63,856 nt of DNA, taken from contig CALSCP010000837.1 in assembly GCA_943704425.1 (NCBI GenBank), forward strand, positions 1 to 63,856, read 5' to 3'. Of this stretch, positions 1 to 63,856 are shown one piece after another (positions within the stretch are counted from its first letter, which is position 1; each line of letters opens with the position of its first letter). Origin of the DNA: Ministeria vibrans ATCC 50519 (taxonomy: Eukaryota > Protista > Filasterea). The notes beneath the pieces are model-generated. The model saw nothing but the letters and a program-made list of their open reading frames with translations, searched no databases and was not told where the DNA came from. Both the position numbers and the translations under genes were made by a program.

Positions 1-86
<86 letters not shown>
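1..86. repeat. (GT)n followed by (GA)n microsatellite, intronic
   Basis: Directly visible dinucleotide runs upstream of the acceptor at 176-177. Confidence 0.95.
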
Positions 87-91
<5 letters not shown>

Positions 92-177
92 AGAGATGAA
101 GATAGATCGAGGGAAAGAGTGTGTCTTTTGTATGTATATATATATATATATTGTGTTTATACTTGTGTTGTTTTTAG

Positions 178-700
178 GGGGAAGGTTGGGAGGATGTGGG
201 TGGTGGATCGAGTGATGCGGGAAAGAAACGATCGCCATTTGCACCCGCCGAAGATTATGCTCTACTCCTCTCAGGTAAAACTAACCAATTGACTAGGCAC
301 ATTTGCTCACTCACATTCTCGATTGATACTAATGATATATTTTATGATAAATTTGTTAGAAATGGACGGATTTGACATGGACGACGAAGGAGAGGAGGAA
401 GAAGACGATCCGGAGATTCGCGATGATCCTATCTATGCACTCAATCTGTTGGTATGAAGCCACCACACAACGTCACGCCGCAAAAACCCCACACATACAC
501 ATGCCACTGAAAAACACCCACACATACTCCCACTCGCTCTTCACGCACACATCACGTCTGACTTTCATGCTGCCACATTTAAGGAATATCTTACGTCGGT
601 GTTCCGCGACGTTGCGTCCCAGGCTGGTCCTGCCTTCCACTCGGTGTTGGCCACCCTCCCGGTGCGCGAACAAGAGGCTATATCTCAAGTCTTATCCTGA
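178..700 (+). CDS. IPO9: Importin-9-like protein, 3' end (exons 178-274, 360-451, 584-700)
   Basis: GT-AG splicing gives ...GEGWEDVGG...SPFAPAEDYALLLSEMDGFDMDDEGEEEEDDPEIRDDPIYALNLLEYLTSVFRDVASQAG...EQEAISQVLS*. The acidic tract followed by DP-I/L-Y-x-I/L-N/D-L-x-x-YLT resembles the importin-9 C-terminus. Not in the ORF track. Confidence 0.7.
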
Positions 701-785
701 CAACTTTGAATAAAGTATGATATTATTGCTTAATGAAGTATGATATAATGTTTTTTTTTCTTTTCTCTTCGTTTGTTTCGCTCTC

Positions 786-3700
786 TCACATCAAAATGCA
801 TTTTTTCTCGTTTTTCTTGTTCTCCCGTCGCACCGCATACTGAAGTTGCTCCAAATCATGTCGAACCTTCAATGTCTGCCAAAGAAAAAAACCACGAACA
901 ACAAACAATCAATGCCACAAAAATGTACGTGTCACACTCTAACACACTACACTACGCACACGCAACTACACTACACTACGCACACGCAAATACGCTATGT
1001 CCACGCAAATATACACATACCACAAAGAACAAAGACACACCACAAAGACACACCACAAAGACACACCACAAAGACACGCCACAAAGACACACCACAAAGA
1101 CACACCACAAAGACACACCACAAAGACACACCACAAAGACACACCACAAAGACACACACACACCAGTACCGATTGGTGACGGTCGCCCAAAGCACGCTGG
1201 CGTATGGCAAGTGCGCGGATGTAGCGCGGCTGTGCCTCCTTGAGATACCCTCCGCCAAACAGTGCTCCGCCCAGGTTGGCAAGTGACGTTGCAATCTCGA
1301 GAGAATCGCTCGAAAAGACTTTTTCGTCACTTGCAACAAGCCGTTCATACAATGGAATTGCCTACAATATGATCAACAAATCACCGACGGATGCAGCGAA
1401 AAAAAAAACAAAAGTATTAAGAAAAATTAATAAAATTTAATACAAAACAAAAGTATTATTATTATGATTCTCTATTAATTATTTTCATTGATATTATCTT
1501 AGTACCCCGTATGGTCTTACCTTCTCGTACTCTTCCTGCTGTGCATATGCGCGAGCCATTGCAGCAAGCGTGACAAGCACATCAGGATGCTCCTTGCCTA
1601 GCGCCTCCTCCTGGATGACGAGCGCCTGCTCGTGCAGCCGGAGCGACTCGTTGATGTGGCCCCGTCGTGCCTTGATGCGCGCCAGCAACGTGAGTGACTT
1701 GGCTGTATCCGTGTGGCGTTCGCCTAAACGACGCGTGCGGATGTCGTGCGCGCGCTCAACATGCGCGTGTGCATCGTCCACCAGATTCAGCTCGAGACAG
1801 ATCGCGCCCAAGTTGGTCAACGTGCTCGCCGCCTCGCACGAGTCCTTGCCAAAGCACGTCTCGTACATGACAAGCGACTTGCGGCTTAGTTGAAGTGCGT
1901 CGCGCTCCTCCTTGAGCGACAGATGGATAGCCGCAAGGTCGTTCATATTGGCGGCAACCACGGGGTGTGCTCCGCCATTTAAATGACGATAAAGGTCCTG
2001 GCGGATGCTGAGTGCACGCTGGCACAGCGGCAGCGCCTCGTTGCTGCGCTGTACGCGCATCAGGAGACCCGCCAGACTGCTCAGCACGACTGCCTCGCTC
2101 TCACGACACTCTTCCTCGCTGAGAGCACTCAGCTCGCGTGCCTCTTCGGGGTTCTCGCTGCTTCCACGACTCTCAGCATAGCGCAGGAGCGACACGCGGC
2201 GACCCAGGGAACGAATAGCACCGTTGCGTGCAACCGTCGACGGTCCGTGGGCACCCTCAAGCGCTCGCACCGCCTGTGTGTACAAATCAATGGCCTCGCG
2301 TGCACGATGATCCAGCGCGAGTGCACCTGCCAGCTGTGTGCGTGTGATTGCCGTGCGAGCATGAGCGACCCCAAGTACCGCGTCTTCGATGGCGAGTGCG
2401 CGCCGGTACATGGGCACCGCCTTGTCCGGCTCGCCAAGACGCGTCTGGACGTGCGCCAGCGCAACAAGGGGCGCAGCGAGGGAGAGATGTGTAGGCGAAT
2501 GGTACGCCTCGAGGATGCGAATGACGCGCTCGAGCACATGGCGCGCTTCGGTGAACATCTCTTCGCGCTGTTGCAGCTGCACCAGCAGATCCAACGAGGG
2601 CACCAGGTCCACATGACTGGGTCCAAGGCGCGCCTCGTGGATCGCAAGCGCACGCGACTGCAGTGAAAGTGCCTCGCGAATATCTCCCTTGCTCACGTGC
2701 ACTGTTGACATGCGCTCGAGCGTGTGTGCCACATCCGCATGCGTGCGTCCAAAGAGTGCCTCTTCAATGCCGAGCGTCGCACGGTAATGTGTCAAGGATG
2801 AACCGTAGCTCTCTTGCACCGCATAGAGGTCGGCCAGCAGCTTGTGGCGCGACGCCGCCTCTATCGACTCGCGTCCACTTGTGTGCTCAATGATCGCCAG
2901 ACTACGCTTGAGCAGACCAAATGCAGCATCGGGTTGCCCCATGCGATCCTTGAGGCGACCCAGCCGCAAGAGGGTGTCGGCGACGTCATAGTGCTCGGCT
3001 CCCAGCAGGTACTCTTGGTGTGCCAGCGCCTTCTCGTAGCCCTGTAGCGCCTCTCGGTCGTGTCCTACCATGCGACAAGTGTCGGCGACTGCTCGCAGGT
3101 AGGCAACGTGCTGGCGTGTGCTGACCGTCCCGCCGACCATCACCCCACCAGCGCCCACAATAGACTGTTGCTGTGCCGCCGATGGCTTGGCGGTAGATAA
3201 GGAGGACGATGAGGCACTAGACGACGCACCAGCTTTGGCTGATGTCGACAAGTCCGTCTCGAACTGGAGCAGAGCCGTCGCGAGCATCAGGCAAATATCT
3301 TTGGACTCGACACCAAGCCAGGTCCAGAGTCGCAACAGCTGAACGGGTGAGATGCAGTGAAGCTGCAGCATCACGGGCAAGCACGTGAGGCAACGCTGCA
3401 TTCCGTCGCGGTCCTCAAATTGCAGCATGAGCCAGGGCAGCTCTTGTGCGACGCGCACCGCCGAGAAAAAAGGGTCGTGCGTGATGGCGAGACGGAAATA
3501 GCGAGCAATACGTGTGCGTGCAACTCGCATAACATTGGCGGCACCACTGGTTGCGGAGTGGAAGTAGCGGTGGAGTACGAGCTCGCGAACCTGCGCATGA
3601 CACAGCGACAACACGCCGTTGAGCTCGACCAGAAAGGCGCGCAACTCGCGATAGATGGGCGCCCACTGCTGCTCGCGCAGTCCCAACAGCGCAAGCAGTT

Positions 3701-4646
3701 CGCGTTCCATTAAACCAAAACGTGCGGCGGTGAGCAGGCAAAGGAGCTCGCCGATGAGACCGCCGGGAATAGCGTCGTCTTGTGCGTCCTTGGAGGAAAT
3801 GGACAATTGCGATGCACCCGGTGTGTCCTTGACGTTCAGAGTCGCGGCATTTGAAGCGCTCGAGAATGGGCCCGACGACGGCGGCTCGAGGCCGTCGGCA
3901 AAGTGGCGTGGCTTGGTGCCGTGCAACGCCTCAATGTGTGTCAGATGGAGCTCGAGCACGCGCATGCCGCTGCCAAGGGAGAGAATCTCCGTGTCGAGCA
4001 TGCTTGTACTCACCTCCTTGACCGGATCCGCATAGTGAACACATAGGTACTCGGCAATGATGCGTGCCGACAACGGGTGTTTAAGCGTGTCATTCTGGCT
4101 GAGACACGCCACCAGTGGAGTGCCAAGGTCAACGTGGCGTCGTGCGGCGACTGTCGTCACGAGTGTCTCGCGCTCAGCTACCGATAACGGCTCGACGCTC
4201 ATGCTGGGCCACGCCCGATTGCGCGTCAGCTCAGTGTGGTGTTCGCAACCAGCGGTCACCGACACGACCAGACGAAGGCCGTCGTAGCCCTGTTTGCACC
4301 AATGCAATACGTCGGGCAGCCATGAAACTTTGGCAGTGGCGTCAATGACGTCGTCCACGCCATCAATGACAATGGTGACGGGAGCACTGCTAGATCCGCT
4401 TCCAAGGTCGCCGCGTGCCACCGCATACAACAACTGCTCGACACGTCGGTGCAGTCGCGTGGTGTCCAGCAGCTCCGCCTCCTGGCCAAACTCACGACCC
4501 TCAAGCTCGAGCATCCACTGCACCATGCGCAACAGCATCAGCGTCGACTCGCGACTCGACGCCGTACGTCCCACAAAGTGATAGAACAGCCGTCGATTGT
4601 GTGTCCCCGTCACAATGTCGCTCGCAGCTCGGCGACTAACAATGAA

Positions 4647-4694
<48 letters not shown>

Positions 4695-4704
4695 GATGAT
4701 GATG

Positions 4705-4739
<35 letters not shown>

Positions 4740-4818
4740 GATTATTATTATTATTACGATTATTATTATTATTATTACGATTATTATTATTATTATTACG
4801 ATTATTATTATTGTTATT

Positions 4819-4853
<35 letters not shown>

Positions 4854-6093
4854 ATAATACGTACTCTTGGCAAAGCTTGATCCAGGCGGCCAGTGTTGAC
4901 GCACGCCCTGCTCCGCGCGGGCCAACCACGACAAGAGGCGCACCGGCGGCGTCGGTAAGGGCACTCTCGAGTTTGCGGACGCGCGGATGTGCTGGGAGTG
5001 GCTGCTGTGGGGATGGACTCGAGGGAGCCTGATCATGAAAGGCAGGTGTATTGGTGACGAGCGTGTAGGCAAGGGTGCACACTGTGTAATCTTGGGCAAC
5101 CGCCTCCGAGTCGACGACACTCAATGCGGTGGAGAAAGGCAGAGTGGGAAACACTTGCTGGAGAAGAAGGCGCTCGAGTTCGCGCGCAAGCCAGTTAGCG
5201 GCCTCGTCGGGATCGCTGTAAGCAGGCAGCATGAGCGTGTTCGGTTTCGATTCGTGGTAGCTGTCAAGGATACGCTCGCGTAGCTCTTCAAGCATCCTTG
5301 CGCTCTCACCCGACTCGGGCTGGTACCGTCGCGCCGCCTGTTCGTTGAGTCTCTCGATCATTTGGCGGTCATAGTCAGCGCTGCGGAACATGTAAGCAGA
5401 CCATTTCTAGTCATAATAATTTTAGAGGCAAGTCAATCACAGTCAAAATTGTAACAAGACGTATTAGTAGGAAAATCATTGTGCGTTTTTTTTTGTCGTT
5501 TTGTGGTCACCTTGGCTGTACTTTGCTGCAACACTCTTTGCCATGCCAGGTATTCCAGCTCGGGTTGCGAACGATCGCGGACGCTGGCAGCCCATGCGTA
5601 TGCTGGATAGCGAAGAATATTGGCAAAGTTTTGCTGGAGCAGCTCGTCGTCGATGCCGTGCCAGCCATAGCGGGAAGCGGAGAGCGACACGAACAGATCG
5701 GCTCGCTCTATCTCGTCCATGGCTGTCTTGAGCACATAAGGGTTGTTTGCGTCGTCGGGGGATGTGCCCCAGCGGAAATCGCTCAACGTAAGCTGAAGAA
5801 GGCGATGGGTTTGGCTTTTGTCAAATCATCGACACACACACGACACACACTCACCTGGAGTCCATTTTCCTCACACAGAGCCCGCAAGCGAGGAAAATGG
5901 CCGTCTACAAAGAGCGACCGCTCCTTCTCCATCCCACCGGGGCTGCAGTGGCAGCCGAGAGAATTAATGACGTGGTTTTATAATTAATTCTGTACCCGCT
6001 GAGAAACACGCGGAAAGTCGAGCGACCCGGTGTACCCATGGCCAGTGAATCGCTTTGTCTTTGCTGCCGCGGAGGATCGTTCTTCTTCGACAT
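786..6093 (-). CDS. DUF4062-like + NACHT-type STAND NTPase + TPR array protein (NPHP3/TEP1-like), C-terminal CaaX
   Basis: Exons approx. 6093-5996, 5942-5855, 5792-5511, 5406-4865, 4635-1521, 1361-1170 and 875-786 splice in frame. Motifs: FRVFLSG..MEKER..FPRLRALCEENG..DFRWG (DUF4062-like), VVGPRGAGRAS (degenerate Walker A), IVIDGVD (Walker B) and more than ten KLC-type 42-aa TPRs. Ends KKNEKKCILM*. Confidence 0.8.
1021..1160. repeat. 13-nt minisatellite (ACACCACAAAGAC)n in an intron
   Basis: About ten tandem near-identical units inside intron 876-1169. Confidence 0.9.
4651..4855. repeat. (ATT/AAT)n microsatellite filling intron 4636-4864
   Basis: The trinucleotide run lies between canonical GT and AG sites and explains the poly-I/poly-N stretches in the ORF track. 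Confidence 0.9.
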
Positions 6094-6147
6094 GAATAAA
6101 AAATAATAATACGTCTAATAACCTAATAATAATACTACTACTACTAC

Positions 6148-6199
<52 letters not shown>

Positions 6200-6390
6200 T
6201 ATTATTTTCAATTTTCAATTTTATCTAATGTGCACTGCTATTGGATTACTGAATAACTCTATTGCACTGGTTTCGTAAACTATTTTGAATTTTTGATAGT
6301 CATCTCTTGCTGAATTTTTTACGATAACAGGATTAATGTATTTCCGTATTATCAACACGTATAAACAGAGCACACAAACAAAAAAGAAAA

Positions 6391-9084
6391 CTACTTCTTG
6401 GCGGCGGCGGCAGCAGCAGCAGCAAGCTCTGAGTGTTTGGGGCCCGAGAGGCCCTTGTCGAAGCGGATGAGAAGGTCACAGACACGGTCGATGTCCTCGA
6501 AGGTGAGACCGTGGTGAGCACCGAGAAGGAAGGAACGCGCCATAATGGCGTCAGAGGCCTCGAATTCCTGGAGGTAGTTGCGGTAGGCGGGGTGGCGCGT
6601 GATGTTGCCAGCGAAGCAGACACGCACCTGGACGTCGCGCTCCTCGAGGTAACGCAACAGGTCCATGCGTTCCGTGGTGGGCTTACCCTCGGCAATGGTA
6701 AGGGGGAAGGCAAGCCAGTCGTACTTCTCAAAGTCGATGGGTAGGATGTAGCTGGCGTTTGCCTTGGTCAGGTTGGTGACGTAGCGGCGAATGTTGTCCT
6801 TGCGCAGCTTGGTAAAGTGCGGCAGCTTCTTCATTTGCGAGACACCAAAGGCGGCGTTCATCTCGGAGCACTTGAAGTTGTAGCCGTGGACGGCGTAGAG
6901 GAACTTGAAGTCGTAGGGGATGCCGTCGACCTCGTGGCCAAAGCGCTCGGTGACATCTTCGGAGTTGTTGCCGATGCGACCCCAGTCACGGTACATGAGA
7001 GCCTTGGAGTGGAAAGCAGGGTCCTTGAACATGACGACGCCACCGCAACCGCCGGCCGTGATAATGTGGCTTGCGTAGAACGAAATGGAGGCAACATCCG
7101 TGTCAGGTGTGCACGTCATGGTGTCGCACGAGTCCTCGAAGAGCCAGATGTCCTTGCGGGGCAGACGAGCGCGCAGACCCGCCCAGTCAATCTTGGAACC
7201 GATGAGGTTGGGAATAAAGATGCAGCTAGTCTTGTCGGTGATCTTCTCGAGGACCTGCTCGATTGAGGGAACGTAGCGACCAATTTCGACGTCACAAAAG
7301 ACGGGCTTGACACCAATCTGCTCCATGGGGGCAATGGAGGTGGAGAAGGTGCAGGCGGGAGTGACGACCTCGGAGCCCTTGGGCAGGTTGAGCACGGACA
7401 GACCGACCATGTTGGCGGAGGAACCCGAGTTAACCATGATGCCACAGGCCTTGCCAAAGTAGGTCGAGACACGCTGCTCGAACTCGGCCGTGATGGGGCC
7501 GGGTGCGAGCCAGCCGGCGCGCAGGCACTGCTCGACGGCGCGGATTTCCTCCTCGCCGTACGCCTCAAACGTGTGCGGCGCGTACCAGACCTTCTTCTGG
7601 GCGACGTTGCCGGTTGCCTGGGTCGTTGCGTAGTAGGACATGACGTGCGGGTTCCAGTCGGCGAGGGCATCGGCGACCGAGTGCGGCTTGAAGTCCGGCA
7701 GGGTCGCCTGCAGCTTGGTGAGGGTGAGGCCGGCGGCGAGGGGACGCGGCGCCTTCTGGCCGAGGTTCTTGGTCTCGACGGCGCTCAGCTTGGCGGTGTC
7801 GAGCTTGAGCAGAGTAGCGACCTCGGTGGCGAATGCGTGGCGGCTCATGAGTGCCGGGCCAACGACGTTGAAGATGCCTGCGGCACCCTTGTTGACGAGG
7901 GCACGGGTAGCGGCGGCAATGTCTTTGTTGTAGGTGGGCGTGGCAATCTGGTCGCTGGGCACGGGGAAAGAGGTGACACCGGCGCTCGAGAGTTGCTTGA
8001 TAAGCGTGTTGACAAAGTTCTTCTGCTGCGTCTCGGGTCCGTAGACACCAGTGGTGCGAACAATAATGGCGTCGGGCGCGGCGAGGGTGACAAGACGCTC
8101 ACCCTCAAGCTTGCTCTTGCCGTACACACTGGCCGGGTTAGGCGTGGCCGTCTCATCGTAGGGACCGGCGGAGCCGTCAAAGACGTAGTCGGACGAGTAG
8201 TAAACGACCTTGGCGCCAATAGCGGCGGCGGCAGTCGCAATGTTGGCGGGACCCGTCGCGTTGATGGCGTACGCCTTGGTGAGGTCCGACTCGCAGCCGT
8301 CGACCCAGGTGAAAGCACCGCAAATGGCAACCACGTCGGGCATAGACATGGTGATCATTTGCTTGGCGTAGTCGGTTGACTCGGCCGCCTGCTCAAGGTT
8401 GCAATGGACGAGCGACGCGTCAGTCTGCACGCCACAGTAGGTACCGACGGTGACGTAGTCGCTAAAGGACTGCAAGAGGGCCGCGCCGACCTGGCCCGAG
8501 GCACCAACGACGAGAAGACGCTTGCGCGCGGCGGTCGTGGTGGCGACCGCGCTCGGCACAAGAGGCTTGGCGGCCTGGTCCTTGTCCGAGATGATGGGAG
8601 TGACACCCTCGGGGATGGGCCATTTGATGTTGAGCGTAGCATCGTTCCAGGCCACGTTGCGGTCGGCCGCCGGGTCGTAGGTACCCTCCTGGAAGTAGGT
8701 GATGGTGCAGCCGTCCTCGCCGGAGATGAAACCGTGACCACAGCCGGCGGGCACGTACAGTTGCTTCATGTTCTCGGCGGTGAGATGCACACAGCTCCAC
8801 TGCAAGTAGCTGGGCGAACCCTCGCGCAAATCCACGACAAAGTCGTAGAGCGAGCCGGCAAGACAGCTGACGGTCTTGCCGTACGCCGAGCAGTGGATAC
8901 CACGCAGCACGTTTGCCTTGGACTGCGAAACGGAGATCTGCTCAAACTTTTTGGGCTGCTCGTTTGCGGCGATCACGCTGTTGCTGTTGTACGCCTCGTA
9001 GAAGAAGCCCCGGTCGTCGGAGAACTTCTTGCCGGTGTACACCTTGGCACCTTCGACAGGGAGCTTGTGGATGCTGACGCTCAT
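6391..9084 (-). CDS. Trifunctional NDP-sugar enzyme: RmlC-like epimerase + RmlD-like 4-reductase + DegT/RfbH-like PLP enzyme (His-type, C3-dehydratase-like)
   Basis: Single intronless ORF from ATG 9084 (MSVSIHK). RmlC motifs: FSDDRGFFYE, VLRGIH, LYDFVVDLREGSPSY, LYVPAGCGHGF. RmlD motifs: GASGQVG, SSDYVFDG, VYGKSKLEGE, DQIATPT. DegT-fold motifs: VNSGSSAN, EDSCD, SFYASHIITAGG, RDWGR, GYNFK. Confidence 0.9.
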   Translation of the reverse strand: MSVSIHKLPVEGAKVYTGKKFSDDRGFFYEAYNSNSVIAANEQPKKFEQISVSQSKANVLRGIHCSAYGKTVSCLAGSLYDFVVDLREGSPSYLQWSCVHLTAENMKQLYVPAGCGHGFISGEDGCTITYFQEGTYDPAADRNVAWNDATLNIKWPIPEGVTPIISDKDQAAKPLVPSAVATTTAARKRLLVVGASGQVGAALLQSFSDYVTVGTYCGVQTDASLVHCNLEQAAESTDYAKQMITMSMPDVVAICGAFTWVDGCESDLTKAYAINATGPANIATAAAAIGAKVVYYSSDYVFDGSAGPYDETATPNPASVYGKSKLEGERLVTLAAPDAIIVRTTGVYGPETQQKNFVNTLIKQLSSAGVTSFPVPSDQIATPTYNKDIAAATRALVNKGAAGIFNVVGPALMSRHAFATEVATLLKLDTAKLSAVETKNLGQKAPRPLAAGLTLTKLQATLPDFKPHSVADALADWNPHVMSYYATTQATGNVAQKKVWYAPHTFEAYGEEEIRAVEQCLRAGWLAPGPITAEFEQRVSTYFGKACGIMVNSGSSANMVGLSVLNLPKGSEVVTPACTFSTSIAPMEQIGVKPVFCDVEIGRYVPSIEQVLEKITDKTSCIFIPNLIGSKIDWAGLRARLPRKDIWLFEDSCDTMTCTPDTDVASISFYASHIITAGGCGGVVMFKDPAFHSKALMYRDWGRIGNNSEDVTERFGHEVDGIPYDFKFLYAVHGYNFKCSEMNAAFGVSQMKKLPHFTKLRKDNIRRYVTNLTKANASYILPIDFEKYDWLAFPLTIAEGKPTTERMDLLRYLEERDVQVRVCFAGNITRHPAYRNYLQEFEASDAIMARSFLLGAHHGLTFEDIDRVCDLLIRFDKGLSGPKHSELAAAAAAAAKK

Positions 9085-9157
9085 TCTGAACGAAATGTGG
9101 GAGGGATGAGAGAAAAAAAAAAAAGAAAAAAAGGGAAAAAAGAGGATGTGAGATGTT

Positions 9158-9190
9158 AATGAGTCAGGTGTGTCCACCACAGCTTTATAT
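9158..9190 (-). promoter_or_regulatory. Putative TATA box + initiator for the NDP-sugar fusion gene
   Basis: Minus-strand TATAAA at about 9184-9189 lies about 29 nt upstream of an Inr-like TCATT at 9158-9162, which is about 75 nt above the ATG. Confidence 0.45.
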
Positions 9191-9302
9191 GGCTGTCATC
9201 CACGCGAATTGGACAGGCGAGACGAACGGAGCGTGCGTGTCAAACGAAGGAGATGCCCACAAAAAAAATGCGAAAAAAAAGTCCAAAGACAAGATCAAAC
9301 CG

Positions 9303-10674
9303 ATGTCTCTACTCGCACGCTTGAAAAATGTAATTCAATGCAACGTGATGTTACTACAAAGGCGCTCGGTGCCGATAAAGGAGAGGAAAACATTTGCTTA
9401 GGTGTACTCTCCGTTCATTTCCAACTTTCCAATGGCGATTGATACGATCGAGTCGCTGACGGAGAACAGCTCGCGCTTCCGTAAGTTCCTGCGCGAGCGG
9501 CAACAGCGGCCCGAGTGCCGTGCACTGGGTCTCTCTGAACATCTTCTGTGCCCGGTCCAGCGTATTCCTCGGTACACTATGCTTTTGGCAGGTACGAGAA
9601 GAAAATGTGTGTGTGTGTGTATGTTTTTCTCCTCCTCTGTTCTTTCTCTCTATCACTTTGTCTTTCTATCACTTTGTCTCTCTCTCTATCACTTTGTCTC
9701 TCTCTCTATCACTTTGTCTCTCTCTCTGCATGTGTATGTATGTATGTATGCAAATGTGCGTGATGTGTGTCGATCTCTATTATCTTTCTTTCAGTATTGT
9801 TTGTGGTTCTCGATGTGTCTGTGTGTCTCTCTCTCTTTACGTGTCTGTGTGTGGTTGTGTGTGTTGAACTTGTGTCGTTCTAGATTTGGCAAAGCGAACG
9901 CCCGTCGCGCACAAGGACTACAAGCCACTGCACCAGACCCTCGGTCGTGTCAAGGAACTCGCTGAGCATCTCAACACTGTCGTACGTCCTAGGAATTGTT
10001 TATTTCGAATTATCCTTTTTTTTCACACATTTTCTTCGTTTTATACTATCGGCCTTTTTGCATTGTGTATGTAGAGACGCGAGTCTGAGATGCGATTACG
10101 AGCAATTGCGATTCAAAAGGGCGTCAAGGGCCTTCCGCGCGATTTCCAAGTGATCCAGCCGACGCGACGGTTTGTGATGGAGAGTGACTGCGTTGAGCTG
10201 ACGGGCGCGGGGAAGAAGGCCAAGGAGCGCCGGGTACGTCTGCACGTGTTTAACGACATGGTCATGGTGACGGCAGTCAAGGCCAAGAGCAAGGGGGACG
10301 TCGAGTTGAGTTTTGTAACGGCGTTCGACACGTCGTCCATGTCTGTGGCCCACTGTGACGATGAAGAACAGTCGACGCCCGCTGCCATTGCCGCCGCCGC
10401 CGAGGGGCTGCTCTTTGCGCTGCACACACCCGCGTCGGGACGGCTGCTTTTGCGCGCTGACTCGCGCGACGCTCGCTCCGACATTCTCGGCGTCTTTGGC
10501 GACACTACCCCCGAGGACTCTACAAATTCCATCTTGACGGCCCACGCTGTTCGTCGCTGCCAGACCATTGCGCGTCGCGTCTCCAGCGCCACTAGTTTGT
10601 CCAATTCAAACTCCCCCATGCCTCCCCGTCGCAGCGTCACTCCCGAGCGCTCCTCGAACAGTAATATTCAATGA
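9303..10674 (+). CDS. RhoGEF (DH-PH) protein, DH domain apparently lacking its N-terminal half
   Basis: Exons encode VYSPFISNF...RFRKFL...LGLSEHLLCPVQRIPRYTMLLA|DLAKRTP..HKDY..L..VKELAEHLN (DH C-terminal half), then a PH-like region (RRFVMES...RVRLHVFNDMVMV). The start codon is uncertain. Confidence 0.7.
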
Positions 10675-10933
10675 AAATTATTAATGAACCCATTAGACGA
10701 TCACAAAAGTGAGAATAGATGATCACAAAAGCGCAGTAAGATGATCGCGAAATTAGATGACTGGAATAAATTTCTCTTCCTCGTGTGTGCTGACTCTCGT
10801 GTTTCCTTTATTCATTGTTGGAATCGAGGATAGAAACGATTGATTGCTCTCCTTCAAAAATCAAATCTCTGCTGATCTCAAAATACAGACTCAAACACGA
10901 CTCAAATTCTTAATTTTTTTATTCATCTCTCAT

Positions 10934-11937
10934 ATGCTTCGGTCGGGGTTCCACAATAATATCCTCTCGCACTTTCCGGCTGTACAGTACGCATTTTCGT
11001 ACGGAAGTGGCGCTTTTGCTCAGACTGGCCATGAAAAAACCAAGGTTTGTTTTCATTGCAATTTATTCGACAAGTTGTCTCACCTTCTCGGTAGCGAACG
11101 ATGATTGACTATGTCTTTGCCGTGGACAATGCCGAGAGGTGGCACACGGAGAATGTACAAAGGAATGGCGGTCATTATGCGGGATTGGTGCGGCTGGCGG
11201 GAGCGAAAGGAGCGGGGGCGCTGCAGCGAAACGTCGGCGCTGGAGTGTACTTCAACACGCTGGTTGAGGTGGAGGGCGCGCTCATCAAGTACGGGGTGGT
11301 CGAGACAGATGCGCTTGTGGACGATTTGAGACACTGGCGGACACTCTACATGAGCGGTCGCATGCAAAAGCCCGTGCGTGTTCTTGTCGACAATGAGCGC
11401 GTCGCATCGGCTCAGGCGAGCAATCTGCGAAGCGCTCTTGCCTGTGGACTTCTTCTTCAACGGGCCACGTGCGAGCCGACCTCAGCGACGACGACGCGTG
11501 CGGCGCTGTTTCATGAAATTGTGGGTCTGTCGTACGCGGGCGACTTCCGCATGGTGGTGGGCGGCGAGAGCCCGCACAAGGTGCAAAACATCAGCGAGGG
11601 CAGTGCCGACGCACTTGTTCATTGGTACGAAGCGTCCCTGGCACAAGTGTGCACATCGCCGATGAATGGAGACACGGCCCTTGCTCTGCTTCCCACGACC
11701 ACAACGGCGTCTCTCATTGAATCGTTGCCAGAGCGTTTTTTGGCGGCGCGCGGCATTTCACACGCATCACTTGCACAACAGGAGCCCAAAGAGCGTGCAG
11801 AGACACTACGCAAGGCGGTACGTGATACTATTGCATGGCCAGCACTCACGCAGAGCCTGAAAGGCATTGTGACGGCGGGCGCCACCAAAACGGCAGTGTA
11901 CGTGGGCGAGAAACTCAAGAAGCGCTGGCTATCGTAG
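10934..11937 (+). CDS. TAM41: Mitochondrial phosphatidate cytidylyltransferase (Tam41/Mmp37)
   Basis: Two exons (intron approx. 11045-11094). Motifs: AFSYGSGAFAQ, MIDYVFAV, GAGVYFNT, IKYGVV, DLRHWRTLYMSGRMQKPV, NLRSAL, LSYAGDFRMVVGGESPHKVQNI, QSLKGIVTAG. Confidence 0.95.
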
Positions 11938-12062
11938 CTGAGCGGAACGAGTGCATGCATGTGTGCAAAGTAAACGTAGTATGTAAGATTGTATAAGTGG
12001 CTGTTGCAATGTAAAAAAAAAAACATGGGGATAGGGAAATCATATATGTACATGGGATTAGA

Positions 12063-12965
12063 TCAGACGGTGCTGCTGAGGAAGGCGCTGTTGGTGTTGT
12101 GGGGAGAGGTAAAGGCGAGCAGCTCCGCAAAGTCGTTGCTTGAATCTTGGGGAAGAGAGATGTAGTCGCTGACCCATGCCAAAGACGGGTCTACAACGGG
12201 CAGGTCGTTGTCAGCGCCAATCGGGTCGGTGATGCAGCCGCGCTCGATCATGTCCATGATGTCGGGCACGAGCGCGCTCGCCGAGTCACTCGCATCGCAG
12301 GTGCGCGTGCGCTTGCACAGGCGCTCATGGACAGGGTTGCCAATGTCACTTGCGTCACAGGACGAGTCGTCCAAGTCGTCGACGCTGCGTCGCTTGTGGG
12401 GGTTTGTGTGCCACGCCGTTGTTGATAGGGAAGACTCGTCAAAGAGAATGGTGGAGGGAGATGAGGCGAACGACGAGTCGGACTCGGTCACTGTGGGCGA
12501 CGCGGGTGTCTCCGCCTCCTTCTCCTCCAGCACGTCGTCATTTTCGGTTTCATTGGCGACTGCCCTGTCATCGTGGTTGGCGTTGGTGCTGTTGTTGTCA
12601 TTGGCGGCGGTGCTTTTGTTGATGGTGTTGGCAATGCGGGCGAGGTTCCCATCGAGGTCCCAGTCTCTGTCACATTTCGGTCCGCTCGTCTCGTTGTCGA
12701 CTGCGTCAAAAACAAGCCCGTGCACGCTAGCAAGATGGTCGAGTGCCTCCTTGTTCGAGTCAAGGCTGGAGCTGCACTTGCTGCATGTCAGGGTCTTCTG
12801 GTCGTCGCCACCAAGGCGAAGGACACTCTCGTGAAGCAGAAGGTGGTCAATGGCGCGTGCGGGTCTGTCGAATCGTCGCGAGCACCGTGCGCACGAGTAC
12901 ATCACAATCTTGGTCTTGGTCTTGCTCACGCCCACAAGGCGTCGCACTTTCCACCCCGGCATCAT
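12063..12965 (-). CDS. C2H2 zinc-finger protein with acidic disordered tail (putative transcription factor)
   Basis: Two fingers, CARCSRRF...DHLLLH and CSKCSSSL...DHLASVH, followed by a low-complexity acidic region; intronless. Confidence 0.65.
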   Translation of the reverse strand: MMPGWKVRRLVGVSKTKTKIVMYSCARCSRRFDRPARAIDHLLLHESVLRLGGDDQKTLTCSKCSSSLDSNKEALDHLASVHGLVFDAVDNETSGPKCDRDWDLDGNLARIANTINKSTAANDNNSTNANHDDRAVANETENDDVLEEKEAETPASPTVTESDSSFASSPSTILFDESSLSTTAWHTNPHKRRSVDDLDDSSCDASDIGNPVHERLCKRTRTCDASDSASALVPDIMDMIERGCITDPIGADNDLPVVDPSLAWVSDYISLPQDSSNDFAELLAFTSPHNTNSAFLSSTV

Positions 12966-13861
12966 CTTACACGAGAAAAATCCATCGAGAGTCCACTAAA
13001 TAATCATAATAATAATAATAAAATATTTTCGACAGGTGAGTTTTAAGCGAAATGAACTCGAAATGAACTTCGACACAAAGAGAAGACTCAAACGGCGCCG
13101 GCGGTACTGTTCGCAGTTGAATGTTTAGATCGTGACCGTAGTGTGCGAGTGCAGGTCAGGCGAGAATCATTAATTCGAGTTGGGTTAAATCAACCTCAAA
13201 AAAAATTTTTTTTTGTAGGGTAGAGTTAATAAAAAGCGTAAACAATCCCCAGACAGCACGATAGCACAAGAGGCGCACAGTAACAAACCATATGTTTCCA
13301 TTGAAGGGAAGCGGCAAGACGCAAAGGCAAAGGAAAGCGGCTGCGAGCGGGAAAAATTTTTGAGGGTCCAAAATATTGTGTACACAAAAAAACTCCCCAC
13401 AGCCTAGAGAGCGAACTGATACTTGTAACCTGCAGGCATGGACTTACCAAGAGCTTGGAAAAGTCTGTGACGAGGGCGCGAACGTTGTGGCTTTCGTAGA
13501 GGCCGTGGAGCGTCGGAATGTCTGGGTACGTTTTCAGGAGCTTTTTCGCGTGACCGCGCTTGAGATCGTTGAGACCCTGGCAGGGGAAATCCGTTTTGGG
13601 CACTGCGGTCATTGTGGTGAAACGCGGGCGAAGCCTGAATAGGAGAGAAAGAGAGACTTTTGCGGAAATTGACTGATGAGTCTGATCGCAGATTGTTTAG
13701 TTTGGGAACGAGTGAGGATCGACTCTTTGACGACTCTTGTGACGTGTGCGATAGTAAAGAGTCATAAACCCATTGACATCGGACGTCTTCGAACGAAACA
13801 TATAGACCAGTCAGGAGAGACAGAGTGTTTTACATGTAGTACAAATGAAGCTCTATTCGCT

Positions 13862-14114
13862 CTATTCGCTCTTGTCGTTTGGCCGTTCAAGCTTCTTCTC
13901 TCGTTCTAAGCGTCGTTCGTAGTCACGTACTACCCCTTGTCGCAGTTGCTGCAGGAAACGAGCGAGAGACAGTGAGTGTGAGTGTCACAAACCAATCGAG
14001 TGCGACACATTGGATTCGTACGACGCGTTCGGCTCGCTGTTGTATAAACACAGATGCAATGATCGCCGCTGTGACCACACTCGTTACTATAAGCACATTT
14101 CGAGCCTTTGTCAT
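13862..14114 (-). CDS. PET117: Cytochrome c oxidase assembly protein PET117
   Basis: Exons 14114-14022 and 13948-13862 give MTKARNVLIVTSVVTAAIIASVFIQQRAERV|QLRQGVVRDYERRLEREKK...*. The TM helix followed by ER..LRQGVVRD.ER is the PET117 signature. Confidence 0.8.
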
Positions 14115-14268
14115 TTATAGATCCAAGAGAAAAGCTGTGATGAGTGAGTGTGAATTGAAAGTTGAAAGTTGAAAGAGTTGAATGACACTATAGTCACTAA
14201 ACTCAATAATCAATTATTTTCTTTGCTTTGGAGATCCACCTTCTTCCCACCTGACTGCAATCACCGTG

Positions 14269-14844
14269 ATGTTTTATCCTCTGAAAGATGGTGCACTTGA
14301 CTTTGCAGGAGCCACTCTTGTCATTGTACAAATCGACTTTTTACTCTCTCCTCTCTTACTCTCCTCGCTCACTCTCTCCGTCTCTCTAGCCATCCGTATC
14401 CATCGGCAACGTTGGTCAGCTTGCGATAGACCTTCTTGTCACCTCGCTGGGTAGGCTTGATCAACTTGGCCCATTTGATTTGGTCGTGATTGTTCGTTTT
14501 TGCAGAACTCGAATGTGTAGGCCATTTGCTGCACGACAGCGTGCTGCCCGTCACCGGATACGATGTGCGGGGCACACACAAGGTTCTGTGCACCAGCCTG
14601 GAAGGTAACAGTGGCCGGCGGCCAGCAAGCGGTCGCTGAGTCACCCGTTGTGTTGTGTAGTGTACTACAAGGAGGCCAATGGCCAGCGCCTCGTCATGGT
14701 CCAACAGCGTGCTCCCATTGTGCGCGGACGAACACCCGAGTTTGTTGCAAGCCTGGTTGCTTGGGCCACAGACGCTCGTATGGCGGCCATTGTCAACTTG
14801 AGCTCGAGCGACCGCCGTCACCGCACTGACGCACAAATAGACGG
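14269..14844 (+). CDS. PSMG2: Proteasome assembly chaperone 2, 5' half only
   Basis: Spliced exons give MFYP...GATLVI|PSVSIGNVGQLAIDLLVTSL|ELECVGHLLHDSVLPVTG...CTSLE|VY...VQQRAPIVRG...LVAWA...LSSSD...RTDAQI. No downstream exons were found after the donor at 14845. Confidence 0.8.
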
Positions 14845-14880
14845 GTAAGGCGGAAGGGCGACGCGCAAGACGAAGACGCC

Positions 14881-15090
<210 letters not shown>

Positions 15091-15132
15091 AGAGTGTGTG
15101 TCTCAGGTCTCTCTCGTTGAGTGGGGCCTTAC

Positions 15133-15800
15133 TGCGAGAGCGACCTGTTCAAACTCGCTTGGCTTGGTGATACCAAAGCCCCGAATGAGGAGTGCGCCGT
15201 GCGTCTTGAGCAGGTGGTGGAGCTGTGGCCGTTTTGATGTGACCAGCTCAACGAGACGATCAACGCTGTGTAAGAGCACGCAGGAGCAAACAAGAGAGCC
15301 GGAGTGCGTCAGAGTCGGTCAAAATCAAGAGTGTGTGCATAGTGCAGCAAGGGAATGGCGCGTTTATAGGATGGAAGGACTCATTTTGAGAAGAAGCAAA
15401 GTGAACGAGAGCGAAAAAAAAAAACAACATCAGTTCGATTGGGCAAAGGACACTCACGGAAGAGATGCGTCAACTCGCCCATCAATGTAGACACTTCAAC
15501 AAGAAGGTACAAAGGCACTGATGTGCCGGAGTCAAGGCAGATTCGACGGGACAGCGCAAAACAAAACCGCATTTTCTCACACAACCGCTTTGACGCCATC
15601 CACGCACAAGAGCCGCCTCTGATGTAGCCCCTCCCGCGCCCCACTCAAAGCAAACCCACCCGCGCCCGGGATGCGTACCTGGTGCCTGTCTCCTCTTTGG
15701 CGGTTAGGACGAGCGGACATTTTTCACCGCGATACAACTCACTCTCTTCAAAGACGCCTTTCAGCTGCGTCCGTAAGCGGGGTACGTTGGTGTGGTCCAT
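15133..15800 (-). CDS. TauD/TfdA (clavaminate synthase-like) dioxygenase, 5' part only
   Basis: Exons 15801-15679 and 15265-15133 give ...CPLVLTAKE...VDRLVELVTSKRPQLHHLLKTHGALLIRGFGITKPSEFEQVALA|. The L..HGALLxRGF motif marks the TauD N-terminus. Catalytic exons are absent. Confidence 0.65.
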
Positions 15801-16338
15801 TCTATACGACAAGGTAGAAGGGAAGGAAAAGAAAAGAGAGGAAAAAGTTAAAAGACTGATTTGTAATTCGTTAGCAATGAAAGTATTGAAAATAATAGAA
15901 TTATAGGAATAGTCCTCGTAACTTAATACCCACTTATTACCGTCCATGTACATCATTGTGTTGTCTATCAGGCTCAATGCGCCGGAAGCCCGCCCGGCGG
16001 AAGGCTCTTATAAGGAAACGAGAGACTCACTGGGAGAGCGAGGTGTCGACGTTCACGAGACATAATTGGTGTGCCTCGGAGTTGTGTCGGAGTAAGAGTG
16101 ATCCTCGGCTGAAACATCTCCAAGCAGGGTTGCCCGGAGTGACCGTATTGCTGCTGAATAGAAGAATTAAGATTTAAGACGCAATACTACGCTAGTTTAT
16201 AGCGGAACTCACGGAAGCATTACTCATTATTTTCTCCCCCTTTTTCCATTATTTTGTGCTTTTCTTCAGTCTGTTCATATTGCTTAAGGTGTATTCGCCT
16301 ATTAGACAATCTTTTCTACTTGTGACCTCTTTGGCTTT

Positions 16339-18421
16339 TTATGCCTGGTGCTTCTCGGCAAACATCTGCTTGAGATCACCGGTTGCGTTGTCGTTGCGAA
16401 TGGGTGTCAACTTGAACTTGTCGACGAGCACGTTGAGGACGTTGGGGGTGACAAAGGCGGGAAGGGCGGGGCCGAGACGGATGTTTTGGACGTTGAGCGA
16501 GAGGAGGGTGAGCAGGCAGGCGACAGCCTTTTGCTCGAGCCACGAGAGCGAGATGGAGAGGGGCAGGTCGTTGACGGAGCACTTGTAGTGACTGGCGAGT
16601 GTGGTGGCGACCTGCACGGCCGAAAAGGAGTCGTTGCACTGGCCCATGTCGAGGAGACGCGGCAGTCCGCCGAGGGTGCCAAAGTCCATCTTGTTGAAGC
16701 GGTACTTGGCGCAGCCAAGCGTGAGCAGCAGCGAGTCGGGTTGGTCCTTGATTTCGCGGGCGAGCTCGGAGAAGTAGGCGCGCTCGGGCTCGGCGCCGTC
16801 GCATCCGCCGACAAGGTAGATGTGCTTGAGGGCACCGGAGTCAATGGCGCCAATGACGGTCTCGGCAACACCGAGAACCGCCTCGTGGCCAAAGCCAGTA
16901 AGGAGCGTCTTGGCCTTGGCACGGCTGGCCTCGGCGGCGGACGACTCAGCGGTGAATCCGGGCGAGGCAAGTGCTGCGTCAATGACGGCCGAGTAGTCAT
17001 TGCCCTCGATGTGCGAGACGCCCGGCCAACCAGTGGGGCCTGCGGTAAAAATGCGTGCCTTGTACGACGTGCGCGGCTCCTGGATGCAGTTGGTGGTCAT
17101 GAGAATGGGACCGGGGAATTTGGCAAATTCGAATTTTTGGAGTTGCCAGGGCCCGCCGTAGTGACCCGCGAGGCTGGGGCTCTCGCGCAGCTTGGGATAG
17201 CCGTGAGCGGGGAGCATCTCGCCGTGAGTGTACACATTGACACCCTTGCTTTCAGCCTGTTTCAGCAGATCGCGCAGGTTGCCCATGTCGTGACCACTGA
17301 CGAGGATGCAGGGGCCCACCTTGGGTACGAGAGACGCCTCGGCGGGGCTCGGTGAGCCAAAGTGATTGCGGTGGGCGCTGTCAAGCAGGCCAAGAACGGT
17401 GCCGTTGGCTTTGCCGGTCTCGAGGGCCAAACCAAGCAGATCGCCGGTCTCAGTGGTGGTGTCGAGGCGTGAGAGAGTGCTGCGCACAAAGTCGTAGACC
17501 TCGTCGCTCTCGGCACCCAGTGTCATGGCGTGGTGGGCGTAGGCCGCAAGACCCTTGATGCCGTACATGATAAGCTCTTGGAGACCCGCAGTGTCCTCGC
17601 CGAGCGTTGCCTGCTTGGCGCGCACGCCCACAGCGCGCGTCTGCTCCTCTTCGCCCGTTGGCACAAACGACGTGCGGGACGACAGCTTGTTCGCGGCGTC
17701 CGCTGGGAGTTGGGCGCGCAGGCGCTCGCGCGATTGCACAACCTCATCGAGGTACGCCTTGATGCGAACCGGGTCAAAGTTGACGTTGGTCAGCGTCGAA
17801 AAGACGCAACTACAAACAACGAAAAAAAAAAGAATAAGGGAAGTGTTTTCATTGGACGATGAATTTGTGGTCTAGTCTTACTCAAGCATAAGGCGATCCG
17901 AGTTCTCATCGAGAACGCCCGCGGCCTTTGCAGCCTCGGCGACCTCGGCGTGGCCCTTGAGTGTGTGGAGGAGAACATCCTAAGGAAGACAGAAGAAATG
18001 AGATTTTTTGTTTTCAGCGTGTGTGCGAGAAAAACGTGTTGCGGGAAAAGTTTCAACCCTGCAGTGTTGCAATAGACTCTTGGGCACGAATTTATGATCG
18101 GGAATGAAGGAGAAGGGGGCGATTGTGATTGGAATCTTTTTATTTCGGGAAAAAACAACAAAAAAAAAGAAACTCGCACTTCCGCGCAAATACTCAGACT
18201 AAAAAAAAAACGCTAAGCTCAATTCATACCTGGAGGCCTGCAGTCTCGGGAGTCTTGCCACACACACCAACGGTGGTGCACCCGGTGCCGGATTCGGTTT
18301 GTTCGCACTGAAAGCAGAACATTTTCTCGTCGTTTGTTTGGGTTGCAACGCCACGGGATGGCATAGCCGCCGCCAAGCGGCTCATGTTGCCTCCAAATCG
18401 TGATGCAACGACTCGAAGCAT
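16339..18421 (-). CDS. hcp: Hybrid cluster protein (prismane; hydroxylamine/NO reductase) with N-terminal mitochondrial-type presequence
   Basis: Exons 18421-18230, 17979-17882 and 17809-16339. Motifs: MFCFQCEQT...[10 protein letters not shown] (CxxC-x8-C-x5-C), [73 protein letters not shown]. Confidence 0.95.
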
Positions 18422-19019
18422 GATTGTTTTTTGAGAGTAAAGGAAGCGCGAAAAAAACTAAAAAGAAATTTAGCTAAGAGCTTTCAAGTTTTTTGAGGTG
18501 TGACTGATCTTCACCTGATCTTGTCGTCCCGCTGATGACACAGGAAGCTTGAGCGGTTTTTTGTGCACCAGCAATGTAGATTATAGATATGCCTTAGTTT
18601 AATGCTATTGGATTGATCTAGAAGAAGGAGAAAGGCAGATGGGCGACAGGGCCGAATTGGATGGGCAACGCATTTGGCAGAAACTCGCGCCTCTCGCATT
18701 AGAGCTGTCCCGGCGAGATTCGTCGATCATCGTCTATCGGCGCGGCTTCATCGTAACATTAGTGCATTAATAATGCCGTGTGGGGGGACGAGAAATCTAT
18801 ATTGAGACGTGGAGCGGCGAAGCGGAGAAGTGCGAGGTTTGAGTTTGGAACCGTCATCTGCGAAATTTTTGAAAATCTGCTGATCTGACCGGGTACAGTG
18901 ATCGTCCTTGCCCCCATTTGATATAAAAAGGATTAAGGTACATGTGTGGAGGGCGCCGGAGCCTCTTTGCTTCGTTCATGCTTCTCACGACTCAGTTTTA
19001 CTCACTTTTTTTCACTCTA

Positions 19020-22000
19020 ATGTTCTCTTTTGGACGGTCCATTGTTGGACGACTGAATCGACGGATGTTGAGCACCAATGTACTGTACGGCAGCACCACG
19101 GGCACGGCCGAGTACTTTTCTCAGGAATTGGCGGCGAACCTTGGGGCAGCGACGCGTCTGAGCAGCCTGCATGCGGTGGATGCGTCGGCGGAAATCCCCA
19201 AGATGGAACGCGCCGTCTTTCTGCTGTCGTGCTACGGCAAGGGCGAGCCGACCGAGTCGTCCAAGTCCTTTTACGACTGGGTCATGAGCGACAGTGCGCC
19301 GCGCTTGGATAATCTTGAGGTAAGGTTTCTTTTTTTTTATTAATTTCGCAAACCTAATAATTCCTTTTTTACATTTGATATATTATTTATTATATTATAT
19401 TGTTTTTTGAGAGGGGTGGGTGAGTGAGGGGGTAGTTGTTTTGTTTTGTTCTCATATGATTAATGCAGTCATTCTGTAAAGTTTGATATTATTTTTTTTT
19501 GTGTGGAGTGCGTTAACATAAAAATAATTTTAATAATAATAATAATAATTTTTATATTATCTTGTTGTGAAACTATATTGTGGTGATGTTGTCTCGGAGG
19601 GGTTTTTGTGATTACGACAACACCTATTGTTAATTGTGTGTTTAATTTGAGCAATGGTTTTATGACTTAATTGAGTCCGATATATAATAATAATAATAAT
19701 TATCAATTATATAATTATTACTCTTGCAATTGTTTCATCCGTACTTGAAACAATTCACTAATAATAATATGTTCTCTTACTAGTATTGCGTATTCGGACT
19801 TGGATCCTCCAAAGCACACTGCAAGCACTACAATGTGATTGGCACGCGTGTGGATGCGCGTCTGGCCGAACTCGGCGCCAAGCGCATTCTGGATTTGGGA
19901 CTGGGCGATGATTCGCAAGGTAAACAGAGGACAATTATTTCGTATATAAGAAGAAACAATATTGTAAACGATGTTTTCTGTGCTTAGATATTGAAATGGA
20001 TTTTGAAGAGTGGAGTGGCACAGTGCGCAAAGTGATTACAGAGCGCGAGAGTACCACAAAAGCTGACACGTCTAAAGCAGAGCCAGCAAAAGTAGAAGAG
20101 ACGACAGCAGCAGAGGAACCAAAGAATCCAATGCGCTATGTGTGTACTGAGGACTCCACTTGCACTACCGACTCGCTTGACCCGGCACTTATTGACAGTG
20201 TGTTTCATGATGTACGAAAAGCAAATCAAAAAGGGTGCATTAATTTTTAATTAATATTGTTGTTTTTTTTTAATCACAGCCAAGAACAGTTGTGATGAAA
20301 GTAAAGCAACAACGGGTCCTGACACCAAACACCACAGCGGACCGCTACGCCTTTGAGCTTATGCTAACCCCAACACGGCCCTCTCCGTACACCACCGGCG
20401 ATCATGTTGTCATTTACCCGCGCCAGTCTCGCCTCACAGTCGATCGAGTGCTCACTGCCACTCGTTTGGATGCCACTCAGGTCTTCCAGCTCACTGCTCG
20501 CTCAACCAATGCTCAGGTGCCCTTTGAGTCCAAGACCACTCTCAAAGAGGTAATAATATTATTAATATAATATTATTATTATTATTATTGTTATTATTAT
20601 TGTTATTATTTTTTAAAAAAATTACGGGTTAATAATTATTATTAATTGCTCTTTCATGTCGTTGTGCACTTTGTTTCGGCCTTCTCTGTTTTTATTACTA
20701 CTAATTGGGGGGCTTCGCAGAGAATTTGTGTCACTCTCTCTTATAGTATATTTTATTATTATTACTATTATTATTAATTTTTATTCTGATGTTTTTGCTA
20801 ATGTAATTGTCGTCTTCACGACGCCACATCCCTTTATAGGCTCTGACCAAGTACCTTGACGCCCTGGCCTCTCCCACTCCCAACTCTCTGCGCCAACTCG
20901 CGTCTCTACTCCCTTCCTCCCATCCTACACACACGCTCTTCCACAAGATCAGCTCAGATCGTGCTCTCTTCCGCGAACACATCACCGACAAACAGAATAC
21001 TCTCGTCGACCTTCTCGAGACCATCTCATCTCACTCGCACATTTCAAACGAACCCCTCTGCTCGCTCCACCAACTCGTCGAGCTCTTGCCCGTCATTCGG
21101 CCTCGCATCTACTCCATCTCCTCCTCGTCCAAAGTACCAATCAAATTCATGTCAAAACACTCTAATTACTCATTGTTATTATTTTATTGCTAGGAATTTC
21201 CCGATACGATTGGAGTAACGTATCGTCACACAGAGTTTGTCACGACAGAAGGAAAAAGGCGATTTGGTATGTTTGTTTTTCATACGTATAAAATGCGACT
21301 CTAGTTGAGAATATTTCTGGCGCAATGAGAACTCAAATTAATATTAAAAATATAATAATATTGTTATTTTCATTTTGTTTGTTTAGGTCTTTGTACAAAC
21401 TATATGGAAAAACTGGGAGAAGGAAACGAACTGTTAGGGTTCGTGCGCGCAAACAGCAACTTCCATCTTCCCTCTAACGCAGCAGAGCCTGTTGTGTTTG
21501 TGGGCGCTGGCACTGGCATTGCCCCGTTCAATGGACTCCTCCGTAAAAATATTTAATTAATAGCAAAATATTTCTTCTTATCTTTATACTTATTAATGTT
21601 TTGATGTTGTGACTTGTTTTTATTATTCATTTATTCTAATGTGTACTCTGTTGGGTTTACAGGCGAACGGTTGTTTGATATGAAACAGGGCAAAACAATG
21701 GGGCAAATTCGCACTTGTTTTGGATTCCTTTCACCCGAAGAATCCATTTACAAACCGGAATTTGAGCGAATCGAACGTGAGAACCCCAAACTCAATCTTC
21801 ATTTGCGCTTTGTCTATTCTCACAAGGTAGCAAAAAGAAAATAATAAGCATTGTGTATTTTCTCTAACTAAAATAATAATAATTTAGCCGCCCGGCAACG
21901 AACACACTGCGCTGCCCTCCACCGCTCTTCTTGACGATGCGCCAACACTCTACCGCCTTCTTACCACCCGAGAGGGCTCTGTCTACGTCTGTGGCGGTGC

Positions 22001-22202
22001 TGCGGGTTTTGGCGCGGCCGTCAGAGAGTCCTTTATCCGCATTTTCAGCGAGCAGGTATCATGAATATAACATTCATAACTTTGTATTTTGTTTCGATTG
22101 CTAATAATTTTATTTTAGGGCGGAATAAGTGCGGATGAAGCAAGTGACTTGATGCTCAAACTCATCGAGACTGGTCACTATTGTGAAGATTTGGCCGATT
22201 AA
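19020..22202 (+). CDS. Diflavin (FMN+FAD) oxidoreductase, cytochrome P450 reductase-like, with mitochondrial-type presequence
   Basis: Multi-exon gene. FMN domain: VLYGSTTGTAE, SCYGKGEPTE, YCVFGLGSS...LAELGAKRILDLGLGDD..IEMDFEEW. FAD/NAD domains: YTTGDHVVIYP, RPRIYSISSS, GLCTNY, VFVGAGTGIAPF, VYVCG. Ends GHYCEDLAD* (TAA 22200-22202). Confidence 0.85.
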
Positions 22203-22282
22203 AAACTGTGTGTGAAAACGGGGAATGTTTCTTTTTACAAAATTAACAATAATACAATTTTTACACCGTTCTTTAATACCAC

Positions 22283-23513
22283 CTACGCAACCTCTTGGGT
22301 ACCCGCCCTCCCCTTGCCCCTCCTGACGTGGGCTGCGCTGTAGAGCGGACGCACAAGGTTACCCCACAGCAGCGCAGTGTGACACTTCGGACATTCTCCC
22401 TTGTGTGGCAGAAGCAGAGGCACAGAACAATCGTCCATGCCATGCTCACTCTCCCGCTCGAGAAAGACCCTGGCAAGACAACGCACATGCGACTCAAAGG
22501 TACACCCGGGTGCTTTGGGACAGACGAGCTTAGGTGCGTCGGTGAGCTGAGTGCGGTGACATACATCGCATGTCCAATCGGCAAGCGAGCTGTCGCGCAC
22601 CGCCTGCGACATGAGCAGCGCATCAATAAGATCATCGTCAAGATTCGTGTCGTCCTGAGGCGCCGCCAATGAAACACTTTCAAGGTCACTGACCGCTTCT
22701 TCGTCATCATCATCCACATCGTCCTCTGCAAGAGCGGTCAAGAGAGCATCGAGATGCTCTTGAGTGAGCGTCGTCTGTTGCTGTGACAGTTGTTGGTTAT
22801 CTTCGTCAACAAGACCACCCCCTTCCCTTTCGCGCTTTCGACGCTTGCGGGCCTCGTCGCGGTCTTCGACGAGCGTCACCAATGGCCCAAATCGAAGGGG
22901 AACTGTGTCGGGAGGTGTTTGCATCACTTTGACGAGCACCGAGTCCCACAGATCCCGCCGGAACACTTGAAGGTTCAAAGGGAGACGTCGCCAGGCGTTT
23001 GCATGCAGCATCTCGCCAAGAACACGCGCCTTGGTCAGCAGAGTGCTCCGTTTGCTGAGGATCACAGAGGGGTTGCGCAAACGGCGCGATTCACACGGAT
23101 GCTGCCACGCCCACTCGAATTTGAGGGCGCTCACCTCGTCCATGAAGCCATACACAATGCACACCATCTCCCTAGAGTGGTGGTGAGAGTGGAGCGAGAG
23201 GAGAAGGAGGACGAGCGAGCGAGCGAGCGAAAGAGAGAATGAGGTTTGAAAATGTGTGTTTTGAAAGAGTCGCTCACCATGGACGCTTGCGGTGGGTTTT
23301 GTGGGCCCCGCCATGGTCGCTGCCTGCATTGTGTTGGCCAATCCTTCGTTGGGGGTCGACAGTGAAGCCGATGTAGGCGTCGTCGAGGTTTCGTTGGGAG
23401 AGGGAGCGCAAAAGGTAAACACCGAAGAAGGGAGTGGTTGCACAGTCGTCAAGGACGCCTCCAAGCTGCGCACGCGTTCGCTTGAGCGTGATCTGTTGTG
23501 CTTGCTGTGACAT
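22283..23513 (-). CDS. SLX1: Structure-specific endonuclease subunit SLX1 (GIY-YIG + RING/PHD-like)
   Basis: Intron 23172-23277. Motifs: [34 protein letters not shown]|EMVCIVYGF...[12 protein letters not shown]-terminal CxxC...H..CLA...CPKC...WG.LV. Confidence 0.95.
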
Positions 23514-23788
23514 ACATAAAATACTAATAAAATTAATAATAATATTTTAAATTTTAAAAATTATACTCAATAATAATATTATTATTATAATTATTATGAT
23601 TCAATGATTGTATTATTCGCTTGTGAATAACTCACGAATAACTTTCTTCATTTCTTCTTACTCATTATGATTTCTGATATAAAGTCGCTGAATGAGCAGT
23701 AATCATTTGGTAGTGCAACGTGTTTCAAAATAATTATTATGTTTTCAGATTATTCTTATTACTTCAAGAGAAACTTTTGTTTTACAAT

Positions 23789-24196
23789 TCACTTCGCAAT
23801 TTCCGCACATACTCCAGCTCCTCATTATACGAATCCCACCTGAAACAACCCATCAGCACGAGAATACTCGATTCTTCTTCTCATACCTTTTCGGGTTCTT
23901 TAACACAAAGTCGTGCAAAAGATTGGTATAGAGACAGAGACCGCGTCGTATGGCACGCGTCGTGCGGGAGAGCAGAACCTTATCGTTGAGCATCATGTCA
24001 ACTCCCTTGTACAGTAATTGACGCGCAGTGCTTTTCCACTCGTCGTCGTGGGAGTGCTGTTGTGATGTTGCATCAGTAAGTAGCGACAAAGGGAGAGCAG
24101 AGCTCATTTGCGGTTCGGTTTTGAGGAGTGAGGTCATTGCGCGAGAGAACGACTGCATCCAGAAGTCAGTCATTGTCGGAGACTAAAAAAGTAAAT

Positions 24197-24289
<93 letters not shown>

Positions 24290-26062
24290 GGAGAAAGAAA
24301 CAAAGTGATAGAGAGAAAGGAGGGAAAGAAGAAACAAAGTGATAGAGAGAGGAGGGGGAGAAGAAACAAAGTGATAGAGAGAGAGAGTGTGTGTGTGTGT
24401 GTTTAAGTATAATGATAATAAAGAAGAATTAATGCTCTTTTTCAAAATCAATCGGAATGGATCATCCACAAACACACTCAAGCCTAACAATAATGTCTCT
24501 GCCTTTATAATTGCACTCTTGCATACCTCATACGACGGAGAGTGTTGCTCGGAGGGCTCTGCACCAAAAAAGGCACTCCAATACAAATCAATAGGACCAG
24601 TGGGCGAAATGGCCTCAAGACCCACTGTCAGATGCACCGAGTAGCCCTTTCGACTAGAGGCAGAAATACATGAGAAGTGCGAGTCATTATTGTAAACGTA
24701 TGGTCTTACTTGAGCTGTGTTGACGTGGCATGAACTGCCCCTCTCGGCACATACAGTATATCCCCAGCACATACTGTGCGGTTCACCAAAGCCGCTCCCA
24801 ATTCATTGACACTCAACAGACTCGATTGTTCTAAAAAAACAATGAATCACTGTCATTATTATTCTCTCTCAAACTCTTACCTTTTCCAACGTCTTTTCGG
24901 ACTGGAAGCGCATACTGATTCGTATCCCACACAAACCATTTCTTACACCCTTCCAATTGCACAATAAAGACATCCTAACCATCAATATTAAAACACTAGT
25001 CAGTAGGTTACAGACATACAAAAAAAAAAAAAAAAAAAAAAAAGCTCAGACCTGTTTATCAGTGTGCGGAACCATTGCGACCTCAAGACCCATTGGCGAC
25101 AGATACGCATTAGTGTTGGACGGCAGATTAAACACCCGTGTCATGTTTATATTGAGTTCCGCCACTTTGGGAAGCCATCCGGTGACAGAATTGAGAACTG
25201 CAGAACGACTGTTTGACACACAGAGTAACAACACAAAAAAAAAGAAAATAATTGGTTCTGGTCCTTATTTTTGCTTTGTTGATTACCCTCTGTTGATCAT
25301 CAGCTTGACACAATTGTCTGTGCAGGGATCGGGGACCGACGGCTGACCGGGCGTGAGAATGTTCTCGGCAAAGGTGCCGGCAAGAAAGTAAACATTGGGT
25401 CGGTGAACACCCGCAACGTCGTGCGATAGTGTCAGGATTTCCTCCTCAATGTCGCGCCACGTGAGCGTACCGGCAAACGTATCGGGATGCACACGAAGAA
25501 GAACCGGTTTCTTCTCCCAGAACCGCCGACGGAACTCATCTGAGGCAATGACGCCAAAGAAGTCCCGTCGAGTGCGCTTGCCAGGCACCTCAATCACCGT
25601 ATCGTTCTCCAGCAGCCGCAGCGGCCCACCATTGCTCCCACGAAACCACTCATTGCTGCCATCGTCCCCACCGGCGTGTTCGGCGGCCGCGGCATAGCGT
25701 GCCTTCTTCTCGAGCGGAGTGCGAGGCGCAGCAATGCCCGACTCCAGCGAGCCCCGCACCACCCCGAGAATTTCTCGTCTCATCGCGCGCGCCTGCTTGC
25801 CTAGCGCACCGCCTTCCACCAGACCAAGCATGTCGAGGGCCTTGCCATACTGGGCCACCTTGGTCTGCAGCTTGGCACACAGCAGCGTGTCCTTGGGCGA
25901 AATACCGTCAACGCCAAACGTCACTTGCTTGTAGCACTCGCGCGCCGCCAGCGCCGTGTCGCCGTCCGCATACGCTTGGCGAGCCGCATCCAGCGCGTGC
26001 CTCGACGCCACACTCGAGGTGATGGCCGCGAGTGAGGTCAGACAGAGCAGAAGCGACAGCAT
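23789..26062 (-). CDS. Signal-peptide-bearing JmjC/cupin_4 (ROX/NO66/YcfD-like) 2-oxoglutarate oxygenase with N-terminal TPR-like region
   Basis: Signal-like N-terminus MLSLLLCLTSLAAITSSVA. Motifs across several exons: EFRRRFWEKKPVLLR, NTNAYLSP...PHTDKQ|DVFIVQLEGCKKW, GDILYVPRGAVH, SVHLTVG. The 3' end is inferred from splicing. Confidence 0.75.
24198..24401. repeat. (GA)n + AAACAAAGTGATAGAGA units + (GT)n in an intron
   Basis: Directly visible. Confidence 0.9.
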
Positions 26063-26519
26063 CAAAAAGTTTGACAAGTTTGACAAGTACCGATGACCGT
26101 CTATCTGTTCATTGTTATCGAATGTCGATCTTGTAACAAATTTGAAAATCCCAAAAGTAATCACTCATTTCTCAAACTAGCACCTTTTTTCTCTGTGCCT
26201 CGTTGTCGCGTGCGCCCATAAGCATCAAGGCACTCGCCAACACGTTACACGACACCGGCAGCGTCGCTGCTCCTCTCCAGCCGCTCCTGAAGAGCTTTTC
26301 CGTCCAATCCAATGCGTAAAAAACACATTTGAGATTCTCCACCGCCTTCATTTTGTTCCATCTTGACGCATCTTTGTTCCTGTGACACACTCCTTGCACA
26401 TCCGTTTGTTTTCCTCTTTCATTTTCTTCTCTTTCCCCTCCTTTTTTTTTTTTNNNNNNNNNNGACAGCGGATTGGAGGCAATCTCGGACAGGCGTGCTT
26501 CTTCATTTTTTTTTCTCAG

Positions 26520-29500
26520 CTCGCCTCGACGCACTCATCGTCGCTCGCCTCTACTACACCGCGCTGGACGCCTTCGGCGATCTTGAAGAGGTTGCTGTGT
26601 CGGCGCGCAACCTCGCAGTGAGCCTGTGTGCAGCAGGGTACTTTGTGTTGGTCGAAGCGGACTTCTCGCTGCACGACTGCCTCCACAAATTCGATCCTCC
26701 TGGCAATCCTGACCTGCCGACGCACCGCAAACGCCAAGACGCCGCTCTCAACTTCCAGACAGCACATCGCCTGCACTGGCACAGCAGCGGCACCAGCGCC
26801 GACACCATCTCAGGCGGTCTTGCGCTTCTCGCCACACTCGACGACAAGGGCACGTCTCTCAAAGCGCCTCCGCAGAAAAACGACCAACTCCTTGTCTACA
26901 TCATGGGCCATGGGGAAGGAGGCGGCGTTGTGCTTGACGACGCAAAGTACGACAGTGTCACCGACACCCACTTGGACCTCTACACTCTCGAAAAGCTTCG
27001 CGTCGCAACCCAGCCGTGGCAACGCGTTTTCGTCGCTCTTGACTGCTGCCAAGCGGGTGCCGCACACTCTGCACACGTTGGTGCACACTATTTGTCTCTT
27101 CAACACGGAGAGGGCAACAACCTCCCTGCTGAACTCAGCGGCCAGTCTTGCTTTCTGCTCCTCACCTCGGTCGTATTCGACCAACTCAGCTGGGCCTACG
27201 CTCACCATGGCACACTCCTCCAAATTGCCATGCGCGACGTGTTTCTCAATTCGGATGCGTTTGGTGGCAAACACTGGTCGACTCTCGGTTCATTGATGGC
27301 TAAGGCGACATCCAAAATGATTTATCATTGCACCGACCCACCGGCCTCTGCTGGCATGCACTCCATCGGTTGTCGTCTTGAGCGTCTCGGATTGTCTTGG
27401 GGTACAACCAACACGGGTGAGTACATTCTGTACAATCCTTCGCTCACTCCCACGACAGCTCCATGCATCCTCTCTCCGATTGCCGACCTTGCCTCACCGC
27501 TTACCTTTTCGATCCGCGACCACACCAAGTCACGTCACATTCTCATCGTCACACCCAGTGACACGTACACGTCCCTCTCCCCCGCCCTGCTGGCTGCTTG
27601 TCGCTGCAACATTGCAGAGCCACTTTCCCCTTTTCGCGTGTGGTCAGATAGCACCGGCTGCTACAGTCTGCACTGCCACGCCACTCCAACTTCTCTCACA
27701 TTTCTTCTTGTTGCGCGTGTCGTCAAGCCCAAGTCGTGCGTCGCTGATCTCGCGCTGCGGTGGCAACCCGACGTCATCGAGTACTACCCTTTTGAAAGCG
27801 CGCAAACTAACCGCGTCGTTGTTGCTCGCGAGTTCATTGTGAACTCTACACACGCCGTGCATTCCCGATTGCCAGATGTTGCGTTTGACCGACTCGGCCG
27901 CATTTCGCAGTCACTGGGCAGCCTTTTTTTACCGCGTACAACCAAATTTCCTTTGCCGGATGCAATTATTACCATTCGTCCGCGTGAAACAGTGATGACT
28001 GTTTGTAATCGTGCCCAGGGGCAAGTTCTCTCCTCTGTTCCATACGTTATGCAGGAGATGGGCAATTGCACCTGCAAGGACTGTGACCGATGCCGCGTCC
28101 GCCGTCTCGTTATTCTTACCACCTCCAGTGCACAACCAACTGACGACGAGCGTGTCGCTCTTTTCTACGCCTCTGCGGCACTCTCGTCCCAGCTCCTTCC
28201 TGTCACATTCCTTACCCGTGACATTCCCTCAAAGTCTGTGCGATTTGATGCCATCTTTCGCAACCCAAACGAGAAGCAGTTCGATTCAGTTCGCGCCGAA
28301 ATTTTGACCGCTCTCCGTTCTTTTCTAAGGCGCCACACTCCAGCCACTCATGCACCCCTTTGCTTTCGTCATATGTATGTGCATGTTGGAACCAACGCCA
28401 CCCTCTCACTCAACCTCGAGACCTCTCCCTGGCTTCTCTGGGCACTTCAGTCCTCGCCAGTCGACGCACTTCGCTTGCTTGGCTTTGACTCCATCAAAGA
28501 AGCGAAACATTCATCGTTCATGTCTATCGTGCTGCGTGCGCGCGATGCTACTGCAGATGTGCGGTTATTTTCAAGCAGCGAAATGAAGTCAATCGCTCAG
28601 TCTGTTGTCGATTTTGCGCGCTCCAATTGGTTCTCCAGTCACAACGAGCCCATCCAGCCATTTATTCATCTGTCCACCGCCTCGCAGTCGCTTCACGTTT
28701 TCTTTGACATTCCCGAAAGTCTTGAAGTGCGAGCCCGACAAGCCATTGCAAAAAATAGCAAATCACCGTTTTTTATTGATAATCGCGTGGTCATGAGCGC
28801 TCAAGTGGTGTACAAAGGTGAAGTTGAGCACATGCGCGCGTTGGCCGAACAGCTTGCTGCTCATGCTCGAGATCTTGCGCACGACACTCTTCTGGATACT
28901 GTCGAGGACCGCGCAAGGGAGTTGTACAGAGGCGATTTTGGCGTGCGCCCTCTCCATCATGTTCTTGTGGATGCGGTCCGGTTCGACTTGCTCGACACAG
29001 TGAAGGCACTCGCTCTTCTTCCCTTCAGCGACACTGACCCTGCGCGCCTTATTGATGTTGCCACTCACGAAGGTGAGTCTGCGCTTGTGGTTGCTGCCCG
29101 ACATGATGCCATTAAGACTGTTGAGTGGCTGTTGGTGAACAAAGTGGTCTCGTTAACTGATGATGCACCTCGCGTCGCACAAGCAGCATTTGACTCGGAC
29201 GCAGCTCAGACCGTCTCCCTGCTTTACAAGGACTACCCGTTCTACTTCACGGACTTCTCTCCGCTTTCCCTGACAAGCGGGTTTGTTCGCCACCTTGTGC
29301 AGGACGAAAAGCTTGCCGTTGCCTTTTGGGTGTGTGAACGCCTTGGGCTCGAACTGACTGATTTCTCTGTGGGCGTGCTCAAGAGTGTGTCTGTGAAAAT
29401 GGAAAATGCGCACTCTTGGGCCGATTGGCACATTCGCCTTGCCTGCCAGTACCTCAAGAAAGGATCAAGTGCAAGTCAAGCCGGTGTGAAAGCATTTGAA

Positions 29501-32500
29501 CACGCCAAAGAGGCTCTCTCATTCGCTTTTGACGACCATCGCCGCCTTCTTGCTCTTCGCCTACTCGCCGATCTTGAAAAATGGGACACCATCGTCGAGT
29601 GTGTCAAGCCTCTGAGTCACCACATTTACGACCGGGAAATTCGCTTGCTCTATGCCTGTGCTCGCTACCAGATTGGTTCTGGTGACACTGCCATTTCGGA
29701 TCTGCTGCTTCTTTTGTCGGCGGATGAACTCGTTGTCGATGATTCCGTTGGTCAAATGTTTGCAAAAAGATGTGACGTGTTGTCAGTGCTTTCGCTGGTG
29801 CTCATTGGCCGTGCTGTTGAACAGCGACTGCAGCTCTGTGAGAACGTGTTTTTGAACGTCATCCACGAAGGTTTGCGTGATGATGTACGACAGGCATGCA
29901 AAGAGTGGCTGACTGCGACCAATGGAGATGGGATGTCCCAACTGCCTTGGCTGAGATGGACTCATCGAGAGCAGATTGCACTTGCTGGAGCGCTCAGCAT
30001 GCCTGCCAGTGACAGAGAAGCGCTTGAGACTGAGGCTGCTGAAGGTGGTTACTCTATCGCTGATCGTCAACGTGGGTTCGAATTGAGTGCTAGGCTTGTT
30101 GAACGGCAGCCACTTTCAGATGAGGAGGTTGCAGTAGTTTCCGCGCTCTTGAGCGGTACGATACGCCGCGATTTGTGGCAGGAAACGGTCGGATACTTGC
30201 AGGTGCTGGATCTCTCAAACGTGTTGGATGGACGTCTTCCAGACTGCTTGCAAGAGACCACGCTGCAGGTCAAGATTCTGAATTTGAGCAACAACTCACT
30301 GCCAGAGTTGCCATCGTCCCTATTTCAGTCGACCACACAGCTCCACCGCCTCATCCTTGACAACAATCTGTTGACCCTTCTTCCGCCATCTATTGGGCAC
30401 TGCTCCAATCTCGTTACTCTTTCTGTTGCACGCAATCGACTCGAGACCCTCCCCGAGTCCCTCTCTCAGCTGCGCTACCTCCGTGAGATTAACTTGGGTG
30501 GCAACTCTCTTCCTTTTCACGCACTTCGTGTTCTTGCGCATCTGTCCGAATCACTCCAGCTGCTTGTCATGCTGCTCGAAGACGGCGCGCTTGTGTCCGA
30601 CGCACGATTGTGGTGTGCGGAATCTGCGGCCCGTGCTCGCGTGAATCTTGATCGTCTTGGATTCGGTAGGTGGGTGTTGTTGAATCTGCCGATTAAAACT
30701 TATCTGTTTCTTTTTTTTTTTTTCAGATATGGTCAATGAGAGACGATGCGATGGCTTGTTTTCAGGTGCATTTGGCATGACGATTGTAATTGGTGGTGAA
30801 GGTGAATCTGGCAAGACGACTTTTTTTCGTGGCATGTTGCGCAAAGACTTTGTGGAGAAGCATCGCAAGACCTGGTATGCGTCGGTGTCCTATTGTGACA
30901 CCGTTGTGGAGCGTGACGAAGAGGTGTCGCTTGTTGAACATCGTACGCTGCGAACTGACGATGCCTCCAAAACGACTGTGTCGGAATTGTCTTGGGAAAA
31001 TTCCGTAGTGAAACAGCGCATCCACTACCTTGCGCAAGAGCGGATCGAGAAAGAGAACTGCGAGGCCGAGAGTGTCATTGAGAAGAAAGAAGAAGTGCCA
31101 AAGGAAGAAGAAACCAACGCGCGCCTGGACTCACCGCTGGCTATGCCCTTATTCAATCATTCCGTGTCGGGGAGCGACCGCGCATCTACGATTGACCCGC
31201 CGTCTGAACCTGCTGCATTACCCCGTATCACTCTTGAGTCACGGCCAGATGTCCCATCCAGCGCTGGCGATGACGATGCGCGCTTTGTGACGCCCTGCGA
31301 TGGGTATGGGCGCCTTGTGGCAAGTGCCCGTCATGCTGTGTTGCCACGGATCGCCTTTATTGATTTGGGCGGCCAGAAGCAGTTTCGTGCCGTGCAGTCC
31401 ATCATTCCGTTCGCGTCGTCGCTCTATGTTGTCGTCGTTGATCTTGAGAAGATGCATTCAACGCCTAATGAGGAGATGAAAAAGCTGGAGGAGTGGTTCT
31501 TGCTTCCTTCTGCGAAGCAGGCGCGAGCTGTGATGGTGGTTGGCACGCATGCCAGTACGAGTGGCTTCAACTTTCACGCTGATGCGAGTGGCGGTGACGG
31601 CTTTAGGCTTGTAGAAAGCAAGGTGTCTCAGCTTTTGAAGCGGAATGAGTTGCGTTGGTTGGGTTCCAAGTGTATGTGGCCTGTGGACTATCGGACGGAG
31701 CTGTTTGTGCAGGAGGTGCGTGCTGAAGTGTTGCGAGCTGTGAAGGAAGTGAGCGCGCAAGTGCGGGCTTCGACCCAAGTTGCGACTGCAATTGACTCTG
31801 TCCAAGCACTCGCTGCACCTGGCGCTTTGAGCCTCTCGTTTGAAGCTGTAAAGCAGTGCGTGGAATCTATGCAGATTCCTGTTGTCCAGTACGTTTTTGA
31901 GGCCCAGCGTCTTGGTGCAGCATTCGTTGATCCACGAGTTCCTGAGTACGTATTTGTGGACGTGCCATCATTAGCGGATGCCGTCGGTCGAGTGTATAGT
32001 TGTGCACTTGAAGGACGACCAGACGCCCCCTCTGTTGGTCCCTCCTTGGACATTGATGTCCAGGATTTGCGTCGCACTGGTGCGTGGTCGGAGGCGCTGT
32101 TGGACTGGTCACTGTTGCACACCGACGTCTCCGACAAGGCGAGTTTGAGGGAACTCTTTTTGAAGTGTCAAGTTTTGCCCGTTGTTGAAGGTATTGAGCT
32201 TAGTTTGACTCATCAAGGAAATTCTTATTTTTTTGTTACATGTTTATAGTACTGGAATCGATCCAGGAATCTAGCACCAATATTCGCACCGGTTATAGCT
32301 ACGCAATAGTATTAGCTCGAGCCTTATACGACAAACGCGAACTTGAGCTCGACACCCTTGTAGGGGTCGCTTCCACCGCGCGAAACGTCGCTGTCGATCT
32401 TTGCCGCAACGGATTCAAGGTTGTCGTGATCGCTGACACGCCCATGACACTGCGACAACCCGCCTTCGACAACCCAGCGCTAGAGCAAAATTACGTCAAT

Positions 32501-35161
32501 GGCGCCATCCATGCCAAGCAGACCGGCGAGCTCCTGTGGGTCCATGACAATGCCACACGAGCGAATATTCGTGATGGGTTTGCCGCCCTGGCTACCATGG
32601 TGCCTGGTCACCTCCCAGCACCATACGACGAACTCGTCATTTACATTACGGGTCATGGTGTCGAGAACATCAACGGCTCGTGCGGTGTCGCCTTGAATGA
32701 AACTCGACGCATTCAGTCAATAGTCGATGTTGACGGTGTACAGAAGGGATTTGAGGGCGCGTACACGATGGAACAGCTACGCGACGATTTGGGCGTTGAC
32801 CGAGAGCAACGGTGGCGCAACACCCTCGTGGTGCTCGACTCAAGCCAGATTGGTGCTGATTTTGATATGTCACACGCGTGCACACGAAGTCGTGGCGTTG
32901 GAGAGACGCAAATGGTCCAAACTGCCTATCTATCAGAGTCATTTCATTGTCTCGCTCTCACGCCGAAGTCTCCCTCCTTTTGCACAGACTTTGGCACGGT
33001 GCTCTACGCGGCTCTGCGACGCGCATGGCTATCGCCTGGTAGTGACGGCGGCGCGTTTGGGCGCACGGGCGGCGAGGGGGCGGCGGAATGGGCTACGATC
33101 GGGTGTGTAGCGGACCGCGTCAACGTTGAGCTGGCGGCAATTCTGGCAGAGGTCGGAATTGGAAATGATTTCTTTCAGACTTCCGCACTCGGACGACTGG
33201 CATGGTGCACCAGCACGAATGTGGGAGAGTTTGTGGTGTTCAACAAGAACTACACGGAGCGGAACAAGCTGGCCATGGTGCCTGCTGTGCCGGCGAGTTT
33301 CACGGGACGCGCGAAGGAGTTGAGGCAGTTGGAGGCGCGACTGAAGCAGAGTGGGACTGCGGCGATTGGGAACCTGACGGTGTCGGCTGCGGGCGGAGTG
33401 GGCAAGAGCACACTGGCAGCGGAGTATGCGCGACGGAATGCGCACGAGTACCACTGGATCGTTTGGGTGCGTGGAACGAGTGCGACGGCGATGGTGGGAT
33501 CGTATCGGGAGGCAGTGCGGTACATTCCACTGAAACATGTGGATGCTGCTAGCGCAAAGGATGAGGAGGTGGTGGCGGCGATGCGAGAGTGGTTGTCGCA
33601 CGAGATAGGATGGTTGATGGTGGTGGACGGATGTGATGTGATCACAGACGAGATGAAGACGATGATGCCTGGTGGCGTGATGGAGGGGAAGATGATTGTG
33701 ACGACACGATTGCGGAGTGTGGATGAGCTGGGAGCGCTGTTTGAAGGAGGAGACGCACCAATGGAGCTGGGGGTATTTGATGAGGAAGAGGGAATGGAGT
33801 ACACGAGGAAGCGACTGCCGAAACGCGCGAGTGAAGGAGATGCGTTGAGGGATATCGTGCGTGCTGTAGGAGGAATGCCATTGGCGCTTGACTTGGCAAC
33901 AGCGTATCTGGCAGCGACGCCACATGTGAGTGCTGGAAGGTATCATGCACGGATGGCGACAGACAGATTGAATGCGTTGAAGAAGAGGAGTGGAGGAGGA
34001 GGATTGGAAGATCGGGTGCTGGCGACGTACGAGCCGAGTTTGGCGCGAGCGATGGAGATTGGAGGGAAGGAGATGGTGCGAAAGATGGTTGGAGTAATGG
34101 GGTTTCTGGAGGGGAGTGGGATGGAGGTGGAGGTGTTGCGATTGATGGTAACGGGGCAGAGAGAGGAAGAAGAGGCGGATGAGGATGCGTTTGATGTTGC
34201 TCTTGGGGCGTTATGTCGACTGTCCGTGGTTGATGTGAACGGGAGAGTGGTGTCGATGCATCAGTTGGTGCAGGATGTGTGTCGAGCGGTGGCATTTGGA
34301 GATGAGGAGGAGATGTGGAGTGAGTTGCAGAGGGTGGGGAGAGTGATAGGGGATGAGGTTACTTCTGACTCGAAGGTGTATGGAGATATGGAGTGGAGTC
34401 GACGAGTGGGAGTGCATGGAATGCGAGTGATGGAATGGGCGTGTGTCGAGGTGGGTAGAAGGCGGAAGGGTGGGCAGACGAAGGAGTATGGTGATGGCGT
34501 TGTGTGGCTGGGAATCCGATTGAGTGCAATGTGGCGGATGTTGGGGATGTACAAGTTGGCTCTTTGTGCTGCTGAGAATGCGTGTGATTGTGTGTATGAC
34601 AAGACATCAGTACTGGCTGCAAGTGCATTTGGGACATTGGGTACCGTCCANNNNNNNNNNNNNNNNNNNNNNNNNNNNNNNNNNNNNNNNNNNNNNNNNN
34701 NNNNNNNNNNNNNNNNNNNNNNNNNNNNNNNNNNNNNNTCCACAGGCGACACATTGAACAACATGGCTGGTGTGTTCAAGGCACAAGGAGACTACAGTCG
34801 TGCTCTTGAGTACTATGAGCGTGCGCTGACCATCCATGAGAAGTCTGTTGGCCCCGACCACCCATCCACAGGCGACACATTGAACAACATGGCCATTGTG
34901 TTCCAGGCACAAGGAGACTACAGTCGTGCTCTTGAGTACTATGAGCGTGCTCTGACCATCCGTGAGAAGTCTTTTGGTCCCGACCACCCATCTACAGGCG
35001 AGGCATTGAACAACATGGCTATTGTGTTCCGGGCTCGAGGAGACTACACTCGTGCTCTTGAGTACTCTGAGCGTGCCTCTGCTATCCGTGAGAAGTCTCT
35101 TGGTTCTGTCCGCTCGGTGCTCGGGCAGATAAGCGCCTCCCTCCCTCAATCGCGATCTTGA
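26520..35161 (+). CDS. Giant multidomain protein: caspase-fold (C14) - ANK - LRR - Roc GTPase/COR-like - second caspase-fold (Cys>Ser) - NB-ARC - TPR array
   Basis: Three track ORFs are joined in frame by phase-1 GT-AG introns at 30666-30726 and 32191-32249. Caspase-fold 1: YIMGHG, LDCCQAG. ANK: GESALVVAARHD. LRR: LNLSNNSL, LILDNNLL. Roc: GEGESGKTT, DLGGQ, VVGTH. Caspase-fold 2: YITGHG, LDSSQ. NB-ARC: GGVGKSTLA, WLMVVD, IVTTR, GGMPLAL, MHQLVQ. TPR: TGDTLNNMA. The true 5' end is obscured by an N gap. Confidence 0.8.
34739..35105 (+). repeat. Near-identical 126-nt TPR-coding tandem units adjacent to an assembly gap
   Basis: Units start at 34739, 34865 and 34991 (exact 126-nt period) with very high nucleotide identity; an N gap lies immediately upstream. 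Confidence 0.9.
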
Positions 35162-35359
35162 ACACCTCAACACATGTTCGTGACAGTGCAAACGCAGCTG
35201 CCGTCGCACTCTTCCACTTTCTCTTTCTTTCTGATCGATCAATCTTTTTAGCGGCTAATTTCTTTTAGTGTACAATATAGAATATTATTTTTCACGACAC
35301 GTCCAATCGAAGTCCAACACAACAATGAATAATAACGACGATCCCTCAAAAAAACCTCC

Positions 35360-35910
35360 TTACGACAAATACACCACAAAGAAAGCACCCCTCGCCAAAC
35401 CCCTGACAATCCTCCTCGACACACCCACCAGCAAGTCTGCACGTCCACCCTTGTCCACGTCCCCTGCGAGCACCACCGCCTGTCCCATCAAGTCACTCGA
35501 TACCGCACTCACCATAAACCCATTTGCATCAGCTAGCAATGCACGTCCGTCGCGCGCCTGTCTATTCGAAGTCAACAGCAGCAGTATCGCCGAGATTGAT
35601 TTTGGTGCGCCCACCACAATGTCAACGATTCCGTGGCCATCAAAGCCACCCATGCCTGTGACAGATGCTCCAAAGTCGGTCACGCCCACAGTATTGGTTG
35701 CAATGACACTCGACGATATCGACGCCAATATCGAGTGGGAGGCCACCGTGCCGTCACGAGCCCTCAGAAGAACATATAGATTCTGTTGGCGCCCGACACA
35801 CCCACCGCCAAGTTCCCGCCAAGTCGGGCACCGCATCGCCATCCAAGGTCGTCCAGCAGTGCAACAGTCGAGCCAACGTTGGCATGGACCGGGATTGGGA
35901 GAGCCGCAGC
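35360..35910 (-). pseudogene. Degenerate FG-GAP (integrin-alpha beta-propeller type) repeat remnant
   Basis: FGASVTGMGGFDGHGIVDIVVGAP and GQAVVLAGDVDKGGRADLLVG lie in one frame, LDGDAVPDLAG in another. This implies a frameshift, and no clear start is present. Confidence 0.55.
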
Positions 35911-36663
35911 GCTGATGCGTGTGTGATTGCGCACCGCGAGAGCCTGTGCAGTCCCGTGCGTGTCGTTTCAAACAATCGTTTATAACTTCCACTAAAAATC
36001 GCGAGCAAAAATCATTAGATAGATTCATCTCACTTGGGTTTCAACTGTTTCCCAGAACTGGATATAAGTTAATGAAAAAAAGACGTGTTTTGAAGGGATT
36101 TATTGGATCATTCTGATCCAATGTGATCCAATAAATCAAAGCAAAACTCTGCTTCCACACTTCGGAGTGTTCCTGGCTGGGTGAATTTATGCCCTTGTTA
36201 AGCGCACGATTACAGAGCTTATTAAAAGAAAGAACCCAATTTCAAAGAAGATCAGAATGAGATTCTCACGTTTCTGCCTTTCTCTGTGAAAGTAAGATCG
36301 ATCATCGATCATCGATTCGATTTTCGATTATTTTCGATCAGAAAAATTTACAACTTTTTCCTCTCAAAGAAATTCTACACGACTGCGACCGCTACAGTAA
36401 GCCACATATGCGTCAGGGGGGTTGTGTGTGCGTTTTCGGGGGTCGGCGATGCGTGGCGCGGGCGGGGTCTACAGTTTCGTCGCACGCAAACTTTTGCTCA
36501 TCGCTGGCGTAATTTCGCGTGCTATATGGCGCAATGATGCACAGGGGTTGTGAGCAGTGGTGGGGTGACGGGGATGGGGGCAGTGGTCCTTGGGCGATGT
36601 TGTTTCACGTTTGCGGCGCATTTATTGTCTTGTTGCTTTGTTGGCAGAAACCTATTCGACCCG

Positions 36664-37644
36664 ATGATGAAGGCTGCACAGTACACGGTTGACAAGGGAG
36701 ACATCTCGGTTGTGGACACGGATGTCCCGGCGCCAAAGAAGGGCGAAGTGTTGTTGCGTGTCGTCGCTGCAGCAGTGAATCCCATTGACAACAAAGTGCA
36801 TCAGGGCGCGCTGAAAGGGGTTTGGGCGCTGCCCCTGCCCATGACTCCTGGATACGACGTGTCCGGTGTGGTCGCTGCTGTCGGGGACAACGTCGACAGC
36901 TTTTCCGTGGGCGATGCGGCGTTTGCCGTCATTTGGGGCGAGCATTCGCATGATGCCGGTGAGCGGGGCGGATCGATTGGCGGCGCTTTCGCCGAGTACG
37001 TTGCGGTCCCAGTCAGCAAACTGTCGCACAAGCCAAGCACGGTGAGCCATGTGCATGCTGCCAGTGTCGCACTGGTTGGCACGACCGCAACGCAGGCGCT
37101 TACGCAGCTGAACGTGCATGAGGGCTCCAAACTGCTCGTTCTGGGAGGCTCGTCAGCGGTCGGCGCCGTTGCCACTCAATTGGCCAAGCTGCGCGGCGCT
37201 TGGGTGGCCACAACCTGCTCCTCGCGAACCCTTGAATACGCTAAGCGGTTCGGCGCCGATCTGCATGTGGACTACCGCGCGTGCGACTGGGCCAACGACG
37301 TGGCCGAGTTGAAAGGTGTTGACGCAGTGCTGGACACGACTGGTGAAGTCGACGGCTTTGCCAAAGCGAAGACTATCCTGAAAGCCGACGGCGCGTTCAT
37401 CTCCATTGCATCGGCTGACGCTGGCTTTGACCCAGCAGCACATGCACCGCTTCGCTTTGCCGCTTTCACTGTGCTCTCCAACGAGGTCAAAGTTCAAGAC
37501 GACCTAGCACAGCTCCTTGCCGACGGAAAGCTTCGCGTCGAAATCGATTCGATTTTTCATGGCCTGTCTACTGCCTCTGTACGTGCGCTCTTTGACAAGC
37601 AAGCAAGTGGCCAGAGTATGGGCAAGAATGTTCTTGTTTTGTAG
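36664..37644 (+). CDS. NADP-dependent oxidoreductase, MDR/quinone oxidoreductase (zeta-crystallin-like) family
   Basis: Motifs: PAPKKGEVLLRVVAAAVNPID, PGYDVSGVV, GAFAEY, LVLGGSSAVG, GADLHVDY, DAVLDTTG, GKNVL. Confidence 0.9.
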   Translation: MMKAAQYTVDKGDISVVDTDVPAPKKGEVLLRVVAAAVNPIDNKVHQGALKGVWALPLPMTPGYDVSGVVAAVGDNVDSFSVGDAAFAVIWGEHSHDAGERGGSIGGAFAEYVAVPVSKLSHKPSTVSHVHAASVALVGTTATQALTQLNVHEGSKLLVLGGSSAVGAVATQLAKLRGAWVATTCSSRTLEYAKRFGADLHVDYRACDWANDVAELKGVDAVLDTTGEVDGFAKAKTILKADGAFISIASADAGFDPAAHAPLRFAAFTVLSNEVKVQDDLAQLLADGKLRVEIDSIFHGLSTASVRALFDKQASGQSMGKNVLVL

Positions 37645-38587
37645 CGATGCATGCTGAATACATATTTTCACGATATGGCTAGTCTAAAAGATGCGACAAG
37701 TTGAGAGATAATTGAACTTGAATTAATCGCCTTGTCAAGACCTGTTAGACGTTAGTTTACTAAATCTTTACTTTTATCAACACCTATGTTCATGTGATAC
37801 TGAGTATCTACATGTTCATTTTGATTAGGGGCTCTGCCTGGTGTGCTATGTTGCGCCTAGTAGTGGAGTGTTGGTGCTCGTTGTTAGGTTTAGAGTCCAG
37901 CTGTCTTCATCTTCCCTCTCTGCTTGGCCTTGCTCAGAACTATGATCACCCTATGATCACCCTATATGATCCCATGTGATACGAATGTGATACGTATGTG
38001 ATACTAATGAACATTCGATTGGCGCTCATTGGGGCTCCGCCTGTATTCACGCGACCACGTCTGGTGTCCTAAACACACCCTTGGCTGCACTCATCGTGAA
38101 CCCATCGTCGCCAGTGAACGAATGACGATAATTGAAAAGCACAAAATAATAATAATTAATAAAAATAATTATCAGTTTTGTTTGAAAAGTTGACTCGAAG
38201 AAATAAAATGAATCAAAATTCAAATGATACAGCAGATAAGAGCATTAGAGCAATACACATTATGCAAATAATGCAATACTTCCGCTATCGACATTGACGT
38301 TCGACAACTTGGAAACGTTTAAATTTCTTCTCCTTAACCTTTTCATTCATAATAAGTATTCCTAAATCTAAACAATGATTTTAATTCTAAATCGGGAAAT
38401 CAAAAACCATTAAGTATTCACTTAAGTTTGCCAACACCCCCTCCTGTTCGTCCGCTGCCACTTGCCAGCCCCGCCCCCTCCAAGAGCGCCCCAGGTACGG
38501 CCATTGCGAGTGCAACTGTGAACTTTTCAACTGATGTGCTGAACTCCCACATATAACGCCGTCTGCCAGACGCCGCCCAGTGTTACA

Positions 38588-40399
38588 ATGCAGGAGAGGT
38601 TACGTGTAGAAGGTACGGCGTGGGGAATTGCCGATCTGTACCGTCTGAGACTGAGAAATGTGTTGTTTTTGTTTTTTGTTTCTTTTTTTTTTTTTTTTGT
38701 ATGTGTGTGTGTCACAAACACTCAATCACTTTAGTCGTTCGTGCGGAAAACGTGCTTGCCAAGGACGCAAACGGCACGTCGGACCCCTACTGTGTGCTTG
38801 AGATGAACGGCGTGCGCCACAAGACCAAGGTTGTCTCCAATACGCTCAATCCCGAATGGATGGCCGAATTTTCCTTGTAAGAGTCTTTTTGTGTGCCCTG
38901 TCGCTCACTCGTCGCCGCTGCACGCGACTCAACCCCGCCACCGTGTCTCCCTTGTTCCCCTCCAGCAATCTGCGCGACACCGAGAACCAGGTTCTGTCGC
39001 TTGATATGTACGATCATGATTTTGGGCTGAAGAAGGATGACTTTCTGGGCCAAGTGCATCTGGCGCTGTCGGACATCCGCCGCTATGCGCAGGGCGACAG
39101 GCCTGTCACGCTGCCTCTCCAGGTTGGGTGTTGAGAAGATTGGAAAGAACAAGAAGAAGATGTTGATTGAATGTCTGTCTCTGTTGTGTTGTTTGTGTGA
39201 TATATGTTTGTGTGTGACTTGTAGAAGCGCACGGCCAAGTCCAACGTGCGCGGCGACGTTGTGCTTCTCTTTTCCATCGTACAGTCACAGACGCCTCTGG
39301 CTGCAGCTGAACGCGGCGACTCGTCTTCGCCCTGCTCAACCCCGACCACTGAGTACGTCAGTCAACACAAGAGAGAGAGAGAGAGAGGGGGAGAGTGGAG
39401 GAGAAAGGGGGAGAAAGAAGGAGAGAAGGAGAGCTCTTTATGTTATTTATGTTCTTTATGTTAATTTTCTGCACAACTCCAGCCGAAAGCAAACCCTCAT
39501 CTCGAAAATGCTCCGGCGCAACAAAGGTTCCAGCGGATCGGATGAGCACCAGCACGACTGCCACACAGCGCCAAACAGCACGGGCGACGGGACCACATCT
39601 GCCGACGCGTCGTGTCCATCCTCTCTCTCTGCCACTGCCGCTACGCCCGCTCTTCCTGTCTCCTTGTCGTTGCCGCCCTCTCTCGGTGTTCCCTTGGCGA
39701 TCCCGCGCACGCGCAACGCTCTGTCTTCGTCCAGTGCCAATGACTTGGACAGCCTTTCCGACTCGGAACTCGAACTCGAAGAGATTGCTTGTGTTTCTCG
39801 CGCCCAATGGCAGCTCAAAGGTCGTGTCGTGGAAGCAAGAGGAATCCGCGGTATGAGTTGAGCGTGAATCATCAGTGGAACAACTCATTCGAGTGCATGC
39901 GTGTTTGTATTTGTTTGCTTAGATGCGACAAGTGCCTACGTGTCATTGTCGCTTACGAGTGATCCCACACACAAACTGCACACATCCACGGTGCCCATTC
40001 ACGACGGATGTGGCACCTTCAACTTCGACTTTGTCGTGTACGAAAGAGAAAGAAATACCACTAATGCCAATATTCAACTTTCATTGATCAAAATGATCAA
40101 CCTTTTGTGTGTACGTAGTGATGTGGATGATCCGTTGTGTGGGGGCGTGCTCATGAAAGTCAAAGCAGGTGGAAAGCGCATTGGAGTGCTCAAAACTTTG
40201 GGTCAAGTGACCGTACGTCGAAGAAAAGTTTGTGTCTTTTTTTTAACTTATATTTTTTTTTCACCGCAGATCTTTTTTGCGGGAATTGAGCGACAGAACT
40301 GTCGTGATCCGGAAGAGTCAGAGCAAGCGTCTTCTTCTGAAACTGAAATTAAAAGCGGTAAAACAATATAATATATCAATAAATCATTACTCACTTTTT

Positions 40400-40456
<57 letters not shown>

Positions 40457-41783
40457 CACTGGCAGTGCCTGAGAAATGGTACTCCATGCGACGACAGAGC
40501 ATGCACACGCTGGTTGTGGGCACGACTAGCAACAACAGTGCAGATACGGACGTGAAAGTGTCGTTTCAGCTACAGCGCAAAGACACTCTGCGTGTCGATT
40601 TGCTCGATGAAAGTGTCGGAGAGCCCGCAGAGACGGAAATGCCTCCGGAGGGTAGCGTGGAGGCACCAGTAGCGGACTTGGAGATGATGCTGATTGACCA
40701 TGTCAGAGACAATATTATTATGCATATAAGAGAGAGAATCTGATTGAGTGTTGTTTTTGTTGTCGTTGTTGTTGTTGTTGTTTCTGTGTAGGTATTCCCT
40801 TGCTCTCTGCTGTCACTGTACCGTCTTCTGTTTGCGCGTGCATCGCCTTTCCAGTCTACATTTATGAAGGCCAGTGGCTATGTGGACATCAAAGTGGGCG
40901 ACTGGGCCAACCAGAACCGCCAAGTGGAGTATGTGCGTCCACTTCCGCCCAATCCGCTCGGGAAGAAAACAGCGCATGCTATTGAGCTTCAACAGTGCAC
41001 CACTGCCTCAAAGTACATCTTATTATTATTATTTTTTGTACCATACTATGTGTGACTCAAATGTGCGCCTCGCTTAGATTTTCCGCCGTGGTCGATGTGA
41101 CGTCGACTACGCCTGAAATGCCCTATGGAACTTCCTTTCAGACTGATCTGCGATACATTCTCGTTCACCAGTCCCCTTCCTCTGTGCGCCTTCGTCTCTC
41201 CTTTCAAGTTGTTTTCACCAAATCAACTCTCATGAAAGGTATTTTTTTTACACATATTTGGCCTTTCGCGCGAAAGATATCAGCTGACCTTTTTGTTTAG
41301 GAGTGATCACCAAGTCGACAATTCAAGGCGTCAAAGAGGTACTGTTCTGCTTTCTCCCCGTCACTGACCACATCTCACTCACTCAATCCATCACACATAC
41401 ACACACTTATAACTTATAAACACTTACGTATTGTTTTCTCATGCACACATCCACACTTACTCATCTCTGTAGACGTTTGTGTCTTTTGAGAAGATGCTCA
41501 AGGCATCCGTCTCTGGCACTCCCATTGATCCCACTGCGTTTGCATTGCCCTCTGCAAAGTCCCGGGACTCGGACACTGCACATTCTGCAGACAGTACGCT
41601 TTGAAATGCCTCAAAAATTGACTCACACACACTCTCTCTCTATTTCTAATTCTCTTAGAGTGTCTTGTGACAATAACTCTGACTTTTCTTGGGCTTTTGC
41701 TTCTCTTTGCGATTCTTCTCTCTTACCGCCTTTCTTTGGCCGAGACTCAAATGATGAATCTCTTACTCCTCGTAAAGAAATGA
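38588..41783 (+). CDS. C2-C2-VASt (StART-like) protein with C-terminal transmembrane anchor
   Basis: First C2 with Ca-binding Asp residues: AKDANGTSDPYC, KTKVVSNTLNPEW, MYDHDFGLKKDDFLG. Second C2: GRVVEARGI. VASt-like: TTPEMPYGTSF...VVFTKSTLMKG|VITKST. The last exon encodes TM segment LVTITLTFLGLLLLFAILL. Confidence 0.7.
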
Positions 41784-41904
41784 TCACAACAACAATAATT
41801 ATTTTAATACAGACAACCACAACTAAATTAATAATAATAAATATTGAAGACCTTGTTACTGAATTTTATTGCGCACTTCAAAGAGTAAATAGGAAGAAGG
41901 GAAA

Positions 41905-44900
41905 TCAGATGCTCCAGCCGCCATCAATAATGTGCTCTACACAACAATGTACACAGAATGAGTTTCATGAAGAGACACAGAATGAGTTTCATGAAGAGAC
42001 ACAGAATGAGTTTCATGAAGAGACACAGAATGAGTTTCATGAAGAGACACAGAATACNNNNNNNTACACAGAATGAGTTTCATGAAGAGACACAGAATGA
42101 GTTTCATGAAGAGACACAGAATGAGTTTCATGAAGAGACACAGAATGAGTTTCATGAAGAGACACAGAATACGATCTGAGTGAATGACAACACAATGAAG
42201 GAGAGACATGGAACGCGAAAAGGAATAGTGAATGACAACACAATGAAGGAGAGACATAAAAGCGAAAAGGAATACACATCTAGTGTGTGTGGTGTAAACA
42301 CAAGTGGTACTATTTTATACCTGTTCCCGTTGTGTACGAGGATTCATCTGATGCCAAGTACACAACCAATTTCGCAATCTCAGTGGCTGTGCCCAATCGT
42401 CCCTACAAAAATACCATTCGTAGAAATTGGGCTTAGTCTGTTGGAAGTCTGTTGTTGACGTCTTTTAGTGCGTACCATTTTCTGGCGACTGATAAAGTTG
42501 GCGCGTGCTTCATCTGGATTGGGCTGAGCATTGATGCGCCCTTGGAGCGACGGCGTATCAATCGTGCCTAACACGCAAATACGTACAGAGAGAAAGAGAG
42601 GAGGGAGAAAGAAAAGAGAAAAAAGTAATGTGAGAGACAAAGGAAAAGACACACCACAGACTCAATCACATTGACACACTCGTTCACTTAAACTCACTTA
42701 TATCACTCACATGAATACTAATTTATACTCACACAATTGAAGAAAATCATTCATTTTTTTCATACCGGGACAGATTGAGTTGACACGGACATTGTGCTGG
42801 ACCACATCCGCTGCAGCAGCACGCGTCATGCCAATTACTGCAGCCTTGGATGCACCGTAGAGAAAGCGGTTCTCAACACCTGGCACGGACAAACGCACAA
42901 GACGAGTGTGTGAGTCGCATTGAGTGAGTGGTGTGTGTGTGTGTCACGAGAGAGGAGTAAAATACATAAAAAAATACGGAAAGAGAAGTTTGTAGATCGA
43001 CAGAATTCATGTCACAAACAACCCAAATCAAACATGATGGTTGCCATTCACAATGCAAAAAAGTGACGACACGCACACACATATACTTTGTGTTTCATTT
43101 GTTGTTGTTGTACCTTTGATGCTCGACGCAACCGACGCCATATTGATAATGGAGCCAGAGCGACGTTCAATCATCCCGGGCAGGACACACTGCATGAGAC
43201 GGAACATGGACTTGACATTGAGATTGAATGCAAAGTCAAACTCCTTCTCAGTCGCCTCAAGCACTCCGCCATGGTGGACAAACCCAGCGCAGTTGAAGAG
43301 CACGTCAACGCCATCGGGCAGCGTTGCCATGACCGCCTTGACCGCATCACTGTCCAGCACATCCAATCGAGCAGTCGTCACACCTGAACATGCAATATGA
43401 GTATTAACAATGTTAACCACACACACACACATACACAACCTTTTTACGTACCATCTACATCGTCCAGCGACGCCAGTGCCTCCATGTTGATGTCGGTTGC
43501 AATCACGGTTGCGCCCTGTTCCGCCATGGCCACGGCCGCCGCCCGACCAATTCCTTGCCCGGCCGCCGTCACAAGCGCCGTTTTGCCCTCAAGACGCCCC
43601 ACAACCACCGGCTCGCCCACCGACACGGTGATGGGATCGCCCGTCGCCGGTGTCACCGTGTACACGCCCGACTTGCGTGGCTTAAACGTCGCCGACACAC
43701 TACTGTTGTCGTCGCTCTTGACCACCTTGACCGGCGTCACCGCGTCTCCATTCGCATCCGTGACCGTCACCTCAGGTGCATCGTCTCCCTCAACCGTCGT
43801 GGATCGCCCCGCATGGTCCACAAAGATGCCGGGAATGGTAACGGCGCGCTTGGCAAAGCACGGCTGAGCGGCCTCGCCGTCCAACTTGAGTGTCGGCTCG
43901 ACTGCCTCCACCTGCACGTGCACCGGCTCACACAACTCGGCGCCGTCGCCGTTGGTGGCCGTCACGACAAAGTCACCGCCGGCGTCGGGGGTGATCGTTG
44001 CCGTGTACGTGCCGTCGCCGTTGTCGTCGGCTGCCTCGCCATTCACCAACACCGTCTCACCACCGTCTGTCATGGGGTCACCCGCATTGCTCAGCGTCAC
44101 CACGGCCTTGAGCGGACTTCCAGCAGTGCCCACCGAGGGCACATCAAGTGTCGCTGTTAGCTCAGCGTCCGCTACGGCCACCTCCACCGCATCTCCATCG
44201 CCCGCCGGCGTGAGAGTGTACGTGCCCGCACACACGGGAGTGAAAGCCACCGTCACACCACTGTGGTCGTCCAATTTTTTCACCACACACGGCACACTAG
44301 TGCCCGTCTCCGCCTCGGTAACTTCAACCACCAGCGGCTCGTCGCTCTCGTCCGTCCGTGGCTCGCCCTTTCCATCGACAAAGTGGCCCTGTACTACCAC
44401 AGCGTGCTTGGCGACGCACGGTGACGCGCTCTCTGGGTCCAGCCTCAGACTTGCTGTTGCCGCACTCACCTCCACATGGACCGCCTTGCACAGCCACTTG
44501 CCCTTCTTGTCCGACACGGTCACAACAAGCTCGCCGGGCGTCTCGGGCGTCAGAATTATCGAGTAGGTGCCGTCGTCGTTGTCGGTGGCTGGCGCATCGT
44601 TGACCGCGACCGTCTCACCGCCCTCGCTCATGGGGTCGCCCTCGTTGAGCAGCAGAATGTACGCCGTAATAGGCTCGCCCACGATCGCCGTGGTGGGCAC
44701 GTCAATCTCGGCGGTGAGCAAGGGCTCGCCCACGTCCACTGTTGTGGCGTGCTGCGCGAGCGCCGTGCCCAGCACCACCGGCGTGACGGTGTACATGCCG
44801 GGCGCTGCCGGCGTGAATGTCCCATTGTCGGCAATGGGCACGTCGTTGCCGTTGGAATCGGTGACGCGGTAGGAGCATTCGGCAGGGTCGGCTGCTTCGC

Positions 44901-45946
44901 CACCAGGCAATTGCCCGATGACATCGACAAAGACAGGTCGCTTGGCGATGTTGCCGTCTGTGTCGACGGTCGCCGTGGGCTCTGCGGGCGCCGCCTCCAC
45001 CTTGGGCTCTGTGCCGTCCTTGAGACGCGCCTCAAGCTGACGGTAGCACGAGATGTACGTCATGGAGCTGAGCTCCTCGGGCGTGTCCGTGTCAAAGACG
45101 TCCGCATCGACCAGCATGGGCACGTCGAGGCGGTCGTGTGCCGTGTGGATGGCCGCGTCGTTGTTGGCGAAGCCTTGCGAGCGGTCGAGCGCATCCGGGT
45201 CGTCAATGAGGTCCCCAAGGCCCTTGAGCTGCGAGCAGTGGTTGACAATCTTGGAGAGGATGCGCCCGTCGCGCAGACACCCAAAGTTCTTGCATGGCTC
45301 CTGACTGACCTCCGCCATCCAGTCGAGTATCTCAGCGCGCGCCGATTTGCCGCCCTCGCCGTCGCCGCGGTTGATCGCATAGCGCAGAATGATGGTCCAC
45401 ATAAACCCGAGCGCGAGCTTGTTCTGTCCCGTGAGGAGAGCGTCCGGATCGACGTTGATGAACTTGAGACCTTCCGACTCAAAGAACCCCAACACAATCC
45501 CCAGATTTTCGAGCTTCTGCATCTTAAAGCGAGGGTTCTTCGCCATCTTCGTCAGAACCTTCTTGTTGCTGATCACCTCGGCGAGGTTTCCCAGCAGCAG
45601 GCCGTCCCCGATGTCTGTAGCGACAAACACAGCACGTCACAAAAGGTCTAAAAATAGATTGATCGCACGATCATCATTCGCACGTACCGTCATAGAGGTT
45701 CTTCATCTCCAGCATGCGGTCGAGGAGGTACTGGTTGGCCCATCGAGTGAACGTCTGCTTCTGAATCGCCTCCCACTGCGCGCGTTTTCCCTTGAAGGAG
45801 AAAGGAAGGAGAAAGGTGAGAGATCGAGAGATCGGATAATAAGCGAGGGAGTCAAATCGCCGACGAGGAGCGCAGAGGCAGGGCCCTTTGCTTCTTACAA
45901 TAAAGTCCACCTGGTTCGTGATACTGGTGCGTGGTTCTTTGCTCAT
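41905..45946 (-). CDS. Filamin/ABP-120-like CH-CH actin-binding domain + Ig-like repeats fused to a BDH2-like short-chain dehydrogenase
   Basis: CH domains: [45 protein letters not shown]. Acidic Ig-like repeats (DNDDGTY, DNGDGTY) run in frame within one exon into [18 protein letters not shown]. Spliced SDR motifs: [19 protein letters not shown]|[34 protein letters not shown]. Confidence 0.8.
41951..42171. repeat. 24-nt minisatellite (ACACAGAATGAGTTTCATGAAGAG)n in the last intron of the filamin-SDR gene
   Basis: At least eight identical head-to-tail units without spacers, interrupted by an N gap. Confidence 0.9.
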
Positions 45947-46143
45947 ATTGATTAAAGTTGTTAGAAAAAACTGAAACTGAAACAATAATTTTTTAAATTA
46001 ATCTGATTTGTTTTTCGACTCCGGCCTGACTCACTGATCGGCTGCATCAAGTCATCAACACAAGTGATTATTGATGAACTGATGATCAAGAATCTATATT
46101 CATAAATATTACACTATGGTATCAATATAATTATTATGGTACA

Positions 46144-47292
46144 TTAGGAACGAAGAGAGCCACGGACACCATCATGGGTGGTGGTCGAGCCCATGGCGAT
46201 AATGCGGTCGTAGAGGGCACAGGGGAGTAGTCGTGCCAGAGCCATGGCACAGTGCTCCATGACAAAGGGGAAGCCATAGTGTGCAGTGCCATGGGCCACC
46301 GCAGACAGAACTGCTTCGGCTGCCTCAACTCCACTAAAATTGGGTTGGTCAGATTGCTCCACACACATACACACACACATACATACATACGCGCGCACTC
46401 TCTCATCTCTCTTTCTCTCCCTCTCATTCCCTGTGCACCACTCTCACCTGATCACGAGGGGTCGGGGCAGATGGAGTGCGTCCACGTCGAGTGCGGTTGT
46501 GTCGACAAAGCCAGGACACACGTCGCACACGGTGACGGGTGCATTGGCAATGCGCATCTCTATCCGAAGAGACTCAAGAAAGTTGCTGAAGCCCTAGGAC
46601 GGAGACACACCCCCCCCCCCCCCAAAAAAAAAAAAAAAAACAAAGTACAGTCAACACAGGTAGCAAGCACACCAGCTCGCTCGCACACACGTACTGCCTT
46701 GCTTGCGCCGTACACACTGGCGCCCGGAAGCCCCCGATACCCCGCGAGACTCGACACGCCACAGATAGTACCACCACGCGCAATCATGGCGGGCAGGACG
46801 GCGTGCACCGTGTGAATGGCGCCCACCAGGTTCGTTTCAAGCACTGCGTCAATGTCGGCATCCAGCAGACGCACTGTCGGCAGATTGTTCTGGTTGATGC
46901 CCGACACGTACACAAGGACGTCGACAGGCCCACGAGCGGCAACCATGTCGCCATACACGCTCTTTATGTCACCATTGACGCGCACATCGCAGCGGTGGCA
47001 CCCGTGGTTCGCTCGTGAAGACTTCAGTTGTTTTGCGTACACCAAAAATCAACAACAAACGTTTTTTTTCCCTCTCCTCTCGCTTACTCTGTTCATATCA
47101 GCAACCAGCTCTTCTAAAAGATCCAACCTACGAGCAGTTGCACTCACCGTAGCACCGCGTCTGTGACGCACTATCGCGTCAGAGTCGCAGTTTAGGGTTT
47201 TTTCGACCTCACCTGGCAAGCAGACGAGCCACGTCGTTTCCAATGCCGCTACTTGCGCCGCACACCCACACATGCTTTCCGCTCCACTTCAT
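46144..47292 (-). CDS. Short-chain dehydrogenase/reductase (classical SDR)
   Basis: Multi-exon. Motifs: VWVCGASSGIG, ARRLDLLEEL, VDVLVYVSG, TNLVG, SSLAGYRGLPGASVYGASKA, CPGFVDT. Confidence 0.85.
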
Positions 47293-47749
47293 ATCCAACG
47301 CGCAGTAGAACAATAAAAAAATATAACAATAGAAAAATAAATAGTTAATAGAGTCAAGCAATGTCAAACCAAAACTATATATAAAACAAAGAGCAGCACA
47401 ATACTTCCGCCGTAGCCCGTAGACTTCAAGACGAGAATGTCCCGAAAGAAGCCCATAGACCCACAATAATAGAAATTACTCAAATCAGACCTCGTATTAG
47501 ACACTCAATGTTAAAACAACAAGACAATTACAAAACACACCGCAGCATAATATTCCCGACGTACGCTTCTTCTACACGAGAATGTTCCACAAAAACGCCC
47601 ATACATGGCTCAAGGTAATTCAAAGTAGAATTGAAATTAATTTGAAAATGATTAACATACCAACTTTTACTTAAGTCTCACTCTCACTCTCTCATGACTT
47701 GCGTTACTACTCTCTCTCGCTCTCTCTCTGTCAATAATCAATAACACAC

Positions 47750-50700
47750 TCACAATCGAGACTCGCCGACCATGCTGTCGTCGTCCTCAAAACCATCGCC
47801 GTACACACTGCCCGGCAGAGGGTTGTCGAGGGTCGCGTCAGCCTTGATGCTCGGTCGGCGCGTCGTCGTGTGCGTGATGTGGTCACCGTCAACAAGCTCG
47901 CTTCTGGTGCGCACGGTCTCGGTTGTCTCAACCACCTCGATCGTGCCGTCGTCGAGCACACGCTCCTCAGTGTGCGTCTTCACTTGCACATCCTCGTCGC
48001 TGATCATCGAGTTGATGTCCGACGCACCAATGGCGTCCTCGGCACCCTCGACGCCCGCCTTGCGGCCGGCGCGGTGGAACGAGCCCGATGCAGCGGCAAT
48101 GTCAAGAACAGCCGATTGACCTCCGGCCGCGCCAAGGCGACGCGCGCTCTGCGACGAGCCTGTGCGGCGCACGGCAGCGCGTGTCGAGCCCTCGGCCGAC
48201 GAGACGCGTCCGTCCACAAGCGACGAGGCGCTCGAGTACGAGCGCAGCGACGTCGCCGACGCCTCATCCTGATCACTGTAAGCGGCAACTCCCGCCGGAA
48301 CAATGCCTGCCGAGCCCACCAGACCCATGTTGCCATCAGCACTGGCGCTCGAGCCGTCCTTGGCGTACAGCGCACCTTGCGTCCAGCCGTCGCCCGAGCG
48401 CTGAGCCCAAGCAGCGGCGTCCTCCGAGCTGGCCCCCGCAGCGGCAGCCTCCTCGCGTGCGCTCTTGCGTCGGCGAGCCGCCACAAGAAGCACAATGAGC
48501 AGAAGCAGTGCAATAACTGCAACAATAACACCAATGACAAGACCGGCGCTGCTGCCGCTGGCCGAGCTCGCCGCACCAGTGTTGCCACCAGCCCCCACGT
48601 TGGTCGACTCGGCGCATGTGACACCGCCAAAACCAGCGACGCAGGCGCACGTGAACTCATCAATGCCGTCGGTGCAGGTGCCACCGTTCTGGCACGGCTG
48701 CGACGCACACTCATCAATGTTGATGGTGCACAGCGAGCCGGTGATGCCCGCCACGCACTGGCACGTGAAGCTGTTGGCGCCGTCAATGCACGTACCGTAG
48801 ACGGCGTGGCACGGCTGCGAAGCGCACTCGTTGATATTGGTCTGGCAGTGGACACCGTTGAAGCCCGGAGCGCAGGTGCACGAGTACGAGGCGCCGTTGG
48901 ACACGCAGGTACCGCCGTTCGAGCACGGGTTGGTGGAGCACTGGTTGACCGCCTTGGAGCAGGTGGTGCCCTCAAAGCCCGGAGCGCATGTGCACGTGTA
49001 TGTGTTGGCACCGTCGACACAAGTGCCACCGTTCTGGCACGGCTGCGCAACGCAGTCGTCAATGTTCACCGAGCAGCGCACGCCGGCAAAACCCGGTGCA
49101 CATGTGCACGTGTACTGGTTGAGACCGTCGACGCAAGTGGCGCCGTTCTGGCAGGCGTGTGCGCCACAGTCATCAACGTTGTTGGTGCAGTGGGCACCGT
49201 CGTAGCCATCGGCGCACGCGCACGAGTAGGCCGAGGCGCCGTTGACGCAGGTGGCGCCGTTGGCACACGCAGTCACACCGTAGCAGAAGTCGGTCTGCGT
49301 GCAGTCGCTGCCCGTCTTGCCGTGGGGGCACTCACAGCTGAAGCTGCCAACCTTGTCGACGCAGTTGGAGCCAAGCGGGCAGGGCGACGAGGCACAGTCG
49401 TCGGCGTTGTTCTCGCAGAGAGAGCCGGACGAGCCAAAGGCACAGTGGCAGTAGTAGGCGGTGCCGCTGTGCGTGGACATGCATGAGCCGCCGTTTTGGC
49501 AGGGGTTGCTCGAGCACATGTCGACAACGGTGCAGGTCGTGCCGGTCCAGAGAGCATTGCATTCGCAGCGGAAGCCATTGACTTCGTCGTGGCAGGTGCC
49601 ACCGTTCTCGCAGGGCGCCGACGCACACTCGTTGATGTTGGTCTGGCAGTGCTCACCGGTGAAGCCGGCGCGGCACGAGCAGCGGTAGGCGTTGACAAGG
49701 TCGACACAGTAGCCGCCGTTGAGGCAAGGGTACGACATGCACTCGTTGATGTCCGTCTCGCAGTTGGTGCCCGTGTAGCCAGCCTGGCACGAGCAAGTGA
49801 ACGAGTTAATGCCGTCGTTGCAAGTGCCGTGGTGGTTGCACGGGTACGAGGCGCACTCGTTCGTGTTGGTCTGGCAGTTGACTCCCTCCCAGCCGGGCTG
49901 GCAGGTGCACGAGTAGGAGTTGACATGGTCGCTGCAGGCACCGCCGTTCTGGCAGGGCTGCGACGCACACTCGTTGATGTCCGTCTGGCAGTGAGTACCC
50001 GTGTAGCCGTCCTGGCAGGCGCACGTGTAGCCATCAATGGCGTCGTGGCAGGTGCCCCAGTTAAGGCAGGGGAACGAGGCGCACTCGTCAATGTCAATCT
50101 GGCATTGGATGCCCTTCCAGCCACTCGGGCACACGCACGTCCACGAGGCAATACCGTCGACGCAGTAGCCGCCGTTGAGGCACGGGTTCGAGGCGCACTC
50201 GTCAATGTTATCCATGCAGAACTCGCCGGCGTAGCCGGGGCGGCACTCGCACGTGTACGAGTTGACGTGGTCGTGGCAGGTAGCGCCATTCTTGCACGGG
50301 TACGAGGCGCACTCATTGATGTTGGTCTCACAGTGGATACCCTCAAAGCCGGGCGCACACGTGCACGTGTAGCCGTTCACGCCATCGTAGCAATGACCCT
50401 GGTTGTGGCACGGGTTCGACGCGCACTCGTTAATGTTGGTCTCGCAGAGGACACCGCTAAAACCGGGGCGGCAGGTGCAGGTGAACGAGTTGACGTGGTC
50501 CACGCACGTGCCGTAGTTCTGGCACGGTGCCGACGAGCACTCGTTGATGTTCGTCTCGCAGTTGGCGCCCGTGTAGCCTGGCACACAGTTGCACGCGTAG
50601 CCATCGACATCGTCGACGCACGTGCCGTAGTTCTGGCACGGGTACGAGGCACACTCGTTGGTGTCGGTCCAGCACTGAGTGCCAGTGTAGCCGGGCAAGC

Positions 50701-53700
50701 AGGTGCAGGTGTAGCCGTTAATGTGGTCGTAGCAGGTTCCACCGTTGCGACACGGGTTGGATGCACACTCGTTGATGTCCGTCTCGCAGTGGGTGCCTGT
50801 GTAGCCCGCCTGGCAAGTGCACAGATAGTAGTTGACCTGGTCGTAGCAGTGGCCACCGTTCTGGCATGGGTTCGACGAGCACTCGTTGATGTTCGTCTCG
50901 CAGTGGGTGCCGGTGAAGCCAAGGATGCACACGCACTGATAGCCATTGATGCGGTCGTAGCACGTGGCGGCGTTGTGGCAGGGATTGGACGCACACTCGA
51001 CCACCATGGTCTCGCAGGTGGCGCCGGTAAAGCCGGGCACGCACTCGCAGGTGAAGCGGTTGAGCAGGTCGTTGCAGTGGCCACCGTTGCGGCAGGGGCC
51101 CTGGCCGTACTTGTCGACCTCACACTCGTTGATGTCCGTCTCGCAGTGGCGGCCCGTGTAGCCCGGGATGCACTGGCACTCAAACAGGTTCACGTGGTCA
51201 TAGCACGTCGCGCCGTTGACGCACGGGTTCGAGGCACACTCGTCAATGTCCGTCTCGCAACGGGCACCGGTGAAGCCAGGGTGGCAAGGGCAGTAGAAAG
51301 CATCGACACGGTCGACGCACGCGTCGCACCCAATGGGGTTGCAAGGCGACGAGGCGCACTCGTCAACATTGATGTCGCAGTGAACGCCAGTCCAGCCCGA
51401 GGCGCACTCGCACGAGTAGCCATCGATGGCGTCGTGGCATGTAGCACCGTTCTGGCAGGGCGTCGACGAGCACTCGTTGACGTTGATCTCGCAGTGAACA
51501 CCGCTCCAGCCAGAGGCGCAGTGGCACTCGTAGCCATTAATGTTGTCGCAGCACGAGGCACCGTTGAGGCAAGGCGTCGAGGCACACTCGTCATCGTTTG
51601 TCTCGCAGTTGGGCCCGGAGAATCCAAACTTGCAGCGGCAAGTATAGCCGTCAATGCCGTCGGTGCAGGTGCCGAGGTACTGGCACGGGTTTGAGGCGCA
51701 CTCATCAATGTTGGTCTCGCAGGCGTAGCCAGTGAAACCAGGCACGCAAGCGCACGTGTGCGAGAGGACACCGTCGAGGCAAGTGCCGCCGTTGACGCAA
51801 GGCCCCGAGACGCAGTCGTCAATGTTGGTCTCGCAGTGGCCACCGGTAAAGCCGGGTCGGCAAACGCACAGGTAGCCGTTGCGACCGTCAAAGCAGTCAC
51901 CGCCGTGGTGGCAGGGCGACGAGGCGCACTCGTCGATGTTGATCTCGCAGTGGACACCGGTGAAGCCCGGAGCGCAGGTGCACGAATAAGAGTTGACCTG
52001 GTCGTTGCAAGTGGCACCGTTCAGGCATGGAGCCGAAACACACTCGTCAATGTTGGTCTGGCAGTCAGCGCCTGTGTAGCCAACGACGCACGAGCAGGCG
52101 TACATGTTGACAAGGTCGGTGCACGAGCCGTCATGCTGGCACGGGTTCGAGGCGCACTCGTCAATGTCCGTCTGACAATTGACACCGGTGTAGCCAGGCA
52201 CACAGTTGCATGTGTACTCGTTGATGCCATCGATGCACGTCGCGCCATTCTGGCACGGATGCGAGTTGCACTCGTAAATGTTGAACTGGCAGTAGAGGCC
52301 GTTGTAGCCGGGCACGCAGTCGCAGGTGTAGCCGTTCACACCGTCGACGCACGTCGCGCCGTTCTGGCACGGGTTCGACGAGCACTCGTTGATGTTGGTC
52401 TCGCAGAGGGTGCCGGTAAAGCCGTCAACGCACACGCACAGGTAGGCAAGCGGTCCATCGTAGCATGTAGCGCCGTTCTGGCAGGGCAGCGAGGCGCACT
52501 CCTCAATGTCTTCCTCGCAGTGGACACCGGTGAAGCCCGACTTGCACTCGCAGCGGTAGCCGTTGACACCGTCAAAGCAGGTGGCGTAATGTGAGCACGG
52601 GTACGACATGCACTCGTTGGTGTTGATGGTGCAGTCGCGGCCCTCCCAGCCGGGAGCGCATGTGCACGAGTAGGCGTTGACGTGATCGTTGCAGGTGGCG
52701 CCGTTCTGGCACGGGTTCGATGCACACTCGTTGACGTCTGTCTGGCAGTTGTTGCCGGCGAAGCCCGGCTTGCAGTAGCACAGGTAGTTGTCAATGCCGT
52801 CGAAGCACGAGCCGCCGTTCTGGCACGGGTATGAGTTGCACTCGTTGATGTTCACCTCGCAGTGCGTGCCGGTATAGCCCGACTCGCACTCGCACGTGTA
52901 GCCGTCCACATGGTCGACACAGTCGCCCTCGTGCTGGCACGGGTTCGACAGACACTCGTCAAAGTTGACCTCGCAGCGGCGACCGACGTAACCGCTGGGG
53001 CAGCGGCATTCAAAGCCATTGACGACGTCGACACAGGTGCCGTGGTTGATGCATGGGTTGGAGGCGCACTCGTTGACATCCGTCTCGCAGTGCACGCCGT
53101 AGAAGCCGGGAGCGCACATGCAGGCGTAGCCATTGATGGCGTCCTTGCACGTTGCACCGTTAAGGCACGGGTTGGAGGCGCACTCGTCAATGTTCACCTC
53201 GCAGCGAGTGGCGGTGAATCCGGGAGCACACATGCACACAAAGTGGTTGACCTTGTCGACGCAGTAGCCGCTGTTCTGGCATGGGTTGGAGGCACACTCA
53301 TTGATGTCCGTCTCGCAGTGGGTGCCCTCGTAGCCGGGAGCACACTGGCACGTGTAGCCGTTGACAAGGTCGTGGCACGTTGCGACGTTCTGGCACGGGT
53401 TGGAGGCGCACTCGTCGACGTTGACGGTGCAGGTGGAGCCAGTCCAGCCGGGAGCGCATTCGCACGAGAAGGCATTGACCAGGTCGGTGCAGGTGCCACC
53501 ATTCTGGCACGGGTAGTTGTGGCACTCGTTGTAGTTGGTCTCGCAGTTGTTGCCGACGTAGCCCAGCACGCAAGCGCAGTTGTACCCGCCGATGTAGTCG
53601 AAGCAGGTGCCGCCGTTCTGGCAGGGGTACGAGTAGCACTCGGCAATGTTGTCGGCACAGTAGGTGCCGGTGTAGCCGTGGGCGCACTGGCAGACAAACG

Positions 53701-56700
53701 AGTTGATGCCGTCGACGCATGTTGCACCGTTGAGGCACTGGTAGTGGGCGCATTCGTTGATGTTGGTCTGGCACTCGAGGCCCTGGAAGCCCGGGGCACA
53801 AGCGCACGTGTAGCCGTTGACGTGGTCCGAGCAGGTACCGCCGTTCTGGCACGGGGTCGACGCACACTCGTTGATGTCCACCGAGCAGGTGGGGCCAGTG
53901 TAGCCGGGGCGGCAGGGGCAGAAGAAACTATTGATCTGATCCATGCAGTGTCCCTGAGTGCCGACGTACGAGCAAGGATGCGAAGCGCACTCGTTGATGT
54001 TCACCTCGCAGTAGTAGCCGGTGTAGCCGGGAGCACACTGGCACGAGTAGCCGTTGAAGTGGTCGACACAAGTGCCGCCATGCTGGCAGGGCATCGAGAC
54101 ACACTCGTTACGCTCGATTGAGCAGTCGGAGCCCTCCCAGCCAGGCTGGCACAGGCACGAGTAGCCAAAGTGCTGGTCGACACACGTGGCACCGTTCTGG
54201 CACGGGTGGCTCACGCACTCGTTCTCCTGGTGCTCGCAGTTTGCCCCGTACGTGCCCTGGACGCAAGTGCACAGGTACTGGTAGTGGTTTACGACGGCAC
54301 AGGTACCGCCCGATTGGCAAGGCTGCGACGCGCACACGTCAGGCAAGTGGCAAGTGGGACCGGTGAAACCGGGAGCGCACATGCAGGTGAACGAGTACTG
54401 ACCGTCGATGCAGGTCGAGCCGTACTTGCACGGGTTTGAGTCGCACTGGTTGACGTCCGACGAGCAGTGATGGCCACCGTGGCCGTAGGGGCAAATGCAG
54501 TAGTAGCCGAGGTGCTGGTCGACACAGGTCCCGCCGTACTGGCAGGGGTTTGAGGCGCACTCGTTGGTCGACACCTGGCAGAGGTGACCCTCGTAGCCGG
54601 GGCGGCATTGGCAGTAGTAGGCATTGAACAGATCGACGCACGTGCCGTAGTTGAGGCACGGGTTTGAGGCACAGTCGTCAATGTCAACGTCGCAGTTAGT
54701 GCCGGTGTAGCCGGTGAGACAGTGGCACGAGTACGAGTTGAAGCCGTCGACGCAGTAGCCACCCATGCACGGACTCGAAGCGCACTCGTCAATGTTAACC
54801 TCACAGACAACACCGGTGAGGCCGGCGGGACACACGCACGTGAACGAGTTGTGGCCGTCAATACAGGTGCCATAGCTCTGGCACGGGTTGGAGGCGCACT
54901 CGTTGACTTGCTCGCTGCAGTCGTGGCTGCAAAAGCCGGGCACACACTCGCACGTGTAACCGTTGATCTCGTCGAAGCAGGTACCGCCGTTGTGGCAGGG
55001 AGTCGAGGCACATTCGTTGATGTTGGTTTCGCAGTGGAGACCGGTGAAGCCGGCGGCACACTGGCACACGTAGTGTGTGTAGTAGTCGTGGCAGTTTGCA
55101 CCGTTGAGGCACGGGTGACCGTAGCAGGCGGCAATGGGGTACTGGCAGTTGGTGCCGGTGTAGCCCGGCGCGCAGGTGCAGGTGTAGCCGTTGTTGCCGT
55201 CGGTGCAGGTAGAGCCATGGGCGCACGGGTACGAAAGACACTCGTTGATGTCGTACTGGCAGTAGGTACCAGTCCAACCCGGTGGGCAGGAGCAGTAGTA
55301 GCCGTTGTGGTAGCCATGGCATGTGGAGCTGCCGTAGCAGGGCGAAGTCGAGCACATGTCAATGGGCACGTCGCAGTGAGGTCCAGTCCAACCGGGGGTG
55401 CAAGTGCAGTGAGCCTGGTAGCCCTGCAGGGTGCAAATGGCGCCGTGCGCACATGGGTTGTATGTGGTGCACACGGCTGGGCTGGGCGCAACACAGTTGC
55501 TCGAATAGCCGCTGTGGCACACGCACACGTAACCCAGGTGGAGGTCAATGCAGTCGGAGTGTCCGGGGCACGGGTCCGAGGCGCACTCGTCGACGCTGTG
55601 CGAGCAAGTCGAGCCGTAGTAGCCAGGCAAGCACGCACACGAGTAGCCGCCAGCAAGGTCGGTGCAGGTGCCGTGCATGCAAGGCGACGAGAGGCACTCG
55701 TTGATGTCACCGCCGCACGTGTAGCCGGTGAAGCCGGAGGGGCAAGTACAGTAGAAGCCGAGGCCGCTGAGGTCGACGTGGCAAGCGCCGCCGTTGACGC
55801 AGGGCGAGGAAACACAGGCGTTGGCGAGGATCTCGCAGCGGGCACCGGTGTAGCCAAACTTGCAGCGGCAAGTGTAGCCACCGGCGTAGTCAAGGCAACC
55901 AAAAGGCTCGGTGCCGTCGTGCGAGCAGGGGTTCGAAGCGCACTCGTTGATGTTGATGTTGCACGCGCGGCCAGTCCAGCCAGCCTTGCACTCGCACTGG
56001 TAGTCAGCAATGAGATCGTGGCACGTGAGGGTGCCGACGTGCGAGCAAGGGCTCGGGTAGGCACAATCGTCAATGTTGGTCTCGCAGTGGTAGCCCGAGA
56101 AGCCATGGGGGCACGAGCAGTAGTAGCCGCCGTAGCCGTTGAGCAGGCACGTGCCGGTGTGGCAGGGGTTGGGGTCGCAAATGTCGGGCTTGACGTGGCA
56201 CGCATCACCAGTGTAGCCATTGACGCAGACACACTGGCCGCTGACGCAGTAGCCGCCGTTGCGGCAGCCGCCGCAGATACCGCAGTTCATTGTGAGGTGG
56301 CTGGTTGTGGCCGTGTCAGAGCGCGACGACACACTCCACGTCTGGGGGAAGTCAGCGCAGCGTGCGCGCACCACAAAGGCGCTGTGCACACGGCCATACT
56401 GGAAGCTGGTGGTCTGACCACGGTCAGTGGGGTTGGGCATGAACTCGTTGTCGGGACCGGCAAAGATGGTCTGCGCTCCCGCGTGGTTGTGGTAGCCCCA
56501 GGTGGTCTCGCAGTCACCCTTGTGCGCGTTCTCGTCCTGGTCCCAGGCGCACGTGGCCGGGAACTCGAGGATGGGCTGGATCTGAATGGTCTCGGTCTCG
56601 CAGTGGATGCCGGTAAAGTAGCGGGGGCACTGGCACGTGAACGAGCCAAAGCCATCGACGCACGTGCCCGAGTTGCGGCAGGGGTACGAGGCGCACTCCT

Positions 56701-59700
56701 CAAGGTTACGCTCGCAGTCCAGACCACCGTAGCCGGTGGTGCAGCGGCACGAGTAGCCGTAGTGGTGCGACGAGCAGGTGCCCTGGTTTTGGCATGGGTT
56801 GCTGTGGCAGAAGTCCTCGTTTTCGCAGTGGGTGCCGGTGAAGCCGGCGGGGCACGAGCAGCTGTACGAGGCAACGTAGTCGTTGCAGGTACCGCCGTTG
56901 CGGCAGGGCAACGAGGAGCACTCGTTGATGTTGACGCTGCAGTCTTGGCTCTGGAAGCCCGACTTGCACACGCACTCGTACGAGGCAATGCCATCGACGC
57001 AAATCACGCTGCCAGTGTTGTCGCACGGGTTGTGTGCGCAATCGTCAATGTTGGTCTCGCAGTGGCCGCCGGTGAAGCCGGGCAGGCACTGGCAGAAGGC
57101 CGAATTGATGCCGTCAAAGCAGTTGGCGGTGCCGGCGGGCGAGCAAGGCGATGGGTTGCAATCGTCAATGTTGGTCTCGCAGTGGGTACCGGTCCAGCCC
57201 TGAAGGCAGTCACAGCTGTAGCCGTTGACGTAGTCCTGGCACTGGCGCGTACCGTACTGGTTGCAAGGCGACGAGAAGCACTCGTTGATCTGAATCTCGC
57301 AGCGTGCGCCCGAGAAGCCCGGAGCACAGTCACAGGTGAAGCCGTTGACACGGTCGATGCAGAGACCGCCGGCGGCGCACGGCGACGACTCGCACTCGTT
57401 GATGTTCTGCTCGCACAGAAGACCGGTCCAGCCAGCGTTGCAATCGCAGCGGTAGCCATCGATAAGGTCGGTGCAAGAGCCGCCCACCTGGTTGCAGGGG
57501 ACCGAGGCACACTCGTTGATGTTCACGTGGCAGTACGGGCCGGTCCAGCCAAGTTTGCAGATGCACACGTACGAGGCAATGTTGTCGACGCAGTGGTCGG
57601 TGCCGGGAGCGTGGCACGCGGCCGACGCGCACTCGTTGGTGTTGATCTCGCAGACGCCACCCTCGTAGCCGGGGTTGCAAGTGCAAACAAACGAGTTGAT
57701 ACCGTCGGTGCAAGTGCCACCGTTCTGGCAAGGGCGCGGGTCGCACTCGTTGATGTCCGTCTGGCAGAGAGTGCCGGTATAGCCGGCTTTGCAGTGGCAC
57801 AAGAAGCCGTTGCTAAGGTCCTCGCAGTAGGTCGAGCCGGTCGAGACACACGGGTTGGAGGCGCACTCGTTGACATTGGTCTCGCAGTGAACACCGGTGA
57901 AGCCAGGTGGGCACTGGCAGATGTAGCCGTTGTCTAGGTCGTGGCAGGTCGCGCCGCTTGCGCACGGGTTCGAGGCGCACTCGTTGATGTTGTGCTCGCA
58001 GTGGATGCCGTTGAAGCCTGGAGCACAGTCACAGCGGTAGCTGGCGACGAGGTCGACGCACGAGGCGCCGTTAAGGCAGGGTGCGCCGGCACACTCGTTG
58101 ACGTTGATCTCGCACTGGGTACCGGCAAAGCCGTAGGCACAGTGGCAGCGGTAGCGGTTGATGAGGTCCTCGCAAGTGGCACCGTTGGAGCAAGGCTGCG
58201 AGACGCACTCGTTGATGTTGGTCTGGCAGAGAACGCCGGTGAAGCCGATCTGGCAGACGCACTCATAGCCGTTGACGCGGTCGACGCAGAAACCATTGTT
58301 CTGGCACGGGTTTGAGGCGCACTCCTCAATGTCCGTTTGGCAGAGGACGCCGCTGAAGCCGGGCAGACAGTCGCAAGTGAACGAGTTGATACCGTCGTTG
58401 CAGGTGCCACCGTTGCGGCAGGGCTCGAAGCGACACTCGTTGACGTTCACCTCACAGTGAGAGCCGACAAAGCCGGTGATACAGGTGCAGGTGTAGCCGT
58501 TGACAGCGTCAACGCAGGTGGCGCCGTTCACGCACGGGGCCGAAGCACACTCGTTGATGTTCTCCTCGCAATGGGTGCCGGTGAAGCCCGGTTTGCAGTC
58601 GCAAATGTACGAGGCAATGCCGTCGATGCAGCGGTAGGCGCCGTGGCCCGAGCACGGGTTGGACATACACTCGTTGGTGTTGTACTCGCAGTGAATGCCG
58701 GTCCAGCCTGTCTTGCAGTTGCACACAAAGCTGTCAATGCCGTCATCGCAGCCGTACGTGCCAATGATGTTGCACGGGGTAGGGTCACACTCGTTGATGT
58801 TGGTCTCGCACTGGACGCCTGTCCAGCCGGGCTTGCACGTGCACGAGTAGTGGTTGACGCCGTCGACGCAACCCGAGGTGCCGTGGTAGTTGCAGGGCAG
58901 CGAGTGGCACTCGTTGATGTTGATGTCGCAGAGGGTGCCGGTGAAGCCAGGCAAGCAGACGCACGAGTAGGAGTTGATGCCGTCGAGGCAAGTGTGAGTG
59001 CCAAAGTAGTTGCACGGGTTGGGGTAGCACTCGTCAATGTTGGTCTGGCAGAAGGGACCGCGGAAGCCGGGCGGGCAGTTGCAGGTGAGCGAGTCAATGC
59101 CATCGATGCAAATGCCATTGTTGAGGCAAGGGTTGGAGGCGCACTCGTTGACGTTGGTCTCGCAGTTGAAACCAACAAAGCCGGGCGGGCAGTTGCACGA
59201 GTAGCCGTTGACCAAGTCGTAGCAGGGGGCACCCACCTCGCACGGGTTGGAGGCGCACTCGTTGATGTTGGTCTGGCAGGTCACACCCGTGTAGCCGGGC
59301 AGGCAAGTGCACGTGTACGAGTCGATGCCGTCGTGGCAGGTGCCAGCGTTGTCGCACGGGTAGGCGGCGCACTCGTTTGTGTTGGTCTCGCAGTTGGAGC
59401 CCTCGTAGCCGGGCACGCAGACGCACAGGTAGGAGTTGATACCGTCGAGGCAGGAGCCGCCGTTGTGACAGGGGCTCGAGGCGCACTCGTTCGTGTTAAT
59501 CTCGCAGTGAGTACCGACGTAGCCGGGACGGCAGGCGCACGTGTAGCCGTCGACGGCGTCGTCGCAGCGGATTGCACCGTAGTGATGGCACGGGTTGGAG
59601 CCACACTCGTTGACGTTGGTCTCACAGAGACGTCCGGTGAAGCCCGAGTCGCAGTCGCAGCGGAAGTCGTTGACAAGATCGACGCAAGCGGTGGTACCGT

Positions 59701-62700
59701 ACAGGGCGCAAGGCGACGGATCGCAGTCGTTGACGTCGGTCTCGCAGTGAACACCGGTGTAGCCCGGCGGGCAGGTGCACTCGTAGCCGTTGACAAGGTC
59801 AACACACGTGCCGTAGTGGTGGCAGGGCACCGAGGCGCACTCGTTGATGTTGGTCTCGCAGTGTACGCCGGTGTGGCCGGACTGGCACTCGCAAACGTAC
59901 GAGGCAATGCCGTCGTGGCAGCCAGCGGTGCCAGGACGGAAGCAAGGGTCGGGGTAGCAGTCGTTGATGTTGAATTCACAGCGGATGCCAGTGTAGCCAG
60001 GCTTGCAGTCGCACACGTGCGAGTTGATGCCGTCGAGGCACTGGAGGGTGCCCGGGTTAGAGCAGGCGGTGGGGTCGCACTCGTTGATGTTGACGCCGCA
60101 GTAGGTGCCGGTGAAGCCGGCGGGGCAGTCGCATTCAAAGCCATCGATAAGGTCGCGGCAAGTACCGTAGTTGCGGCAGGGTGCCGAGGCGCACTCGTTC
60201 ACGTTCGTCTCGCAGTGGATACCGGTGAAACCGGCACGGCAGGTGCACGAGTAGCCGTTGACGTGGTCGTTGCATGTGCCCTCAAACTTGCAGGGCGACG
60301 AGACACACTCGTTGATGTCGGTCTGGCAGTGCTCGCCGGTGTAGCCGGCGACACAGTTGCACACGTAGCCGTTGATGAGGTCGTGACAGTAGGCGCCATT
60401 CTGGCACGGGTTGGAGGCGCACTCGTTGACGTTGGTCTCGCAGTGAACGCCGGTAAAGCCCGGGAAGCACTCGCAGACGTACGAATCGATCGAGTCGACG
60501 CAAGTGGCACCGTAGTGGCAGGGGTACGAGTCGCACTCGTTGACGTTGTTGTCGCAGTGACGGCCGGTGTAGCCATCGCGGCAGTCGCAAGTGTAGCCGT
60601 TGACGTGGTCGTCGCAGCCATTGGGCTTGGTTCCAACAGCATCGCACGGGTTGGAGGCGCACTCGTTGATGTTGGTCTGGCACTGGGCGCCGGTGAAGCC
60701 GTTGGGGCAGAAGCAGAGGTAGCCGTTAACAAGGTCCTGGCAGTAAGCGTTGTTCTGGCACGGGTTTGAGGCACACTCGTTCTTGTTGGTGCTGCACAGA
60801 ACACCGGTGTAGCCGGGCTTGCAGTCGCAGACAAACGAGTTGACGCCGTCGAGGCACTGGAGTGTGCCGTACTGGTCGCAGGGGCTGGGGTAGCACTCGT
60901 TGATGTTTTCCTCGCAGAGGACGCCGGTCCAGCCTGGCTTGCACGCACACACGTACGACGTGACGCCGTCGATGCACTGAGCGGTGCCCGACGCAAAGCA
61001 GGGGAAGGGCTGGCAGTCGTTGATGTTTTCCTCGCAGTAGAGACCAGTGAAACCAGGGTTGCAGCTGCAGACAAAGCGATCAATCAGGTTCTGGCAGTTT
61101 GCGGTGCCGGCAAACGAACAAGGGTAGGAGGCACACTCGTTGATTTCGACCTCGCAGTCGCGGCCGGTCCAGCCCGGAGCACAAGCGCACGAGTAGGTGT
61201 TCACCTGATCGATGCAGTTGAGTGAGCCGACGGCGTTGCACGGGTTGGGGTCGCAGTTGTTAATGTTCTCCTCGCAGTTCTGGCCGGTGAAGCCAGGGAC
61301 GCACTGGCACGTGAAGGTACCGACACCGTCAACGCAGGTGCCACCGTTCTGGCAGGGGTTGATAGGTGGGCAATCGTTAATGTTGGTGAGACAACGGGCA
61401 CCGGTGAAGCCCGGTGAGCACTGGCACGTGGCGGTACACTCAATGCTGGCGGAAGAGCCCTCGTCGCAGGCCTCGCCGAGCGACGGGGTGAGGATGCCAT
61501 CGCCACAGCCGATGAAACGGAAGTAGTTGGGGAAGGAGGCGACGACGGAGGAGCCATGCTGGATGATGAGCGACACTTGGCCAAAGGCGAGGGCGGCGGG
61601 CACCTTGCAGGCAATCTGCCAGTAGGACACGTAGAGCGCCTGGACCTGGAGACCGTTGAAGTGGCACGTGTACGTGTTGGACGCGTAGTAGTTGGCGCCG
61701 AGAACGAGAACAACGCCATCCTCGTAAATGTCCGAGCCGTAGCCGGGCACCACCGAGTTTGCCGTCGGGTGACCACCAATGTAGTTGGAGCAATCGTAGC
61801 CGCCCCAGCCAGAGTCGCACGAGCACACGCCGGCGCCCGAGCAAGAGCCGTGTCCCGAGCAAAAGTGAGGGCAGTGAAGCATGGGCGGGTAGGTGACCGA
61901 GTGAGTGTGAGCGTAGTGGTTGCAGGCGGAGTAGAAGGCGACGAGCGTCTGCTGAGCGTACGTCTGGCAGCCGCACACCTGAGCGTCGTAGATGCACGAG
62001 TGGTAGAACATTTGGGTGTCGAAGCCAATGCCAATGCATGCCTGGGCAAAGGGACCCGTAAGGAAGTAGGAGGAGCAAGTGGCGGTGGCGGTCGTCTGCA
62101 CGTGGTTGTTAGGCCAGGTGGGCGTGTAGTTTGGGGGCACAGGGGTGAACGTGTAGGGTGTTGTGGGCGGGTTGCAGTAGTTTGTGGTGGCGCAAATCTG
62201 ATGCCAGACGTTGGTGACGACGCCCGTGTAGGGAGTCGACGAGCCTGCGCAGGGGTGGAGACCGTACGCCTCGGGTGGCGTGTAGTACTGGTGCGAGACC
62301 GACTGACCGCAGGGCAGGCTGAGAGTAGGCACGGTGGCGGTGGGGTAGTAAAAGAGCGACTCGGAGTGGGGCGCGAGCCATGAGCTGCCAAAGGCAACAG
62401 CGTTGGTGGCGAGCGTTCCATCGGGCTTGGTGAGGTCGTCACCCGAGTTACCATTGGGCACACCACAAAGACCGTAAACACAGTTGGCGAAGGCGCCCGA
62501 CACCTCAACCATAATGTTGAGGTACCAGCCACCGGACCACTGGTGCGACATGACGTTGACGTAGGAGCCGTCGGGGAGTTCAATTTGCGTCTCGATGCTC
62601 GACACGGAGCGAATCACAATGTTGCTGGCCAGGTAGTTGCCGTGCACATAGACGACGGGGTAGGAGTTGTGAAGGGAGACGGAGATAACCGAGGGACCGT

Positions 62701-63856
62701 ACTTGACGGCGACACCAATGTTGCACGAGGCGTAGAGAGAGCCGCAGCGATCCATGCGCGCCTGGACGACGAAGAAGCTATCGGGCGAGCGAACGAGGTA
62801 ATGATCGCCGGCGCCCATGTAGGCATAGTTGGTGACGTCGAAGGAGGAGTAGTGCGGGTCACCCCACGAGCGGCACTGGAAGGGGTAGGCGGAGACAACG
62901 TTGACCGAGACGAGACGGTTGGCAATGCCCGAGACGTACGGGGCGTTGTCGGCGCTCAAGACGGAGGCGGTGATGACAAACGACGAGGCGCCGACGTGGT
63001 AGGCGGCGCGGTGCACGGCACAAACCTCCTGGGGAATGTCCCAGTTGGAGGCGTCAAAGTCCAGGTTGCAGTGAGTAAGGTAGACGTAGGCGGAGCCGCC
63101 GTTGGCGAGACTGACGGTGACTGACCCGGCGGGCTGGGTGGCGAGGCGCACGTTGAAGCAACCACGAGGCTGGTTGGCCGGGATGTCGAGCTGACCGGGC
63201 GACACGAGGATGCCAGGCGTCACGTCGGAGTAGAGGTAGTCGACGGGCACGACGACGTTGGAGCCGGTGATGCCGGGGCCGGTCCAGAAAAGCTTCCATG
63301 CGGCGTGCTGGGCCTCGTCGTAGTACTCAAAGACGATGGCAACCTTGACACCGGCGACAAGATGGATGCTGGCGGAGGTCGCCTCGGAGTACGAGTGCTC
63401 GCCCCAGTTGTCGATGACGAGAACGCCGTTGATGTAGACGCGCGAGCCGTCGTCGGAGCCGGCAGTGAAGGTGTAGTAGCCCGAGGTGGGCACCTGAATG
63501 GAGCCCGAGTAGCTGATGGAGAAGCCATCGACGTAGCCGTAGATGGAGCCGGTGCCAATGTCGCGGTCGACGTTGGGCTCGACGGTGACAATGCCGGCGC
63601 TGCCCGAGAGGTCCTTGTTGTCGAAGAAGGACGCCTGCAGACCGTGGCCAAGCCAAAAGTCAATGGTGACTGTTTCGCTTGTGCCCACGACGTAGTTGTA
63701 GTCGTCGGACGCCGTAATGGTAAGTGTGAACAGGAAGGAGTCGCGCGCGTCGACACTTTGCGTGGCACGGAACGACAGTGCCTGCTCAATGTACCAGGGA
63801 TGCGTGTCGTCAAAGGTCACCGACGACGTGATGGGCGTAATGGCATGGTTGCCACC
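47750..63856 (-). CDS. Giant type I membrane protein: PA14 - VWD - IPT-like - very long calcium-binding EGF array - TM - cytoplasmic tail (5' end outside window)
   Basis: Uninterrupted ORF of more than 5,350 aa. PA14: [22 protein letters not shown]: [16 protein letters not shown]...DD. About 110 repeats (estimated from length) of NINECxSxPCxNGGTCxDxVNxYxCxCxPGFTGxxC. TM: [22 protein letters not shown] followed by RRRK. Confidence 0.9.

What the first reader, a model, noticed from the sequence alone, without database searches (positions are those of the whole stretch)
6391..9084. Triple-fusion enzyme that could synthesise a 3,6-dideoxy-L-hexose (ascarylose/colitose-type) nucleotide sugar
Seen in sequence: RmlC-like, RmlD-like and DegT-fold domains in one intronless ORF among intron-rich neighbours. 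The Schiff-base Lys position of the DegT fold is His (SFYASH, codon 7066-7068), and the segment after RDWGR has no Cys cluster. Established: Lys-to-His marks C3-deoxygenating dehydratases (E1/RfbH/DdhC, ColD); E1 needs a 2Fe-2S cluster whereas ColD does not; ascarylose synthesis after the 4,6-dehydratase step needs C3 dehydration, C5 epimerisation and C4 reduction. Inference: one polypeptide covers all three steps, so this eukaryote may make a rare dideoxysugar for surface glycans or signalling glycolipids. The gene may have been horizontally acquired from a bacterium or giant virus.
Basis: partly seen in the sequence, partly recalled or inferred. Interest (0 to 1): 0.8.

Follow-up and report, generated by a model that had tools for sequence, protein, structure and literature searches.

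The report
Three-domain deoxysugar enzyme in a protist
A non-photosynthetic protist carries an expressed gene that fuses three bacterial-type sugar-modifying enzymes, and its third domain belongs to an unstudied, iron-sulfur-free branch of sugar 3-dehydratases also common in giant viruses and phages, so the cell may make a rare 3,6-dideoxy sugar of the ascarylose type, though this is predicted and not shown.

Summary
The minus-strand ORF 6391-9084 (897 aa) holds three domains: RmlC-like epimerase (Pfam E 5e-49), RmlD-like reductase (1e-62) and DegT-fold (1e-66).

- **Active site.** The DegT domain has His673 (codon 7066-7068) in the column of E1 His220 and of the aminotransferase Lys. It lacks the E1 [2Fe-2S] cysteines.
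- **Placement.** The domain is neither E1 nor ColD. It lies in a third well-supported clade of His-type enzymes with no invariant Cys and mostly the Ser-His pair seen in ColD.
- **Gene neighbourhoods.** Members of this clade sit next to glucose-type 4,6-dehydratases (68 of 80 viral loci), RmlC/RmlD genes and YerE-like ThDP enzymes, whose known acceptor is a 4-keto-3,6-dideoxyhexose.
- **Fusions.** The clade is fused to RmlC and/or RmlD in several other architectures.
- **This genome.** It holds an intron-rich glucose 4,6-dehydratase, no other RmlC or DegT gene, and no LHC genes.
- **Expression.** A transcript-like contig is colinear with the CDS and starts at a splice acceptor.
- **Relatives.** The closest are Pyramimonadales algae, alveolates, giant-virus bins and phages.

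Best reading: a trifunctional enzyme turning NDP-4-keto-6-deoxyglucose into an ascarylose-type sugar by ColD-like chemistry. The product is untested and rhamnose remains possible. I saw no earlier scan note on this gene.

The parts
6391..9084 (-). Complete CDS (897 codons plus the stop at 6391-6393) of the RmlC-RmlD-3-dehydratase-like fusion
   Evidence: ORF and domains. An identical protein is encoded on a transcript-like contig. In that contig an in-frame TAA lies two codons upstream of the ATG.
8560..9063 (-). RmlC-like cupin domain (residues 8-175), a sugar 3,5/5-epimerase
   Evidence: PF00908 E 5.2e-49. It matches 1dzr RmlC at 122 bits, and His64, Lys70, Tyr130 and Asp169 align with the catalytic His63, Lys73, Tyr133 and Asp170. 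These residues are invariant in 6 triple-fusion proteins.
7699..8520 (-). RmlD-like SDR domain (residues 189-462), an NAD(P)H-dependent 4-ketoreductase
   Evidence: PF04321 E 1.3e-62 and TIGR01214 216.5 bits. The motifs GASGQVG (194-200), SSDYVFDG and Y321-x3-K325 are present.
6472..7557 (-). DegT-fold PLP/PMP domain (residues 510-871), a His-type sugar 3-dehydratase-like domain of a Cys-free clade
   Evidence: PF01041 E 1.1e-66. PDB sequence matches: E1 200 bits, ColD 122 bits. AlphaFold model pLDDT 82.5, with E1 then ColD as top folds. Clade membership.
7066..7068 (-). Codon of His673, which replaces the Schiff-base Lys; it is preceded by Ser672
   Evidence: Alignment with E1 His220. The column is His in 229 of 230 rows and Lys in the aminotransferase row. 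A Ser precedes the His in 167 of 180 Cys-free rows, against Ala in 45 of 49 Cys-cluster rows.
6937..6990 (-). Loop RDWGRIGNNSEDVTERFG (residues 699-716), which takes the place of the E1 C-x-C-x7-C [2Fe-2S] motif
   Evidence: No Cys is invariant in 14 diverse clade members.
9086..9150 (-). Polypyrimidine tract and AG (9087-9086), a likely 3' splice acceptor one base before the ATG
   Evidence: Sequence. The transcript contig matches the genome only from 9085 onward, and 5 non-genomic bases precede that point.
6313..6390 (-). 3' UTR as far as the transcript-like contig reaches
   Evidence: blastn of L001 against the window. Four of the seven differences lie here, and the three in the CDS are synonymous.

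Best explanation
The gene encodes a cytosolic, expressed, trifunctional nucleotide-sugar enzyme.

**Proposed pathway**
1. An intron-rich glucose-type 4,6-dehydratase elsewhere in the genome (contig C372) supplies NDP-4-keto-6-deoxy-D-glucose, most likely the UDP or dTDP form.
2. The C-terminal DegT-fold domain forms a PMP-sugar Schiff base. His673 abstracts the C4' proton and the 3-OH is expelled.
3. The domain has no iron-sulfur ligands. The enamine intermediate is therefore presumably released and hydrolysed as in ColD, and PMP is regenerated from an amino acid such as glutamate.
4. The RmlC-like domain inverts C5.
5. The RmlD-like domain reduces C4 with NAD(P)H. The product would be an NDP-3,6-dideoxy-L-arabino-hexose, that is 3-deoxy-L-rhamnose or ascarylose type.

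Some NDP-L-rhamnose may form in parallel whenever the epimerase acts first.

**Shown:** domain identities, conserved catalytic residues, absence of the Fe-S motif, clade placement, synteny and fusion patterns, presence of the upstream dehydratase, and expression.

**Inferred:** the 3-dehydration itself, the ColD-like turnover, the nucleotide carrier, the order of steps and the product.
For: **Domains and residues**
- Three domains at E 1e-49 to 1e-67.
- RmlC His/Lys/Tyr/Asp and RmlD GxxGxxG and YxxxK are conserved and invariant among orthologues.
- His673 sits at the E1 His220 / aminotransferase Lys column.
- D and Y at the positions of E1's D194 and Y217 are kept (EDSCD, SFY). These are residues that, from my memory of the E1 work, mark the dehydratase state.

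**No iron-sulfur site**
- No Fe-S cysteines, and no invariant Cys in the clade.
- The Ser-His pair of ColD is found in 93% of Cys-free rows, against Ala-His in 92% of Cys-cluster rows.
- An E3-like reductase gene is adjacent in 4 of 20 canonical E1 loci and in 0 of 172 loci of the non-canonical kind (160 of this clade plus 12 mixed ColD-like and Cys-free), Fisher p 9e-5.

**Phylogeny**
- The clade is separate from ColD-like (99) and canonical E1 (96), with its own support of 98.

**Gene context**
- A glucose-type 4,6-dehydratase lies next to the gene in 68 of 80 viral loci.
- RmlC-RmlD-DegT occur in the fusion's order in a Flavobacteriales MAG (L078), and as RmlC-DegT-RmlD in Halorhabdus (L072).
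- A YerE-like ThDP enzyme is within the flanks in 53 of 80 viral loci, and also in 9 of 20 canonical E1 loci. YerE's acceptor is CDP-4-keto-3,6-dideoxyglucose (PMC9306805).
- RmlC-DegT, RmlD-DegT and SDR-DegT fusions also exist.

**This genome**
- It has a 4,6-dehydratase at C372.
- It has no other RmlC or DegT gene.

**Expression and constraint**
- A transcript-like contig matches the CDS, and all three CDS differences are synonymous.
Against: - No member of this clade has been characterised, so the 3-dehydratase assignment rests on the Lys-to-His signature and on gene context.
- The score is below NCBIfam's RfbH equivalog cut-off (256.5 against 423).
- The conserved Glu of the GEGG motif, present in E1 and ColD, is replaced (GGCGG). 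The consequence is unknown.
- The active-site loop is poorly modelled (pLDDT below 50 at domain residues 192-201).
- The RmlC-RmlD module's nearest non-orthologous relative (P0004) is fused to a 4,6-dehydratase and looks like a plain rhamnose synthase. A related RmlCD fusion from Prymnesium makes rhamnose (PMC6556577). Rhamnose could therefore be the main product here.
- E3 adjacency is seen in only 20% of canonical loci, so its absence is weak evidence.
- I found no report of 3,6-dideoxyhexoses in these eukaryotes.
Confidence: 0.55

Rival explanations
1. The protein is mainly an NDP-L-rhamnose synthase (RmlC plus RmlD). The DegT-fold domain does something other than C3 deoxygenation on the shared 4-keto intermediate. 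One example is a slow 4-transamination to a 4-amino-4,6-dideoxy sugar. The protein would then be a branch-point enzyme with two products.
For: - A related RmlCD fusion from Prymnesium makes TDP- and UDP-rhamnose (PMC6556577).
- P0004 joins a 4,6-dehydratase to the closest RmlCD relative.
- This gene holds the only RmlC domain in the genome, so any RmlC-route rhamnose must come from it.
- ColD and SpnQ can transaminate as side reactions (PMC8987622).
Against: - Every characterised Lys-to-His enzyme of this fold is a 3-dehydratase (PMC8987622).
- Synteny with YerE-like enzymes, whose acceptor is a 3,6-dideoxy-4-keto sugar, is shared with canonical E1 loci.
- No acyl- or methyltransferase typical of amino-sugar routes is fused or adjacent here.
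Confidence: 0.2
2. The domain is a true 3-dehydratase, but the end product is not ascarylose. The reductase might give another C4 configuration. The substrate might be GDP-4-keto-6-deoxymannose, giving a colitose-type sugar. Or the 3-deoxy-4-keto intermediate might be passed to other enzymes.
For: - The genome also has a GMD-like gene at C2402.
- In most viral loci the gene pairs with a 4,6-dehydratase and other SDRs or ThDP enzymes rather than with RmlC/RmlD. The clade therefore serves several end products.
Against: - RmlC- and RmlD-type partners are glucose-series enzymes.
- The dehydratases next to clade members are 40-48% identical to a glucose-type domain.
- The domain is outside the ColD-like clade.
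Confidence: 0.15
3. The DegT-fold domain is catalytically dead and serves as a structural or regulatory appendage of an RmlCD enzyme.
For: The GEGG Glu is lost and the active-site loop is poorly modelled.
Against: - Conservation is very strong: 61-74% identity across distant eukaryotes.
- His673, the NSGSSAN motif and the EDSCD motif are invariant.
- The domain also exists as a stand-alone protein in dinoflagellates, viruses and bacteria.
Confidence: 0.05
4. The ORF is bacterial or viral contamination, or a recent unexpressed insertion in the assembly.
For: The domains are of bacterial type, the CDS is uninterrupted, and the closest non-eukaryotic relatives are viral.
Against: - The gene lies inside a 64-kb contig between eukaryotic genes.
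- Its GC3 of 0.80 equals that of host ORFs.
- It has a splice acceptor and a transcript-like contig.
- It belongs to a eukaryote-only clade with support 98.
Confidence: 0.02

Closest known systems
E1 (AscC/DdhC/RfbH), CDP-6-deoxy-L-threo-D-glycero-4-hexulose 3-dehydrase of Yersinia and Salmonella
   Same: It is the best PDB match by sequence (200 bits, about 31-35% identity) and by fold. It shares His at the Lys position, the SFY and EDxCD motifs, and a 4-keto-6-deoxyglucose-type pathway context.
   Different: The window domain lacks the C-x-C-x7-C iron-sulfur motif, has Ser-His instead of Ala-His-His, and has lost the GEGG Glu. It scores below the RfbH cut-off, lies in a separate clade, and no E3-like partner gene is seen nearby.
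ColD, GDP-4-keto-6-deoxy-D-mannose 3-dehydratase
   Same: It is a His-type enzyme without an iron-sulfur cluster and has the Ser-His pair. It is the likely mechanistic model, with glutamate-driven PMP regeneration and hydrolytic release (PMC8987622).
   Different: The match is only 122 bits and 23% identity. ColD-like sequences form their own clade (99). ColD works in the GDP-mannose series and partners with the SDR ColC, not with RmlC/RmlD.
RmlC/D fusion of Prymnesium parvum and other haptophytes and Gymnodiniaceae (Wagstaff et al. 2019, PMC6556577)
   Same: It has the same N-terminal RmlC-RmlD order and bacterial-type modules in a eukaryote. RmlCD fusion proteins in my search are 41-46% identical to this part.
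   Different: It is two domains only and makes NDP-L-rhamnose. That paper does not contain the words DegT, aminotransferase or dideoxy.
Bacterial ascarylose pathway (AscB, AscC/E1, AscD/E3, AscE 5-epimerase, AscF 4-reductase)
   Same: The proposed sequence of chemical steps after the 4,6-dehydratase is the same: C3 deoxygenation, C5 epimerisation, C4 reduction.
   Different: The bacterial route uses separate proteins, a CDP carrier and an Fe-S/E3 electron chain. Here there is one polypeptide, no Fe-S site and probably a UDP or dTDP carrier. Homology of AscE and AscF to these domains was not tested here.
C. elegans PERM-1, a multidomain sugar-modifying protein proposed for ascarylose synthesis (PMC3514041)
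   Same: It is a eukaryotic multidomain protein with dehydratase, epimerase and dehydrorhamnose-reductase-like parts, proposed to make an ascarylose nucleotide.
   Different: That paper describes no DegT-fold domain and predicts two transmembrane segments. No sequence comparison could be made here.
Plant RHM and the P0004-type 4,6-dehydratase-RmlC-RmlD fusion
   Same: These are also three-activity fusions in deoxysugar synthesis. The RmlCD part of P0004 is 51-52% identical to the window's.
   Different: Their third module is the 4,6-dehydratase, so they should end at rhamnose. Here the third module is the 3-dehydratase-like domain.

Membership tests
E1 / RfbH / DdhC 3-dehydrase | His in place of the PLP-binding Lys | tested here: met
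   His673 aligns with E1 His220. The column is His in 229 of 230 rows and Lys in the aminotransferase row.
E1 / RfbH / DdhC 3-dehydrase | [2Fe-2S] ligands C-x57-C-x1-C-x7-C | tested here: not met
   The loop reads RDWGRIGNNSEDVTERFG with no Cys. No Cys is invariant in 14 clade members. All 20 canonical genomic E1 genes have 3-4 Cys there.
E1 / RfbH / DdhC 3-dehydrase | Score above the NCBIfam equivalog cut-off (NF011936, 423 bits) | tested here: not met
   The window scores 256.5 bits. Genomic scores are bimodal: 533-761 bits for the 44 over the cut-off and 270-376 bits for the non-canonical ones.
E1 / RfbH / DdhC 3-dehydrase | Placement inside the canonical E1 clade | tested here: not met
   The canonical clade (96) and the window's clade (98) are separate.
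E1 / RfbH / DdhC 3-dehydrase | Dedicated E3 (Fer2 plus FNR) reductase partner | tested here: inconclusive
   An E3-like ORF is adjacent in 4 of 20 canonical loci and in 0 of 172 non-canonical loci. The window's own genome was not searched for one.
ColD 3-dehydratase | His-type active site with a preceding Ser and no Fe-S cluster | tested here: met
   Ser672-His673 is present and no Cys motif is found. The ColD S187/H188 pair is seen in the PDB alignments and entry titles.
ColD 3-dehydratase | Placement inside the ColD-like clade | tested here: not met
   The ColD-like clade of 7 rows (99) excludes the window. The sequence match is 122 bits against 200 for E1.
ColD 3-dehydratase | Glutamate-dependent PMP regeneration with release of ammonia | not testable with these tools
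   This needs an enzyme assay.
RmlC dTDP-4-dehydrorhamnose 3,5-epimerase | Cupin fold with the catalytic His, Lys, Tyr and Asp | tested here: met
   PF00908 scores 166.6 bits. His64, Lys70, Tyr130 and Asp169 align with the catalytic residues of 1dzr and are invariant in orthologues. TIGR01221 scores 146.1, just under its cut-off of 155.75.
RmlD dTDP-4-dehydrorhamnose reductase | Extended SDR with GxxGxxG, Ser/Thr and YxxxK | tested here: met
   PF04321 scores 212 bits. GASGQVG, SSDYVFDG and Y321/K325 are present. TIGR01214 scores 216.5, just under its cut-off of 224.05.
Eukaryotic RmlC-RmlD fusion (Prymnesium type) | RmlC N-terminal to RmlD in one eukaryotic polypeptide | tested here: met
   The domain order is shown. 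RmlCD fusions are 41-46% identical. The added third domain is the difference.

The most novel reading that the evidence does not exclude
There may be a third, iron-sulfur-free mechanistic class of sugar 3-dehydratase, distinct from E1 and from ColD. It would be abundant in giant viruses, tailed phages, candidate-phyla bacteria and microbial eukaryotes. In one eukaryotic lineage set (Pyramimonadales algae, this heterotrophic protist and unnamed relatives) it has been welded to RmlC and RmlD. The result would be a single-polypeptide NDP-ascarylose-type synthase. 3,6-dideoxy-L-hexoses, so far known in eukaryotes only from nematodes, would then be made by protists and algae. The gene would have moved between eukaryotes and their large DNA viruses.
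Probability: 0.4. Interest if true: 0.75.

Novelty: new variant of a known kind. Interest (0 to 1): 0.62.

Why it matters
- **Enzymology.** Sugar C3-deoxygenation is known from only three studied enzymes: E1, ColD and SpnQ (PMC8987622). A large separate clade that keeps the His but never had, or has lost, the iron-sulfur site would broaden that field.
- **Viral annotation.** It would give a name to hundreds of viral genes now labelled only by similarity as ascC, ddhC or rfbH (PMC10653327).
- **Eukaryotic glycobiology.** Outside nematodes I know of no 3,6-dideoxyhexose in eukaryotes. The fusion is a ready-made one-gene test object for finding such sugars in protists and prasinophyte algae.
- **Gene exchange.** It would also serve to study gene traffic between large DNA viruses and their hosts.
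- **If the product is only rhamnose.** The finding then reduces to an unusual architecture of a known pathway.

Tried and rejected
- **Organism identity.** Exact look-ups of three other proteins of this genome found nothing. I established only that no LHC gene is detectable.
- **E3-partner test.** Only 4 of 20 canonical E1 loci carry an adjacent E3-like gene, so its absence near Cys-free genes is weak support.
- **Context look-ups.** The look-ups for P0231, P0172, P0161 and P0036 returned short single-gene contigs with little or no context.
- **5' exon.** A donor site for the transcript's 5 non-genomic bases (TAAAC followed by GT) was not found upstream on the gene's strand. Whether this reflects a distant 5' exon, trans-splicing or a contig-end artefact stays open.
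- **ColD alignment.** The phmmer alignment to E. coli ColD mutants puts the window's His one position after residue 188. This is a one-residue loop indel, because genomic ColD-like sequences with an SFYYSHH-type spacing align His to His.
- **Literature.** I found nothing on this triple fusion, on eukaryotic E1-like enzymes or on 3,6-dideoxy sugars in giant viruses.
- **C1832.** Its 330-aa SDR was checked as a possible NRS/ER-type rhamnose enzyme. It matched only GalE-like structures weakly, which is inconclusive.
- **C372 gene.** The multi-exon 4,6-dehydratase was searched exon by exon. I built no joined protein model.
- **Trees.** All trees were 'quick' searches with SH-aLRT support only. I ran no AU tests, so donor and direction of transfer are not claimed.
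Full report

Yes. The window has a minus-strand ORF at 6391..9180, and the ATG model at 9084 gives 897 residues.

Pfam finds three domains:
- dTDP_sugar_isom (RmlC) at residues 8-175, E 5.2e-49
- RmlD_sub_bind at 189-462, E 1.3e-62
- DegT_DnrJ_EryC1 at 510-871, E 1.1e-66

NCBIfam's best model for the C-terminal part is RfbH. The score is 256.5 bits, well under the equivalog cut-off of 423.

The H220K mutant entry (3bb8) shows Lys at the same place. In a MAFFT alignment of 230 domains the column is His in 229 rows and Lys in the single genuine aminotransferase.

E1 reads RDWGRDCYCAPGCDNTC after the conserved RDWGR. The window reads RDWGRIGNNSEDVTERFG, without cysteine.

**2. The gene as a eukaryotic gene**

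Evidence that the gene is expressed:
- A 2778-nt contig from a public run encodes exactly this protein.
- It is colinear with the window from 9085 to 6313 at 99.75% identity. It begins one base before the ATG and ends 78 bases after the stop, so it looks like an mRNA.
- Its first five bases are not in the genome at that place. The genome has a long polypyrimidine tract and an AG at 9087-9086 directly before A-ATG, which is a normal 3' splice acceptor.
- The coding sequence is therefore intron-free, but the mRNA is probably spliced at its 5' end.
- In the contig an in-frame TAA lies two codons upstream of the ATG. The N-terminus is thus fixed, with no room for a targeting peptide.
- The three differences inside the CDS are all synonymous.

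Evidence that it is a host gene and not contamination:
- GC3 is 0.80, like other host ORFs in the window at 0.77-0.83.
- First-stage notes list the neighbours as NACHT-TPR, Roco/NLR-like and EGF-repeat genes (unchecked by me).

Two points about the genome:
- Other genes are split into many exons, for example the 4,6-dehydratase on C372 and the GMD-like gene on C2402.
- No LHC family member is detectable in its 29.7 Mb. The organism is therefore not a green alga, although its closest homologues are.

**3. Catalytic equipment of the three domains**

- *RmlC.* Against Salmonella RmlC (1dzr, 122 bits) the residues His64, Lys70, Tyr130 and Asp169 align with the catalytic His63, Lys73, Tyr133 and Asp170 (residue roles are from established RmlC literature).
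- *RmlD.* The domain has GASGQVG, SSDYVFDG and Y321-x3-K325.
- *DegT fold.* The domain keeps NSGSSAN, EDSCD and SFY as well as the His.
- *Conservation.* Apart from K325, which the divergent P0158 has lost, all of these are invariant in an alignment with five other triple-fusion proteins.
- *Structure.* An AlphaFold model of the DegT domain (pLDDT 82.5) matches E1 first and then ColD. The active-site loop itself is poorly predicted.

**4. What the DegT-fold domain is**

It is neither an E1 nor a ColD in the strict sense.

A library-wide search gave 327 representatives at E below 1e-30. In the alignment, rows fall into two types:
- canonical E1 type, with SFYPAHH, GEGG and 3-4 Cys after RDWGR
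- a large type with SFYASH[IVM]ITAGGxGG and no Cys

A tree of 93 domains separates the two types with support 99.

I then collected reference sequences from 401 Pseudomonadota genomes. RfbH-model scores were bimodal: 44 genomes scored over the cut-off (533-761 bits), and a dozen further genes scored 270-376 bits. The low group holds ColD-like genes (SFYYSHH, MEGG) and Cys-free genes.

A three-family tree gives ColD-like 99, canonical E1 96 and the Cys-free clade 98, with the window inside the last. The order among the three is unresolved.

Other features of the Cys-free clade:
- No Cys is invariant in 14 diverse members.
- The residue before the His is Ser in 167 of 180 Cys-free rows and Ala in 45 of 49 Cys-cluster rows. 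Many rows are close relatives, so these counts are not independent.
- ColD has the same Ser-His pair (Ser187-His188), as the PDB alignments and entry titles show.
- According to a 2022 review, only E1, ColD and SpnQ have been characterised (PMC8987622). No solved structure belongs to this clade.

**5. Evidence that the clade makes 3-deoxy-4-keto sugars**

This evidence is contextual.

*Synteny with 4,6-dehydratases and RmlC/RmlD.*
- In 80 viral loci, a gene 40-48% identical to a glucose-type 4,6-dehydratase lies beside the DegT-like gene in 68, mostly immediately downstream.
- In 80 prokaryotic loci, an RmlC gene is near in 15.
- One Flavobacteriales MAG (L078) has RmlC-RmlD-DegT in the same order as the fusion.
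- Halorhabdus salina (L072) has RmlC-DegT-RmlD.

*Synteny with YerE-like enzymes.* A ThDP enzyme of the acetolactate-synthase/YerE type lies within the flanks in:
- 53 of 80 viral loci
- 13 of 80 prokaryotic loci
- 9 of 20 canonical E1 loci

YerE attaches a two-carbon branch to CDP-4-keto-3,6-dideoxy-D-glucose (PMC9306805). Both clades therefore keep company with an enzyme that needs exactly the product of C3 deoxygenation.

*Closest MAG contigs.* In the Chlamydiae MAG contig (L038) the gene is flanked by a 4,6-dehydratase-like SDR, an RmlD-like SDR, a glycosyltransferase and methyltransferases. In the Flavobacteriaceae MAG contig (L037) a 4,6-dehydratase-like SDR follows it.

*Independent fusions.* RmlC-DegT occurs in Amoebophrya. 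RmlD-DegT, SDR-DegT and DegT-SDR also occur.

*No E3 partner.* An E3-like ferredoxin-FNR gene is adjacent in 4 of 20 canonical loci and in none of 172 non-canonical loci (160 of this clade plus 12 mixed ColD-like and Cys-free), p 9e-5. The test has little power.

**6. The pathway in this genome**

- The only RmlC domain and the only real DegT domain in the assembly are in this gene.
- A second RmlD-like gene lies on C2553. It may be a MAT2B-like gene, which I did not test.
- Contig C372 carries a multi-exon gene whose exons are 36-63% identical to the 4,6-dehydratase domain of P0004. Their best structural relatives by sequence are glucose 4,6-dehydratases (6vlo, 8du1, 2hun). I searched it exon by exon and built no joined model.
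- The substrate NDP-4-keto-6-deoxyglucose can therefore be made.
- By established stereochemistry, C3 deoxygenation followed by C5 epimerisation and RmlD-type reduction gives 3-deoxy-L-rhamnose. That is 3,6-dideoxy-L-arabino-hexose, or ascarylose.
- A colitose-type product would need the GDP-mannose series and ColC-type partners, so I rate it lower.

**7. Relatives and origin**

Triple-fusion orthologues:
- Pyramimonas sp. CCMP2087, 61%
- Cymbomonas tetramitiformis, 62% (KAK3271157, filed as a hypothetical protein)
- several unnamed environmental sequences

Other eukaryotic members:
- stand-alone copies at 59-65% in dinoflagellates (Polarella, Prorocentrum, Effrenium, Noctiluca) and in Chromera
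- an RmlC-DegT fusion at 60% in Amoebophrya

All eukaryotic rows form one clade (98), and the six close triple-fusion rows sit within it. One divergent triple-fusion protein, P0158 (38% identical), falls outside, next to the viral clades.

The next relatives, at 55-60%, are on more than 595 IMG/VR contigs, including five giant-virus bins. One of these bins carries XRN and ankyrin genes beside it. Two 'bacterial' MAG contigs nest among the viral rows. The protein atlas also lists Nucleocytoviricota and Uroviricota clusters first. Deeper branches are Patescibacteria, Proteobacteria and archaea.

The branching among the eukaryotic and viral groups is a polytomy. Exchange between eukaryotes and large viruses is likely, but donor and direction are open.

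The RmlC-RmlD part resembles the known RmlCD fusions (41-46%). Its closest non-orthologue is P0004 (51-52%), a 4,6-dehydratase-RmlC-RmlD fusion.

**8. Known or new?**

- RmlCD fusions in microalgae are published (PMC6556577). That paper does not contain the words DegT, aminotransferase or dideoxy.
- A review of giant-virus glycans does not mention 3-dehydratases.
- Viral metagenome papers list ascC, ddhC and rfbH only as annotation labels.
- C. elegans PERM-1 is a multidomain protein proposed for ascarylose synthesis, but it is described without a DegT-fold part.
- I found no description of this architecture or of the Cys-free clade. The orthologues sit in databases without a function.

**9. 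Verdict**

| Claim | Probability |
|---|---|
| Trifunctional enzyme with an ascarylose-type 3,6-dideoxy-L-hexose product (best explanation as a whole) | 0.55 |
| The broader novel reading: a third dehydratase class plus 3,6-dideoxy sugars in protists | about 0.4 |

It is a new variant of a known kind of enzyme system. Interest is moderate to high, because one recombinant protein and one GC-MS run would settle it.

Noticed in passing
IMG/VR loci L126-L205 (for example L162:7998-12561, L126:8001-13752): A recurrent viral gene cluster holds the Cys-free E1-like gene, a glucose-type 4,6-dehydratase (68 of 80 loci) and a YerE/acetolactate-synthase-like ThDP enzyme (53 of 80 loci). In three related metagenome contexts a short-chain reductase, NeuB and DHQ-synthase-like genes follow. 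This suggests that phages and giant viruses make branched 3,6-dideoxy sugars of the yersiniose type.
   Followed up: partly
G000:C328, locus L010:3036-5975 (minus strand): A second uninterrupted fusion ORF in the same genome encodes 980 aa. It has an N-terminal NAD-dependent epimerase/dehydratase SDR domain and a GT2 glycosyltransferase domain. A caspase-NB-ARC gene lies next to it.
   Followed up: partly
Protein P0004 (851 aa, Logan): A different triple fusion, 4,6-dehydratase-RmlC-RmlD, was found. It is built from bacterial-type modules and would make NDP-rhamnose from NDP-glucose in one polypeptide. Its RmlCD part is the closest non-orthologous relative of the window's.
   Followed up: partly
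window 9085-9150 (minus strand) and L001:1-5: The transcript-like contig carries 5 bases (TAAAC) that the genome lacks at this place, just upstream of a polypyrimidine-AG acceptor. No TAAAC-GT donor lies upstream on this strand within the window. This could be a distant 5' exon, spliced-leader trans-splicing or a contig-end artefact.
   Followed up: partly
Proteins P0011-P0015, P0210, P0222, P0238: These are RmlD-E1 two-domain fusions of about 690-760 aa from metagenomes. They keep the full Cys cluster and HH motif, so the reductase has also been fused to canonical, iron-sulfur E1 enzymes.
   Followed up: no
L238 (G070:C5) and L239 (G311:C31): Two proteobacterial genomes carry a canonical Cys-cluster E1 gene and a ColD-like gene within about 5-9 kb of each other in one polysaccharide locus.
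   Followed up: no
window 6120-6200: A long (ATT)n / (AGT)n-type trinucleotide microsatellite lies about 200 bases downstream of the gene's 3' end.
   Followed up: no
G000, whole assembly: No chlorophyll a/b-binding (PF00504) match was found in 29.7 Mb. This argues that the organism is not photosynthetic, although the gene's nearest orthologues are from prasinophyte green algae.
   Followed up: partly

What the first reader, a model, noticed from the sequence alone, without database searches (positions are those of the whole stretch)
16339..22202. Head-to-head hybrid cluster protein + diflavin reductase, both with mitochondrial-type presequences: candidate eukaryotic Hcp/Hcr-analogous system
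Seen in sequence: hcp (ATG 18421, minus strand) and a CPR-like FMN/FAD reductase (ATG 19020, plus strand) are divergent, with 598 bp between the start codons. Both begin with Arg-rich, acid-free extensions ([26 protein letters not shown]; MFSFGRSIVGRLNRRMLS), and the reductase lacks the ER anchor of true CPR. Established: in enterobacteria Hcp acts as a high-affinity NO reductase with its co-operonic NADH oxidoreductase Hcr (FAD + 2Fe-2S), while electron donors for eukaryotic HCPs are poorly defined. Inference: a co-regulated mitochondrial NO/hydroxylamine-reducing module for hypoxia or nitrosative stress, using a flavodoxin-type diflavin enzyme in place of Hcr.
Basis: partly seen in the sequence, partly recalled or inferred. 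Interest (0 to 1): 0.85.

Follow-up and report, generated by a model that had tools for sequence, protein, structure and literature searches.

The report
Hybrid cluster protein with paired reductase
A protist keeps its gene for the iron-sulfur enzyme HCP back-to-back with a gene for an unusual two-flavin reductase, and pennate diatoms have the same pairing, so this reductase is a strong candidate for the unknown electron donor of eukaryotic HCP.

Summary
A 3-exon hybrid cluster protein gene (minus strand, 586 codons) and a 10-exon diflavin reductase gene (plus strand, 622 codons) lie head-to-head, 598 bp between start codons. Spliced transcript contigs confirm ten of the eleven predicted introns; the fourth reductase intron was not reported as a joint.

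The reductase is not an ordinary CPR, NDOR1 or MTRR. The genome encodes those elsewhere. This one belongs to a distinct clade (support 0.993) with these marks:
- the protein ends in E-D-L-A-D, with Ala where CPR has its FAD-stacking Trp;
- it has CGGAxGFG in place of CGDA;
- it lacks the NADPH 2'-phosphate motif;
- its N-terminus is basic and resembles a mitochondrial presequence.

Members occur in diatoms, a rhizarian and a choanoflagellate.

In 7 of 11 distinct loci from other organisms, this reductase is also head-to-head with an HCP gene. Two are from named diatoms, Fragilaria crotonensis and a Bacillariaceae genome. Both diatom proteins also carry presequence-like extensions.

Electron transfer to HCP, the matrix location and NADH use are inferred, not shown. 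An in-frame upstream ATG (18978) lies inside the mRNA and leaves the reductase N-terminus ambiguous. I found no paper describing the pairing. I rate it a new variant of the Hcp/Hcr principle.

The parts
16339..17809 (-). HCP exon 3 (489 codons plus stop at 16339-16341). Holds the whole hybrid-cluster domain.
   Evidence: Pfam Prismane 3e-120. PDB hits to solved HCPs, best 7de4 at 3e-134, with the SGHD, THGE, TNC, GGCDG, GCAKY, GQCND and SWLEQK ligand motifs aligned. Covered by spliced contigs.
17810..17881 (-). HCP intron 2 (72 nt, GT-AG).
   Evidence: Skipped in contigs of all four runs laid.
17882..17979 (-). HCP exon 2 (98 nt).
   Evidence: Frame kept across both junctions. Contigs.
17980..18229 (-). 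HCP intron 1 (250 nt, GT-AG).
   Evidence: Skipped in contigs of runs X6 and X8. The X1 contig that runs into it is chimeric: its loose end maps to another contig, C313.
18230..18421 (-). HCP exon 1: a 33-codon basic extension (18421-18323), then the C-x2-C-x8-C-x5-C motif for the N-terminal [4Fe-4S] cluster.
   Evidence: Translation. Prismane profile positions 1-31. Charge and composition. Contig X6 reaches 18437, 16 nt upstream of the ATG.
18422..19019 (.). Shared 598-bp region between the start codons, a presumed bidirectional promoter. Transcript contigs leave about 515 bp uncovered at high depth (18438-18952).
   Evidence: Depth about 2-3 versus hundreds in the exons of X1. High-depth contig ends at 18437 and 18953.
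18978..19019 (+). Possible alternative start of the reductase: an in-frame ATG adding 14 mostly hydrophobic residues.
   Evidence: ORF listing. Lies inside a transcript contig that starts at 18953. Hydropathy 1.35 over 17 residues.
19020..19319 (+). Reductase exon 1: an 18-codon basic extension plus the first half of the FMN (flavodoxin-like) domain.
   Evidence: Flavodoxin_1 2e-11. PDB CPR FMN domains about 1e-8..
19784..19919 (+). Reductase exon 2: second half of the FMN domain.
   Evidence: Flavodoxin_1 3e-6. 57% mean identity to the EDLAD clade versus 45% to CPRs.
19988..20211 (+). Reductase exon 3: end of the FMN domain and the acidic/Thr-rich hinge.
   Evidence: No Pfam hit.
20280..20549 (+). 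Reductase exon 4: start of the FAD-binding domain.
   Evidence: FAD_binding_1 1e-6.
20840..21133 (+). Reductase exon 5: connecting sub-domain and the R-x-Y-S FAD motif.
   Evidence: FAD_binding_1 1.5e-11.
21194..21266 (+). Reductase exon 6.
   Evidence: Junctions confirmed.
21387..21542 (+). Reductase exon 7: the G-T-G-I-A-P-F nucleotide-binding motif.
   Evidence: Alignment. Junctions.
21663..21826 (+). Reductase exon 8: the region where CPR has its S-R 2'-phosphate motif, which is absent here.
   Evidence: Alignment.
21888..22055 (+). Reductase exon 9: holds the clade-specific C-G-G-A-x-G-F-G motif.
   Evidence: Alignment.
22119..22202 (+). Reductase exon 10: ends in E-D-L-A-D plus stop, with Ala in place of the FAD-stacking Trp.

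Best explanation
The two genes encode a two-component mitochondrial redox enzyme. The reductase takes a hydride from NAD(P)H onto FAD, probably from NADH. It passes single electrons through FMN to the N-terminal [4Fe-4S] cluster of HCP. HCP then reduces a nitrogen oxide (NO or hydroxylamine) at its hybrid [4Fe-2S-2O] cluster. The shared 0.6-kb divergent promoter region would keep the two proteins co-expressed.

Shown:
- gene structures, splicing and expression;
- intact cofactor motifs in both proteins;
- membership of the reductase in a distinct clade of CPR descent;
- repeated head-to-head linkage of that clade with HCP in diatoms;
- presequence-like N-termini on both partners.

Inferred:
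- physical electron transfer between the two proteins;
- matrix localisation;
- the substrate;
- NADH preference.
For: (1) Linkage recurs. EDLAD-clade reductase genes are head-to-head with a Prismane gene in 7 distinct loci:
- L021-23;
- L024, a Bacillariaceae genome, 332-bp gap;
- L025;
- L026, L028 and L029;
- L031, Fragilaria crotonensis, 516-bp gap.
Flanking genes differ between these loci. The linked loci are spread through the diatom subtree.

(2) The window's protein shares the clade's derived characters: the E-D-L-A-D terminus, CGGAxGFG, and loss of the S-R and K-V-Y-V-Q motifs. Exon fragments e2, e4, e7 and e9 fall inside the clade, and e3 and e8 beside it.

(3) It is an extra paralogue. 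NDOR1-like, MTRR-like, CPR and Met10-like genes lie elsewhere in the genome.

(4) Both partners carry basic N-terminal extensions that are acid-free or nearly so, here and in diatoms. All clade members inspected do too, whereas canonical CPRs have hydrophobic anchors.

(5) The genome shows no PFO, no true [FeFe]-hydrogenase and no NOS. The usual source of low-potential ferredoxin in anaerobic protists is therefore missing, which fits a dedicated NAD(P)H-linked donor.

(6) Mitochondrial, anoxia-induced HCP has been shown experimentally in Acanthamoeba, and that paper names no donor (PMC13632651).

(7) Both genes are covered in the same four runs. This is weak, because contig depth is not an expression measure.
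Against: - There is no biochemical, interaction or localisation evidence.
- The complex prediction could not be run.
- Linkage is absent in 4 of 11 loci. These include Thalassiosirales, which have both genes unlinked. Adjacency is therefore not obligatory, and the clade may serve other acceptors.
- ATG 18978 may add a hydrophobic N-terminal segment that could act as a membrane anchor.
- In Chlamydomonas, ferredoxin has been proposed as the HCP donor (PMC8003979).
- Exon fragments e1 and e5 fell among ordinary CPRs in the fragment tree.
- The window's HCP and diatom HCPs are only about 44% identical. The tree cannot say whether the pairing is inherited or convergent.
Confidence: 0.6

Rival explanations
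1. The reductase is a general mitochondrial diflavin reductase with another main acceptor, such as a cytochrome b5-type or P450-type haem protein, haem oxygenase, or a radical-SAM or other Fe-S enzyme. It shares a promoter with HCP only because both belong to one stress or nitrogen regulon. HCP itself would be reduced by mitochondrial ferredoxin.
For: Clade members are unlinked to HCP in 4 of 11 loci. Thalassiosirales appear to have two paralogues. Ferredoxin has been proposed as the donor in Chlamydomonas. The FMN domain is closest to CPR FMN domains.
Against: Head-to-head pairing with HCP persists in two very distant lineages and through the diatom tree. No other gene recurs next to the reductase (same calls).
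Confidence: 0.22
2. The two proteins work in different compartments. Translation from ATG 18978 gives a signal-anchored reductase on the ER or the mitochondrial outer membrane, facing the cytosol like CPR. HCP is in the matrix, so the two do not meet.
For: ATG 18978 is the first ATG in the transcript contig that starts at 18953. It adds a 17-residue segment with mean hydropathy 1.35, followed by four Arg. That is the layout of a signal anchor.
Against: Hydropathy is below the usual transmembrane threshold. All other clade members inspected have plain presequence-like N-termini. The X1 contig that defines 18953 is chimeric at its end. Both ATGs have weak contexts, so leaky scanning is possible; this rests on the sequence and is my inference.
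Confidence: 0.12
3. The adjacency is chance in a compact genome and carries no functional meaning.
For: About a quarter of neighbouring gene pairs are divergent in any genome. Intergenic distances of about 0.5 kb are normal at this gene density (my inference).
Against: The same two families are divergent neighbours in 7 further loci from other organisms. Each is a single-copy gene here.
Confidence: 0.03

Closest known systems
Enterobacterial Hcp-Hcr (hybrid cluster protein plus NADH:HCP oxidoreductase)
   Same: An HCP gene is physically coupled to a gene for an NAD(P)H-dependent flavoprotein that would feed electrons to the HCP Fe-S clusters. The enzyme has the same overall logic as an NO or hydroxylamine reductase.
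   Different: Hcr is a single-flavin FNR-type protein with FAD and a [2Fe-2S] cluster, in a co-directional operon (from memory and from the reference list of PMC13632651). Here the partner is a diflavin FMN+FAD protein of CPR descent with no Fe-S domain. The genes are divergent, have introns and carry presequences. The partner is an analogue of Hcr, not a homologue.
NADPH-cytochrome P450 reductase (CPR/POR)
   Same: Flavodoxin_1 + FAD_binding_1 architecture. FMN loops, the R-x-Y-S motif, the G-T-G-x-A-P motif and the catalytic Cys and Asp are conserved. The clade nests among CPR-like sequences.
   Different: No clear ER anchor. The FAD-stacking Trp is replaced by Ala. CGDA is replaced by CGGA. 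The S-R/K 2'-phosphate motif is lost. A canonical CPR exists elsewhere in the genome.
Diflavin-to-Fe-S electron transfer systems: CysJ-CysI sulfite reductase and NDOR1/Tah18-Dre2
   Same: A diflavin reductase donates single electrons from FMN to an Fe-S protein. This is the mechanistic precedent for what is proposed here (established knowledge).
   Different: The acceptor differs. The genome has its own NDOR1-like and Met10-like genes. Sequence similarity to these is lower than to CPR.
Mitochondrial HCP of Acanthamoeba, and the HCPs of Chlamydomonas and Nyctotherus
   Same: A eukaryotic HCP of bacterial ancestry with a mitochondrial location. In Acanthamoeba it is induced by hypoxia or anoxia (PMC13632651).
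   Different: No reductase partner is named in those studies. In Chlamydomonas, ferredoxin is the proposed donor. Here, a candidate partner gene sits next to HCP.

Membership tests
Hybrid cluster protein (Pfam Prismane PF03063) | Full-length match to the family profile | tested here: met
   402.7 bits, E 3e-120 on exon 3. Profile positions 1-31 match on exon 1. The best PDB hits are all solved HCPs.
Hybrid cluster protein (Pfam Prismane PF03063) | N-terminal four-Cys motif for the cubane cluster | tested here: met
   C-x2-C-x8-C-x5-C read directly in exon 1. Bacterial and diatom HCPs have the same spacing. Calling this spacing 'class I' rests on memory and was not tested.
Hybrid cluster protein (Pfam Prismane PF03063) | Ligands of the hybrid cluster (His, Glu, Cys x3-4, Glu) | tested here: met
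   The SGHD, THGE, TNC, GGCDG, GCAKY, GQCND and SWLEQK motifs align with the solved E. coli enzyme.
Diflavin reductase (CPR superfamily) | Flavodoxin-like FMN domain followed by an FAD-binding domain | tested here: met
   Flavodoxin_1 on exons 1-2 and FAD_binding_1 on exons 4-5.
Diflavin reductase (CPR superfamily) | NAD(P)H-binding domain (PF00175) | tested here: inconclusive
   No Pfam hit on exons 7-9 searched singly. The G-T-G-I-A-P-F and C-G-G motifs are present in the alignment. The domain is also weak or undetected in several clade members.
Canonical NADPH-cytochrome P450 reductase | C-terminal aromatic residue (Trp) stacking on FAD | tested here: not met
   The protein ends E-D-L-A-D, with Ala aligned to the Trp.
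Canonical NADPH-cytochrome P450 reductase | S-R ... K-x-Y-V-Q residues that bind the NADPH 2'-phosphate | tested here: not met
   Absent in exons 8-9 in the alignment with CPRs.
Canonical NADPH-cytochrome P450 reductase | N-terminal hydrophobic ER anchor | tested here: inconclusive
   None from ATG 19020. A weakly hydrophobic segment (mean 1.35) appears if ATG 18978 is used.
E. coli Hcr-type NADH:HCP oxidoreductase | FNR-like FAD domain plus a [2Fe-2S] ferredoxin domain | tested here: not met
   The Pfam scan of the exons gave only flavodoxin and FAD_binding_1 and no ferredoxin-type domain.
EDLAD clade of presequence-bearing diflavin reductases (named here) | C-terminal [ED]-D-[LV]-[AS]-[DN] and the C-G-G-A-x-G-F-G motif | tested here: met
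   The clade has support 0.993.
EDLAD clade of presequence-bearing diflavin reductases (named here) | Basic, acid-poor N-terminal extension instead of a membrane anchor | tested here: met
   with the ATG 18978 caveat.
EDLAD clade of presequence-bearing diflavin reductases (named here) | Placement of the whole protein inside the clade in a tree | tested here: inconclusive
   Only exon fragments were placed: 4 of 8 inside the clade, 2 beside it and 2 among CPRs. The joined protein was not built.

The most novel reading that the evidence does not exclude
HCP and this Trp-less diflavin reductase form an old eukaryotic mitochondrial module, running NADH to FAD to FMN to HCP. It joins a bacterial enzyme with a reductase derived from eukaryotic CPR. 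The pair has been kept as a divergent gene pair, or moved as a two-gene cassette, across lineages as far apart as a holozoan-like protist and diatoms. It would be the missing electron donor of eukaryotic HCP and a natural NADH-type CPR relative.
Probability: 0.3. Interest if true: 0.85.

Novelty: new variant of a known kind. Interest (0 to 1): 0.7.

Why it matters
HCP is widespread, and recent work shows it in mitochondria and induced by anoxia. The papers I read name no mitochondrial donor: the Acanthamoeba study names none, and ferredoxin has been proposed for Chlamydomonas. A partner gene that recurs next to HCP gives a concrete, cheap test: mix two recombinant proteins with NADH or NADPH and with NO or hydroxylamine. 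It also defines an apparently undescribed clade of organelle-targeted diflavin reductases that lack the Trp 'lid'. That clade is of interest for flavoenzyme mechanism and coenzyme specificity. It also bears on nitrogen-oxide handling in diatoms, which matter for marine N2O and NO budgets.

Tried and rejected
- **Ordinary orthologue.** Rejected. NDOR1-like, MTRR-like, CPR and Met10-like genes are present elsewhere.
- **Fusion proteins.** No HCP domain appeared in five long hits of the exon-1 search. None appeared among the best 120 hits of the clade profile. A review note that the Cyanophora HCP gene is 'fused to sulfite reductase' could not be followed up.
- **Complex prediction.** There is no result.
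- **ESM Atlas look-up of the choanoflagellate member.** It gave only generic diflavin clusters.
- **IQ-TREE.** It failed on thread settings and then timed out. FastTree was used instead.
- **Upstream 5' exon or spliced leader for the reductase.** Rejected. The 27 loose letters map to another contig, C2364, apparently in a ubiquitin-L40-type gene. The loose end in HCP intron 1 maps to C313. Both are assembly chimeras in run X1.
- **Literature.** There were no papers with 'hybrid cluster protein' and 'diflavin' together. I found no description of the pairing in diatom or protist papers.
- **Typed peptides.** It was rerun from references.
- **Spliced model.** The exons were searched one by one. 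The joined protein was never built or searched.

Full report
**What is in the window.** The region holds two intron-bearing genes in divergent orientation. I set the exon boundaries from the sequence and checked them by frame.
- HCP gene: minus strand, three exons (18421-18230, 17979-17882, 17809-16339), 586 codons.
- Reductase gene: plus strand, ten exons from 19020 to 22202, 622 codons.

All boundaries are GT-AG.

I never built, searched or put into a tree a joined protein. That step is left out.

**Domains.** Pfam on single exons gives:
- Prismane at 3e-120 on HCP exon 3, and the first 31 profile positions on exon 1;
- Flavodoxin_1 on reductase exons 1 and 2;
- FAD_binding_1 on reductase exons 4 and 5.

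HCP exon 3 aligns over its length with solved HCPs, best with the E. coli enzyme at 3e-134. The motifs that carry the hybrid-cluster ligands are all present. Exon 1 carries the C-x2-C-x8-C-x5-C motif for the cubane cluster. The reductase keeps these cofactor motifs:
- the FMN loops;
- the R-x-Y-S FAD motif;
- the G-T-G-I-A-P-F motif;
- the catalytic Cys and Asp.

**Expression and splicing.** Sixteen public runs were listed, and fifteen of them, from eight studies, hold the stretch. Several hold about the share of words expected for spliced RNA. I laid contigs of four runs from four studies on 5,996 letters.
- Both HCP introns and eight of the nine reductase introns are skipped exactly where predicted.
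- The fourth reductase intron (20550-20839) was not reported as a joint. One contig does run from exon 4 (to 20547) straight into exon 5 (from 20838).
- HCP contigs reach 18437.
- One reductase contig starts at 19014 and another at 18953.
- Two X1 contigs run on into unrelated DNA. The loose letters map to other contigs of the genome, C2364 and C313, so these are assembly chimeras and not extra exons.

**The reductase start codon.** The reductase frame is open upstream and holds ATGs at 18978 and 18942. A high-depth contig begins at 18953. ATG 18978 is therefore inside the mRNA, and ATG 18942 probably is not.
- From 19020 the extension is 18 residues with four Arg and no acidic residue.
- From 18978 it gains 14 mostly hydrophobic residues, with a 17-residue hydropathy mean of 1.35.

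This could be part of a presequence or a weak signal anchor. The HCP extension is 33 residues with five basic residues, and its first acidic residue is at position 31. No targeting predictor was available.

**The reductase is not a housekeeping orthologue.** The genome (29.7 Mb, 2,860 contigs) has five FAD_binding_1 genes:
- an intronless NDOR1-like gene ending E-T-W-S;
- a Met10-like sulfite reductase alpha subunit;
- an MTRR-like gene ending D-L-W;
- a multi-exon canonical CPR;
- the window's gene, which is the most divergent.

HCP is single-copy.

**A distinct clade.** A full scan of 1.84 billion representatives with reductase exon 1 gave no close orthologue. I then scored all exons against the hits. 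The best-scoring full-length proteins all ended in E-D-[LV]-[AS]-D, like the window's protein. Every one also had a basic, presequence-like N-terminus, whereas ordinary CPRs in the same list had hydrophobic anchors. A profile of eight members retrieved many more. Named members are:
- the diatoms Stephanodiscus, Cyclostephanos, Thalassiosira exigua, Conticribra and a Bacillariaceae genome;
- the rhizarian Lapot gusevi;
- the choanoflagellate Mylnosiga fluctuans.

In a FastTree of 74 diflavin proteins the clade is monophyletic with support 0.993, and its diatom part has support 1.0.

The alignment shows derived characters that the window's exons share:
- C-G-G-A-x-G-F-G where CPRs have C-G-D-A;
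- loss of the S-R and K-V-Y-V-Q residues that hold the NADPH 2'-phosphate;
- Ala in place of the FAD-stacking Trp.

I placed the exons as separate fragments. Four of eight fall inside the clade, two beside it and two among CPRs. Placement by tree is therefore only partly conclusive, and membership rests mainly on the shared motifs.

From memory, replacing that Trp in human CPR shifts preference toward NADH. Together with the lost phosphate-binding residues, this suggests NADH use. That is inference only.

**The decisive result: the pairing recurs.** I looked up the contigs that encode clade members.

| Linkage | Locus | Member or organism |
|---|---|---|
| Head-to-head with HCP | L021-L023 | P0295 |
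| Head-to-head with HCP | L024 | Bacillariaceae genome GCA_046255265.1, 332-bp gap |
| Head-to-head with HCP | L025 | P0292 |
| Head-to-head with HCP | L026 | P0308 |
| Head-to-head with HCP | L028 | P0314 |
| Head-to-head with HCP | L029 | P0303 |
| Head-to-head with HCP | L031 | Fragilaria crotonensis GCA_022925895.1, 516-bp gap (found starting from its HCP) |
| Not adjacent | L012-L017 | Thalassiosirales-type cluster |
| Not adjacent | L018 | P0250 |
| Not adjacent | L019 | Cyclostephanos |
| Not adjacent | L020 | P0304 |

- The flanking genes differ among the linked loci.
- A tblastn check found no HCP in L012-L019.
- The HCP of Cyclostephanos also lacks a reductase neighbour.
- Linked loci are spread through the diatom subtree, so linkage looks ancestral there and lost in some branches.
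- The Fragilaria reductase ends in E-D-L-A-D.
- The Bacillariaceae and Fragilaria HCPs and reductases all carry long, basic, Ser/Thr-rich N-terminal extensions without a signal-peptide-like hydrophobic core.

**Origin of the pair.** HCP is found across diatoms: the best 120 hits to a diatom HCP are nearly all diatoms. The window's HCP shows these identities:
- about 55% to bacterial HCPs, where the named hits are mostly Verrucomicrobia and Planctomycetes;
- 53% to the HCP of the ichthyosporean Amoebidium parasiticum, which also has a long presequence-like extension;
- about 44% to diatom HCPs.

In a FastTree, the window, Amoebidium and the diatoms all lie outside the sampled bacterial cluster. 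The sampling and rooting do not allow a choice between common inheritance, cassette transfer and independent assembly. The reductase clade nests among eukaryotic CPR-like proteins. The pair therefore joins an enzyme of bacterial type with a reductase of eukaryotic descent.

**Physiological context.** The genome shows the following:
- no NO synthase;
- no PFO, the only POR_N hit being the Met10-like gene;
- one Fe-hydrogenase-like hit, which I take to be the Nar1-type CIA protein (not checked);
- one Mo-co dimer gene and one NIR_SIR gene, neither examined further.

The usual source of reduced ferredoxin in anaerobic protists is thus missing, which fits a dedicated NAD(P)H-linked donor. Earlier notes of this scan call the organism an apparent holozoan. 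I did not test this and no tool named it.

**What is known.** Mitochondrial, anoxia-induced HCP has been shown in Acanthamoeba, with no donor named (PMC13632651). Ferredoxin has been proposed as the donor in Chlamydomonas (PMC8003979). Diatom papers list HCP among nitrogen-metabolism genes of bacterial origin. I found no paper that pairs HCP with a diflavin reductase.

**Verdict.** The most likely mechanism is NAD(P)H to FAD to FMN to the HCP cubane cluster to the hybrid cluster, working in mitochondria (confidence about 0.6).

The main open points are:
- whether electron transfer actually occurs;
- the compartment, given ATG 18978;
- the coenzyme;
- whether the clade also serves other acceptors.

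I rate it a new variant of the Hcp/Hcr principle, with a non-homologous partner, and of good interest because it is directly testable.

Noticed in passing
window 18953 and 18206 (run X1 contigs); G000:C2364:26344-26370; G000:C313:218133-218162: Two high-depth Logan contigs of run X1 join this locus to unrelated contigs. One join is at the reductase 5' end, to a sequence that looks like a ubiquitin-L40 gene. The other is at a T-run in HCP intron 1. Both look like assembly chimeras, so contig ends in that run should not be read as transcript ends.
   Followed up: partly
window 16987: A G>C difference inside HCP exon 3 appears in contigs of runs X6 and X8 but not X1 or X5. It probably reflects strain or allele variation.
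   Followed up: no
window 22283-23513 (minus strand): ORFs with a GIY-YIG-like N-terminal motif and a Cys-rich C-terminus, resembling an SLX1-type structure-specific endonuclease. They are convergent with the reductase, and the ORF ends only about 80 bp from its stop codon.
   Followed up: no
window 14369-15070: A long (CT)n/(GA)n microsatellite gives spurious Ser-Leu repeat ORFs on both strands.
   Followed up: no
G000:C881, C216, C1961, C198 (loci L001-L005, L008): The genome's other diflavin genes: an intronless NDOR1-like gene, a Met10-like sulfite reductase alpha subunit with a PFOR-like N-terminal part, an MTRR-like gene, and a multi-exon canonical CPR.
   Followed up: partly
PMC8003979, table note d: [quoted passage not shown] JGI names EDLAD-clade proteins 'sulfite reductase alpha subunit-like flavoprotein'. 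This may therefore be another HCP-diflavin linkage, in a glaucophyte.
   Followed up: no
P0291 (743 aa, ENA metagenome): A member of the EDLAD clade carries EF-hand domains according to its precomputed Pfam list. This hints at calcium control in some lineages.
   Followed up: no

Follow-up and report, generated by a model that had tools for sequence, protein, structure and literature searches.

We analyzed a 63,856-nucleotide stretch of DNA from Ministeria vibrans ATCC 50519 (the window). Judging from the sequence, one locus in this window is probably a single gene with four coding exons, whose product would have about 2,840 residues. The most likely order of its parts, from N to C terminus, is a caspase-fold domain with a His-Cys pair; a helical, possibly ankyrin-like stretch of ~890 residues; leucine-rich repeats (LRRs); a divergent Roc-type GTPase; a COR-A-like domain; a caspase-fold domain without the Cys; NB-ARC and a winged helix; and a TPR_12 array. 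The gene most likely belongs to a three-gene subfamily; alongside it, this ~30-Mb genome has a second, expanded family, made up of stand-alone caspase-NB-ARC-TPR genes. We consider one fused caspase-fold/LRR/Roc/NB-ARC/TPR gene that works as a STAND-type switch to be the best explanation and, taken whole, a reasonably probable one.

Gene structure

A scan of the + strand found serial open reading frames at 26363-30739, 30729-32249, and 32240-35161 (1458, 506, and 973 codons). The parts of these frames that lie within the predicted exons (26520-30665, 30727-32190, and 32250-35161) are separated by GT-AG spacers of 61 and 59 nt, each with a T-rich tract. The first predicted intron has its GT at 30666 and its AG at 30725-30726; the second has its GT at 32191 and its AG at 32248-32249. 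Because both spacers are in phase 1, the frames of the exons join, as an earlier note on this DNA had claimed. That note also had the gene begin at 26520, which is instead the start of an exon behind an AG acceptor. The gene model is:

26312-26315, + strand: putative first coding exon (ATG plus one base; donor GTAAAA at 26316), inferred.
26316-26519, + strand: putative 5' intron, from comparison with paralogs (T-tract and CAG at its 3' end; 10-N gap at 26454-26463).
26520-30665, + strand: exon A, 4146 nt, open frame (caspase-fold domain 1, long helical region, LRRs).
30666-30726, + strand: intron 1, 61 nt (GTAGGT...T-tract...CAG), phase 1, with position and phase as in paralogs C1075 and C2822.
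30727-32190, + strand: exon B, 1464 nt (Roc-like G domain and COR-A-like domain), from the open frame, Pfam, and two paralogs.
32191-32249, + strand: intron 2, 59 nt (GTATTG...T-tract...TAG), phase 1, with the same donor position and phase in C1075; it holds an ATG at 32240 in the frame of exon C.
32250-35161, + strand: exon C, 2912 nt including the stop (pseudo-caspase, NB-ARC, winged helix, TPR), from the open frame and Pfam; TGA at 35159-35161.

The putative first exon contains the only + strand ATG between the divergent upstream gene and 26519. Its phase would be 1, as for the mini first exon that each paralog has, and in each paralog a 5' intron of similar length (~215-240 nt) follows at the equivalent place. 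With these 4 nt, the coding sequence (4146 + 1464 + 2909 nt) amounts to 2,841 codons in frame, with no stops.

The paralogs support the fusion. Exon A is colinear with exactly two paralogs (48% and 45% identity), and exon B also has two (58% and 49% identity). In C2822, Roc, NB-ARC, and DUF7779 lie within one uninterrupted 950-codon ORF, which proves that the Roc/NB-ARC fusion exists as an ORF. In C1075, both introns are at the positions and phase of the window gene's introns. The first ATG 3' of its intron 2 falls inside a domain, and the downstream exon has no usable ATG. An independent metagenome assembly contains scaffolds that confirm both C1075 junctions (99.4% identity). These paralogs support the single polypeptide of ~2,800 amino acids that had been claimed, with splicing predicted.

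Domains of the protein

The domains and their supporting evidence are (all on the + strand):

26522-27420: caspase-fold domain 1 (motifs YIMGHG and LDCCQAG), with His130 (26909-26911) and Cys176 (27047-27049) kept; alignment, AF2, Foldseek.
27542-30200: ~890-residue region without a significant family match, perhaps made of helical repeats (ankyrin-like or other); sub-threshold Ank_2.
30206-30547: LRRs, ~5 units; LRR_8 (33.4 bits), LRR_4, LRR_14, repeat motifs.
30780-31720: Roc-like GTPase, with G1 GEGESGKTT (30795-30821), G3 DLGGQ (31362-31376), and a G4-like VGTHAS (31539-31556) that lacks the Asp; Pfam Roc, alignment.
31746-32189: COR-A-like helical domain, with no COR-B after it; Foldseek and VIA on a model.
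32252-33286: caspase-fold domain 2, a pseudo-protease with His135 (32654-32656) kept and Ser198 (32843-32845) in place of the catalytic Cys (motif LDSSQIG); tblastn, alignment.
33317-33919: NB-ARC ATPase, with Walker A GGVGKST (33392-33412), Walker B WLMVVDG (33611-33631), and GxP GGMPLAL (33869-33889); Pfam, 41.7 bits, E 1e-10.
34076-34288: winged helix (DUF7779, E 0.0066) with the MHD-type motif SMHQLVQ (34253-34273).
34598-35113: TPR_12 array (158.6 bits), at least 4 units of 42 residues, broken by a gap at 34651-34738.

All of the motifs that the earlier note had quoted were found, and so were both of its repeat arrays (LRR and TPR).

Domain 1 appears to have a caspase fold. Residues 1-175 of its AF2 model have pLDDT of 70-93, and the best Foldseek hits are nearly all caspases, along with the paracaspase MALT1 and the C13 transamidase PIGK (top hit 2nn3, E 2.7e-5). 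In the model, the His and the Cys each come right after a beta strand, as in caspases. Domain 2 is 26-27% identical to domain 1 (tblastn E ~1e-15), and its sisters in a tree are C1832 and C2844, both stand-alone paralogs. Neither domain matched Pfam's Peptidase_C14 directly, and just 5 of 13 family members touch that model (best E 1e-4), so by sequence the family is very divergent. Of the two C14 caspase-fold domains that had been proposed, the modelled fold holds for domain 1, and the two domains are homologous, but neither has a direct C14 match and domain 2 has lost its Cys. All 12 N-terminal copies that we aligned (from nine stand-alone genes and the first domain of the three fused genes) retain the catalytic Cys, and both internal copies have lost it. 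As the caspase-fold domain that adjoins NB-ARC is a pseudo-protease, self-contained protease activity would need the N-terminal copy, which lies ~1,900 residues 5' of domain 2, with the GTPase in between.

For the long helical region, ankyrin repeats had been claimed, but Pfam gave Ank_2 only at E 0.046-0.16, below threshold. Its neighbours in the ESM Atlas, ankyrin clusters with values of 0.83-0.85, give no more than a lead.

The Roc assignment is marginal by Pfam (28.6 bits, E 1.9e-6, against a cut-off of 27), and when we scanned the organism's own genome, this model picked up, besides the four Roco genes, numerous other stretches that resemble GTPases. Profile comparison with the genome's canonical Roco proteins aligned the P-loop segment (hhalign E 8e-5) and nothing past it. 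The G domain matches Ras-like domains with Z of ~9. It contains a poorly conserved insert of ~150 residues between G1/switch I and G3, and its G4 reads THAS instead of the expected THxD. A low-confidence model of exon B (pLDDT 46) had LRRK2, CtRoco, LRRK1, and MbRoco2 as its top Foldseek matches (E 4e-3 to 0.1), and VIA placed its residues 202-486 onto LRRK2 1331-1665 (Z 8.6). Pfam's COR models had no match in the window, and profile comparison for COR was likewise negative. The model tentatively suggests a COR-A-like part; COR-B is absent, and the full COR of the proposed Roc-COR unit is not confirmed. Roco proteins dimerize through COR-B. Because COR-B and the Asp of G4 are both missing, the proposed activation by Roc-COR dimerization has no basis in this gene.

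The C-terminal module is NLR-like as described: an effector-like domain precedes an NB-ARC whose Walker A, Walker B, GxP, and MHD motifs are intact, and TPRs follow. The exception is that its caspase-fold domain is a pseudo-protease. DUF7779 is clearer in C2822 (E 9.8e-5). Among the fused genes, only the window copy has a TPR array; across the genome, arrays with near-identical TPR repeat DNA are numerous.

The sequence is uninterrupted from 26464 to 34650. The flanks of the gap at 34651-34738 share one frame in window coordinates, and a TPR unit has already begun 5' of the gap. Three unplaced mini-contigs (C2378, C1026, and C822) match the final 67-111 nt ahead of the gap with 100% identity and run on for 117, 82, and 42 nt beyond, in frame, through one 42-residue TPR unit. 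These extensions lead to the motif at which the sequence picks up again after the gap. In the simplest tiling, that motif falls at 34741, which exactly fits the 88-N gap. The gap could hide further 126-nt units, with the frame unchanged.

Alternative explanations

Could the window copy be two adjacent genes? A Roco-like gene (caspase-fold, LRR, Roc, COR-A) would end at the TAG at 32247-32249, and a caspase-like-NB-ARC-TPR gene, landed or converted from the stand-alone family, would start at the ATG at 32240. This ATG is in frame, four codons ahead of the proposed acceptor, and would give an N terminus of similar length to the stand-alone paralogs', which start 12-24 residues ahead of the first strand. 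Also, exon C nests within the stand-alone family (up to 91% identity in NB-ARC and 47-76% in the caspase part, versus 17-40% for the equivalent module of C1075), and only this copy has TPRs. Since exon C is nearer to the stand-alone genes, it was gained, or replaced through conversion, after the fusion seen in C1075. However, there is no intergenic space between exons B and C: the ORFs overlap, which leaves no room for a terminator or promoter, while stand-alone genes have their own ATG and over 200 nt of AT-rich upstream sequence. The donor coincides exactly with that of the C1075 intron in position and phase, the 59-nt spacer is like the other introns of this gene, only internal copies have lost the catalytic Cys, and C2822 has the fusion as a single ORF. 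We consider two genes unlikely. An assembly artefact (a misjoined repeated gene family) or a decaying, no longer expressed pseudogene is very improbable. The scaffold does contain gaps, other loci share 87-92% identity with the NB-ARC and TPR parts, and many tiny contigs end within this caspase-NB-ARC-TPR family. But both exon junctions lie in continuous DNA that occurs once in the genome, which makes a repeat-driven chimera unlikely; the frame has no stop; and the same architecture is found at two further loci, one of them confirmed independently.

The gene might instead be fused without being a self-activating protease. The Roc-like domain and the dead internal caspase would then be a degenerate bait or scaffold, comparable to the integrated decoys in plant NLRs, and output would go through partners such as the stand-alone caspase-NB-ARC-TPR paralogs, a large family. 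The altered G4, the insert in the Roc-like domain, and the Cys-to-Ser change in domain 2 fit this explanation, as does further decay in the paralogs: C2822 has lost the Walker A Lys of NB-ARC, and C1075 has neither dyad residue in domain 2 and no TPRs. On the other hand, all three fused genes keep His and Cys in the N-terminal domain, neither P-loop nor any NB-ARC motif is damaged in the window copy, and all 8.5 kb are open, which argues for selection on the entire protein. We give the bait or scaffold little credence.

Relation to known systems

We found no earlier description of a caspase-fold/LRR/LRRK2-type GTPase joined to a full NLR-style module; its parts are of known kinds (Roco and STAND/NLR). 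No protein with both Roc and NB-ARC was among the top matches of a search of 1.84 billion proteins, in the ESM Atlas, or in the literature.

Like Roco proteins (LRRK2, LRRK1, Chlorobium tepidum Roco, and brown-algal LRR-ROCO), the window gene has LRRs immediately followed by a Ras-like G domain, for which Roc is Pfam's top match. Its G4 is of the GTH.. type, as in LRRK2, and its helical domain superposes on LRRK2's Roc and COR-A. Unlike them, it has no COR-B, kinase, Pfam COR match, or G4 Asp, and it has the 150-residue insert. We did not find sequence relatives outside this organism. The genome also has four canonical LRR-Roc-COR-B genes, three of which match COR-A too, and they are clearly distinct from the window gene. 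Among the papers we found, none describes a Roco with an NB-ARC or caspase domain.

The C-terminal half resembles NB-ARC-TPR STAND proteins (from Ectocarpus and Acanthamoeba, and bacterial and fungal NB-ARC-TPR_12 proteins) in its Walker A and B, GxP, and MHD motifs, DUF7779, and 42-residue TPR_12 array, but here a single reading frame carries this module after a Roco-like half. Among outside relatives, the one closest to a paralog's NB-ARC is an 890-residue NB-ARC-TPR_12 protein (34% identity). Roco and NB-ARC-TPR have been treated as separate families of candidate receptors (PMC3341825, PMC4053784, PMC11378527). Fusions of caspase homologs to STAND NTPases (metacaspases with NACHT or NB-ARC) are known from bacteria (PMC3501461). 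The window gene shares with these a clan CD caspase fold N-terminal to a STAND NTPase with C-terminal repeats, an arrangement that implies activation by induced proximity. It differs in that its family is very divergent, the copy next to NB-ARC is dead, and the competent copy is far upstream, beyond the GTPase. The Apaf-1/caspase-9 apoptosome is a split version of such a fusion. Catalytically dead caspase paralogs pair with active ones, such as c-FLIP with caspase-8. The window gene also has an active-looking caspase-fold domain and a Cys-less homologue, but both are on one chain and their pairing is putative.

Proposed activation

We infer the following mechanism for the fused protein. The C-terminal half would be a STAND/NLR-like switch in which the TPR array keeps NB-ARC closed and ADP-bound. 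A ligand would free NB-ARC to bind ATP and oligomerize. The oligomer would bring caspase-fold domains together, leading to proximity activation of the N-terminal domain, the sole catalytically competent one. The internal pseudo-caspase may be a platform for pairing, like the dead relatives of caspase-8 and MALT1. The LRRs and the Roc-like unit would provide a second input or a gate; given the degenerate G4 and the lack of COR-B, the Roc-like unit may be a regulated scaffold rather than a dimerizing Roco GTPase.

The gene model

Three open reading frames (ORFs) lie in series on the + strand of the window, at 26363-30739, 30729-32249, and 32240-35161. Their coding parts are separated by two short spacers that resemble GT-AG introns. 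Each spacer splits a codon, with one base on its 5' side and two bases on its 3' side, so the frames of the three ORFs join. The lengths of the ORFs and the E-values of their domains are far beyond chance. The earlier note had started the gene at 26520, but there is no start codon there: position 26520 directly follows a T-tract and CAG. Between 26519 and the divergent upstream gene there is just one ATG, at 26312, followed by one base and then by GTAAAA, which would be phase 1 again. With this putative mini-exon, the predicted gene has 4 + 4146 + 1464 + 2909 coding bases, or 2,841 codons.

Features of the predicted gene
26312-26315, + strand: putative mini-exon (ATG and one base)
26316-26519, + strand: putative intron
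26520-30665, + strand: exon A, with caspase-fold domain 1 and leucine-rich repeats (LRRs)
30666-30726, + strand: spacer 1 (intron 1), 61 nt, GTAGGT at 30666 to a T-run and CAG at 30726, as read from the sequence
30727-32190, + strand: exon B, the Roc exon
32191-32249, + strand: spacer 2 (intron 2), 59 nt, GTATTG at 32191 to TTATAG at 32249, as read from the sequence
32250-35161, + strand: exon C, with caspase-fold domain 2, NB-ARC, and TPRs

All of the introns that we found in the window's gene (26316-26519, 30666-30726, and 32191-32249) and in its two paralogs, on contigs C1075 and C2822 of the same genome, are in phase 1, so the exons of this fused subfamily are symmetric. The upstream gene begins near 26062 on the minus strand, with a signal-peptide-like N-terminus (window 26040-26320), and shares only ~250 nt of upstream region with the putative ATG at 26312.

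One gene or two

The earlier note had proposed a single gene, spliced across two phase-compatible GT-AG introns of 61 and 59 nt. Both the spacers and the paralogs favor this, and we consider it likely that the window contains one fused gene, as a predicted gene model. Our case is comparative. The body of exon A and the Roc exon have exactly two paralogs each, on C1075 and C2822, and these are colinear throughout. In C2822, Roc, NB-ARC, and DUF7779 lie within one unbroken 950-codon ORF, and 439 residues of it align with the NB-ARC of the window. Because this ORF is uninterrupted, a Roc-NB-ARC polypeptide is encoded in the genome whatever the intron calls. In C1075, both introns match those of the window in codon position and phase, and 3' of intron 2 there is no ATG ahead of the domain core. 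Both of the C1075 junctions are also covered, at 99.4% identity, by two scaffolds of an independent metagenome assembly. At their 5' ends, both paralogs start with a mini-exon, which a phase-1 intron separates from domain 1. DNA at the window's junction occurs nowhere else in the genome, and this speaks against a chimera created by repeats.

The window's copy might instead be two separate genes, with the second starting at the ATG at 32240, which is in frame with exon C. Also, exon C falls phylogenetically within the family of stand-alone caspase-NB-ARC-TPR genes from the same genome, which have their own ATG. However, the start codons of the stand-alone genes are preceded by more than 200 nt of AT-rich sequence, while the frame of exon C overlaps the upstream ORF and leaves no space for a terminator or promoter. 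The shared position and phase of intron 2 in C1075, and the fused single ORF in C2822, also count against two genes, which we judge to be unlikely.

The NB-ARC module and the TPR array

Exon C by itself encodes a caspase-fold domain, NB-ARC (Pfam; 41.7 bits, E = 1e-10), a weak DUF7779, and TPR_12 (158.6 bits), in one ORF whose assembly gap is bridged in frame. The STAND motifs are all present: GGVGKST (Walker A), WLMVVDG (Walker B), GGMPLAL (GxP), and SMHQLVQ (MHD-type). From these motifs and matches, the NTPase is predicted to belong to the NB-ARC (AP-ATPase) clade of STAND proteins, and exon C would have the tripartite layout of an NLR-like protein (an effector-type domain, a NOD, and C-terminal repeats). 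Every motif that the earlier note listed is in the sequence. Of the families it named, Pfam models recovered LRR_8, Roc (marginally), NB-ARC, and TPR_12, and did not recover Peptidase_C14, COR, or Ank.

A run of Ns (34651-34738) falls within the TPR array, where a TPR unit has already begun 5' of the gap. Three unplaced mini-contigs from the same assembly (C2378, C1026, and C822) are identical to the final 67-111 bases before the gap and reach 117, 82, and 42 bases past its edge with the frame unchanged, so the frame holds across the gap. These extensions span one full 42-residue unit, up to the motif where the sequence restarts. In the simplest tiling, the restart motif at 34741 is exactly where it is expected for a gap of 88 Ns; the same 27 bases occur again one unit on, at 34867. 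Because the repeat period is 126 nt, hidden extra units would keep the frame. The DNA of the TPRs is 87-92% identical to many arrays across the genome, and the 3' flank is unique. The presence and frame of the TPRs are certain, and the number of units is uncertain.

Dozens of contigs shorter than 250 nt (such as C302, C721, C169, C2492, C822, C1026, and C2378) are fragments of NB-ARC ends or TPR arrays from this family of genes. The family is a main cause of breaks in this assembly, and our copy numbers for it are lower bounds.

The caspase-fold domains

Domain 1 (N-terminal) is a homolog of domain 2 (internal, adjoining NB-ARC), with 26-27% identity (E about 1e-15), and both are homologous to the N-terminal ends of the paralogs in a large family. 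Among 13 aligned members of this family, 5 match Peptidase_C14 (best E = 1.1e-4) and 4 match Peptidase_C13. Neither of the window's domains matches the Pfam model for Peptidase_C14 at E = 0.1 or better, and a profile of the caspase family, compared to the sequences in PDB, reached caspase-2 at no better than E = 0.24. The AlphaFold model of domain 1 has a pLDDT of 70-93 over the first 175 residues, and its top hits from Foldseek are almost all caspases, along with MALT1 and the GPI transamidase PIGK (best E = 2.7e-5, probability 1.00). Based on this model, domain 1 is predicted to have the caspase-hemoglobinase fold of clan CD. The caspase fold of domain 2 is predicted by homology to domain 1.

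Domain 1 has the catalytic dyad (His130 and Cys176) in aligned columns, each just behind a strand, with metacaspase-like motifs. Domain 2 retains the His and has LDSSQIG instead of the LDTCHSG of the stand-alone paralogs. Because Ser replaces the catalytic Cys, domain 2 lacks a nucleophile and the dyad is incomplete. So, of the two C14 caspase-fold domains in the earlier note, both folds hold up (by model and by homology, respectively), but neither matches Peptidase_C14 and the second lacks its Cys. The catalytic Cys is kept in 12/12 aligned N-terminal copies and lost in 2/2 internal copies. This pattern fits a change of role after fusion.

The Roc-like exon

Exon B matches Pfam's Roc model at 28.6 bits (the cut-off is 27), over just the second half of the model. 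This model is not specific to Roco proteins, because it reports 74 stretches across a genome with four Roco genes. The G1 and G3 motifs are intact. G4 reads GTHAS, without the Asp; it is similar to the LRRK2 motif, GTHLD. A poorly conserved insert of ~150 residues divides the G domain.

The structural model of exon B is poor (pLDDT of 46), with usable confidence only past residue 230. Foldseek with this model ranked LRRK2, the Roco protein of C. tepidum, LRRK1, and Roco2 of M. barkeri first, with E = 4e-3 to 0.1. VIA-align placed residues 202-486 of the model on residues 1331-1665 of LRRK2 (Z = 8.6), which we take to be Roc and COR-A, with COR-A presumably ending at about 1665. In a profile-profile comparison to the canonical Roc-COR proteins from this genome, the P-loop segment aligned and the part of exon B that is 3' of the insert did not. 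The Roc-COR exon's profile found nothing relevant among PDB sequences. Neither COR-A nor COR-B from Pfam matches any of the three paralogs, including the window's copy, and Pfam at E = 10 on the isolated COR-like and middle regions gave nothing useful. In C2822, NB-ARC begins ~40 residues past the end of the COR-A-like part, so there is no room for COR-B. For comparison, in the canonical Roco genes of the same genome, Roc and COR-B are clear in 4/4, COR-A in 3/4, and LRRs in 3/4. We view exon B as a Roc-like GTPase that has no COR-B and whose COR-A-like domain is weakly supported; the COR that the earlier note placed after Roc is not confirmed in full.

The canonical Roco genes, of which there are at least four, are on C1569, C2679, C1613, and C837:70000-78000 (L025-L028). 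One of them is on the same contig as the window, ~35 kb past its end.

LRRs often precede Roc in Roco proteins, though they are not obligatory. As the earlier note stated, they do so here: matches to LRR_8 (33.4 bits), LRR_4, and LRR_14 end ~120 nt before the donor site of exon A, and G1 is ~70 nt into exon B. The ankyrin repeats that it also listed are unconfirmed. There is no significant match to Pfam's Ank models (Ank_2 is under the cut-off, at E = 0.046-0.16), and the ESM Atlas neighbors of the middle region, which are ankyrin clusters (0.83-0.85), are a lead only.

Origin and paralogs

Different parts of exon C have different closest relatives. The tree places its caspase part as the sister of C1832 and C2844 (support 97/99), its NB-ARC is 76-91% identical to C556 and C2824, and it is only 17-40% identical to the equivalent module of C1075. 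The module is thus a mosaic due to recombination or gene conversion among the paralogs, and was acquired or overwritten later than the ancestral fusion. The DNA 5' of domain 2 has no homology to the 5' ends of the stand-alone paralogs.

Between C2822 and C1075, long stretches of the N-terminal caspase-fold domain are near-identical, while the Roc exons of these two paralogs are far more divergent (with 58% and 49% identity to that of the window). This uneven divergence and the phase-1 introns indicate exon-level shuffling or gene conversion.

Both paralogs have decayed further. In C2822, the Walker A Lys of NB-ARC is replaced by Ala (GGMGAST; L017:1582-4431, a stretch of this contig) and there is no internal caspase domain. 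In C1075, the P-loop is kept, domain 2 lacks His as well as Cys, and the ORF ends with no TPR array (L018:3310-5382). Because both have lost parts, the window's copy is the only one with every module intact. Directly 3' of the Roc-NB-ARC ORF of C2822, past a possible GTATGT...TTTAG intron, is a 1,044-codon ORF (L017:4542-7673) with a P-loop (GSTGAGKSS) at its start and a match to Peptidase_C14 (21.8 bits, just above the cut-off of 21.4). The C2822 gene may run on, adding a third NTPase and, in the place of the TPRs, a caspase domain at its C-terminus.

Relatives in other organisms

In the literature on brown algae and Acanthamoeba that we found, ROCO genes and NB-ARC-TPR genes are treated as two distinct families of candidate receptors (PMC3341825, PMC11378527, PMC4053784). 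For the window's gene, our queries were the individual exons. The combined architecture was unfamiliar to the author of the earlier note, and our searches agree: we found no description of a Roc and NB-ARC fusion in the literature searched, and the ESM Atlas returned clusters with NB-ARC only. When we compared the Roc-NB-ARC ORF of C2822 to 1.84 billion representative proteins with HMMER, the best 150 of the 6,369 matches had NB-ARC only, save for one with Roc, a fragment from the same organism. We also scanned four long or multi-stretch matches, and 0/4 had Roc. Weaker or unsampled cases may exist beyond these best matches. An index of 5.8 billion proteins contained no relatives of the Roc-COR exon, whether the query was the paralog's ORF or the window's exon. 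The only match to the caspase-like domain was P0151, the C1075 copy of the same organism in a metagenome. In these searches, neither the Roc-like exon nor the caspase-like domain has a detectable relative in any other organism. The fused gene, as predicted, would be a combination of known kinds of Roco and STAND/NLR modules that we did not find in the literature searched.

The C1075-like scaffolds (L019 and L024; 99.4% identity) are in metagenome assembly ERZ23497376 (ENA, sample SAMN09406036). This public metagenome thus includes the organism itself or a strain nearly identical to it, and the protein collections that we searched had nothing else from this organism.

A proposed mechanism

The C-terminal half appears to have all the parts expected of a STAND switch. 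By analogy to Apaf-1, plant NLRs, and bacterial caspase-STAND fusions (PMC3501461), release mediated by the TPRs would allow ATP binding and oligomerization of this half, which would bring the caspase-fold domains near each other. Because the neighboring domain 2 is dead, the effector would be the competent domain 1, perhaps paired with domain 2. The LRRs and the Roc-like unit could supply a second input, or the Roc-like unit may be a scaffold instead, as it lacks COR-B and the Asp of G4.

A more specific proposal, which we consider improbable, is a death switch in one chain that has two nucleotide gates and whose protease would fire only when the Roc-like GTPase and NB-ARC are both on. The LRRs would couple to the Roc-like GTPase and the TPRs to the NB-ARC ATPase. 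The dead internal caspase domain would be the built-in activation partner of the N-terminal protease, and the protein would have been assembled by phase-1 exon shuffling within a fast-evolving family of receptors.

Roco GTPases and NB-ARC/NLR proteins are the two large families that combine a switch with repeats, and both have ties to immunity and cell death in organisms ranging from bacteria to humans. To our knowledge, they have been described only as separate proteins, and we know of caspase-STAND fusions otherwise only from bacteria. The fused protein would be a case from a eukaryotic microbe. A Roco and an NLR in series, with a caspase-fold effector, would be a compact system for studying how a GTPase gate can be coupled to an ATPase oligomerization gate, and the gene would be an example of new receptor architectures made by gene conversion and symmetric phase-1 exons. 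If the improbable two-gate proposal is true, then the protein would be a coincidence detector that joins LRRK-type and apoptosome-type logic in a unicellular eukaryote.
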